Sequence record: SRR20825006_1764 | DNA: 39,735 nucleotides | Strand: one strand, 5' to 3' | Shown here: positions 1-39,735 of the stretch, piece by piece | How positions within the stretch are numbered: position 1 is the first letter of the stretch | Layout of the letters: each line of letters begins with the position of its first letter | The notes under the pieces: model-generated | The model's database searches: none | The model's input: only the letters and a program-made list of their open reading frames with translations | What the model was told of the DNA's origin: nothing | Made by a program: the position numbers and the translations under genes

Positions 1-489
1 CGCGCGGCCAATGGCCAGCATTTGCTGTTCTCCGCCCGACAGATAGCCGGAAAGCGAATTGCTCCGCTCCGCTAGGCGGGGGAAATAATTGTATATCTTC
101 TCCTTTTCCCCATCCAGTTCTGATCGGGACATGCCCATCGGTGCGGCTGCTGTCAGGTTCTCGTCCGGGGTGAGGTGTTCAAAGACACGCCGGCCCTCGA
201 TGACATGGCAAATACCCATCTCCACGCGCTTTTGTGCGAGCATCTCGGTAATGTCGGTGCCTTCGAATTTGATTTCACCCCGGCTGACACGTCCTCTTTC
301 AGCTTTCAAAAGACCGCTGATCGCTTTCAAAGTGGTGCTTTTACCCGCTCCGTTGGAACCCAGAAGCGCGATCATCTCGCCCTTCGGCACCTGAATCGAG
401 ACACCCTTGATTGCCAGCATCACGTTGTCATACAGCACCTCGACACTGTTCATCGACAGTATGGGCTGGGCTTCGACCTTTTTATCCAT
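1..489 (-). CDS. livF: Branched-chain amino acid-type (Liv/HAAT) ABC transporter ATP-binding protein, LivF-like; runs off the left edge
   Basis: Not in the ORF track. Manual minus-strand translation gives MDKKVEAQPILSMNSVEVLYDNVMLAIKGVS..., Walker A GSNGAGKST and the signature YFPRLAERSNSLSGYLSGGEQQMLAIGRA at the edge. GAGGA RBS lies 6 nt before ATG 489. Confidence 0.9.
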   Translation of the reverse strand, partial: MDKKVEAQPILSMNSVEVLYDNVMLAIKGVSIQVPKGEMIALLGSNGAGKSTTLKAISGLLKAERGRVSRGEIKFEGTDITEMLAQKRVEMGICHVIEGRRVFEHLTPDENLTAAAPMGMSRSELDGEKEKIYNYFPRLAERSNSLSGYLSGGEQQMLAIGRA

Positions 490-501
490 CGTCATTCCTC
501 T

Positions 502-1575
502 TTACTTCCTGAGCTGATCGAAGGGCCAGACCATCAGATAGTCCCTGATATTGCCGTAGAGCTTTCCAAGCCCCAAAGGTTCGATCAGAAGAATTACGAC
601 AATCAGCGCGCCATAGACGGCGTTCGGGATATGGGCGAGCGTTTCGACGTTGATCTGCATTCCAAGCGACTGGCTCGCCGTCGAAAATAGCCCGTTCACC
701 ACACCCGGCACGAGCAGGATCAGGGCAACGCCGAAGTAGGACCCGATGATACTTCCCAGCCCGCCGACGATCACCATCGCCAGCACCTGGATTGAAACTG
801 TCACCGAAAACTGTTCCGGCGCGGCGAGGAAGAAGAATGTCGCAACCAGCAAGGCACCACTGACGCCCGCAATAAAGGACGACGTCGCGAAGGCGAGGAT
901 CTTGTAGTAGAAACTGTTCACCCCCAGGATCGCGGCGGCGAAGTCCTTTTCACGTACGGCGACCAACGCCCGCCCCAGTCCGGTACGTTTCAGATTCAGC
1001 ATAAAGATCGTCACCAGTACGCACCAGCCGAAGGCGACATAGTAATAGCCCGCGTCAGAGGTGATCTCCTGCCCGAGCAGTGCCAGTGTCGGAGATTGCA
1101 GCGATGCGTGGGAGCCCCCCGTAATCGCGGGTGAGTGAGTCAGCACCCAGTCCATGACGAACTGCATCGCCAGCGTCGTAAGCGCAAGATAGAGACCTTT
1201 GACCCGCAATGCAGCGAAGGCGAACAGGCTGCCGATCACCGACGATGACAACCCGCCGATGATGAGCGCGAATTCCCAAGGGATGCCGAACCGCACCGCA
1301 TGGATCGCGGAATACGCACCCACAGCCATAACCGCAGCATACCCCAGATGAAGCTGTCCGGCCCACCCCGTCACAAGGTTCAGCCCAAGCGCGGCGGCCG
1401 TCCAGATCAGCCATGGGAGCATGTAACTGTTCAGATAGAGCGACGGCACGATGAACGGTGCCGCAAGTCCGAACAGGAAGACGAACATGGCTAGGTTCCG
1501 GTCAGCAGGTATCTTGAATACACGGCTGTCCGAGACATAATTGGCATGATGGACACCGGAAAGTCGGAAAAACAT
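502..1575 (-). CDS. livM: Liv-type ABC transporter permease (LivM-like)
   Basis: Hydrophobic 357 aa with LNLVTGWAGQLHLG, GLYLALTTLA and MVIVGGLGS motifs typical of BPD_transp_2 LivM. Confidence 0.9.
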   Translation of the reverse strand: MFFRLSGVHHANYVSDSRVFKIPADRNLAMFVFLFGLAAPFIVPSLYLNSYMLPWLIWTAAALGLNLVTGWAGQLHLGYAAVMAVGAYSAIHAVRFGIPWEFALIIGGLSSSVIGSLFAFAALRVKGLYLALTTLAMQFVMDWVLTHSPAITGGSHASLQSPTLALLGQEITSDAGYYYVAFGWCVLVTIFMLNLKRTGLGRALVAVREKDFAAAILGVNSFYYKILAFATSSFIAGVSGALLVATFFFLAAPEQFSVTVSIQVLAMVIVGGLGSIIGSYFGVALILLVPGVVNGLFSTASQSLGMQINVETLAHIPNAVYGALIVVILLIEPLGLGKLYGNIRDYLMVWPFDQLRK

Positions 1576-1578
1576 CCC

Positions 1579-2466
1579 TTACACCCTTTCAATTTCGTGA
1601 CGACCGAACAGTCCATGCGGACGGATCATCACTGTAAGTATGAGCACGGCGGCGACGATGAGTTCCCGGCTTCCGCCTCCGACAAGCGGATCGAGGAAGT
1701 CGGCGCCCACATTTTCCAGGATACCGAGGATGATGCCGGCGATCACGGCACCCAGAATGCTGTCGAGGCCACCCAGAACAGCCACCGTCAGACCTTTGAG
1801 CAGCAACAACGACAGCGCCTGGTCCACGCCCTGAATCTCGCCCCAGATGACGCCTGCGGCCACGGCCACCACCGAAGCAAGGGCCCAGGAGAGTCCGACG
1901 CCGCGCTCGACTGAAATCCCGACCGACCACGACGCCATGTAATCATCCGCGATCGCCCGCAATTTGATGCCCGTGCGGCTGCGGAAAAACACCATGAAAC
2001 CGACAAAGAGTGCGATCGCGACCCCGGCGCCGACAAGGTGGATCCGACTGATGAAAAGATCGCCCAGAAACAGCGGTTCATAGCTGACCCCCAGTTCCAT
2101 CGACCGGGACGTCCCGCCCCAGATCGCAAGCGTTGTGCCCCGCAGGAAAATATCGAGACCCAGCGTCAGCATCAGGATCATAATGACCGGGCGACCGGCG
2201 AGCCGGCGCAGCGCGACACGCTCGATGCCGAATCCCAGGCCGAACATGATCACCGCAGCAAGTGGGATCGCGAGCCAGAGCGGCAGACCCGCATCATGTG
2301 AAAGAGCGAGAACCACATAAGCCCCGACCATTGTCAGCCCGCCCTGTGCCAGGTTGGGCACCGAGGACGCCTTGTAAATCAGCACGAGGCCGATGGCGAA
2401 AAGCGAATATAGCAGACCCGTCAAGGCGCCGTTTATCGCAAGCTCTGCTAGAAAGACCCAATCCAT
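1579..2466 (-). CDS. livH: Liv-type ABC transporter permease (LivH-like)
   Basis: INGALTGLLYSLFAIGLVLIYKAS..NLAQG and VAVLGGLDS motifs; lies between the synthetase and livM. Confidence 0.9.
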   Translation of the reverse strand: MDWVFLAELAINGALTGLLYSLFAIGLVLIYKASSVPNLAQGGLTMVGAYVVLALSHDAGLPLWLAIPLAAVIMFGLGFGIERVALRRLAGRPVIMILMLTLGLDIFLRGTTLAIWGGTSRSMELGVSYEPLFLGDLFISRIHLVGAGVAIALFVGFMVFFRSRTGIKLRAIADDYMASWSVGISVERGVGLSWALASVVAVAAGVIWGEIQGVDQALSLLLLKGLTVAVLGGLDSILGAVIAGIILGILENVGADFLDPLVGGGSRELIVAAVLILTVMIRPHGLFGRHEIERV

Positions 2467-4386
2467 TCATACCTCCCTGATGGGAAGGCTCTTTTCGACC
2501 TTCCCTACTTCTCCGGTCTCGTAAGTCACCTGGGCGCTTACATGGACCTCTTTTGAACCGTCGTAGAGTGCCGCGACAACGTCGGCATAGCGTTCCTGAA
2601 CGACCTTGCGGCGCAGTTTGCGCGTTCGCGTGATTTCGCCATCGTCCGGGTCGAATTCCTTCGGCAGGCTGACAAAGCGTTGCAGACGCAAAGGCTCGGT
2701 GAGAGCCTTGTTCACCCGCAGAAACGCCTCGTGCAGCAGCTTGGCCACCTCGTCGCGCTGCGACAGGTCGGCATAGGATACATACGGCACACCGTTCACC
2801 TCTGCCCAGTGTCCGACCGCCTCGAAATCTACGCAGACCATTGCCGTCAGTTCATCCAGTCCGGCACCAAGAACTGCCGCATCCTTGATGTAAGGGCTGA
2901 ACTTCAGCCGGTTCTCGATATAGTTCGGCACATAGCGTTCACCCCCGGCTGTGTGCATGACTTCCGACACACGGCCCAGAACCACGAGATGACCATCGTC
3001 CTCGATGTAGCCGGCGTCACCAGTATGCAGCCACCCGTCCTCGAGGGCTTCAGCAGTCGCTTCGGGTTTGTTGAAATAGCCTTCGAACACACTGTCTGAA
3101 CGCATCAGGATTTCCCCATCGTCCGCGATCTTCAGTTCAACGCCCGGCGCGGGTTTGCCAACGGTATGAAGGCGTACCTCTCCTGGCGCCTGTATCGCGT
3201 TGATCGCGCTGTTTTCGGTCTGGCCATAGAGCTGGCGAAGCTTGATCCCGAGGGCGCGATAGAAAACAAAAGTATCTTCCCCGATTGCCTCGCCGCCGGT
3301 GAACGCATTCTTCAGGCGGCTCATCCCGAACTGGTCCTTGATCGGACCAAAGACAAGCGCCTCGCCCAGGAACCGTCCCAAAGGCTCCAACGCGCCGCCA
3401 CTCTTGCCGTTCAGCTTGCGCGTCTCGGCGGCAACTGCACGGTCCATGAAGAAATGGTACAGCCATTTCTTGAACGGGGTCGAATTCTCCATGCCGACCT
3501 GGATCGTCGTCAACATCTGGTCCCAACTTCTTGGTGCCGCCAGATAAAAGGTAGGTGCGATTTCCCGCATATCGCGCACGACCGTTTCCTGACGCTCCGG
3601 CACGTTCACGGTAAATCGCCAAAGCAGCGCCGCCCCGACAGTAATGGCAAAGTCACCCACCCAGGCCATCGGCAGATAGGCGAGGATTTCCTCGTTCTCG
3701 TCGAAGGCGCCCGCAGCATGGCCATTCCTCGCCGCCGCGAGAACGTTCTTCTGGCTCAGCACGATACCTTTCGGTTTGCCGGTCGTTCCCGAAGAGTGCA
3801 TGAAAATCGCCGGGTCTTCGGGCTTCGCCCTGTTCAGAATGGCCTCGCGGCGGCCCGCATCCCCGTCAAGTTCGCGTTGACCGATCTCGATCAGGTGATC
3901 CCATGACATAAGACCGTCATCTTCATATGTTCCCAGCCCGCGCGTTTCGTCGTAAATGACATGGGCAATGCCGCTCGCACTTGCGCTGCGCAATTCAAGA
4001 ATTTTGTCGACCTGTTCCTGATCTTCTGCGATGGCCGCAACGATTTCGACTTCGCCGAGGAAATGCTGAAGTTCTTCGAGCGTAGCACCCGGATAGGCCG
4101 GCATCGCGTAAGCCCCGAGCAGCGAGATCGCAAGCATGCCCTGATATAGACGTGCACGGTTGTCACCAAGTATCAAAACGGCCTTGCCCGGCGCTACGCC
4201 GACCACTTCGAGACCGGCCGCGCAGGCCAGAACCTCGTCCACGTAGTCGGCCCAGGTGCTTTCTCTCCAGATGCCGCGCTCTTTCTCGCGGACCACGATA
4301 TCCGATCCATGGTTTGCCGCGTTCCGCGCCAGCAGCTTTCCAAATGTCTCGTTGGCGGAATTTTGCAATGTCGTCCCCTCAGCCAT
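2467..4386 (-). CDS. AMP-dependent long-chain acyl-CoA synthetase/ligase (FadD-like)
   Basis: SSGTTGKPKG P-loop, YGQTE and GWLHTGDAG motifs. Start moved to ATG 4386 (GGAGG RBS, overlaps the livG stop). Confidence 0.9.
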   Translation of the reverse strand: MAEGTTLQNSANETFGKLLARNAANHGSDIVVREKERGIWRESTWADYVDEVLACAAGLEVVGVAPGKAVLILGDNRARLYQGMLAISLLGAYAMPAYPGATLEELQHFLGEVEIVAAIAEDQEQVDKILELRSASASGIAHVIYDETRGLGTYEDDGLMSWDHLIEIGQRELDGDAGRREAILNRAKPEDPAIFMHSSGTTGKPKGIVLSQKNVLAAARNGHAAGAFDENEEILAYLPMAWVGDFAITVGAALLWRFTVNVPERQETVVRDMREIAPTFYLAAPRSWDQMLTTIQVGMENSTPFKKWLYHFFMDRAVAAETRKLNGKSGGALEPLGRFLGEALVFGPIKDQFGMSRLKNAFTGGEAIGEDTFVFYRALGIKLRQLYGQTENSAINAIQAPGEVRLHTVGKPAPGVELKIADDGEILMRSDSVFEGYFNKPEATAEALEDGWLHTGDAGYIEDDGHLVVLGRVSEVMHTAGGERYVPNYIENRLKFSPYIKDAAVLGAGLDELTAMVCVDFEAVGHWAEVNGVPYVSYADLSQRDEVAKLLHEAFLRVNKALTEPLRLQRFVSLPKEFDPDDGEITRTRKLRRKVVQERYADVVAALYDGSKEVHVSAQVTYETGEVGKVEKSLPIREV

Positions 4387-5185
4387 GCGACCCTCCAACA
4401 TATGCTTCAATGACCCTTGGGTCTTTTACGACTTCTCTCGGTATGCCGCTGGCGATCATTTCACCGTAGTTCAACGCGAGCATACGGTCGCAAATGCCGA
4501 TGATGACGTCCATATGGTGCTCGATCAGCAGAACGCTGACGCCCCGTTCGGCCCGCGCATCCAGAATGAAACGGGACATATACCCTTTTTCTTCCTGGTT
4601 CATGCCTGCCATCGGTTCGTCGAGAATCAGCATCTTCGGTTCCGCGACCAGTGCGCGCGCAAGCTCGACCCGCTTTTTAAGTCCGATGGGCAGACCATCG
4701 ACCAGTTCGTGCCGAATACTCTCCAGTTGAAGAAATTCGATCACCTCTTCGACGATCTTGCGGTTCTCGATTTCTTCCCGCTGTGCGGCCCACCAATAAA
4801 GCGCCGTGCGGATGACCCCCGGCTTCATGTGAATGTGCCGCCCGAGCAAAATGTTATCCAGAACGCTCATCCCGTTGAACAGGGCTAGGTTCTGGAATGT
4901 TCTGGCAACCCCGAGCGTTGCGACCTTGTGTGGCGCGGTGCCCGTGATGTCTTTACCTCCCAGCCGGACAGTCCCGACGTTGGGAGGGTAGAAACCCGTG
5001 ATCGCGTTGGTAAGTGTTGTCTTGCCGCTGCCATTCGGACCGACAAGTCCAAAGATCTCCTTGGGTTGAATGACAAGATCGACACCTGTGACGGCGACGA
5101 TACCGCCAAACCGCCGCTCGATCCCGCGACATTCCAGTATTGCCCCATCACCGGTACCGGCATCTGTTGTTCTTTGCGTCATCAT
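4379..5185 (-). CDS. livG: Liv-type ABC transporter ATP-binding protein (LivG-like)
   Basis: GPNGSGKTT Walker A, ARTFQNLALF, LILDEPMAG Walker B, IEHHM and C-terminal DPRVIEAYVG. Confidence 0.9.
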   Translation of the reverse strand: MMTQRTTDAGTGDGAILECRGIERRFGGIVAVTGVDLVIQPKEIFGLVGPNGSGKTTLTNAITGFYPPNVGTVRLGGKDITGTAPHKVATLGVARTFQNLALFNGMSVLDNILLGRHIHMKPGVIRTALYWWAAQREEIENRKIVEEVIEFLQLESIRHELVDGLPIGLKKRVELARALVAEPKMLILDEPMAGMNQEEKGYMSRFILDARAERGVSVLLIEHHMDVIIGICDRMLALNYGEMIASGIPREVVKDPRVIEAYVGGSHG

Positions 5186-5223
5186 CTGGATCCTGTTGTC
5201 CCTCGCTAGGTTCGGTCTTGGTA

Positions 5224-6078
5224 TCAGGAAATCCGGAAATAATCCGGTCTCCCTGTTGGCCAGGGATCACCCCACATTTGTTGCCCGCCGTCGATGTTAA
5301 GAACTTCTCCGGTCACGAATTTCCCGGAATTGGCCGCCAGATAGACTACGCCTTCTGCAACATCCCATTCATCCCCGGCGTGGCGCATCGGATTGGAATC
5401 CTGAAAAGTTGCCGCGCCTTCAGCGGGATAGTTTCCGAAACCGGTACTTTCGCAACAGCCGGGCGCCACGCAGTTCACGCGGATATCATGCGGCGCCCAT
5501 TCCACGGCGACTGATTTGGACAGGTATACCACACCTGCCCGGGCCGCACAGGTATGCGCGATGCCGGGCATCCCGCGCCAGATGTCGGCCACGATGTTCA
5601 CAATCGAACCCGGTTGCTTTTGCGCGACCCAATGCCGCGCCGTGGATTGCATCATCCACCAGGTGCCATTGAGATTGGTATCTATGACAGCGTTCCAGCC
5701 CTTCGGAGAAAAATCCAGAGCGGCTTGCGGAAACTGCCCTCCCGCGTTGTTGACCAGAACGTCGATCGACCCGAATTCCTGATTGACCGCAGCTACGAAA
5801 TCTTCGACCTGTTCGGGGTCACGGATCGTCATCGGCATGGCAAAGACCTTGGCACCCAGACTTTCGAGAAATTCCTTGGCCGACGCCAGTTTCTCCTCGT
5901 TACGTCCATTTATCGCAAGATTTGCTCCGAGCTTGGCAAACAGGGCCGCAATGGCTAAACCCAATCCACCGCCCGCACCGGTGACAACAACAGTCTTGGC
6001 TTCGAATAGATCGCGTGCAAACACGGTCGAGCGTGCTGACAGGTCTTCTCGCGAAGACCCAAACTGCGTCTCATTCAT
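5224..6078 (-). CDS. SDR family oxidoreductase (resembles trans-2-enoyl-/2,4-dienoyl-CoA reductase subfamily)
   Basis: TGAGGGLG Rossmann motif, NNAGGQF, and HTCAARAG in place of the YxxxK motif. GGAGG RBS before ATG 6078. Confidence 0.85.
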   Translation of the reverse strand: MNETQFGSSREDLSARSTVFARDLFEAKTVVVTGAGGGLGLAIAALFAKLGANLAINGRNEEKLASAKEFLESLGAKVFAMPMTIRDPEQVEDFVAAVNQEFGSIDVLVNNAGGQFPQAALDFSPKGWNAVIDTNLNGTWWMMQSTARHWVAQKQPGSIVNIVADIWRGMPGIAHTCAARAGVVYLSKSVAVEWAPHDIRVNCVAPGCCESTGFGNYPAEGAATFQDSNPMRHAGDEWDVAEGVVYLAANSGKFVTGEVLNIDGGQQMWGDPWPTGRPDYFRIS

Positions 6079-6116
6079 GACGCTTCCTCCCTTTTCCCCC
6101 ATTCGGGGTTATTCGG

Positions 6117-6136
6117 ATAATCTAACGCGTGTTAGA
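6117..6136. promoter_or_regulatory. Palindromic operator (TCTAAC-N4-GTTAGA) upstream of the SDR-ABC operon
   Basis: ATAATCTAACGCGTGTTAGA is the exact reverse complement of 8062-8081. It overlaps a plausible minus-strand TTGATT-N16-TAGATT promoter. Confidence 0.75.
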
Positions 6137-6183
6137 AAATAATCAAGCTAAGAATTTCACCTACTTCCGCCATTCGTTTTCTC

Positions 6184-6831
6184 CTAGTAAGTTATTAAAA
6201 ATTCAAACATTTTCCTCCCGTTGACAACGAATTCACTTGCGTCGTCACTGGTACGGTGCGGAACAAGAGGGTTTCTCTCGTCAGCCGTCTGACGTGGTAT
6301 ACCTTGGCGTATCCGAATCTCCTAACGGTGATCTGTGATGCCTTGGTCGCCTCTACGAGGTGTAGAACGGGATCAAACCGTCTTCTTGCCGGCAACCTGC
6401 GCCGTCGAAATCCGGACTTTCAACACATGCACGGCGTGTCGACCGCCCCTGCCACGCCGCGGCGGTCTTGAACTTGGACGTATTCGAAACAGGCTTTTTG
6501 TGCTCTCCGATCATCGGTTCCAAGGTGCGCGCAGGTTGCGCATCGGTGCCAAACTTCACAACAGGATTACCGAGACCCAGCTGAGACCGGCCCGCAATTC
6601 CGAGATTGCCTGCATTATAACGGTCGCCTCGGCAATGCCAGACCTGCGTCATCTACCTGTTCCTGCGTGCCGATCCCGAGGCACCCACCGTCATTCATTG
6701 CCCCCGTACAGATCATGAGAAAACCCACCGTTGCGATCGCGCTCTAATCAATAGTCGCCGTCGAACCGGGTACACCTTCATAGGATCTGGTCGCGTAATT
6801 CCCTCCGCTCATCCGTCAAAGGAAATGTCAC
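6184..6831 (-). pseudogene. Acyl-CoA dehydrogenase pseudogene (nonsense codons, frameshifts, internal deletion)
   Basis: GTG 6831 overlaps the CoA-transferase stop. Fragments read across frames: FPLTDERRELRDQIL*RCTRFDGDY*LERDRNGGF, GIAEATVIMQAIS, NPVVKFGTDAQ, KACF, NTSKFKTAA, KVRISTAQVAGK, GLIPFYT and FGYAKVYHVRRLTRE. These are collinear ACAD motifs. In-frame TGA at 6778-6780 and 6748-6750. Confidence 0.85.
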
Positions 6832-8042
6832 GGAGTGTTTCTCGTGCCGTCCAGTCCTATGATCCCCGCCTCGTAAAGGGCCGTGATCTGTTTGTCGTCA
6901 AACCCAAGCTCGCACAGAATGCTGCGCGTGTCGGCACCAGGCGCGCGTCCCAGCCACCGAAGCGCGCCCGGTGTGGCGCTGAGATGCGGGACCGGGCCGA
7001 TAACCTTGGTCGGCTCACCCTCGACCGATACGATGTCGCCGCGATGGCGGATTTGCGCGTTCGTTGTAATATCCTCGACGCTCAGCACACGCGAGGCGAC
7101 TGCATCATGACGCGCGAACTCCGTTTCAACTTCGGCAAGTGTGTGCTGCGTGACAAAATCATTGATGGCGTCGAAAACCACGGTCATATGCTGAGACATC
7201 TCGGCAAGGGTTGCGAACCGCGTATCATCGGCCAAGGCGTCACCGCCGACCGCGCGCAGCAGCCGTTGCGCGGTTTCCGCGCTTCCTGCGGAAACGGTCA
7301 GCCATACCCCATCGGATGTGCGGAACATACCCCCCGGCGCAAAGTCCATCGGCTGGCGCAGCCCGTTGCGTCGCGGCGAATGGTCCGCGCCCGTCAGGGC
7401 GGGAACGGGATAATCCATCAACCGAAGCAAGGCTTCGAACACTGCAAGATCGACGACCTGACCGCGTGCGGTTCCCTGTTCGCGGGCAAGCAGTGCGATC
7501 ATGATCCCCAATGCGCCCATCAGCCCTGTCGTGCTGTCAGCGGCCGGAAACCCGGGATGCATCGGCGGCCCGTCGGTGAAACCGGTCAGATGCGCCAGAC
7601 CGCTCATGGCCTCAGCCGCACGGCCAAAAGCAGGTACATCCCGCATCGGGCCGTCCTGTCCGTAGCCGGACACGCGCAGAATAACCAGATCCGGGTTCCA
7701 CCCATGCAGTATTTCCGGCCCGATGGCCGCACGCTCAAGCACGCCTGGTCGAAAATTCTCGACAAGGACATCGGCACCTTCAACCAGCTTGCGCAGGATG
7801 CCCCGGCCTTCGTCCGACTTCCAATCCAGACCCAGAGTCTGCTTGTTGCGGCCCAGTGTCTTCCACCAAACACCAACCCCGTCCTTGGCCTTGGGTCCGA
7901 GGTCACGCATCATGTCCGTTCGGTTCGGTGCTTCGACTTTGATGACATCCGCACCGAAATCAGAAAGCAAGGCGGCTGAAAGCGGGCCGGCGATGACATG
8001 GCCGAGTTCGATAATTCTGAGGTTGTGTAGGGGTCCAGCCAT
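6828..8042 (-). CDS. CaiB/BaiF family (class III) CoA-transferase
   Basis: GPLHNLRIIELGHVIAGP, DFGADVIKVE, ADVLVENFRPG and SGYGQDGP motifs. Confidence 0.93.
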   Translation of the reverse strand: MAGPLHNLRIIELGHVIAGPLSAALLSDFGADVIKVEAPNRTDMMRDLGPKAKDGVGVWWKTLGRNKQTLGLDWKSDEGRGILRKLVEGADVLVENFRPGVLERAAIGPEILHGWNPDLVILRVSGYGQDGPMRDVPAFGRAAEAMSGLAHLTGFTDGPPMHPGFPAADSTTGLMGALGIMIALLAREQGTARGQVVDLAVFEALLRLMDYPVPALTGADHSPRRNGLRQPMDFAPGGMFRTSDGVWLTVSAGSAETAQRLLRAVGGDALADDTRFATLAEMSQHMTVVFDAINDFVTQHTLAEVETEFARHDAVASRVLSVEDITTNAQIRHRGDIVSVEGEPTKVIGPVPHLSATPGALRWLGRAPGADTRSILCELGFDDKQITALYEAGIIGLDGTRNTP

Positions 8043-8050
8043 TTGCTCTC

Positions 8051-8088
8051 TTCGCTAATAATCTAACACGCGTTAGATTATTAGCGAA
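8051..8088. promoter_or_regulatory. Perfect 17-bp inverted repeat operator immediately upstream of the CoA-transferase
   Basis: TTCGCTAATAATCTAAC-acgc-GTTAGATTATTAGCGAA overlaps the -10 of a minus-strand TTGAGA-N17-TAATAA promoter. Its core is shared with 6117-6136. Confidence 0.8.
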
Positions 8089-8156
8089 AGGAATGTGAGT
8101 TCTCAAGGCATGAGATAAGGAAACTGGATTGGTGTATCCAGACACACGGCGTCAGA

Positions 8157-8193
8157 CAAAAAGGTGACGCGCGCCACAAAGCAGCGCGCGTCA
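8157..8193 (-). terminator. Probable intrinsic terminator of the iorAB operon
   Basis: Stem TGACGCGCGC/GCGCGCGTCA (8165-8193) followed on the minus strand by CCTTTTTG. Confidence 0.6.
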
Positions 8194-8210
8194 ATGGACC
8201 ATTCGTTCAG

Positions 8211-8242
8211 TCAGGCCAGTCCGTGATCAGGCCAGTCCATGA
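8211..8242. repeat. 16-bp tandem duplication of the iorB 3' end
   Basis: TCAGGCCAGTCCGTGA followed by TCAGGCCAGTCCATGA (15/16 identical), including the stop codon. Confidence 0.7.
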
Positions 8243-10401
8243 AGCGAAAACGGCAATTCGCGCACAATCGTGCCGGTTGCCCGGCGTACGGCATTGGCCA
8301 CGGCGGGCCCAATGGGCGGTGTGCCCGGCTCGCCTATGCCGGTAGGGGCCTCGGTCGACTGAACGATATGGACATCCACCTGCGGCATGTCGCTGATCCG
8401 CAGTGGTGTGTAATCGTAGAAGTTCGACTGGTTTACCTCACCCTCGGTCAGGGTGATCTCCTCGCGCAGGATCGCGGAAAGACCGTAGCCCAGTCCCCCC
8501 TGGACCTGCGCTTCGATGTTCGAGGGGTTGATCGGCACGCCGCAGTCGACACCGCAGGTCACGCGCTCGACCTTTACGGTGCCGTCTTCGCGGATGCGAA
8601 CATCCGCAACCTCGGCGACATAAGAGCCAAAACTCTTGTGCACCGCGATACCCCGTGTGAGGCCATCCGGTACCGTGCCGGCCTTGTCAATCGCCAATTC
8701 CAACACCCCCCGCGCGCGCGGATCGGTAAGATAGCGCAGGCGAAATTCCACAGGATCGGCGCCGGCCGCTTCCGCCAGTTCGTCCATCATCGTTTCGACC
8801 ACATACGCGGTGTGGGTGTGCCCGACCGAGCGCCACCAAAGAACCGGCACGCCAACTTCCGGATGGTGGATATCGACCGACCATCCCGGAATGGTGTAGG
8901 CCGAATGCTCCCCGAGGCCCTCGACCGAAGAGGCATCGACACCATCCCGAACCATGAACTGTTCGAACGCGGTTCCGATGGCGATACCTTGCCCCACCAC
9001 GCGTTGTTCCCACGACGTGATATTGCCGTCGGCGTCAAGACCGGCGCGCACACGGTGCATGTGCATCGGACGGTAATAACCGCCGCGCACGTCGTCTTCG
9101 CGTGTCCAGACCAGTTTGATCGGCCGGGCATCCCCGTGCGTTTCCAGCCAGGCCTTCGCGATCATTGCGGCCTCGGCCACATAGTGGCTGTCGTAGATCG
9201 CACGGCGCCCGAAAGATCCGCCGCCCCAGAGGGTCTCGATTGAAACCGAACCCGGATCAATGCCAAGCACCTGCGCACCTATGTTCTGGTCCAGAGTCTG
9301 GATCTGCGATCCAGTCCAGAACGTGGCTTCGGTGCCGTCAAAACGAACGGTAACGTCGATTGGCTCCATCGGCGTGTGCGCGAGGTAAGGGAAAGAGTAG
9401 TCCGCTTCGATCACCTGTTCAGTGTCGGCCTGCGATACGACGGCGCTGTGGAATGCGATACCTTCCTCATCCAGCAGCGCGGTGTATTCGGCCCGCAGCT
9501 CTTCGGTTCCCCGGTTTTCGGCCTGCGAAAAATCCCATTCCGCTGACAGCGCGTCGCGGGCCTGAATGGCCTGCCATGTAGACTCAGCAATCACCGTCGC
9601 CCGATCAGGCAACTGAATCACGTCGATCACGCCGGGCATCGCCCGCGCCTCTGTGGCGTCCAGACCGGCCAGTACGCCGCCGAAACGCGGACTGCGCAAG
9701 CTGACGGCGTAGACGAGCCCTTCCATGGCCACGTCCATCCCGTACATGTTGGTTGCACCCTGGGATTTGCGAACCACGTCAACGCGTGGAAAGGACTTGC
9801 CGATATAGACCCATTGATCAGGCGTCTTGAGCGTGACGCTTTCGGGCACGCTCTGCCCTGCGGCAGTCTCGGCCATGTCGCCAAGGCTGGCTGACTGTGA
9901 TCCGTCAGTGATCTGACCGCCCGCGATGCTGATGCTGGCGGGATCGACGCCCCAGGTCTGTGCCGCTGCTGCGATCAACATCGCGCGTGCAGTGGCTCCC
10001 GCCTCGCGGTACTGTTGCCAGGAATTGGCCATCGCGGTCGACCCGCCCGTGCCCTGCACGCCCATCAGAGTATTTGCATAGAGATCGGTATTGGCGGGCG
10101 CGAACTCTGTCGTGACCTGTGCCGAATCCGCATCAAGTTCGTCCGCGACCAGCGTGGCGAGACCCGTGGCTGTTCCCTGCCCCTTGTCGAGGTGTTTGAC
10201 GATCACCACCACGGTGTTGTCGGGGCGAATGTGAACGAACGGCGTGGCAAGCCCGTCGACGCCGCCCTGCGCTGCGGCGGACACGGGCCGAAGGGCGGCA
10301 CCCAACATCAGGCCGCCCGTGGCTCCGGCAGACAGTTTCAAAAAGCCCCTGCGCGTCAGCGCGGGCGTCGGCATGGTCGGTGCAATAAATCTGTTCAGCA
10401 T
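8227..10401 (-). CDS. iorB: Xanthine dehydrogenase family molybdopterin-binding subunit (isoquinoline 1-oxidoreductase beta-like), Tat-exported
   Basis: Tat motif TRRGFLK, DKGQG, TGGS, GGSFGRR, WWRSVG, QVQGG and GIGEPGTPP motifs. Start set at ATG 10401, right after the iorA stop. Confidence 0.88.
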
Positions 10402-10402
10402 C

Positions 10403-10861
10403 TTAACCCTCCATAATCTCGGATGCGCGATGGATCGCTTTGCGAATCCGTGCGTAGGTCGCACAACGGCACAGGTTTCCGTCCATTGCCGCGTCGATAT
10501 CGTCGTCGGTTGGTTTGGGCGTGTCCCGCAAGAGCGTCGTCGCCGACAGGATCTGGCCTGACTGGCAGTAGCCACATTGCGGCACCTCCAGCTCCACCCA
10601 GGCTCTGCGGATCGCCTCGGTCGTGGCGTCTTGCGCACCCTCGATCGTCGTCACCGTGGCCCCGTCCAGGTCTCCCACGAAGGTCTGGCACGAGCGTACG
10701 GGCGCCCCGTCCACATGCACCGTACACGCCCCACAGGACGCGACTCCGCAGCCGAATTTGGTGCCTGTCAGGCCCAGTTCATCGCGCAGGGCCCACAACA
10801 GCGGCGTATCCCCGGCCGCCGCGATCTCGCGCGGTTCGCCATTCAAAGTAAGTTTGATCAT
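10403..10861 (-). CDS. iorA: (2Fe-2S)-binding small subunit (isoquinoline 1-oxidoreductase alpha-like)
   Basis: [24 protein letters not shown] and NLCRC cysteine motifs. Confidence 0.92.
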
Positions 10862-10882
10862 TTTCTCGGTTCTCCTTTTTTC

Positions 10883-11515
10883 TCAGCCAAGGTCCGGCGC
10901 AGTGGCCACGAACGCTTCGTCATTACTTAATCTGTCCCACCAGTCCTGCATGCCGTCGAGGGACAAGATCGCGGCGCCATCCTCTGTCATCGTCGCATAC
11001 GCAATGAGCGGCCCGAGCAGGTAGTCGGCGAAACCGGGCGCGTCACCGGAAAAAAATGGCGCATCTTTCTTGTTTTCCAGAATAAGCCTGATCAGTTTTC
11101 TGGCCTGATCCAGATTGGACTGCCTCATTTCTTCGTTTTTTCCGCCGACCACATCGGGGAACAGGTGATACGCCACAAAACCAATGATCGCGTCGTAGCC
11201 GTAATTGGTGATCAGCGCAGCGTTCTCGTCCGCCTTCGCGCGTTCTTTCGCATCCTTGGGAAACATCGGCGGTTCAGGGTCGCGCGCTTCGAGGTACCGT
11301 ACGATTGCATCGGTTTCACGCAGACGCATCCCGTCGATATCGAGAACCGGCACCTTGCCGAACGGGTGGCGTTCAAGATGTTCGGGTTCTTGCGTTTCGC
11401 CTTCCAGGACGTTGACCGGCACCTGGTTGTAAGAAATGCTCTTACGCGCCAGCACGCATCGCACCGTGCGCACGAAGGTCGATCCGTCAAAACCGAAGAG
11501 AGTTGTTTCTGTCAT
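10883..11515 (-). CDS. Glutathione S-transferase family protein
   Basis: STFVRTV, HPFGKVPVL, RETDAIVRYL and ADYL motifs. Start MTETT has a GAGGA RBS; the longer ORF-track N-terminus overlaps the MarR gene. Confidence 0.88.
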   Translation of the reverse strand: MTETTLFGFDGSTFVRTVRCVLARKSISYNQVPVNVLEGETQEPEHLERHPFGKVPVLDIDGMRLRETDAIVRYLEARDPEPPMFPKDAKERAKADENAALITNYGYDAIIGFVAYHLFPDVVGGKNEEMRQSNLDQARKLIRLILENKKDAPFFSGDAPGFADYLLGPLIAYATMTEDGAAILSLDGMQDWWDRLSNDEAFVATAPDLG

Positions 11516-11531
11516 CTGGTCCTCGTTGTTG

Positions 11532-12050
11532 TCATTTGATGGAATGTGGGAGCGCCGCCTGCGGTGCCGCATCGCCGGATATGTTCGCAAGGTCCGCAGC
11601 CAGGAGATCGACAAGATCGCGCACGGCGGTGCGCAGCGCCTCGGCTGCACCCGGCCCAAGCCGGTCACCGATCCGGCCGGACAAGGCGACCGGCACCTCC
11701 GCCGCGCGGGTCCGCAGGGCGACACCGTCCGGCGTCAGGTGCACCATGACGTGTCGTTCGTCGGCCCGGTCGCGCGTCCGGGTCAGCAGGCCGAGTTTCT
11801 CCATCCGCTTTAACATCGGGGTCATCGTACCGCTGTCGATATGAAGACGCCGTGCCAGGCCACCGACATGAATCGGCCCCTCTTCCCAAAGAACCAGCAT
11901 GACGAGATATTGCGAATAGGTCAGCCCGAGAGGATCCAACAGTGGACGGTACATGCGGCCCAACAGGTTGGTCGCGGCGTAGAGCGGAAAACAAAGCTGG
12001 CTGTCCAGACAAAGAAGACCGGACGCGTCGTGTGTATCAGTTTCGACCAT
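11532..12050 (-). CDS. MarR family transcriptional regulator, OhrR-like
   Basis: LDSQLCFPLYAA (OhrR redox Cys motif), LGLTYSQYLVMLVLWE, DSGTMTPMLKRME and DER wing. Confidence 0.88.
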   Translation of the reverse strand: MVETDTHDASGLLCLDSQLCFPLYAATNLLGRMYRPLLDPLGLTYSQYLVMLVLWEEGPIHVGGLARRLHIDSGTMTPMLKRMEKLGLLTRTRDRADERHVMVHLTPDGVALRTRAAEVPVALSGRIGDRLGPGAAEALRTAVRDLVDLLAADLANISGDAAPQAALPHSIK

Positions 12051-12172
12051 CACTGAACGCTCCGACGGTTTATGTTCGGGGACAACCCGATCAACCGGAT
12101 GAGCACAGGTCCGGAACCGCACACCGCCGCGGTGCGGACGGCTTTCTCATTCAAATCGACAGGCTTATCCAT
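12050..12172 (-). CDS. Small 40-aa ORF or gene remnant heading the MarR-GST-iorAB operon
   Basis: AGAGGA RBS before ATG 12172. Its stop overlaps the MarR ATG as TGATG. No recognisable family. Confidence 0.35.
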   Translation of the reverse strand: MDKPVDLNEKAVRTAAVCGSGPVLIRLIGLSPNINRRSVQ

Positions 12173-12247
12173 GTGGTCCTCTCTAAGAGCGGCTGGTCCA
12201 CCGCTGCTTCGGACTACAACTAGAACAATAATTTTGATTGGCAAGCA

Positions 12248-12267
12248 AATATTTCGTACACGAACTT
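12248..12267. promoter_or_regulatory. Putative MarR/OhrR operator, copy 1
   Basis: AATATTTCGTACACGAACTT with core TTCGT-N2-ACGAA; 18/20 identical to 13335-13354. Confidence 0.65.
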
Positions 12268-12319
12268 AATGGGCCTGAATGGCCCGCATTATATGAGACA
12301 ACAGGCAAGCGCCTGATTA

Positions 12320-12341
12320 AGGGGCGCCTTGCAGCGCCCCT
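12320..12341 (-). terminator. Hairpin downstream of the MBL hydrolase
   Basis: AGGGGCGC-cttgca-GCGCCCCT stem; weak U tract. Confidence 0.45.
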
Positions 12342-12354
12342 ATTGATGGCTAAA

Positions 12355-13314
12355 TCACATCCAGGTAGTAGGAACGTAGCGATACGCCTCGCCATCCGCG
12401 AGGATACGGCCAAAGCCCGGAAAGTGGATGTGGCTCCCCGCGACAAGCGTCTTGTCAGCTGACACCATGTCAAAGACGCGGCGTCGGGATTCCGCAGCCT
12501 GGGCCGGATCGCTGTCGAACCCAAACCCAACATCGGGCAGTGCAGTGTGAACATCGGCCGAGGCAAGCGTGTCAGCGATCATCAGCAACTGCCGGTCGCC
12601 GCCATCGATCCGCACAATCGAGTGGCCCGGTGTGTGGCCCGGAGACAACATCATGGACAGGCCGGGCGCGGCCTCGGCACCGTCGGCGATACGCGTCACA
12701 CGATCGCCATAGGCCCCAAGCACGGTCTGGGCCAACTGGAACATACCTTTCGCCTCATCCGGCGCCTGCGCCATCATCGCTTCATCGGTCCAGAAGCCTG
12801 CTTCGACCTCACCCAAAGCCAATTCGGCGTTCTTGAAGACGGCATCACTGCCACGGATCAAACCACCAAGATGATCGGGATGCGCATGGGTCAGAACAAC
12901 CATGTCGACATCGTCGGGGGTGACGCCTGCCGCAGCAAGTCCGGGGATCAGACCGCCAAAGCCAGGCCCCAACAATTCCTGCTCTCCCATTCCGGCGTCG
13001 ATCAGAATTGTACGCTCGTCGGATTGCAGGAGAAATGCAGAAACCGGCGCAGGCAACGCATCGGGCCCGATACCGATCTGCTCCATCAGCGGGTCGATCG
13101 CTTCGCTGCCGAAAAAGAACCCCCTGCCCAGTGGTGCGATCCCATCCAACAGGGCGGTGATGCGATATCGACCGAGGGGCGCAGAGTAGAGGGCCGCGCC
13201 CGGTGTCGCGGTGTGTCCGGCAGCCAGCGTTGGGCTTGCTACTCCGGTAAGGGCGGCGGCGGCTGGCAGCGTTGCGGCGCCCTTTAAAAGGGTGCGTCGG
13301 TTGATCTGAGCCAT
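12355..13314 (-). CDS. MBL-fold metallo-hydrolase (methyl-parathion hydrolase/OPHC2/lactonase-like), Tat-exported
   Basis: NRRTLLK Tat signal; THAHPDH, PGHTPGH and HIHFPGFG motifs. Confidence 0.88.
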   Translation of the reverse strand: MAQINRRTLLKGAATLPAAAALTGVASPTLAAGHTATPGAALYSAPLGRYRITALLDGIAPLGRGFFFGSEAIDPLMEQIGIGPDALPAPVSAFLLQSDERTILIDAGMGEQELLGPGFGGLIPGLAAAGVTPDDVDMVVLTHAHPDHLGGLIRGSDAVFKNAELALGEVEAGFWTDEAMMAQAPDEAKGMFQLAQTVLGAYGDRVTRIADGAEAAPGLSMMLSPGHTPGHSIVRIDGGDRQLLMIADTLASADVHTALPDVGFGFDSDPAQAAESRRRVFDMVSADKTLVAGSHIHFPGFGRILADGEAYRYVPTTWM

Positions 13315-13334
13315 GGCATTTCCTTTCGCTCTAG

Positions 13335-13354
13335 AATATTTCGTATACGAAGTT
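13335..13354. promoter_or_regulatory. Putative MarR/OhrR operator, copy 2, in the divergent MBL/MarR promoter
   Basis: AATATTTCGTATACGAAGTT with perfect palindromic core TTCGTATACGAA. Confidence 0.7.
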
Positions 13355-13415
13355 TCGAATCGGGCTTACGGCGTTTCGGCTTTCAATCCCGACCCGGTGG
13401 CCCTAGATAGCGTGT

Positions 13416-13907
13416 ATGGTACAAAAATCCAACCTGAATGATCTTGCCTGTTTTCAGGTCTACATGCTTCACCATGCGTTCGGGCGATTTTACCAGACGG
13501 CTTTCGCCGAGACTGGGCTTACTTACGCAAAATACGTCATGCTCAAGGCTCTTGTCGAAAAAGGGAAAATGTCGCTTTCCGAGCTTTCCGCGCGTCTCGG
13601 GGTCGAACCGAACACGGTATCGCCCCTGGCCAAGAAGATGGCCGGGGTCGGGGTGATAGAGCGGGTGCGAGACCCCGAGGATGAACGCCGTATTGTTTTG
13701 TGCCCGACCGAATATGGTCTCGCCATTCTCAAAGCCGCCGACCAGACTGTCACGCAGAATTTCGCGGATCTCGAAATTTCCGCAGAAGACCGTTCGCAGG
13801 CGATTGCATTGATGTCCCGGCTCCGTTCGGCGGTGGAACAGGCAAGCCCGAAACGCCTCGAACTTCCAGAAGCTCCCTCGGCGGAAGGACGCGATCCGCC
13901 GGATTGA
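13416..13907 (+). CDS. MarR family transcriptional regulator, OhrR-like
   Basis: LNDLACFQVY N-terminal Cys, GLTYAKYVML, NTVSPLAKKM and RDPEDERR motifs. Confidence 0.85.
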   Translation: MVQKSNLNDLACFQVYMLHHAFGRFYQTAFAETGLTYAKYVMLKALVEKGKMSLSELSARLGVEPNTVSPLAKKMAGVGVIERVRDPEDERRIVLCPTEYGLAILKAADQTVTQNFADLEISAEDRSQAIALMSRLRSAVEQASPKRLELPEAPSAEGRDPPD

Positions 13908-14056
13908 GCGGCAATATCCCGTCACATGCCGGATGCCCCAACGCACGAAAAATTTCCTTGCCATTGCACAAACCCTGCCTAGCTCATGGCATCCGAAAGT
14001 GATCACTCATCTAAAGCCTCCGCCAAGCGCGTGAGGCCCGAAAAGGACTGTATACA

Positions 14057-14725
14057 ATGGATCTCAATGCCGATTTTTCGCAGCGTGTCGTCGTTCATTC
14101 GGACACGATCGACTGGCAGCCCTCGCCGATTGAAGGTGTGGACAGACGCATGCTGGACCGGATTGGCGACGAAGTAGCGCGGGCCACCACCATCGTGCGT
14201 TATGCACCCGGCAGCCGTTTTTCGGCACACACCCACACCGGCGGCGAGGAATTCATCGTTCTTGACGGAGTCTTTCAGGACGAGCATGGCAATTACCCGG
14301 CGGGCACATACGTTCGCAATCCGCCCACGACCTCGCACACACCGGGATCGAAGGCAGGATGTACGATCTTCGTCAAGCTGTGGCAGTTCGACATGGCCGA
14401 CCGCACCCAGTTCCACAAGGATATGGAGGCAGAGCTGGGCGCACCGACAGAAGGGGTCGCCACGACGATCCTGCACCGGGATGCGCGCGAGGTTGTGACC
14501 TACAGCAAGCTGGAGCCCGGCGCGGTCACGACGTCGCAGGCACCGGGAGGGATAGAGGTATTGGTCATTGGCGGAGCGGTCACGGTTGACGGTGAAACCC
14601 TGAAGCGGAACGACTGGCTGCGCCTGCCAGATGGTGAGACTTTGACGGCGACAGCCGGTGATCAGGGCGCAAGGCTCTGGATCAAGACAGGCCACCTGCC
14701 CCACGCAAAAGCACCGGCGGTCTGA
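14057..14725 (+). CDS. ChrR-like tandem cupin domain protein
   Basis: [45 protein letters not shown] and C-terminal WIKTGHL. AAGGA RBS. Confidence 0.88.
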
Positions 14726-14957
14726 TCCCGGCGACTACAACTGTTCTGGTGCCGTTGAGGGGTGTGCCGCTTCGGCCCGGAACGCGCGATGAAACCAGTC
14801 TATTTCTCGCGAACCCAAGCCGATCCTCTCACGCCAATCGAAGTTGTACCCGCGTTCGGATATTTCCGGGCGGGTGCGCTTGTGCCAGCGCAGCAAGCTC
14901 ACAGCGACTTCTACCGAAATAGGGAATAACACCTGATTCCCAAAGAGACGACCGCGT

Positions 14958-14979
14958 CGGTGCACACTGCCGTGCACCG
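14958..14979 (-). terminator. Hairpin after the RND permease stop
   Basis: CGGTGCAC-actgcc-GTGCACCG stem about 15 nt past the stop, with a T-rich stretch further downstream on the minus strand. Confidence 0.45.
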
Positions 14980-14993
14980 CGCGCCAGGCCTGA

Positions 14994-17900
14994 TCACGCT
15001 GCGGCTGTTGCGCCCTCCGGAGCGGTGTCCTCTTTCGGAGGCTTGATCCGAAAGAAGAGCGCATAAAGTACCGGAACGGCGATCAGCGTCAGAACCGAAG
15101 CAAATGCAAGACCGCCCATGATCGTCACTGCCATCGATGCAAAGAAGGCATCCGGCAGGAGTGGAACCATCCCGAAGATCGTCGTGCCTGCCGCGAGCAC
15201 CACAGGGCGCAGACGGCTGACTGATCCGTCGATGACCGCCTTGTAGTCGGGTACACCCTCTGCACGCTGAAGGTCTATCTCTTCGACCAGAACAATTGCG
15301 TTCTTCATCAGCATACCGGAAAGCGACAGGAAGCCCAGAAGGGCAGTGAACGTAAACGGCAAGCCTGTGAACAGGAGCCCCAGTACCATTCCTGTTACCG
15401 ACATCGGTACGACCAACCAAAGGATCAGCGGTTGGCGGACCTTGTTGAACATCAGGATCGAGATTGTCAGCATGACGAGAAAACCCAGCGGAAGCTGCTT
15501 GCCGAGACTTGCCTGCGCATCCGCTGCGCTTTCGAATTCGCCACCCCATTCCATCACGTAACCTTCTGGCAGCGGAATGGCCTCGATATCGGTCCTAACA
15601 CTCCGGAACGCTTCGTCCGCGGTCAGATCGCTGCGCGACCCGCCCATCGCGGTAATGGTGCGCTCGCGGTCACGTCTTTGTATAAGCGCCTCGACGAGGC
15701 GTGTCTCGAAACGCTCAACGAGGTTGGCCATCGGAACGTAGGACCCCGCACCATCGGACCACACGGAAAGATCGGAAAGGCGGTCAATCCCGTCACGTTC
15801 GCTCTCCGGGAGGCGGAGGTTGATCGAGATCACCTCGTCGTCCTCGCGCAACTGACCAACACGCAAGCCGGACGTTCCGTAGCTTATGGTGTCGGAAATC
15901 GCGCCGCGCGTTGCACCGGCCAGACGCATACGCGATTCATCGACAATCGGCTCGACGAGTATCTCACGCTGGCGCCAGTTGGTCCGCGGGTTGGTGATCG
16001 TACCGGAATCCTCGAAGATCCGCATCGCATCATCCGCGAGTTGCCGCAGGATGACAGGATCCGGCCCCGCAAACCGAACCGCCACGTCGGCACCGGATGG
16101 CGGCCCGAACACAATCTGCTCGACGCGGATCAGCGCGTGAGGGAATTCGGCTGGCAGATCCCGGTTCAGTCGGCTCGCGATGGACGGGATTGCCTCGGCA
16201 TCGGCGACCCGGACGATAAGCTGTCCGTAACTGGCATCCGCCTGCTCGGGATTATAAGTCAGCATGAAGCGGCTTGCGCCTCGCCCGACAAGGGTCGTCA
16301 CATCCGTGACGTTGTCCTCGGCGAGCAGCATCTGTTCGAGCCGTTTCATTTCAGCGTCGGTGACGTTGATATCGGTCCCCTGTGGCATCTGGAACTCGAC
16401 ATAGAAGATCGGAGTGTTCGACGCCGGGAAAAACGCCTGCTTGACCTGCCCAAAGGCCATCACGGACCAGACCGTTATTCCCACAATGATCAGGACGACA
16501 ATAACCCGGGTCCGCAAAGCCAGCCAGAGGAAGCTGCGATAAACTCCGTAGAACGCCCCCTTGTAGGGATCGTCAGAGGTCTCCTTTGGCGCGCGGAGCA
16601 GCAGTTTGCCGAGATAGGGTGTGACCGAAACCGCAAGCGCCCAACTCATCAGCAGCGAAATCGCGATGACCGCGAAAAGCGAAAACAGGAATTCGCCGGT
16701 CGCGTCAGGCGACAGGCCGATCCCGGAAAAGGCCATGATCCCGATAACGGTCGCACCAAGCAAGGGAATCGATGTGGCGGTTTCCGTCTCGGCGGCGGCA
16801 TCTTCCGCGGACTTGCCCCGCGCCACACCGATCACCATTCCTTCTGTGATGACGATGGCGTTATCGACAAGCATCCCCATCGCGATGATCAGGGCACCAA
16901 GGCTGATCCTTTCCATCGGGATGCCGAAGACAGACATGAAAAACAGTGTAGAGAAGACAGTGAGCGCCAGTGTCACACCCACCACCAGACCCGCACGCCA
17001 TCCCATCGTCAGCATCAGCGCGGCAACGACAATGCCCACTGATTGGCCCAGACTGACGAGAAAGCTCGAAACAGCCTCGTCCACGACAACGTGCTGCTCG
17101 TAGACCGGTGTGATCTCGACCCCGGCCGGCAACGCGGCCTTGAGCCGGTCCAGGCGCGCCGAGACACCCGCGCCGACCTCGACAACGTTCCGGTCCGTCA
17201 ACGCCGATACTCCGAGAGTGAACGCCGCCGCTCCGTTTTGCCGAATAACCTGACTTGGCTGTTCGGCTTCATCGCGGGTAACCTTTGCGATGTCGTAAAC
17301 CGCAACCTGACCGACCTCACCGGGAACACCAAGTCGAAGTTCCTCGATACCTTCCGGACTCACGTAACCCGGCGGAACTGAAAGGTCGATACGGGCGGGA
17401 CCTTCGGTAATCGCACCGTTCGTGAACACCTGGTTTTCGTCGGCAAGGACGCCCAGGACCTGCGTTGGAGGAAGCCCAAGCTCCGTCAGCCGGGAAGATG
17501 GGACCGAGATATTGATCACCTCTTCCGTAAGGCCCTGAACCTCGACCTTGGCGACGCCATCGACGGTCACCAGCCCAAGTCGCAGGGTCGTCGCCAGATC
17601 ACGCTGCTCTACCGGGCTAAGCCCTTCGGTCGTCACCGCATAGAACATGCCATAGACGTCGCCAAAATCGTCATTGATGATTGGCGGGCGCGTACCTGTC
17701 GGAAGATCCCCCTGCACATCGCTGATGCGGCGGCGCATCTCGTCCCACACCTGCGGGATCTCGTTCGGACCGTAGGTCATCTCGATTTCGACGGTAATCT
17801 GAGCCATGCCCGGCATGGATTTCGATTCAACCCGGTCGAGTTGCTTCATCTGCTGCAACGCGTTTTCAATGACGTCGGAGACTTCCTCTTCGACCTCAAC

Positions 17901-18074
17901 AGCCGTGGCACCCGGATAAGGCACGAAGACGAGAGCCGTCTTGAGGGTAAAGCTGGGATCTTCGAGGCGACCGACGGTATTGAGGCCCCAATACCCGCCA
18001 ACCATGCAGAAGATGATAACCAGCCAAGCCGCCACCGGTCGCTTGATGGTCGCACGTGAGATGCTGAGTGCCAT
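14994..18074 (-). CDS. RND efflux transporter permease (AcrB/AcrD/AcrF family)
   Basis: 1026 aa; GRLEDP, YPGATA.EVE, GMLVDNAIV, SGMLMKNAIVL and RLRPV motifs. Confidence 0.95.
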   Translation of the reverse strand: MALSISRATIKRPVAAWLVIIFCMVGGYWGLNTVGRLEDPSFTLKTALVFVPYPGATAVEVEEEVSDVIENALQQMKQLDRVESKSMPGMAQITVEIEMTYGPNEIPQVWDEMRRRISDVQGDLPTGTRPPIINDDFGDVYGMFYAVTTEGLSPVEQRDLATTLRLGLVTVDGVAKVEVQGLTEEVINISVPSSRLTELGLPPTQVLGVLADENQVFTNGAITEGPARIDLSVPPGYVSPEGIEELRLGVPGEVGQVAVYDIAKVTRDEAEQPSQVIRQNGAAAFTLGVSALTDRNVVEVGAGVSARLDRLKAALPAGVEITPVYEQHVVVDEAVSSFLVSLGQSVGIVVAALMLTMGWRAGLVVGVTLALTVFSTLFFMSVFGIPMERISLGALIIAMGMLVDNAIVITEGMVIGVARGKSAEDAAAETETATSIPLLGATVIGIMAFSGIGLSPDATGEFLFSLFAVIAISLLMSWALAVSVTPYLGKLLLRAPKETSDDPYKGAFYGVYRSFLWLALRTRVIVVLIIVGITVWSVMAFGQVKQAFFPASNTPIFYVEFQMPQGTDINVTDAEMKRLEQMLLAEDNVTDVTTLVGRGASRFMLTYNPEQADASYGQLIVRVADAEAIPSIASRLNRDLPAEFPHALIRVEQIVFGPPSGADVAVRFAGPDPVILRQLADDAMRIFEDSGTITNPRTNWRQREILVEPIVDESRMRLAGATRGAISDTISYGTSGLRVGQLREDDEVISINLRLPESERDGIDRLSDLSVWSDGAGSYVPMANLVERFETRLVEALIQRRDRERTITAMGGSRSDLTADEAFRSVRTDIEAIPLPEGYVMEWGGEFESAADAQASLGKQLPLGFLVMLTISILMFNKVRQPLILWLVVPMSVTGMVLGLLFTGLPFTFTALLGFLSLSGMLMKNAIVLVEEIDLQRAEGVPDYKAVIDGSVSRLRPVVLAAGTTIFGMVPLLPDAFFASMAVTIMGGLAFASVLTLIAVPVLYALFFRIKPPKEDTAPEGATAAA

Positions 18075-18103
18075 GGATCTGTACCCGTCCTATCAATATT
18101 GGA

Positions 18104-19255
18104 TCAGAGACCCGAAATCATCACTGCCTGATTGTCCCTGAGCCGCCACCAACCGCCCGAAACAACCAACTCGTCACCATTCAGGCCCTCCATGACGATA
18201 ATCTCGTCATTGACGGGAAGTCCCAGCCGGACCGTCCTGCGCGCGACCTGTCCGGAAGATTCCTGATAGATCCAGATGGACGGGTCGGTTCGGCTTGTCG
18301 TGTCCACCGCCGAAACCGGAACGATGACGGATTGCGGACGGTTTTCATCGGACGCGGCGGCGATGCGCACATCCGCTGTCATGCCGGGCAACAGACGTGA
18401 ATCGATATCACCGGTGATCGCAAATTCCACATCGTAGGTCTGGGCTGTCGGATCAGCGTCGGTCGAAAACGAACGCAGCACGAGTGGCACCGTGTACCCC
18501 GGTACCGCAGGAAAGCTCGCGACGATGTCGAACGCGTCGGGCGCAGAACGCGCAACTGCCGCAAGTTCTTCGGGCAGTGAAATCATGATCCGCATCTCGC
18601 TCACATCTTGCAGACGCGCCACCGGCGCGGCCGAGGTGACGTTGACGTACTCCTCGACGAAAGTACGCGCCACAATCGCGTCAAACGGTGCGGTGATCTG
18701 GGTCTGCGACAGACGCCGCTTGGCCTCGCGCAGTGCCACGTCTGCCTGTGCAAACTGGGCGCGCGCAGTATCGAGGCGCGAGTCGGCTGCGACCCCACGC
18801 TCGGCGAGACTTGAAGCGCGCTCAAGCTCGGAATTCGCGAGGTCGAACGAGGCCTGCGCCCGATCGACAGCCAAATCAAAATCAGCCTGATCGAGTTCCG
18901 CAATCACGTCGCCCTTGCGGATTCTGTCGCCCGGCTCGACATCGAGGGAAAAGATCTGCCCCGGCACCTGAAACGCGATGTCTACTGTGCGTGCAGGCTC
19001 GACCCGGCCCGCAACGGCCCGGGATTGATTGACCACGCGGCTGAGCGCACGCGTCACTTCGACCGTCACCGGCCGATCGGGTTCGGATGCTGTCTGCGTC
19101 TCGGCGTCGGTTTCCCCGGCATTCATTTCCGTCTGGGCGAATACACCCGTCAGGGACCCCGGAAGGAACGGCACGGCCAGGGCCGCTGCGGCCGCCAGCA
19201 CGATGACGAAAGCAACCCGCTTCCAGTTTTTGGTCTTCCTATTAGAGCTCATCAA
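18104..19255 (-). CDS. RND efflux periplasmic adaptor (membrane fusion protein)
   Basis: N-terminal anchor, lipoyl motifs IAFQVPG..GD.I.KG and ITAPFDA, and LLPGMTA. Confidence 0.92.
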   Translation of the reverse strand: MMSSNRKTKNWKRVAFVIVLAAAAALAVPFLPGSLTGVFAQTEMNAGETDAETQTASEPDRPVTVEVTRALSRVVNQSRAVAGRVEPARTVDIAFQVPGQIFSLDVEPGDRIRKGDVIAELDQADFDLAVDRAQASFDLANSELERASSLAERGVAADSRLDTARAQFAQADVALREAKRRLSQTQITAPFDAIVARTFVEEYVNVTSAAPVARLQDVSEMRIMISLPEELAAVARSAPDAFDIVASFPAVPGYTVPLVLRSFSTDADPTAQTYDVEFAITGDIDSRLLPGMTADVRIAAASDENRPQSVIVPVSAVDTTSRTDPSIWIYQESSGQVARRTVRLGLPVNDEIIVMEGLNGDELVVSGGWWRLRDNQAVMISGL

Positions 19256-19793
19256 TCATAGTCCTTAATCGTTCGATGACGCGTTCTCTGATTTCCGCGC
19301 CGCCGTCCGGAAGATTCAACAGCCGTTGGAACCGCAGACCCTGTATCGCCAGGACCGCGATCATGGCGGCCGGCGCGTCCTGCGTGTCTGTCAGTATACG
19401 TTCGAGGTCGCATGTTAGATCACTGCGAAGCGGATCAAGAAGCCGTGGATCCGAGGCGGCGGCCGCAAGGATTGCCATTGACAGGTCGTCGTCCACGTCT
19501 TTTGAGTGTATCACAATTTCAAGATGCCCGGTTAGAGTGCGCGCTGGATGCCGCACCGGTACATTCGCAAGAAGCTCCCGGTGCGCGGCCAGCATCTGAT
19601 CCAACAAGCTTGAAAGCAGCGCTTTCTTCGTCGGAAAGTTGTAGAGCACGCCGCCCTTGCTCAGCCCCGCCTCCTTTGCGACTGCTTCGATCGTAACTTT
19701 GCCCGCTCCTTCACGCGCAGCAATCGCGCGTGCAGCGCCGAGAATTCTCGGAGATGCGTTTCTCGATCCCGCTGACTGCCCTGGCTCATTCAC
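19242..19793 (-). CDS. TetR/AcrR family transcriptional regulator
   Basis: HTH ILGAA...TIEAVAKEAGLSKGGVLYNFPTK. Start uncertain (GTG 19793 chosen). Overlaps the MFP start. Confidence 0.85.
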   Translation of the reverse strand: MNEPGQSAGSRNASPRILGAARAIAAREGAGKVTIEAVAKEAGLSKGGVLYNFPTKKALLSSLLDQMLAAHRELLANVPVRHPARTLTGHLEIVIHSKDVDDDLSMAILAAAASDPRLLDPLRSDLTCDLERILTDTQDAPAAMIAVLAIQGLRFQRLLNLPDGGAEIRERVIERLRTMIDEL

Positions 19794-19799
19794 AACTGT

Positions 19800-19813
19800 A
19801 CCATCCGGTCGGT
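19800..19813. promoter_or_regulatory. Possible TetR autoregulatory operator
   Basis: Imperfect palindrome ACCATCCGGTCGGT directly upstream of the TetR start, overlapping a minus-strand TACAGT -10-like hexamer. Confidence 0.4.
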
Positions 19814-19937
19814 TTAGATTTTCGCGAGAGGTAGTCCGGGGCTGCATCAAGGTCAAGGTCTTGATCAAATCCGTCCTGAAACAGGGCACCGAGGCGTTCA
19901 TCAAACCGCAGAAGTGCCTAAATTTAGGCCTGTTACG

Positions 19938-20041
19938 CTAGGTATTACCCGCTGAGTAAATCCCTAGAAACACGTCAACCGCCCTTTCGGCATGCGCTGG
20001 CGCATCGATCGGCTGGCCAACCGCCAGCAGTCTGGGCATGA
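19938..20041 (-). pseudogene. 3' remnant of a gene truncated by IS6 (resembles a TetR C-terminal domain)
   Basis: Frame open from the IS end reads MPRLLAVGQPIDAPAHAERAVDVFLGIYSAGNT*, with AVxxFLxxY like the last helix of many TetR proteins. A perfect palindrome GCCTAAATTTAGGC (19916-19929) follows. Confidence 0.45.
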
Positions 20042-20852
20042 GGCATTGCCAACTTAACGGCACTGACCTGTAACGGTGACCAGGGGCGATTTTCTCAGGC
20101 GGTCATTTCGAGCGCATAACCTTGCCACAGGTCGAAGGCATCGGACCTTGCGTGGCGGTATGAGATGTTGGAGAGGCGGTAGCGTCGGGGTCTGAACATC
20201 GTGTTGATTTGATCGTGGGCCGCGAGAAACCTTTGCGTCTGTCGGATCGATTTGAAGCGACCCATGACCTTCTCTCGTTTGCGGGTCGGCCGATGCGAAC
20301 CCTCGATGCGGTTGTTGAGCCCTTTGTGTGCCCGATGGTCAGCTTCTGGCGCGAGGGTCCGGATCGGTTTGAGGTAACTGCGCAATTTGTCCGTAACGAC
20401 GACACGCGGTTTGCCAAAGCGGGCGATCAGCCGCGTAAGGAAACGCTTGGCAGCTTTAGCGTTCCGGCGCGGCTGCACAAGGATATCCAGCACGTCCCCG
20501 TTCGCATCCACCGCTCGCCACAACCACTGCTTCACGCCGCTGATCGGAACGACGACTTCATCCAGATGCCATTTGTCTGCAGCTGTGGGACGGTCACGCT
20601 TGATGCATTCGGCGAAATGCAGACCAAATCGGTTCACCCATTTGCGCACGGTTTCCCGGCTGACGGTTATACCGCGTTCAGCCAGCAGATCCTCGACGTC
20701 CGCCGTGCTGAGCGCGAAGCGATGATAGGCCCATATGGCATAGGCCACGACTTCACGGGGGAAACGATAGCCCTTCAGGCGCGGCATCTCAGATGGTATC
20801 CTCATGACAAAACGCTAGTCGCGCCAAGGTGCGGTAGCAAGTTGGCAATGCC
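20042..20852 (-). mobile_element. IS6-family insertion sequence (811 bp)
   Basis: Perfect 14-bp terminal inverted repeats GGCATTGCCAACTT (20042-20055) and AAGTTGGCAATGCC (20839-20852) around one transposase. No flanking direct repeat. Confidence 0.93.
20095..20805 (-). CDS. IS6 family DDE transposase, apparently intact
   Basis: KGYRFPREV, WHLDEV, WLWRAVD, VVTDK and NNRIEGSHR motifs; 236 aa. Confidence 0.95.
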   Translation of the reverse strand: MRIPSEMPRLKGYRFPREVVAYAIWAYHRFALSTADVEDLLAERGITVSRETVRKWVNRFGLHFAECIKRDRPTAADKWHLDEVVVPISGVKQWLWRAVDANGDVLDILVQPRRNAKAAKRFLTRLIARFGKPRVVVTDKLRSYLKPIRTLAPEADHRAHKGLNNRIEGSHRPTRKREKVMGRFKSIRQTQRFLAAHDQINTMFRPRRYRLSNISYRHARSDAFDLWQGYALEMTA

Positions 20853-20918
20853 TAAGCGAACCTTAAATGCCCTACCTCGACGGCATTTTTCCGAGACCTG
20901 GACTGCTCGCTTTCCGGA

Positions 20919-21665
20919 TCATGCGGCCTCGCGATCCGTTTTGATCGGCTTGGCCGAAGGCAACACGATCACAGAAGACCCATGCACTGCACGCTTGTGC
21001 AGGTCGATAACATCATGGTTGAGCATCCGGATGCAGCCGGACGAAACTGCCTTGCCCAACTCCTGCGGGGATGCGCTGCCGTGGACACGATACAGCGTGT
21101 CCTTGCCGTTCTGAAACAGATATAGCGCCCGCGCGCCCATCGGGTTGTCCGGTCCAGGATCCATGCCACCGTTGGCTACGGAATAGGGCTCAAGCTTCGG
21201 TTGCCGCGCGATCATCGTCGCGGGCACTTTCCATCGTGGCCATTCCCGGCAGAATTGCAGGCGCGCCGCGCCCTCCCACGCAAAACCCGCCGCCCCCACG
21301 CTGACGCCGTAGCGCATTGCGGTATCCGGCCCCTGTACGAAATGCAAAAGCGCCGCGTCGGGATCGATCACGATAGTGCCCCGAGCGCGCTCGGGGAAAG
21401 GATTGATCACCTCCTGCCGCCAAAGGCGGGGCGCGATAATACCATCGGGCAAGCCAGGTATCGGCCAAGGCTCCGTCGTGATCGGGCCGTAAAAGGCGGG
21501 CAGCGGCGGATATACCGGCGCAGGGGGCGGCGCAGCCCGTGTCGGAGGTGCAGACGGTTTGCGAGCGCAGGCCGCAAGACCGCCCGCTCCGGCGAGCGCG
21601 ATGAACGAGCGTCGGGTCAAAAGAGATACTGTCGTCTTAGGGATGGGCGGGGTAGTGATATTCAT
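20919..21665 (-). CDS. L,D-transpeptidase (YkuD/ErfK family), Tat-type/lipoprotein signal
   Basis: TRRSF...LAAC signal; NPMGARALYL, YRVHG and SSGCIRM catalytic His/Cys. ATGA overlap with the dsbA-like gene. Confidence 0.92.
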   Translation of the reverse strand: MNITTPPIPKTTVSLLTRRSFIALAGAGGLAACARKPSAPPTRAAPPPAPVYPPLPAFYGPITTEPWPIPGLPDGIIAPRLWRQEVINPFPERARGTIVIDPDAALLHFVQGPDTAMRYGVSVGAAGFAWEGAARLQFCREWPRWKVPATMIARQPKLEPYSVANGGMDPGPDNPMGARALYLFQNGKDTLYRVHGSASPQELGKAVSSGCIRMLNHDVIDLHKRAVHGSSVIVLPSAKPIKTDREAA

Positions 21666-22294
21666 GTGCGGCTTGCCTCAATAGCCTCGCGCAGGGCCTC
21701 ACGGTCCATCGAACCCGGATAGATCGAGGCACCGATGATAAACGCCGGCGTACCGCGCAGGCCCAGCTGCGTGGCCTGAAAGCTGTTGCGTGAGAGTAGC
21801 CCATCCCATTTACCCCGATTGGCACGATAGGCCGCATCCAGTTCAGTCGGATCGAGGCCCGCCTCCTCAAGCGCCTCCTCTATGGCCGCGTCCGAAAGCC
21901 GCCCTTCCGTTGCCATTAGGGTTTCCAAGGCCAGCTCATACCCGCCCACGTCCACGGCGCCCAAAGCGAGCTGGGTTGCACGGACGGAGGGTGCGCCAAA
22001 AATCGGCCAGTCCTTGAGCACAAGGCGCACATCGCCGTCTTCTTCCACAACCTCGGTCAACACGGGATGGTTTGCCTTGCAATAGGGGCATTGGTAATCG
22101 AAGAATTCCACGATGGTGACGCTGCCCTGTGGATTTCCGAGCACTGGATTATCGGGGTCGAACAGAACATCCTCGACCGTGAGCTCCTGCGCCTCGAGCT
22201 GCCGCGCGGGAGGTATCAACGTCATACCCAGCAGCGCCGCCGTTCCGCCGACACCGCCCGCAAGCAGCATGTTTCTACGGTTCAAATAAGTCAT
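21662..22294 (-). CDS. DsbA-fold thiol:disulfide oxidoreductase (ScsC/Com1/DsbG-like)
   Basis: VTIVEFFDYQCPYC, GTP cis-Pro loop and N-terminal NRRNMLL twin-arginine-like signal. Confidence 0.9.
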   Translation of the reverse strand: MTYLNRRNMLLAGGVGGTAALLGMTLIPPARQLEAQELTVEDVLFDPDNPVLGNPQGSVTIVEFFDYQCPYCKANHPVLTEVVEEDGDVRLVLKDWPIFGAPSVRATQLALGAVDVGGYELALETLMATEGRLSDAAIEEALEEAGLDPTELDAAYRANRGKWDGLLSRNSFQATQLGLRGTPAFIIGASIYPGSMDREALREAIEASRT

Positions 22295-22322
22295 CTTGGT
22301 TCTCCTTTCTGATGATTCGATT

Positions 22323-23141
22323 TCATTGCGAGGCCTTCCGGCGCAGGTCGTCGATGGCCGCTAGCAAGGCCGCGCGCGAAATTTCTCCGGTGTGGACGGC
22401 CTGGAGGCTGCCGTCAGCCGCAAAAAACAGGGTACTGGGCAGCCCGAGCATGCCGAACTTTTGCATGAGGGCGGAGTCCGGGTCGCGGATCATTCCGTCG
22501 GCAGGCAGATCGTTCAGGACGAGATACTCGCCGATGACGCTATCCCGCTCGCCCTGATTGGCGAAAATGATATCGACGTCGCCCTGGGATTGCGCCACAT
22601 CAGTCATCATCGGCATCTCGCGGCGGCACGGCGGGCACCACGTCGCCCAAAGGTTCAGAACAACAGGCACGTCGCGGTTTGCCAGCGAGATCGGCGCACC
22701 GGATAGATCCTCGAATGCAGTGATGGGAAGCCGTCCCCGCGTCTCATCCGGTAACAACAAAGTCGCGACGGTAAAGACAAGAAACGCCATGCCGACACTG
22801 CCGAGGACGGGACCACCGGCGCGGGATTGACTGAGGAAGGCCGCGAACAGCGTTGCACCGAGGCCGAACGTTCCAGCCCGGATGTCGAAGCCACCTTGCC
22901 AGATCGCAAAGACGCTTAGCGGCGCGGACGCAAAAACGTCCCAATGTGCGACCACGTAGCCAAGTCGCGCGGTGATGACCCAGATTACGAAAACGGCACC
23001 GGTCCAACGGTGGATCGCATCGCGGCGGCCACGGTTCCGCCATGCGAGGAGCTCGGCGACGCCAAGAAACGCAATGACCGTCAAAACCGCGATAAAACGG
23101 TCATTGGAAAATACGAACGGACCGATGGAGATCGCGTTCAT
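22323..23141 (-). CDS. TlpA/DsbE-like disulfide reductase with an N-terminal Lgt-like membrane domain
   Basis: VVLNLWATWCPPCRREMP; N-terminal TM segments with ARLGYV and AIWQGGF. Confidence 0.9.
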   Translation of the reverse strand: MNAISIGPFVFSNDRFIAVLTVIAFLGVAELLAWRNRGRRDAIHRWTGAVFVIWVITARLGYVVAHWDVFASAPLSVFAIWQGGFDIRAGTFGLGATLFAAFLSQSRAGGPVLGSVGMAFLVFTVATLLLPDETRGRLPITAFEDLSGAPISLANRDVPVVLNLWATWCPPCRREMPMMTDVAQSQGDVDIIFANQGERDSVIGEYLVLNDLPADGMIRDPDSALMQKFGMLGLPSTLFFAADGSLQAVHTGEISRAALLAAIDDLRRKASQ

Positions 23142-24928
23142 CGGACTGCCTCCACCGCGGCCTGCACGGCGCGAGGACCGGTATCGCCAACGATGCGTGT
23201 GCCCGAGCGCTCAACCCTGTTACGGTCCAGAAAGACCATGGTCGGTGGTCCGACCGCTGCCAACCGATCCAGCATACGCTGCCCGTCCTCACCGAAATCC
23301 GTCACGTCCACCGCGATCAGGTTCACATCAGCCAGTGCCGCCTGCACGCTCGCATCTGACCAGACGTCGCGTTCGATGACCCGGCAAGTTACGCACCAGT
23401 CCGCAGTGACATAGACCAATGCGGGCGCATCGGGTTCGCCGGCAAGTGCCGCGTCCAGTGCATCGGGCGTCGTCACCGTATGGAAGGCAATCTGTTCGTT
23501 GGTTGGCCCTGCAATGCCGTTCTGCAACACTGCCAACGGGCGCAGCGGATCGTTGCCTCCCAAGGCCGCGCCGACGGCCATGATCGCACCGGTAAGCATC
23601 GACAGGACTGCGAGAGTTTTTACACCCCGGCGTCCCATGTCGGCCTCTTTGGGCAGCAGGTCCATTGCACCTGCGAACACCCCTGCCCCAATCAGCAATG
23701 TCGCCCAAAGTGCGAGGATCACCGGCCCTGGCATAAGTCGTCCGATCAGCCAGATCGCCATGCCGAGAAAGATGAGACCGAACAGACGCTTCACCCCGTC
23801 CATCCATCCGCCCGCCCGCGGCAGCACCTGTGTGCCAAGCGTACCGGCAATCATCAGCGGGATGCCTTGCCCCAGCCCCAGTGCGAACAGCGCACCGGCC
23901 CCAAGGGTGACATCTCCCGTGCCGGCGATGTACAAGAGCGCGCCCGCCAACGGTGCGGTCACGCAAGGCCCCACGATCAGCGCCGAGGTAAAGCCGAGCG
24001 TCGCCGCCCCACCAAAAGTCCCACCCCGGCTCGCTCCGGCAGAGGACAGGCGCCGTGTCCATGCGGCGGGCAGTTGCACTTCGAACAGTCCGAACATCGA
24101 CAAGGCCAGAACCACAAAAATCGCGGCAACACCGTAGACGGCCGCAGGCGATTGCAGCACGATCTGCAGGTTCTGTCCCGACCAGGCTGCCGCAACGCCG
24201 AGCAGACCGAAGGCGGACGCCATGGCCAGAACATAAACCCCGGAAAGGGCGGCACCGCGCCGGACTGTCAGGTCACGGCCCTGTCCCGTCAATATCCCCG
24301 CGAGGATCGGGAACATGGGGAACACGCATGGTGTGAACGCCAGCAGCAGCCCGAACCCCAAGAACCCGGCTAATACCATCAAGGTGCCGCCGCGTGCATG
24401 CAGTCCCTCGATCATACCGTTGTCTTGCGCCAGTGCCACGCCGTCGCTCACAGGGGCCGTTGAGGTGCCTTCGACAGCGGCCAAGGTTTCAGAAACCGGA
24501 GGATAGCAGATGCCGCCGTTCTGACAGCCCTGCCATGTCACGGTCACGGGGCCATCCACCGGTCCCATGACCGCTTGTGCGCTACTCGAGTAAATCTCGA
24601 CCGACCCGAATGTCGGATCGTCCATCGAGGCTCCCGCTGGCGTCTGCAGTGGAATCGGCGTTCCACTCTCACTTTGTGCGCCTAGTTTATCGCGGTAGAG
24701 GTAGTATCCCTCGGCAATTTCCCAAGACAGAATGCGCGTTCCGTCGGGTTGCTCGGAAACGCTGAGTGCAAATGCTTCTTGCGCAGGGAGCGGTCGATCA
24801 GACGAGAAGATTGAAGATTGAGCCGCCATCGGCGATGCGGACATGAGGGCAATCACCACTGCAAGCAGGGCGATCAGCGCGCTCTGGGTGGCGCGGAACA
24901 GTATCAGGGTCATTTTCATGTCGCTCAA
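23138..24928 (-). CDS. dsbD: Protein-disulfide reductase DsbD (alpha, beta and gamma domains)
   Basis: GYYLYRDK and QGC...CYPP (alpha), FTPCVFPM and GPCVTAP (beta), ADWCVTC (gamma). Confidence 0.93.
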   Translation of the reverse strand: MSDMKMTLILFRATQSALIALLAVVIALMSASPMAAQSSIFSSDRPLPAQEAFALSVSEQPDGTRILSWEIAEGYYLYRDKLGAQSESGTPIPLQTPAGASMDDPTFGSVEIYSSSAQAVMGPVDGPVTVTWQGCQNGGICYPPVSETLAAVEGTSTAPVSDGVALAQDNGMIEGLHARGGTLMVLAGFLGFGLLLAFTPCVFPMFPILAGILTGQGRDLTVRRGAALSGVYVLAMASAFGLLGVAAAWSGQNLQIVLQSPAAVYGVAAIFVVLALSMFGLFEVQLPAAWTRRLSSAGASRGGTFGGAATLGFTSALIVGPCVTAPLAGALLYIAGTGDVTLGAGALFALGLGQGIPLMIAGTLGTQVLPRAGGWMDGVKRLFGLIFLGMAIWLIGRLMPGPVILALWATLLIGAGVFAGAMDLLPKEADMGRRGVKTLAVLSMLTGAIMAVGAALGGNDPLRPLAVLQNGIAGPTNEQIAFHTVTTPDALDAALAGEPDAPALVYVTADWCVTCRVIERDVWSDASVQAALADVNLIAVDVTDFGEDGQRMLDRLAAVGPPTMVFLDRNRVERSGTRIVGDTGPRAVQAAVEAVR

Positions 24929-24939
24929 ATTGCCCTCCA

Positions 24940-24960
24940 GCCTTAAGCAGGGCTTAAGGC
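24940..24960. promoter_or_regulatory. OmpR/PmrA-type response-regulator box in the dsbD/regulator divergent promoter
   Basis: CTTAAG-N5-CTTAAG direct repeat (24942-24958), also palindromic GCCTTAAGC-agg-GCTTAAGGC. Matches the PmrA/QseB-type YTTAAK-N5-YTTAAK pattern. Confidence 0.7.
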
Positions 24961-25002
24961 TGACAGTACATTTGCCTAATTCGCCGGAAAGGAGATCAGA
25001 AC

Positions 25003-25668
25003 GTGCGGATACTGATTGTCGAAGACGACGCGACGCTGGCCAATGGCCTGACGGTTGGCCTGCGCCTGTCGGGCTTCACGCCGGAACTGGTCGAAACCTG
25101 CGCAGATGCAAAGGCAGCACTTTCGCAGGGCGGGTTTGCCGCCGTGGTCCTCGATATTTTGCTCCCGGATGGCTCCGGCCTCGATATCCTCTCCGGCATG
25201 CGCGAAGAGCACGACGCCACTCCTACTTTGTTGTTGACAGCCCTGGATCAAATTCGGGACCGGATTGCGGGCCTCGATCTTGGTGCGGACGACTATCTCG
25301 GCAAACCCTTCGATCTGGACGAGGTGGCTGCGCGCCTGCGCTCCATAGTGCGACGGTCGGAAGGACGTGCGCAGGCAAGGCTTGAATGGAACGGTCTGAG
25401 CGTCGATCCCGCGAGGATGTCCGGCAGCCTCGGTGGTCAAGACATCAGTTTTTCCCCGCGCGAGTTTGTGATCTTGCGCGCCTTGCTCGAACGGCCGGGT
25501 GCGATCCTGTCGAAATCCACCCTCGAAGAGCGCCTCTACGGCTGGCAGGAGGGTGTAGAGAGCAACGCGGTCGAAGTGCATGTCCACAATCTGCGCGCTA
25601 AATTGGGCGCGTCCTTTATCGAGACCGTACGTGGTGCCGGATACAAGGTGCGAAAGGAGGTCGTATGA
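25003..25668 (+). CDS. OmpR-family response regulator (QseB/PmrA/DsbR-like)
   Basis: MRILIVEDD, LDILLPDGSG, GADDYLGKPF and SNAVEVHVHNLRAKLG motifs. Confidence 0.93.
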   Translation: MRILIVEDDATLANGLTVGLRLSGFTPELVETCADAKAALSQGGFAAVVLDILLPDGSGLDILSGMREEHDATPTLLLTALDQIRDRIAGLDLGADDYLGKPFDLDEVAARLRSIVRRSEGRAQARLEWNGLSVDPARMSGSLGGQDISFSPREFVILRALLERPGAILSKSTLEERLYGWQEGVESNAVEVHVHNLRAKLGASFIETVRGAGYKVRKEVV

Positions 25669-27017
25669 ATTCGATCCGCGTCCGGCTCTTTGCAATTTTG
25701 ATGATGGCAACGGGGGCAATCTGGTGTTCGGCGTTCTTCTGGATCCAGCAATCCACCCGCGCGGACGTGGGACGTGTTCTTGACGCGCGGCTGGCCGAAG
25801 CGGGACAGATGGTTTCTTCCCTTATCTCGGACCAGCGCATTGACGTCGCACGTGCGGCCACCATCGTGACGGACATTCCCGCCGCGGACGACCGCCTCGG
25901 CGCTGAATATTCTCACAGGCTGTCCTGTCAGATCTGGTCACTGGACGGTACACTCGTGGGCCGTTCCGGCAGCGCTCCCGAGGGGCAGCTTTCCTCTTTG
26001 GATACTGGCTTTGCCGACAATACAGTCGATGGCGAGAAGTGGCGCGTCTATTCGGTGGTTAACGAGGTCCTCGGTGTGCGCGTCATGGTTGGCGATAGCC
26101 ACACCGTGCGCGACCGGTTGGTGCGTGACGTGACGAGAGGGCTCATTCTGCCGGCGTTAGTAATCCTGCCGTTGCTTGCAGGCCTGATCTGGCTCAGTGT
26201 GCAGCGGGGACTCCTGCCGCTTGAGCGATTGGCCACTGGTCTTTCGCAACGCACAGCAGACAATCTTTCGCCTGTCGCCGCAGAAACCCTGCCGCGGGAA
26301 ATCCGGCCAGTCGGCGCGGCATTAAACGGTCTCTTCGGCCGCGTCAGCGCCGCGCGAGACAGAGAGAAAGCGTTCACCGCTTTCGCCGCTCATGAGCTGA
26401 AGACGCCCCTCGCTGGGATCAAGACACAGGCACAGGTCGCGCTGAAGGCTCCCGATCAGGAAACGCGCACCGGTGCGCTTGAGCGCATCCAGTATGGCGT
26501 CGATCGGACTGATCGAATGGTGCGTCAACTCCTTGCGCTGGCACTCGTAGACAGTACGGACGTTAGCAAACTTGAGCCCGTCGATGTGTCGGCGGTTCTG
26601 CACGATGTCGTGGATGATCTGTCCCGCCGCGCCGCGAAAAAACGCGTCGCAGTAAGTTTGCCTGATGCGCGCCCCGTGATAAAAGAAAGTGATCCCATCC
26701 TTTTGACAGCGGCGCTTCGCAACGTGATCGAGAATGCCATTGCCGTAGCACCTGCGGATAGTACTGTCGAGATAACGATGGAGGCTCTGAATGAGTACCT
26801 CCGCATTGTCGTGATGGACCGGGGTCCCGGCATTGCGAACGATGATCGGGAGAAAATAACTGACAGGTTCTTCCGTGGGGTAGGTGCGACCGAAAACGGT
26901 AGCGGACTGGGCCTTGCAATCGTGGAGACCGCCGTGAAGCGCCTCGGCGGCCGACTGACGTTCGCGGCGCGCGAAGGGGGCGGCGAAACGGTCAGCCTGC
27001 ATTTCGACCGACGGTAA
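25665..27017 (+). CDS. Sensor histidine kinase (QseC/DsbS-like)
   Basis: Two TM segments, periplasmic LSCQIWS, AAHELKTPL H-box, and N, G1 (DRGPGI) and G2 (GSGLGL) boxes. Confidence 0.93.
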   Translation: MNSIRVRLFAILMMATGAIWCSAFFWIQQSTRADVGRVLDARLAEAGQMVSSLISDQRIDVARAATIVTDIPAADDRLGAEYSHRLSCQIWSLDGTLVGRSGSAPEGQLSSLDTGFADNTVDGEKWRVYSVVNEVLGVRVMVGDSHTVRDRLVRDVTRGLILPALVILPLLAGLIWLSVQRGLLPLERLATGLSQRTADNLSPVAAETLPREIRPVGAALNGLFGRVSAARDREKAFTAFAAHELKTPLAGIKTQAQVALKAPDQETRTGALERIQYGVDRTDRMVRQLLALALVDSTDVSKLEPVDVSAVLHDVVDDLSRRAAKKRVAVSLPDARPVIKESDPILLTAALRNVIENAIAVAPADSTVEITMEALNEYLRIVVMDRGPGIANDDREKITDRFFRGVGATENGSGLGLAIVETAVKRLGGRLTFAAREGGGETVSLHFDRR

Positions 27018-27112
27018 TGATCATTCCGCTTCCGCCGACGGGCTGCCAGAAGACCGGGAGAGTGATGGAAACACGAGCTATTTTCATCTTTGTCAGGCAA
27101 ACGGAGAGTTAA

Positions 27113-27928
27113 ATGTACAGACGCACTTTCGTCTCAGGCGTTTCAGCCGGTGTGCTGGCAATGCCCGCCCTGGGCCAAACGGCCTTGCCGTTACCGATCG
27201 GCATTCCCGACCCCAAAGGCGAAAGCACTTTGCTCCCCGCCGTTGGCTCCGGTCCCCGGCCGCTGATTTATCTGTCTCATAGGTTGGGTGGCGTCCCCGA
27301 AATGGGACGGCAGAACGACGCGCCATGGATCATGTTCGGTGCTATGCAGCGAGCGGGCTGGACGATCCTGCGCAGTGCGGATGCCGGGCCCGAGACCTAC
27401 GGCAACGATCAGGCGCTTGCCTATTGCGCCCGCATGTGCGGCAAGGCAATCGAACGCATGGACTGGGACGGGCGGCTATTCTCCCTGGGAATTTCGATGG
27501 GCGCGATTCCCGCTTTGCTGATGACATGGCGGGGTCTCTTCCCGCATCCGGTGCGTGCAGTTGCCACGGTCGCCGGCGTAATGAACCTTACTAAAATCCA
27601 TGCAAGTCCGTCTGACCGCCGCGCCCGGATCGACGCGGCTTACAACGTCACACAGCACTTCCCGTTCGAGCAGGCGAGCAAGGGTCACGATCCGCTGAAC
27701 GACTTCCACAGCTTTTCCGAAAACCGCATTCCGCTTCTGGCTGTCGCTAGTTCGGACGACGCGTTACTGCCGATAGACGTCCATGCCGGTCCAATGATCG
27801 AGACTAGTCGCGCGATCGGAAGCCCGTCCGAGTTGATGCAGATTTCGGGATCCCATATCGGAGACGAGCATTTTACCGAGCAGATGGCGGGGCGAGTACT
27901 CGATTTCTTCACGGTGCATGGTCGTTGA
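27113..27928 (+). CDS. Putative secreted alpha/beta hydrolase
   Basis: YRRTF Tat-like signal, GISMG nucleophile elbow, candidate Asp (SSDD) and His (GSH). GGAGAG RBS. Confidence 0.7.
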   Translation: MYRRTFVSGVSAGVLAMPALGQTALPLPIGIPDPKGESTLLPAVGSGPRPLIYLSHRLGGVPEMGRQNDAPWIMFGAMQRAGWTILRSADAGPETYGNDQALAYCARMCGKAIERMDWDGRLFSLGISMGAIPALLMTWRGLFPHPVRAVATVAGVMNLTKIHASPSDRRARIDAAYNVTQHFPFEQASKGHDPLNDFHSFSENRIPLLAVASSDDALLPIDVHAGPMIETSRAIGSPSELMQISGSHIGDEHFTEQMAGRVLDFFTVHGR

Positions 27929-28037
27929 CATTGAGCAGCCCGTATGCCTCTTCCAATCGGGATTTCAAGCAAGTCGTATAGGGCTACCGACAGCATTTGC
28001 GTTTAACTGGCTCAAGTCATTCAGGACTCGACATCGT

Positions 28038-28569
28038 CTAATAAAGTCCAGCCAACTCTGCTGGCTTCATCGAATGCAGGACGATCACAGAAGTGCTGTG
28101 GATGGCGCGATCATGGAGGTCGATGGCATCCTGATTGAACCTACGAATGCAGCCCGACGAGGCAGCCTTTCCAAGCTCCCGCCCCGAGGCACATCCGTGG
28201 ATACGGTAAAGCGGATCGACGTCGTTCTCGAAAAGATGAAGCGCCCGCGCGTCTAACGGATATCCGGGCACCGGATCCATACCTCCGTTTGCTACCGAGC
28301 AAGGCGCAAGCTCCGGTGACCATTTAATCCTCGCCACTCTGGCGCATACGCCGTGGCCACCTCCTGTTGCCAGAGGTCGAGTGACAAAAATGCCGTCTGG
28401 AGCGGCGGGAAATCGGATAGGGTCCGTCAGTGGTCGCTCCGTAAAAGCCGGGGAGTGGTGGAATGTGCAACAGTGTAATTGCGCGGCTGGCCGGTTCGAT
28501 CGGTGGGGGACTGGCACAATCGGCAAATCCGGCCATCGCGCCAAGGGTCATGAGACTTTCCTTTTTCAT
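28038..28569 (-). pseudogene. Degenerate L,D-transpeptidase, paralogue of 20919-21665
   Basis: C-terminal frame SVANGGMDP...ARALHLF...LYRIHG...ELGKAASSGCIR...VIVL aligns with the intact LDT. The N-terminal PPLPGFYG...PYPI is in another frame, and the central GTIVID...WPRW block is largely missing. Confidence 0.85.
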
Positions 28570-28595
28570 TCTGAATGGGGCGGCATCCTGTAGAC

Positions 28596-29207
28596 TCACA
28601 CCGCCTCGAATACCGAGTACTGAAAGCTTTGGGTTACGCCTCCGGGTGTCCGGTGGCCCACCTTTCGCGTTTCCAGCGGTTGAAACGATGGCCCAACGCG
28701 CGCAGAAAGGGCCTCGGAGGAATAACGCTGCACCGGCAGACCGCTGCACCGCTCGGGGCCGTCTTCGGCGAATGTGGCCATGATCACAATCGAGCCAGGC
28801 GTGGTTGCCAATTTCAGAGCCGATAAATAGGCATCCTGAGATGCGCGGTTGGTCAAGAAATGAAACGCCGCCCGGTCATGCCAGACGCCTGATGTACGCG
28901 CGGGCCGCCAGTCCGTGACGTCCTGCACAACAAAGGTCGGCTGCACGTCCCGCCCGATCAGACGATCCCGGACCACATCGAAACTTCTGTCCGACAGGTC
29001 CAGCAACGTCACATCTTCGACGCCGTTGTCCAGCAACCGGTCCACCAGCCGCGACGTCCCTGCGCCGATATCGACAATACCCCGCGCCGCAGCATCCCGA
29101 TGGGTCAGGATCAGATCGAGGCTCGGCTGAGCGTCATTCTGAAACCACGACACCGTCTCCTCGGACTTTGTGGCGTAGACGCTGTTCCAATGATCGCGCT
29201 TTTCCAT
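28596..29207 (-). CDS. Class I SAM-dependent methyltransferase
   Basis: HWNSVY..K....VSWFQ, VDIGAG motif I, WHDRAAFHFLT and GPERCSGLPV. Confidence 0.9.
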   Translation of the reverse strand: MEKRDHWNSVYATKSEETVSWFQNDAQPSLDLILTHRDAAARGIVDIGAGTSRLVDRLLDNGVEDVTLLDLSDRSFDVVRDRLIGRDVQPTFVVQDVTDWRPARTSGVWHDRAAFHFLTNRASQDAYLSALKLATTPGSIVIMATFAEDGPERCSGLPVQRYSSEALSARVGPSFQPLETRKVGHRTPGGVTQSFQYSVFEAV

Positions 29208-29221
29208 TGCTTCGACCCTTC

Positions 29222-30709
29222 CTATCCGACCGTGAACTGTCCCATCATGCCCGCATCCTCATGTTCGAGAATGTGGCAGTGGTACATGAATGGGGTTTCT
29301 TTCTCGGCCCGTTTGTCGAAGCGGACGAGGATTTCGGTGGGGCCGTCGACCAACACCACGTCCTTCATGCCGATCCGCGCCGGATCGACCGCCCGACCGC
29401 CCATCGTCACGACCTGAAACGACGTGCCGTGCACGTGGAACGGATGCACCATCATATCAGCGTTTATGCGCCACAACTCGGTCTCGCCCATGGGAACGGC
29501 CAGGTCGATGCTCCCCATGTCGTAGGACTCCCCGTTGATGCCCATGATCTGACCGTCGCGGCCGATCAGATTGTTGAACATGCCGCCCATCATCGACCCT
29601 GTATGGACGTTCAGTGTGAAATCGCGGGTGCGGACCGGAGCGCCGAGATCGGGCAAATCAGACGGCAAAGACGCAGGTAGTGTCGCGGGCCCGGTCTCTG
29701 CGGCATCGCCCACGTCAAACGACATGATCTCAAACGGGGCGTCATCGCTTCCGCTGCCCATCTTGCCGCCGCCATTCATCATGCCACCGCCGCCCATCAT
29801 GCCGCCGCTGCTGACATTGCGTGAAACCAACCGGACAGCTGACCGGTCCGTGAAATTAACGACGATCTCGGCCCGCTCCGCCGGGGCCAGGCGCAGGCCA
29901 TTCATGGCGATCGGCGCGGGCAGGAGCCCGCCATCGCTGGCGACCTGGTGGAACTGACGCCCGTCGTTGAAGCTGAAATCATACATCCGGGCGTTCGAGG
30001 CATTGAGCAGACGCAGGCGCACCAGCCCGGCGGGCACCGTCAGTGTAGGTCGGATCGCGCCGTTGACCAGCATCTCAGTGCCGCGGAACCCCTGCATCCT
30101 GTCCATCATGCCAGGATCGTAAGACATGCGGCCGGACCGGTCGAAATTGCGGTCTTGCACGATCAGCGGGAAATCGTTCGTGCCGTAATCGCGGGGCAGC
30201 GGATCGACCGCATCGGGATCGTCGATGATGATCATGCCTGCAAGGCCGCGATAGACCTGATCGGCGGTGCGCCCGTGGACATGGCTGTGATACCAGAGCG
30301 TCGCGGCGGGATGATCCACCGGCAACTCGGGCGACCAGGTCCTGCCCGGATCAAAGGCCAGTTGCGGCCCGCCGTCGAGATGTCCGGGCACGTGCATGCC
30401 ATGCCAGTGCGCGGTGATGGGATCATCGGTGCGATTGACCACGTCGATATTTGCCGTGCGTCCACGCTGAAACCTCAGCAGCGGACCCAGATAATCCTGC
30501 TCATAGCCTAGCGTATCGGATGCGGCGCCCGACATGAATTCGCGCGTGCCTTTCATCGCGGTCAGGGTATTGCCCGCGCCGGGCCCGACCTCCATCACTT
30601 GGGGGATCGGCAAAGGCGCACCGGGTTCTGCGGCGACCGCGCGGCGGGTCAGCAAGGCTGGCGTGGCGAGAGTGGCAGCGGTGAGGGTGAGGAACCGGCG
30701 GCGTTTCAT
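29222..30709 (-). CDS. Multicopper oxidase (CueO/laccase-like), Tat-exported
   Basis: RRRFL signal; Cu motifs HWHG, WYHSH, HPFHVHG and HCHILEHEDAGM; Met/Gly-rich insert. Confidence 0.93.
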   Translation of the reverse strand: MKRRRFLTLTAATLATPALLTRRAVAAEPGAPLPIPQVMEVGPGAGNTLTAMKGTREFMSGAASDTLGYEQDYLGPLLRFQRGRTANIDVVNRTDDPITAHWHGMHVPGHLDGGPQLAFDPGRTWSPELPVDHPAATLWYHSHVHGRTADQVYRGLAGMIIIDDPDAVDPLPRDYGTNDFPLIVQDRNFDRSGRMSYDPGMMDRMQGFRGTEMLVNGAIRPTLTVPAGLVRLRLLNASNARMYDFSFNDGRQFHQVASDGGLLPAPIAMNGLRLAPAERAEIVVNFTDRSAVRLVSRNVSSGGMMGGGGMMNGGGKMGSGSDDAPFEIMSFDVGDAAETGPATLPASLPSDLPDLGAPVRTRDFTLNVHTGSMMGGMFNNLIGRDGQIMGINGESYDMGSIDLAVPMGETELWRINADMMVHPFHVHGTSFQVVTMGGRAVDPARIGMKDVVLVDGPTEILVRFDKRAEKETPFMYHCHILEHEDAGMMGQFTVG

Positions 30710-32466
30710 AGGGACACTCCATCATTGGATGGTGAGAATTGATTGGTGGAACCATTGCACAGGGCCTGCACCGCGCGGTGCTGCGTCAGGAAAACCCGGC
30801 CCGTGAGATCGGACAGAAAGTGGGTTTTCTTCAGGCCGTCCATCACTGGCCCCTTCACTTCGCTGAGGTGGAACTTAATATCTCGCGTGCCCAGCCGTGT
30901 GTTGATCGCCTCAAGGCTTTCGAGTGCACTCATGTCGATCTCGTTCACCGCGGAGCACATCAGGATCACGTGGTGCAGGTCGTCGCGGTCGGCGATCATG
31001 TCATAGATGCGGTCTTCGAGGTTGCGGGCATTGGCAAAATACAGGCTTTCGTCCACGCGCACCGACAGGATGCCGTCATGCAGCGTCACGTTATGTCGGT
31101 CGACGTTGCGATAGTGTTCAGTGCCTGGCACCTGACCCACCACCGCCATATGCGGACGCGAGGATTTGTAGAGGTGGATGAGGATCGAGATCAGCACCCC
31201 CGCCGACACGCCGACTTCAACCCCGAGGGTGAGCGTCAACAGGATCGTCGCCGACACGGCGGCGAAATCGGCCTTGGAATAGACCCAGCTGCGTTTCAGG
31301 ATCGAGAAATCGACAAGGCTGAGGACCGCGACGATGATCGTCGCCGCCAGCGTCGCCTTGGGCAGGAAATAGATCAGCGGTGTCAGCATCAGCGCGGCAA
31401 TGGCCAATCCTACGGCAGTGTAGGCCCCCGCAGCGGGTGTGCGTGCCCCTGCGTCGAAGTTCACCACGGACCGCGAGAACCCGCCGGTGACCGGAAAGCC
31501 GCCCGTGAACGCTGCACCAAGGTTGGCCGCGCCCAGACCAATCAGCTCCTGGTCCGGATCGATGCGCTGACGACGCTTGGCGGCAAGCGTCTGCGCGACC
31601 GAGATCGATTCAACGAAGCCGATGATCGAGATCAGGATGGCGGGCCCGATCATCGCGACCAGAACGTCCGGCTGGAATGACGGCAGCGTCAGGGGCGGCA
31701 GCGCCTGGGGTACTGCACCGACGATGTCGACGCCGCGGTCCGCAAGGCCAAAGGCCCAGACCGCCAGCGTCGTGGCCAGAACGGCAAAGACCGGCCCGGC
31801 CTTGGCCCCCATTTCAGCCAACGTCTTGCTAAGACCGATCCGCTGCAGCAGCGGCTTGAGGCCTTTGCGCACCCAGAACAGGAATGCCGTCGCGGTTACG
31901 CCCAGCAGAACCGTGATCCAGTTGATCGTGCCGAGAACCGACCATAACCCGTGCAGCATCTCGATCAGCGTGTCGCCGGAGGCTTTGACGCCGAGGATGT
32001 GCTTCAGCTGGCTGGTGGCAATCAGGATACCGCTGGCGGTGATGAACCCGGCGATCACCGGATGCGACAGGAAGTTTGCCAGAAACCCCAGCCGGAACAG
32101 TCCGAGGATCAGCAGGAAGGCACCGGACAGAAACGCCAGTGTCAGGGCTGCGGTGACATAGTCGATGCCCTGATCGCTGAGCTTGCCGATGGCCGCCGCC
32201 GTCATCAAAGACACCACGGCCACCGGCCCGACTGCCAGCGTGCGCGAGGTGCCGAAGATGGCATAAAGCACGATGGGCAGGATCGAGGCATAGATCCCCG
32301 CCTCAGGGGGCAGTCCCGCCAGCAATGCATAAGCCAGCGATTGCGGAATCAGCATGATCGTGACGATCACCGCCGCGACCAGATCGCCGCTCAGCTTGTC
32401 ACGGTCGTAGCTGCGGCCCCAGTCCAGCACCGGCAGGTATCGGGTCAGGTTGGGCACGTTTCTCAA
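30706..32466 (-). CDS. sulP: SulP family anion transporter with STAS domain
   Basis: DLVAAVIVTIMLIPQSLAYA, GTSR.LAVGP, GGFSRS and the STAS domain LYFANA...EIDMSA. Confidence 0.93.
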   Translation of the reverse strand: MRNVPNLTRYLPVLDWGRSYDRDKLSGDLVAAVIVTIMLIPQSLAYALLAGLPPEAGIYASILPIVLYAIFGTSRTLAVGPVAVVSLMTAAAIGKLSDQGIDYVTAALTLAFLSGAFLLILGLFRLGFLANFLSHPVIAGFITASGILIATSQLKHILGVKASGDTLIEMLHGLWSVLGTINWITVLLGVTATAFLFWVRKGLKPLLQRIGLSKTLAEMGAKAGPVFAVLATTLAVWAFGLADRGVDIVGAVPQALPPLTLPSFQPDVLVAMIGPAILISIIGFVESISVAQTLAAKRRQRIDPDQELIGLGAANLGAAFTGGFPVTGGFSRSVVNFDAGARTPAAGAYTAVGLAIAALMLTPLIYFLPKATLAATIIVAVLSLVDFSILKRSWVYSKADFAAVSATILLTLTLGVEVGVSAGVLISILIHLYKSSRPHMAVVGQVPGTEHYRNVDRHNVTLHDGILSVRVDESLYFANARNLEDRIYDMIADRDDLHHVILMCSAVNEIDMSALESLEAINTRLGTRDIKFHLSEVKGPVMDGLKKTHFLSDLTGRVFLTQHRAVQALCNGSTNQFSPSNDGVSL

Positions 32467-32849
32467 GACTTGATGGGCAGCCCGGCCTCTTTCCAGCCGC
32501 CCAGACCGCCGTCGATGACCTTGGCACTATAGCCCATTGTCGTGAGCGTATCGGCCGCCAGCGCGGCGCGGGCACCCGACGCACACAGGACATGCACGCA
32601 TCCTTCCGAATGGCGCAACGCCACCAGAGCGTCATGCCCCTTGCCGGTGTCCGGATCGGCCTGGGACTCCAGAAGCCCACGGGGGATGTGGATCGCTCCG
32701 TCAACCGCGCCATCGCTGTCCAGCTCGGACGGTTCGCGGACGTCGAGGATCAGATCGCCGCGCGCCTGTGCGGCTTGCGCATCGCCGGGGCGGATGGTTT
32801 CGACACGGGTCTTGGCGTCCGCCACCAGGTCTTTCATGGATTTGGTCAT
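32463..32849 (-). CDS. Single-domain rhodanese/sulfurtransferase
   Basis: ILDVREP, GAIHIPRG, active-site CASGAR and GGLGGW. Confidence 0.9.
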   Translation of the reverse strand: MTKSMKDLVADAKTRVETIRPGDAQAAQARGDLILDVREPSELDSDGAVDGAIHIPRGLLESQADPDTGKGHDALVALRHSEGCVHVLCASGARAALAADTLTTMGYSAKVIDGGLGGWKEAGLPIKS

Positions 32850-32860
32850 GGATATCTCCT

Positions 32861-33781
32861 TTAGAATTTATCGACGGGCAATTTCAGATAATGCGCCCCG
32901 TCGCTTTCGGCGTCCGGCAGCCGCCCGCCGCGCAGGTTGATCTGCAAAACGGCCAGCATCCGGTCAGGCAGGGCTAGGGTCGCGTCGCGGCTGTCGCGCG
33001 TTTCGACATACGTCGCCTTGTCGGTATCACCGCCCACGTGGATGTTATGCGCCTTGTGATCGTCGACACGCGCTTCCCATTCCGGCTCATCCCGGCCTTC
33101 GGCACCGTAGTCATGGCCGATGAACAGGCGCGTGTTGCCGGGCAACGCCAAGATGGCCTGCAATGAGTCCCACAATTCTTCGCTGCTTCCACCGGGAAAA
33201 TCGGCGCGAGAGGTGCCGCTGTCGGGCTGCATGAACGTATCGTGCACGAAAGCCGCATTGCCGCAGATATAGGTGATCGACCCCAGCGTATGGCCCGGCG
33301 ACAACATCACGCGAACCTCCAGATCGCCGATCTTGAACGTATCGCCGTCTGCAAACAGTCGGTCGAAATCGCGGGTGGGATCGAATGCGTCCGGCGCGTT
33401 GTATATGCCGCGCCATAGGTCGGCGATTTCTTTTACTTTCTGGCCGATGGCATTGGGCGCGCCGGTACGGTCTTTCAGCCGCGCCGATGCCATCGCGTGA
33501 TCGGCATGGGGATGCGTATCCAGCACCCACTCCACCGTCAGACCATGCTCATCAATCAGAGAAAGGACCTGATCCATGCTACGGGTATCGGTGGCGAAGC
33601 TGGCCGGATCGAAGTTCAGCACGACGTCGATCAACGCGGCCTTCTTCGTTGCGGGGTCCGCACAGATATACTGGATTGAACCGGTATCGGGTTCATAGAT
33701 GCCCCAGACATCGGGGTTGCCCGCACCGGTCGAGGGCGAATGACGCACGATCGGTTGGTCAAGTTTTGAGGTGTCTGTCAT
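32861..33781 (-). CDS. MBL-fold persulfide dioxygenase (ETHE1/Blh-like)
   Basis: THPHADH, SPGHT, DSGTSRADFPGG, GHDY and the L..P...L..LQINLRGG.LP C-terminus of PDOs; sulfur-gene context. Confidence 0.85.
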   Translation of the reverse strand: MTDTSKLDQPIVRHSPSTGAGNPDVWGIYEPDTGSIQYICADPATKKAALIDVVLNFDPASFATDTRSMDQVLSLIDEHGLTVEWVLDTHPHADHAMASARLKDRTGAPNAIGQKVKEIADLWRGIYNAPDAFDPTRDFDRLFADGDTFKIGDLEVRVMLSPGHTLGSITYICGNAAFVHDTFMQPDSGTSRADFPGGSSEELWDSLQAILALPGNTRLFIGHDYGAEGRDEPEWEARVDDHKAHNIHVGGDTDKATYVETRDSRDATLALPDRMLAVLQINLRGGRLPDAESDGAHYLKLPVDKF

Positions 33782-33783
33782 GG

Positions 33784-34218
33784 TCAGGCTCCTTTGACTT
33801 TGAAGATGGAAAGTGATTTCGCGGCTCCACCCAGCACGATGCCGATCAGCATGGCAGGCAGGAACATGAGGATTCCGGCCGATCCCATCGCCAAAGCGGT
33901 CCAGGCCGGACCGGGACAGAAGCCGCCAAGCCCCCAGCCGATGCCGAATATGGCGGCCCCGGTCAGCAGGGGGGTGTCGATTTCGGCGTCTTTTGGAAGG
34001 TCGAATCGAGTTCCGACAATGGGGGTCTTCTGTCGCCAGACCAAACGGTATCCGACAAAGGCGGTTATCGATGCACCGCCCATGACGAAGGCGAGACTGG
34101 GATCCCAGACCCCAAAGATGTCGAGAAAGTTCAGAACTTTTGCAGGATCGGCCATGCCTGACAGGATCAGCCCGAGGCCGAAGGTCAAACCGGCGATCAA
34201 ACCCAGTATGGGACGCAT
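33784..34218 (-). CDS. YeeE/YedE family sulfur transporter subunit (PmpB/DUF6691-like)
   Basis: SGMADPAKVLNFLD..WDPSL and GFCPGP motifs. Confidence 0.88.
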   Translation of the reverse strand: MRPILGLIAGLTFGLGLILSGMADPAKVLNFLDIFGVWDPSLAFVMGGASITAFVGYRLVWRQKTPIVGTRFDLPKDAEIDTPLLTGAAIFGIGWGLGGFCPGPAWTALAMGSAGILMFLPAMLIGIVLGGAAKSLSIFKVKGA

Positions 34219-34228
34219 GACAGGCTCC

Positions 34229-34678
34229 TTAAAATACGTGACGGATCAGGGTGGTCGTCACGATGGCGGCGGCGACAAACACGCTCACCGCGACCAGCGA
34301 CCGGGGTGACAATCTTGCAATGCCGCACACACCGTGCCCCGACGTGCAGCCCGATCCCAACGCTGTGCCAACCCCGACCAGCAGTCCGGCGATGGCCATA
34401 CCGGGCAGGTTCTCGGGCACGGTCTGCTGCGGGAACGATCCGGTCGCCAGCAGCACGACAACAGGGGACGCGATCAGACCCAGCAGGAACGACAGCCGCC
34501 AGCCCCGGTCGTCGGGTCCACCGGCACCGGGCAACAATCCGGTCAACCCCTTGGTGATCCCTGTGATGCCCGCGATCTTGCCGAACAAGCCCATGACCAT
34601 CACGGCGCTGAGCCCGATCAGCGCGCCGCCGAACAGCGACAGCCACGGCGTGAATTCGGTTGTGACGACGGGTCCCAT
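34229..34678 (-). CDS. YeeE/YedE family sulfur transporter subunit (PmpA-like)
   Basis: GGALIG, IAGITGI and GSGCTSGHGVCG motifs. AGGAGG RBS before ATG 34678. Confidence 0.9.
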   Translation of the reverse strand: MGPVVTTEFTPWLSLFGGALIGLSAVMVMGLFGKIAGITGITKGLTGLLPGAGGPDDRGWRLSFLLGLIASPVVVLLATGSFPQQTVPENLPGMAIAGLLVGVGTALGSGCTSGHGVCGIARLSPRSLVAVSVFVAAAIVTTTLIRHVF

Positions 34679-34738
34679 ACGGGCCTCCTTTCGTCTATTT
34701 CTATTGTTGTTCACTGTATCGTCTGCTATATGTAAGAC

Positions 34739-35077
34739 ATGACTAAATTAGTCAACACTAATATAAATGAAAACCGGCCGTCGCTGCCGGTTCTGCAGGC
34801 GCGTGCGGCAGAAGTCGCCGTGCACCTCGGGCTGTTGTCGAATTCCAACAGACTGATGGTGCTCTGCCACTTACTGGAAGGCGAGCAATCGGTCGGAGCC
34901 TTGCAGGCGCAGCTGGAACTGAGTCAATCGGCGCTTAGCCAGCATCTCGCCCGATTGCGCGAGGCCGGGATGGTGTCCACGCGCCGCGATCGGCAGACGA
35001 TCTTCTATCGTATCGCCGATCCGCGGGTGCATCAGATGATCGAGGCGCTGTATCTAATCTATTGTGACCCGGACTGA
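34739..35077 (+). CDS. ArsR/SmtB family repressor, BigR/SqrR-type (two-Cys)
   Basis: RLMVLCHL, LSQSALSQHLARLR HTH and C-terminal LYLIYC Cys; divergent from the sulfur operon. Confidence 0.88.
   Translation: MTKLVNTNINENRPSLPVLQARAAEVAVHLGLLSNSNRLMVLCHLLEGEQSVGALQAQLELSQSALSQHLARLREAGMVSTRRDRQTIFYRIADPRVHQMIEALYLIYCDPD
34747..34762. promoter_or_regulatory. Candidate ArsR operator
   Basis: Palindrome ATTAGT-caac-ACTAAT in the AT-rich divergent region, overlapping the first ArsR codons. Confidence 0.45.
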
Positions 35078-35404
35078 GAAACCGTTGGCGATTGTATCTT
35101 CGCGGAGGCAGCCCGTAACCTGGCCCGATTTCCACGCAAATGGGAAATCGAACCCGGCACTGTGCCAAGATGAGTGGTTTCTGCCCCGGCCACAAACCTG
35201 TGGCAAAACAGGGCGTTCGGTTTTCCCAAGAAGTATCCTGTAACACTGGCGTGACATTGCTCCTCGGGTGCTCACTGATCGGCCAACGGATGCCGGAGGT
35301 TAGTTTCAGAGGAAAATTCGAGTCGAGATTTACATACTCATCCAAGGCCTGCTTCGGAGCCAGGCAGCCACCCGCATCCTTTCATGCCGATGGCTGCCCT
35401 TGTG

Positions 35405-36028
35405 TCAACTTGCGTCTTTGAATTCGGTGTATTCGCCGCGGACCTGGACAGTCACGGTTGCGGGCTGGCTGTCGCGATTTCGCCAGAACCAGCCGTGCTC
35501 GCCGTCGAATGCCGCAATGATCTCGCCCTCATCGCCCGTCGAGCCGCGGCCCTTTTCATAGGTCACCGAATTGCCGCCGCCGTGGCCGTGCAAGTCGAAA
35601 TTCACCCGACCGCCTTCGACGAGCATCCGGTATTCCACCGTCTGGCCCTCTTCCATGACCAGCTTCCACTCGGCACTGTCACCGGGTGCCAGCGTAAAGG
35701 TGGTTTCGTCGCGCCAGACTTCGGCCTCCTGCGCGTGGGCGGCACCGACAAAAAGTCCGAAGATATCGTTGATAAGGCTCGATTGCTCTTGCCCTTCAAG
35801 CTGCATCACCTTGTCGGCCTCGGCCTCCTCCGCGAGCTGGGTCTTGATCTCGCCCATCTCGCTCAGCCCGAGAACGCCGCCGATCCCTGTCGGATCGATG
35901 TTATATTCGGCGGGAAGCACCACGGTCACAAGGATCGCAACGGCGCTGGCTGCAGCGATGGCGGTGGAACGGATAAGTTGCGCGGAAGTCGGCAGCTCAT
36001 CGAGGCTTGGTTTTTCTGCGTTGAACAT
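35405..36028 (-). CDS. Membrane-anchored hypothetical protein with a His-containing C-terminal domain
   Basis: One TM helix, LPAEYNIDPTG, and FDLHGH plus GEHGWFWRN motifs. AGGAG RBS; follows HupE/UreJ. Confidence 0.8.
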   Translation of the reverse strand: MFNAEKPSLDELPTSAQLIRSTAIAAASAVAILVTVVLPAEYNIDPTGIGGVLGLSEMGEIKTQLAEEAEADKVMQLEGQEQSSLINDIFGLFVGAAHAQEAEVWRDETTFTLAPGDSAEWKLVMEEGQTVEYRMLVEGGRVNFDLHGHGGGNSVTYEKGRGSTGDEGEIIAAFDGEHGWFWRNRDSQPATVTVQVRGEYTEFKDAS

Positions 36029-36045
36029 TTGGATCTCCTAAACTC

Positions 36046-36774
36046 TCAGGTGGCTACGAAGTAGCCGGTGATTTGCAGGCCCATGAGGATGAACCCCATG
36101 GACATCATGATTACGTTGGCGGTGTAGGCCTGGCGGAAGAAGTTCGGGGATTTCCTCCAGTAGCCCATGACGATGAGGATCACGGCAAGCGCCAGAAGCT
36201 GGCCCAGTTCGACGCCCACGTTGAACGCCAGAAGGTTGGCCAGCAGCCCGTCCGAGGCGATCTCGTAGTCGAGGATCTTGGTGGCCAGGCCCGTGCCGTG
36301 GAAGAAGCCGAAGATCAGCGTTGCGGCCTTGGTGTTGGGCTGGACGCCAAACCAGCGTTGGTAGGCTCCCAGATTGTCGAGCGCCTTGTAGACCACCGAG
36401 AGGCCGATGATCGCATCGATGATGTAGGCGTTGATGCCCCATCCGAACCAGACGCCCGCGAGCATCGTGGTCGAGTGCCCGATGGCGAAAAGGCTGACAT
36501 AGATGCCGACATCTTTCATCTTGTAGAGGAAGAAGACGACGCCGAGCAGGAACAGGATGTGGTCGTAGCCGGTCACCATGTGCTTGGCGCCGAGATACAT
36601 GAAGGGGATGATGTTTACCCCCCAGATTTCCTGGATATAGCCCGCGTCGCCTTCGGTGACGTTATGGGCAAGCGCGTGACCGGCACTCAGAACGAGTGCC
36701 GACAGCGCAATGAAGGACAGGATCACGATCCGGCGCATGCCGGAATCGGTCCAGCCCCGATGCACTGTATTCAT
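36046..36774 (-). CDS. HupE/UreJ family membrane protein
   Basis: Signal ending AHN; GAKHMVTGYDHILF, GHSTT, FGFFHG and FNVGVELGQ motifs. GGAG RBS before ATG 36774. Confidence 0.88.
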   Translation of the reverse strand: MNTVHRGWTDSGMRRIVILSFIALSALVLSAGHALAHNVTEGDAGYIQEIWGVNIIPFMYLGAKHMVTGYDHILFLLGVVFFLYKMKDVGIYVSLFAIGHSTTMLAGVWFGWGINAYIIDAIIGLSVVYKALDNLGAYQRWFGVQPNTKAATLIFGFFHGTGLATKILDYEIASDGLLANLLAFNVGVELGQLLALAVILIVMGYWRKSPNFFRQAYTANVIMMSMGFILMGLQITGYFVAT

Positions 36775-36835
36775 GGATTGAACTCCGCGTAGTTGTTTGA
36801 TGATTGCTTGCAACGCGCCAATGGCGCGCGGTCGA

Positions 36836-37192
36836 TCAGACGCGCGGAGGTCGTTCGATCAGGTCTATCCGTAACGTGTTCGCCGTGGCCGCACCCAGCC
36901 GCCACGCAGCCCTGTAGATTTCCATGGGATGCGCCGACAGATCGGGGCCAGGGACGACCGCCTGGCTATGATCGTGATCGACGCTGTCGTGGCTGTGTCC
37001 ATGCGAGGCCCAAGCCAGGTCTTCTTCCAGACCGTGCGAATGCCCGTGCTCGGCAATTATTTCCGCGTGCTCCTGAAGCACGTCGAGGATCGCAGGCGTA
37101 TGCGAGGTTGCGGGCATCACCGACCAGACAAGCACGGCCGCGCAGAGAAGCGTCGCGAACGCGGCCTTTCCGATTGTCCGTAAGGTTGTCAT
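36836..37192 (-). CDS. His-rich hypothetical exported/membrane protein
   Basis: Hydrophobic N-terminus, HGHSHG and HGHSHDSVDHDHS, and C-terminal RPPR as seen in small metal-associated proteins. Confidence 0.7.
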   Translation of the reverse strand: MTTLRTIGKAAFATLLCAAVLVWSVMPATSHTPAILDVLQEHAEIIAEHGHSHGLEEDLAWASHGHSHDSVDHDHSQAVVPGPDLSAHPMEIYRAAWRLGAATANTLRIDLIERPPRV

Positions 37193-37247
37193 CAGCTTTG
37201 CCTGCCCGCTCGTCGCTCGCGTGGTGCGTCGTGGCACCATCTTGTTG

Positions 37248-37266
37248 TATCCCCCAGGGGAGGATA
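37248..37266. promoter_or_regulatory. CsoR/RcnR-family operator
   Basis: TATCC-CCCAGGGGA-GGATA: inverted repeat flanking C/G tracts, between the divergent genes. Confidence 0.7.
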
Positions 37267-37276
37267 AGCCTTATCT

Positions 37277-37537
37277 ATGACAAATCCCCCGGTCCATGCA
37301 ACCCATCCCGCCCTGATTGCCCGGCTGAAACGTGCTGACGGCCACCTGCGCGCCGTGATCGAGATGATCGAGGCGGGCAAGCCATGCCTTGAGATCGCCC
37401 AGCAGATGCAGGCGGTCGAAAAGGCCGTCACGAACGCCAAGCGGGCGCTGATCCATGACCACATGGACCATTGTCTGGACGCCGAAGGCTCCGAAACCGA
37501 TCGCGCCGAGCTGCGGACGATCGCCCGATATCTCTGA
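37277..37537 (+). CDS. nreA: CsoR/RcnR family metal-sensing repressor (NreA-like)
   Basis: HATH..LIARLKRADGHL, C.EIAQQ and HDHMDHC metal-ligand motifs. Confidence 0.88.
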   Translation: MTNPPVHATHPALIARLKRADGHLRAVIEMIEAGKPCLEIAQQMQAVEKAVTNAKRALIHDHMDHCLDAEGSETDRAELRTIARYL

Positions 37538-37545
37538 GGTCCGCC

Positions 37546-38865
37546 ATGTTCGACATCCTCTCCGACTGCACCTACCGCCATCTGTTTCTGGCGCAGGTCG
37601 TGGCGCTTCTGGGAACCGGACTCGCGACGGTGGCGCTCGGGCTTCTTGCTTTCGATCTTGCAGGGGACGGCGCGGCGCTGGTGCTCGGCACGGTTTTCAC
37701 CATCAAGATGGTGGCCTATGTCGGTATCGCCCCCATTGCCGGGGCCTTCGCGGACCGGGTGCCGCGCCGCGCGTTATTGGTGACGCTCGATCTGGTGCGG
37801 GCGGGTGTGGCGCTGGCCCTGCCTTTCGTGACCGAGGTGTGGCAGGTCTATGTGCTGATCTTCCTGCTGCAATCGGCCTCCGCCGCCTTCACGCCGACCT
37901 TCCAAGCGACGATCCCCGACGTTCTGCCCGAGGAGGCGCGCTATACCCGCGCACTGTCACTGTCGCGGCTGGCCTACGATCTGGAAAACATCGTCAGCCC
38001 GACGCTGGCGGCCCTTCTGCTCGCGGTGATGTCCTACAATTCGCTTTTCCTCGGCACGGTCCTCAGTTTCGCCGCATCGGCCCTTATGGTTGTTTCGGTC
38101 GTGCTGCCCAGTCCCCGCCCATCCGAGCCGCGCGGTGTCTATGACCGCACTACGCGCGGCATCCGCATCTATCTGGCCACGCCCCGCTTGCGCGGGCTCT
38201 TGGCATTGAACCTCGCGGCGGCGGCGGCAGGTGCGATGGTGCTGGTCAACACCGTCGTTCTTGTGCGCGGCTCGCTCGGCCTTTCGGAAAGTGCTCTGGC
38301 CTGGACGATGTTCGCCTTCGGCGCAGGGTCGATGATCGCAGCGCTGGTCCTGCCGCGTGTTCTCGATGCGTTGCCGGACCGGCCCGTGATGTTCGGCGGA
38401 GCCGCGCTGATGGTGGCTACTCTGGTCGGTCTGGCGTTGACGGTCCTTGGAGCAGGCCTTGGCTGGTCCATCCTTCTAACAGCCTGGTTGCTGGTGGGGC
38501 TCGGATATTCCGCTGTCCTCACCCCTTCTGGCCGACTGCTGCGCCGTTCCGCACACGCCGGGGACCGCCCGGCACTCTTCGCGGCGCAATTCGCGCTGTC
38601 CCACGCCTGCTGGCTTGTGACCTATCCGCTGTCGGGATGGCTGCTGACGGTCTATGGTGTCGTTCCCGCACTGATCGGACTGGCCCTTATCGCCACCTTC
38701 GGAATGCTCGCAGCGCTGAAACTCTGGCCGTCCGGCGATCCCGTTGAGCTTGAGCACACCCACGATAATTTGCCACTCGACCATCCCCACCTAAGGGGAC
38801 ATCGCAGGCACAGCCATGCCTTGATCATTGACGAGAGCCATCCTCGCTGGGCCACGCATTTATAA
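37546..38865 (+). CDS. nreB: MFS transporter, NreB-like Ni/Co efflux, with His-rich C-terminal tail
   Basis: YRHLFLAQVVALLGTGLATVAL, QFALSHACW and tail HTHDNLPLDHPH...HSH. Start at ATG 37546 (GAGG RBS) just after the repressor. Confidence 0.88.
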   Translation: MFDILSDCTYRHLFLAQVVALLGTGLATVALGLLAFDLAGDGAALVLGTVFTIKMVAYVGIAPIAGAFADRVPRRALLVTLDLVRAGVALALPFVTEVWQVYVLIFLLQSASAAFTPTFQATIPDVLPEEARYTRALSLSRLAYDLENIVSPTLAALLLAVMSYNSLFLGTVLSFAASALMVVSVVLPSPRPSEPRGVYDRTTRGIRIYLATPRLRGLLALNLAAAAAGAMVLVNTVVLVRGSLGLSESALAWTMFAFGAGSMIAALVLPRVLDALPDRPVMFGGAALMVATLVGLALTVLGAGLGWSILLTAWLLVGLGYSAVLTPSGRLLRRSAHAGDRPALFAAQFALSHACWLVTYPLSGWLLTVYGVVPALIGLALIATFGMLAALKLWPSGDPVELEHTHDNLPLDHPHLRGHRRHSHALIIDESHPRWATHL

Positions 38866-39011
38866 GCCGCAGCAAGAGACGAAGACTGGACACGGGCGGT
38901 TCGTTTTCATCCATGCGGACATTCGTGCTTCGAGCAAAATTCATCAAAGTGGGCTCGATGCGCGAATTCTCTGCAAGTTTGGCGGACAGAAGCGTTGACT
39001 CTAACATAAAC

Positions 39012-39027
39012 TGTCGGCCCCCCGACA
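39012..39027 (-). terminator. Small hairpin between the convergent nreB and HTH genes
   Basis: TGTCGG-cccc-CCGACA followed by GTTTATGTT on the minus strand. Confidence 0.35.
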
Positions 39028-39038
39028 AAGAGCACGGC

Positions 39039-39735
39039 TTAAGTTGCGACCCTCCACATCCGATACCGCCCCTGCCCCGTCATCTCGTGGATCAGACCAC
39101 GCGCTTCCATCCAAGCAAGGTTGCGCTGGACGGCAGCCCGGCTGGCGCCGATCAGGGCCTCGGCCATCGGAGCGGACACGAGCGGCCATTCGGTAAGTAC
39201 CGCGCACAAGGCCGGGGGCGTGCGGCCGGAAAGCGGGCTCATCTCGGCTTCCGCCCTCGCCGACCATGCCTCGATATCATCGAGGTGACGCATTGCGGTC
39301 AGGCATGCGGTCTCCATCCCGTCAAGCCAACGAGACAGACGGTCAGCGGGTGGGCCACCGGAGCGCAATCCTCCTGCCCCGCCCATGGCCAAAGGCGCGA
39401 AAAGCGCCCCCTTGCCCTCACTGGCCACGATCCGTGCGGCTGTGACCGCCGCTTCCATCCGGTCGCCGTGCTGCCCGAGGCCCGCGAGACTCCAGAGATG
39501 GAAGCCCATGCAAGCGCGCGTGATTGGGTGAAGATCGGCGGCTTGCGCCATGAGATCGAGCCAACCGCCCGCGCGATCCGCGAACGGTTCGGCTTCAACG
39601 CCGAGGTTCTCGGGGTCGCGGCGGTCGAGGAAGGCGGACAGGTCCACTTCCGGTCCAGGGCCGCCTGTAAGACGCCGCACTGCCCATCCGACACGCGCGA
39701 GCGCCGCGGTGTCGTCCTGCACGCCGGACAAGCGC
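39039..39735 (-). CDS. Hypothetical protein with degenerate Fic-like region and C-terminal HTH (DUF1612-like); 5' end outside the window
   Basis: Frame is open to the window edge. C-terminal PLVSAPMA...SRAAVQRNL...EMTGQGRYRMW winged HTH; LHPITRA helix without the canonical HPFxDGNGR. Confidence 0.65.
   Translation of the reverse strand, partial: RLSGVQDDTAALARVGWAVRRLTGGPGPEVDLSAFLDRRDPENLGVEAEPFADRAGGWLDLMAQAADLHPITRACMGFHLWSLAGLGQHGDRMEAAVTAARIVASEGKGALFAPLAMGGAGGLRSGGPPADRLSRWLDGMETACLTAMRHLDDIEAWSARAEAEMSPLSGRTPPALCAVLTEWPLVSAPMAEALIGASRAAVQRNLAWMEARGLIHEMTGQGRYRMWRVAT

Follow-up and report, generated by a model that had tools for sequence, protein, structure and literature searches.

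Recurrent linkage of an L,D-transpeptidase gene to a probable DsbRS-type sensor locus, found on a plasmid of a marine alphaproteobacterium

A paper entitled "Copper inhibits peptidoglycan LD-transpeptidases" is said to establish that copper inhibits L,D-transpeptidases (LDTs). The protection of LDTs by DsbG, fed by DsbD, in E. coli was reportedly first described in a Science paper of 2009. E. coli LdtD is reportedly under Cpx control and is said to be activated upon outer-membrane assembly defects. According to a review on the Scs proteins, the catalytic Cys of the E. coli LDTs is protected by DsbG (PMC10907172). Concerning regulation, the accessible text of the DsbRS paper on P. aeruginosa describes a TTAA-N7-TTAA or TAA-N7-TTAAT box, an essential conserved periplasmic Cys (Cys82), a DsbS sensor comprising residues 28-146 and a phospho-His at His235 (bioRxiv 10.1101/2020.08.17.255257). 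The same text reports divergent operons with dsbD as first gene in many phyla, the cognates being widespread, also plasmid-borne and accompanied by dsbA-like genes (bioRxiv 10.1101/2020.08.17.255257).

The locus presented here lies in a window of 39,735 nucleotides (the whole stretch of DNA that was analysed), and its genes were called from open reading frames and Pfam/NCBIfam profile matches. Four genes on the minus strand form one tight unit, as the preliminary description had claimed: dsbD (23138-24928), a tlpA-like gene (22323-23141; Pfam AhpC-TSA/Redoxin/Thioredoxin, NCBIfam ResA/TlpA), a CPYC oxidoreductase gene (21662-22294; Pfam DSBA/Thioredoxin_4) and a YkuD LDT gene (20919-21665; Pfam YkuD, 1.1e-16). 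Two ATGA overlaps, read directly, join the dsbD stop to the tlpA-like start and the stop of the CPYC gene to the LDT start. A 74-bp spacer separates the unit from a divergent OmpR-type response regulator (25003-25668, plus strand; Pfam Response_reg and Trans_reg_C) and histidine kinase (25665-27017, plus strand; Pfam 2CSK_N, HisKA, HATPase_c), and it holds the expected CTTAAG-N5-CTTAAG box (CTTAAG-CAGGG-CTTAAG, 24942-24958). RNA-library contigs (two runs of one sample) span all three junctions from the LDT to dsbD, which is only consistent with co-transcription of the unit, and RNA contigs cross the spacer between dsbD and the regulator too. The unit is bounded by an IS6 element (approximately 20042-20852), which did not create the linkage. 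A sister strain carries the replicon as a conjugative plasmid of 233 kb; the module is plasmid-borne and its host is a marine alphaproteobacterium.

The two-component pair resembles DsbRS, as had been proposed from the box, the Cys and the layout. The kinase has two predicted transmembrane helices (6-27 and 155-184) that enclose some 120 periplasmic residues as sensor domain (approximately 28-154), and Cys88, in the motif LSCQIWS, falls between them as the preliminary description had it. The phospho-His of the H-box is His243, at a spacing of 155 residues from the Cys vs 153 in DsbS (numbering of the paper), and the H+4 residue is Thr where DsbS has Ser239. The Cys was invariant in all 21 aligned kinases (four loci were left out of this alignment) and was also present in four further alphaproteobacterial kinases and in two dsbD-linked kinases from outside the Alphaproteobacteria. 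At 13 non-alphaproteobacterial loci the kinases carried no detectable Cys motif, and these loci gave no dsbD or LDT match; ten of these kinases had 0-1 Cys in the sensor part, while for three the match fell short of it.

The direct repeat CTTAAG-N5-CTTAAG equals TTAA-N7-TTAA, the consensus reported for DsbR, and it stands in the spacer ahead of a divergent operon with dsbD first; it is a candidate binding site. It is kept in 20 of 25 related loci, 49-76 nt upstream of the regulator gene (163 nt in L107), and in three of the four further alphaproteobacterial loci. Every LDT-bearing sensor locus has it (13/13) vs 4/9 of those lacking an LDT. Together with the invariant sensor Cys, its recurrence exceeds chance. 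One point leaves the promoter geometry doubtful: a mere ~15-30 nt separate the box from the possible start codons of dsbD (the listed TTG at 24928, and in-frame ATG codons 9 and 15 nt further downstream). An assignment of the pair to the DsbRS type is supported by these features as given in the DsbRS paper, rather than by a direct alignment with DsbS/DsbR of P. aeruginosa (PA2479/PA2480).

Concerning the oxidoreductases, DsbD is full-length, with alpha, TM and gamma domains (Pfam DsbD_N, DsbD_TM, Thioredoxin_7), six Cys (135/141, 201/322, 512/515) and a score of 478.8 bits with NF001419 (cut-off 330). The second protein is a TlpA/ResA/DsbE-type thioredoxin (WCPPC, Cys169/172; PDB matches to ResA/TlpA at ~1e-10) whose N-terminal part, according to TM prediction, is a polytopic membrane domain, with a weak Pfam LGT match on residues 16-106. 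Besides its GTP cis-Pro loop, the periplasmic CPYC protein (210 aa) has a twin-arginine signal, whose RR motif recurs in 57 of 62 homologues. Its PDB sequence matches were 3gyk (1.3e-31), 7rgv (1.3e-26), which we take to be Caulobacter ScsC, and Salmonella ScsC 4gxz (2e-19), entitled "Suppression of copper sensitivity protein"; 6nen, 6mhh and 4xvw, presumably Proteus ScsC, followed at ~1e-19. The preliminary description had correctly read the CPYC and GTP motifs, but its DsbA label gave way to ScsC, as E. coli DsbA matched only at 4e-3. By sequence the protein is a member of the ScsC (suppressor of copper sensitivity) family. DsbG membership was considered and rejected on the DSBA/Thioredoxin_4 and ScsC structure matches, no Pfam or NCBIfam match to the DsbC/DsbG family being found. 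The ScsC-like protein may nevertheless work in a DsbG-like manner.

How often an LDT sits at such a locus was surveyed from the kinase side in 301 genomes sampled from the order, 22 of which carry this kinase type. At least one YkuD gene was present in the locus in 13/22, covering 8 of 13 genera, so the LDT is not rarely linked, the outcome which the preliminary description had named as counting against it. By chance an LDT would be expected in ~1-2% of random 6-kb stretches (13 YkuD matches in 5.7 Mb). The dsbD gene was found in only 9/22 of these loci, and no LDT in 9/22. Gene orders vary: DsbD-TlpA-ScsC-LDT, DsbD-TlpA-LDT-ScsC, DsbD-LDT-ScsC, RR-HK-LDT-ScsC, and, at loci where a search showed no dsb gene, a single LDT or a tandem pair transcribed divergently to the regulator. 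The four-gene order of the window recurs with no IS in Roseovarius (L008, L009) and in G190 (L081), and lacking TlpA, again with no IS, in Oceaniovalibus (L004). Whichever of the two comes first, the LDT gene and the ScsC-like gene adjoin or overlap one another, and in many cases translation of the LDT is coupled to that of its ScsC-like neighbour.

Beyond the order, an LDT was present in two of four further alphaproteobacterial loci. On an Agrobacterium plasmid, dsbD-TlpA-LDT-DsbA-LDT is arranged divergently to RR-HK, the module also occurs on Rhizobium and Paracoccus plasmids, and five genera besides Agrobacterium show the same gene names under the match. In eight Bradyrhizobiaceae loci a DsbD-family gene and then a DsbA/ScsC-like gene come after the LDT, and no similar two-component system was found within 8 kb; the one that was annotated (Afipia, L055) shows an overlap between the LDT and a DsbD-family gene of ScsB size. 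Seen from the LDT side, linkage is a minority state: dsb or sensor genes lay within ~9 kb in only 2 of 23 other genomes with a 54-82% identical LDT, and 66 of the best 80 loci had none in the flanks covered (some contigs being short). The linkage of the LDT to the sensor/dsb locus is conserved and recurrent, and not an accident.

The reading towards which we lean, with modest confidence, is that the locus is a plasmid-borne, alphaproteobacterial variant of DsbRS-dsbDEG into which a Cys-dependent LDT has been built as a co-regulated member. Specifically, Cys88 of the DsbS-like kinase would sense periplasmic copper or oxidant, by analogy with Cys82 of P. aeruginosa DsbS. The phosphorylated regulator would then act on the TTAA-N7-TTAA box, judging from the conservation of the latter, and activate dsbD-tlpA-scsC-ldt together with its own operon. 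Electrons would pass from the cytoplasm through DsbD to the TlpA-like and ScsC-like proteins, following the established chemistry of these families. Finally, the lipoprotein LDT would be made at the same time and provide new LD-transpeptidase activity, which may be 3-3 cross-linking or outer-membrane tethering, when the LDTs already in place are poisoned at the catalytic Cys. Cys211 of the new enzyme would be kept reduced or free of copper, chiefly by the ScsC-like protein, whose gene adjoins the LDT gene and is translationally coupled to it; this protein would presumably take the role that DsbG has for the E. coli LDTs. For regulator action on the four genes and for LDT co-production, comparative genomics supports co-location only. 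We infer copper induction from homology and the motif, and the redox contact between reductase and LDT is putative. The direction in which the ScsC-like protein would act is uncertain, since both reductase activity and promotion of disulfide formation are reported for Salmonella ScsC in the available part of the review (PMC10907172).

A possible, though on balance unlikely, alternative is that only a regulon is shared, the LDT being a stress-induced wall-fortifying or spare enzyme and the Dsb/Scs proteins a general thiol repair with the LDT as no specific client. The module is indeed not always self-contained, contrary to the preliminary description: in 4/22 genomes (L111 with two tandem LDTs, L119, L123, L124) LDTs are the sole recognised stress genes next to the sensor pair, a dsb gene not being found, and L148, outside the 22, showed the same arrangement, again with no dsb gene found. 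A dedicated reductase is therefore not obligatory and redox contact may be indirect; judged by these four loci, the LDT seems to be a primary regulon output and not an add-on. Additionally, a degraded second LDT copy lies 7 kb from the operon LDT, after a CueO-like oxidase and within the window, further copies occur in a metal island of the same replicon, one directly following a P-type ATPase, and a Sinorhizobium plasmid has an LDT after a copper oxidase/azurin cluster. These LDTs provide an independent copper context for the reading that we favour, and the copies found with copper oxidase or P-type ATPase genes have no Dsb partners, as the shared-regulon explanation would have it. The Cpx control of LdtD, cited in the references of an LDT review, offers a precedent. 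Against it, however, the LDT and ScsC-like genes are immediate neighbours wherever both are present, and the Bradyrhizobiaceae trio is kept away from any similar two-component system, which exceeds what a shared promoter needs.

Improbable, but worth weighing, is that the YkuD protein does not cross-link at all and is a DpaA-like amidase that detaches outer-membrane proteins from their tether, or else an L,D-carboxypeptidase, or a thiol protein that acts as sink for copper or oxidant or as co-sensor of the system. The fold has several activities, NCBIfam gave weak, sub-threshold matches only (LdtE, 43 bits vs 480; ElsL carboxypeptidase, 24.5 bits), and the closest solved relative, 6v45 of Brucella (1.5e-63 in the profile search), is an uncharacterised structural-genomics entry. 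A Legionella YkuD protein, in the part of the source available, gave phenotypes with unchanged muropeptides. The protein (248 aa; twin-arginine motif; lipobox at Cys33) nevertheless scores 62.1 bits with PF03734 (cut-off 23.4), and its catalytic residues His195 and Cys211, the latter in SSGCIRM, are invariant in 141/141 relatives within a constant SxGCIR motif. The AlphaFold model (pLDDT 86.7) matches the solved structures 4lzh, 6v45 and 1y7m, and its fold is that of bona fide LDTs. Concerning a copper sink, the sequence gives no sign of a metal site apart from the catalytic Cys and His. A second Cys (Cys139) is confined to the clade of the operon LDT, and 20 of 27 linked LDTs have a single Cys in their last 190 residues, which fits a target of sulfenylation or copper, in line with the favoured reading, and not a client for disulfide folding. 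The linked LDTs span at least 5-7 clades, a spread that points to repeated recruitment; one of them (L086) has a premature stop, which counts against the favoured reading.

It is very improbable that the pair answers to a signal other than copper or thiol stress (iron, pH or host, as with PmrAB/QseBC), the module then serving general envelope remodelling. The best NCBIfam matches of the pair are QseC/QseB and PmrB/PmrA (PmrA and QseB for the regulator), and the CTTAAG-N5-CTTAAG repeat presumably resembles PmrA-box half-sites. These matches, however, stay far below the cut-offs (251 vs 475 bits; 208 vs 330-345), the invariant periplasmic Cys in CQ(I/V)W and the dsbD linkage are hallmarks of DsbS, and the 13 non-alphaproteobacterial loci show neither a detectable Cys motif nor a dsbD or LDT match. 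Hardly credible, finally, is an accidental linkage in which mobile DNA dropped the LDT beside a plasmid dsb operon to no functional end: an IS6 end 67 bp after the LDT, the conjugative replicon and the degraded copy nearby would suit it, but the IS-free occurrences in Roseovarius, G190 and Oceaniovalibus, other gene orders across 8 or more genera as well as in Rhizobiales, and the ATGA coupling of the LDT to the upstream gene oppose it, while protein identities of 40-84% argue against one recently spread mobile element.

The recurrence of the DsbRS-type LDT locus in related bacteria suggests that a copper-sensitive LDT is protected or replaced under stress. A broader proposal, which we consider tentative and rather doubtful, is that in Alphaproteobacteria, with their heavy LD-transpeptidation, LDTs are a core, unrecognised output of copper/thiol stress, with plasmid spares placed on DsbS-type sensors or in copper-efflux/oxidase islands and ScsC-type proteins as dedicated guardians of the LDT Cys. 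If true, the loss of LD-transpeptidation would be a main route of copper killing in Alphaproteobacteria and the module a mobile countermeasure.

Compared with known systems, the locus shares with Cpx-LdtD an envelope-stress two-component system placed over an LDT gene and peptidoglycan remodelling; the sensor family and signal differ, however, and no redox partners are encoded alongside there. LdtD is, moreover, a large YcbB-type enzyme, whereas the operon LDT is a small lipoprotein related to Brucella 6v45. With the DsbD-DsbG pathway of E. coli, as far as the available source goes, it has the logic in common: a DsbD-fed CPYC reductase, a single catalytic LDT Cys to be kept reduced and an oxidising periplasm. 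There the genes are unlinked and have no known shared copper sensor, and DsbG is a dimeric member of the DsbC family, whereas the candidate protector here has the ScsC/DsbA fold and its client relation is putative.

The Scs systems (ScsB/ScsC/ScsD of Salmonella, Proteus and Caulobacter), in the accessible parts of the papers, share a CPYC ScsC-type protein, a membrane-anchored thioredoxin partner, a DsbD-family transporter as electron feed and the link to copper tolerance (PMC10907172, PMC3322552). Unlike them, our locus has a canonical DsbD, above the NCBIfam cut-off, in place of ScsB and has no ScsA, its DsbRS-type pair contrasts with CpxR regulation, and its ScsC-like protein has no room for a long N-terminal trimerisation helix. 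In those parts an LDT is not mentioned as neighbour or substrate (PMC10907172, PMC3322552). Likewise, "transpeptidase" does not occur in the accessible text of the DsbRS paper (bioRxiv 10.1101/2020.08.17.255257), and no description of a sensor pair, dsb/scs genes and an LDT combined was found in print, in agreement with the preliminary description, which knew of none. The closest relative is DsbRS-dsbDEG itself, with its divergent RR-HK pair, dsbD first, a TlpA/DsbE-type thioredoxin second, the TTAA-N7-TTAA box, and a sensor Cys in the periplasm (Cys82 in DsbS, Cys88 in the present kinase) at near-equal distance from the phospho-His. It differs in having DsbG as third oxidoreductase, where the present locus has a protein of the ScsC/DsbA fold, a YkuD LDT in the operon and a marine alphaproteobacterial plasmid host. 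In its regulatory part the locus agrees with DsbRS-dsbDEG as published for P. aeruginosa, and what is new here is the LDT in the locus.

Gene content, active-site residues and tight coupling of the module, together with its DsbRS-type hallmarks, are evident from the sequence, and each element observed in the preliminary description was found where it had been placed. On the minus strand, a full-length DsbD at 23138-24928 carries the DsbD_N, DsbD_TM and Thioredoxin_7 domains, scores 478.8 bits against NCBIfam NF001419 (cut-off 330) and has six Cys (135/141, 201/322 and 512/515). It is followed by a TlpA/ResA/DsbE-type thioredoxin (22323-23141) with a WCPPC site after an N-terminal membrane domain, a CPYC thioredoxin-fold protein of 210 residues (21662-22294) and a YkuD L,D-transpeptidase (LDT) of 248 residues (20919-21665). 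ATGA overlaps exist at the dsbD/tlpA and CPYC gene/LDT junctions, while the gap between tlpA and the CPYC gene is 28 nt. Residues 1-130 of the TlpA-like protein form a polytopic membrane domain with three to four predicted helices, which gives a weak match to the Lgt N-terminus (PF01790, 25.5 bits, barely over the cut-off); this architecture of membrane domain plus thioredoxin is kept full-length in related loci. On the plus strand, an OmpR-type regulator (25003-25668) lies across a 74-bp spacer from dsbD and is overlapped by the kinase gene (25665-27017). The spacer harbors the direct repeat CTTAAG-CAGGG-CTTAAG (24942-24958), hereafter the box. Scans for promoters and terminators gave chance-level results only. 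Two RNA-library contigs, of 3673 nt (20953-24625) and 3771 nt (20919-24689), run through the LDT, CPYC and tlpA genes into dsbD and are consistent with their co-transcription, although the RNA data, assembled contigs only from two runs of one sample, cannot reveal strand, start, single transcript or induction. Cover by RNA contigs also has gaps at 24.6-24.9 kb, and some contigs span the dsbD/regulator spacer, neither of which is interpretable. An IS6-family element (~20042-20852, transposase at 20095-20805) ends 67 bp past the LDT stop, and its repeat boundaries, 20042 and 20852, coincide with loose ends of RNA-library contigs. On the kinase side, a 271-residue ORF at 27113-27928 (+), 96 bp 3' of the kinase, carries a GISMG (GxSxG-like) motif and has no Pfam or NCBIfam match. 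Because only loci L001 and L002, both identical to the window, and the plasmid of a sister strain were found to share it, it lies outside the conserved module.

The CPYC protein, labeled DsbA-like in the preliminary description, is better called ScsC-like. Among solved structures it matches 3gyk (1.3e-31), 7rgv (1.3e-26), which we take to be the Caulobacter ScsC, 4gxz, the Salmonella "Suppression of copper sensitivity protein" (2e-19), and 6nen, 6mhh and 4xvw (about 1e-19), presumably the Proteus ScsC, whereas the match to E. coli DsbA is weak (4e-3). Its identification as a DsbG homologue was rejected as well, since the matches go to ScsC structures. The active site consists of CPYC and a Thr-cisPro loop; according to the available text of a review of Scs proteins, CPYC and similar redox potentials are common to ScsC and DsbG (PMC10907172). 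The protein leaves no space for the long N-terminal trimerisation helix. A twin-arginine motif is found at its N-terminus in 57/62 homologues, and the LDT N-terminus contains both a twin-arginine motif (40/53 relatives) and a lipobox (48/53 relatives). Both proteins may be exported folded via Tat, which would be unusual for a thiol oxidoreductase. Concerning the LDT, the catalytic His195 and Cys211 are unchanged across 141/141 LDT sequences and the fold of its AlphaFold model (pLDDT 86.7) matches LDT structures. The closest solved relative is 6v45 of Brucella melitensis (44% identity, profile E 1.5e-63), which carries the deposition title 'probable carnitine operon oxidoreductase CaiA' despite its YkuD fold. 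An intramolecular disulfide with Cys139 as partner was dropped, because this second Cys, clade-specific in the window LDT, is present in only 5/27 linked LDTs (those sharing a locus with dsb or sensor genes) and 7/114 unlinked ones. A single Cys within the last 190 residues characterizes 20/27 linked LDTs, a profile which fits a target of sulfenylation or copper and not a client for disulfide isomerisation.

The conservation of the unit was studied from both of its ends, the sensor side being more telling than the LDT side. The kinase (E <= 1e-70) is present in 22/301 genomes of the order sample, representing 13/112 genera. The linkage of the LDT, noticed at first in the window only, proved to be recurrent at the kinase loci, with a YkuD gene in 13/22 genomes and 8/13 genera, while dsbD is present at 9/22 and a ScsC-like gene (>=50% identity) at 10/22. 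A random 6-kb stretch would contain an LDT in ~1-2% of cases, as estimated from the 13 YkuD matches in the 5.7 Mb of the window's genome, which is far under the frequency at kinase loci. The 21 other kinase loci were scored by tblastn and 12 of them also by Pfam on 117 ORFs, a subset trimmed by hand because GC3-based gene calling could not tell real from shadow ORFs in related loci; short genes, or genes overlapped by others, could consequently have escaped notice where a locus was classified as having no LDT, and tblastn at E 1e-4 likewise found no LDT there. Gene order varies: DsbD-TlpA-ScsC-LDT (window and G190), DsbD-TlpA-LDT-ScsC (G262, G074), DsbD-LDT-ScsC (G107, G118, G133), regulator-kinase-LDT-ScsC (G025), regulator-kinase-LDT with DsbD-TlpA and a second LDT-ScsC-TlpA set (G188), the LDT alone as divergent gene (G101, G039, G032) and two tandem LDTs (G209). 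Where both occur, the LDT and ScsC-like genes are immediate neighbors, abutting or overlapping, in either order. Both this adjacency and the recurrent membership of the LDT are read directly from the compared loci. The box is present in 13/13 LDT-bearing loci vs. 4/9 loci without LDT. A phylum-level sample adds four alphaproteobacterial families. Two have an LDT, in the order DsbD-ScsC-LDT in one and without dsb genes in the other, and the remaining two have dsb genes only. It also contains two non-alphaproteobacterial DsbS-type loci with DsbD-TlpA and no LDT, which are too few for a taxonomic limit. In the related locus L086, the LDT immediately behind the kinase, at 9175-9876 (-), is cut short by a premature TAG ~25 residues ahead of its usual end, which marks a pseudogene or else reflects a sequencing error; a second, distant LDT of this locus adjoins ScsC-like and TlpA-like genes.

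Searching from the LDT led to 80 related loci, and tblastn with the window proteins (E 1e-8, coverage 50%) placed both DsbD and a ScsC-like gene beside it in 14 of them: two identical to the window, four from Rhodobacterales (Pelagivirga, Oceaniovalibus and two Roseovarius; sensor pair in three) and eight from Bradyrhizobiaceae. The Bradyrhizobiaceae loci begin with the LDT (about 49% identical to that of the window), after which come a DsbD-family and a DsbA/ScsC-like gene. A two-component system like that of the window was found within 8 kb at none of the eight, which constitute an independent arrangement of the same genes. In Afipia broomeae (L055, 7947-11421), the one of these eight loci that was annotated, the LDT stop lies inside the start of a DsbD-family gene of ScsB size (699 residues), the two genes overlapping. 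The dsb genes are absent from the available flanks in 66/80 loci, some of the contigs being short, and in the 301-genome sample, 23 other genomes have an LDT with full-length identity of 54-82%, only 2 of them linking it to dsb or sensor genes. With 66/80 loci and 21/23 genomes unlinked, the LDT lineage is an accessory and mostly unlinked one. The LDT tree (141 sequences, quick maximum likelihood under LG+G4, SH-aLRT as the sole support measure, several branches flagged as long, sample biased by locus choice) distributes linked LDTs over the six-member window clade (support 95), one from Bradyrhizobiaceae and several more. On this tree the linked/unlinked label must change at least 7 times, and in two cases a linked LDT is a recent paralogue of an unlinked copy within its own genome. 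This speaks for repeated recruitment and against the inheritance of a single cassette. In PLSDB, 324 records matched the 6.1-kb module region, and an LDT is named with dsbD, TlpA, regulator and kinase under the match in Limimaricola, Paracoccus, Agrobacterium, Roseinatronobacter, Rhizobium and Pseudorhizobium. Agrobacterium pAtK224b has dsbD-TlpA-LDT-DsbA family-LDT, divergent from the sensor pair, and a sister strain carries the window region on a 233-kb conjugative plasmid, which matches in size the contig of the window, C38.

Other LDT copies are found in copper-related surroundings. According to the introduction of a Caulobacter paper, copper disturbs both peptidoglycan and lipoprotein maturation. 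Six of the genome's 13 YkuD matches are on the window's 234-kb replicon, and three of these genes belong to a metal island outside the window (L166, C38:39000-58500), which also bears two CDF transporters, a MerR regulator, two SCO1/SenC, PCuAC, DUF411, ZIP, DsbB-like and DsbA-like genes, an M23 peptidase and extra copies of LspA and Lnt. One LDT of the island sits directly after a P-type ATPase. The genes of the island look like backups for copper-sensitive steps of wall and lipoprotein maturation. The window itself holds a degraded, frameshifted LDT copy at 28062-28569 (-), preceded by genes for a CueO-like multicopper oxidase at 29222-30709 and a methyltransferase at 28596-29207. Three reading frames contribute fragments that correspond to LDT residues 16-69, 70-96 and 156-240, the last with 67% identity; residues ~97-155 are missing and SSGCIR is kept. 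The pseudogene hinted at a conserved oxidase-methyltransferase-LDT operon, which was rejected, as a CueO-like gene stands beside an LDT in none of the 80 + 27 loci. On Sinorhizobium meliloti pSmeAK21b (L170, 1952-7564), an LDT (about 50% identity) ends a copper gene cluster with TolC, copper oxidase, azurin-family and copper-binding protein genes and without dsb genes, after a 1.2-kb gap in the PLSDB gene table. Another Sinorhizobium LDT copy was found without such copper genes around it.

DsbD hands electrons to periplasmic thioredoxin-fold proteins, and LDTs are reportedly inhibited by copper. In E. coli, the available text of the Scs review describes DsbD-fed DsbG as protecting the catalytic Cys of LDTs (PMC10907172). 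By analogy, copper or an oxidant would induce the module, the ScsC-like and/or the TlpA-like protein would guard Cys211 of the LDT, and the LDT could serve as a spare or reinforcing enzyme during stress. The preliminary description had proposed a self-contained module delivering an LDT with its own electron relay; the recurrence of the LDT in DsbRS/Scs-type loci upholds one part of this, but at some loci no dsb gene was found and the LDT is sometimes the sole member. Because LDT genes also occur at loci where no dsb gene was found, the LDT can be an output alone; its role as a co-regulated stress member is accordingly rated higher, while its being a specific client of the reductase is about evenly balanced. 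Three facts, DsbD-fed protection of LDTs, their reported inhibition by copper and the copper-responsive activation of Dsb genes by DsbRS, are joined in one operon, repeatedly and in differing orders. This predicts a specific reductase-client pair of ScsC-like protein and LDT as well as a circuit from sensor to cell wall, and offers a candidate natural substrate for ScsC proteins, a family with ill-defined physiological clients. It also suggests a reason why copper-resistance plasmids of Alphaproteobacteria carry enzymes of peptidoglycan and lipoprotein maturation. The combination was new to the preliminary description, and nothing relevant on LDTs together with DsbD, ScsC, DsbG or copper, or on an LDT operon or gene cluster, was found in the full-text literature searched, which covers few subscription journals. 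The word "transpeptidase" is absent from the available text of the DsbRS preprint (bioRxiv 10.1101/2020.08.17.255257), the accessible part of the ScsB paper (PMC3322552) has no transpeptidase, YkuD or ErfK, and LDTs appear in that of the Scs review only as DsbG substrates (PMC10907172); the text of a 2025 LDT review mentions neither DsbG nor DsbD. As far as this literature goes, what is new here is the LDT as a recurrent, sometimes sole, member of a DsbRS/Scs-type module.

Two predicted helices of the kinase span residues 6-27 and 155-184; Cys88 lies in the periplasmic part within LSCQIWS, and the H-box His is residue 243. Scores of the sensor pair against the NCBIfam QseC/PmrB and QseB/PmrA models are far under the cut-offs. 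The sensor Cys lies inside an invariant L-x-C-Q-(I/V)-W motif in 21/21 aligned kinases, the alignment taking 21 of 25 related loci and leaving out four where ORF calling failed, and two non-alphaproteobacterial kinases adjoining dsbD-tlpA share the Cys-Gln motif. The box precedes the regulator start by 49-76 nt in 20/25 related loci, a count which includes L107 at 163 nt, and is also present in 3/4 further alphaproteobacterial loci. The other 15 loci of the phylum-level sample are other branches of the QseC/PmrB-like family; in 13 of them the Cys motif, dsbD, LDT and box were all undetected, and in L154 and L160, also of these branches, the one feature seen was a TTAA-N7-TTAA match distinct from the box, near -110. 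In P. aeruginosa, as the available text of the DsbRS preprint has it (bioRxiv 10.1101/2020.08.17.255257), dsbRS is divergent from dsbDEG, the DsbR site in the spacer is TAA-N7-TTAAT, with TTAA-N7-TTAA derived by ChIP-seq, the DsbS sensor domain binds copper with Cys82 essential, Cys82 and His235 are kept in every cognate examined, and dsbRS stands beside dsbD, dsbE, dsbG or dsbA homologues in several phyla, on chromosomes and plasmids. Judged by these hallmarks, the regulatory half of the window module is of a known, DsbRS kind: its box, TTAA-GCAGGGC-TTAA, is an exact instance of the TTAA-N7-TTAA given for P. aeruginosa DsbR in that text, and the Cys-to-His spacing is 155 in the window kinase vs. 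153 in P. aeruginosa DsbS.
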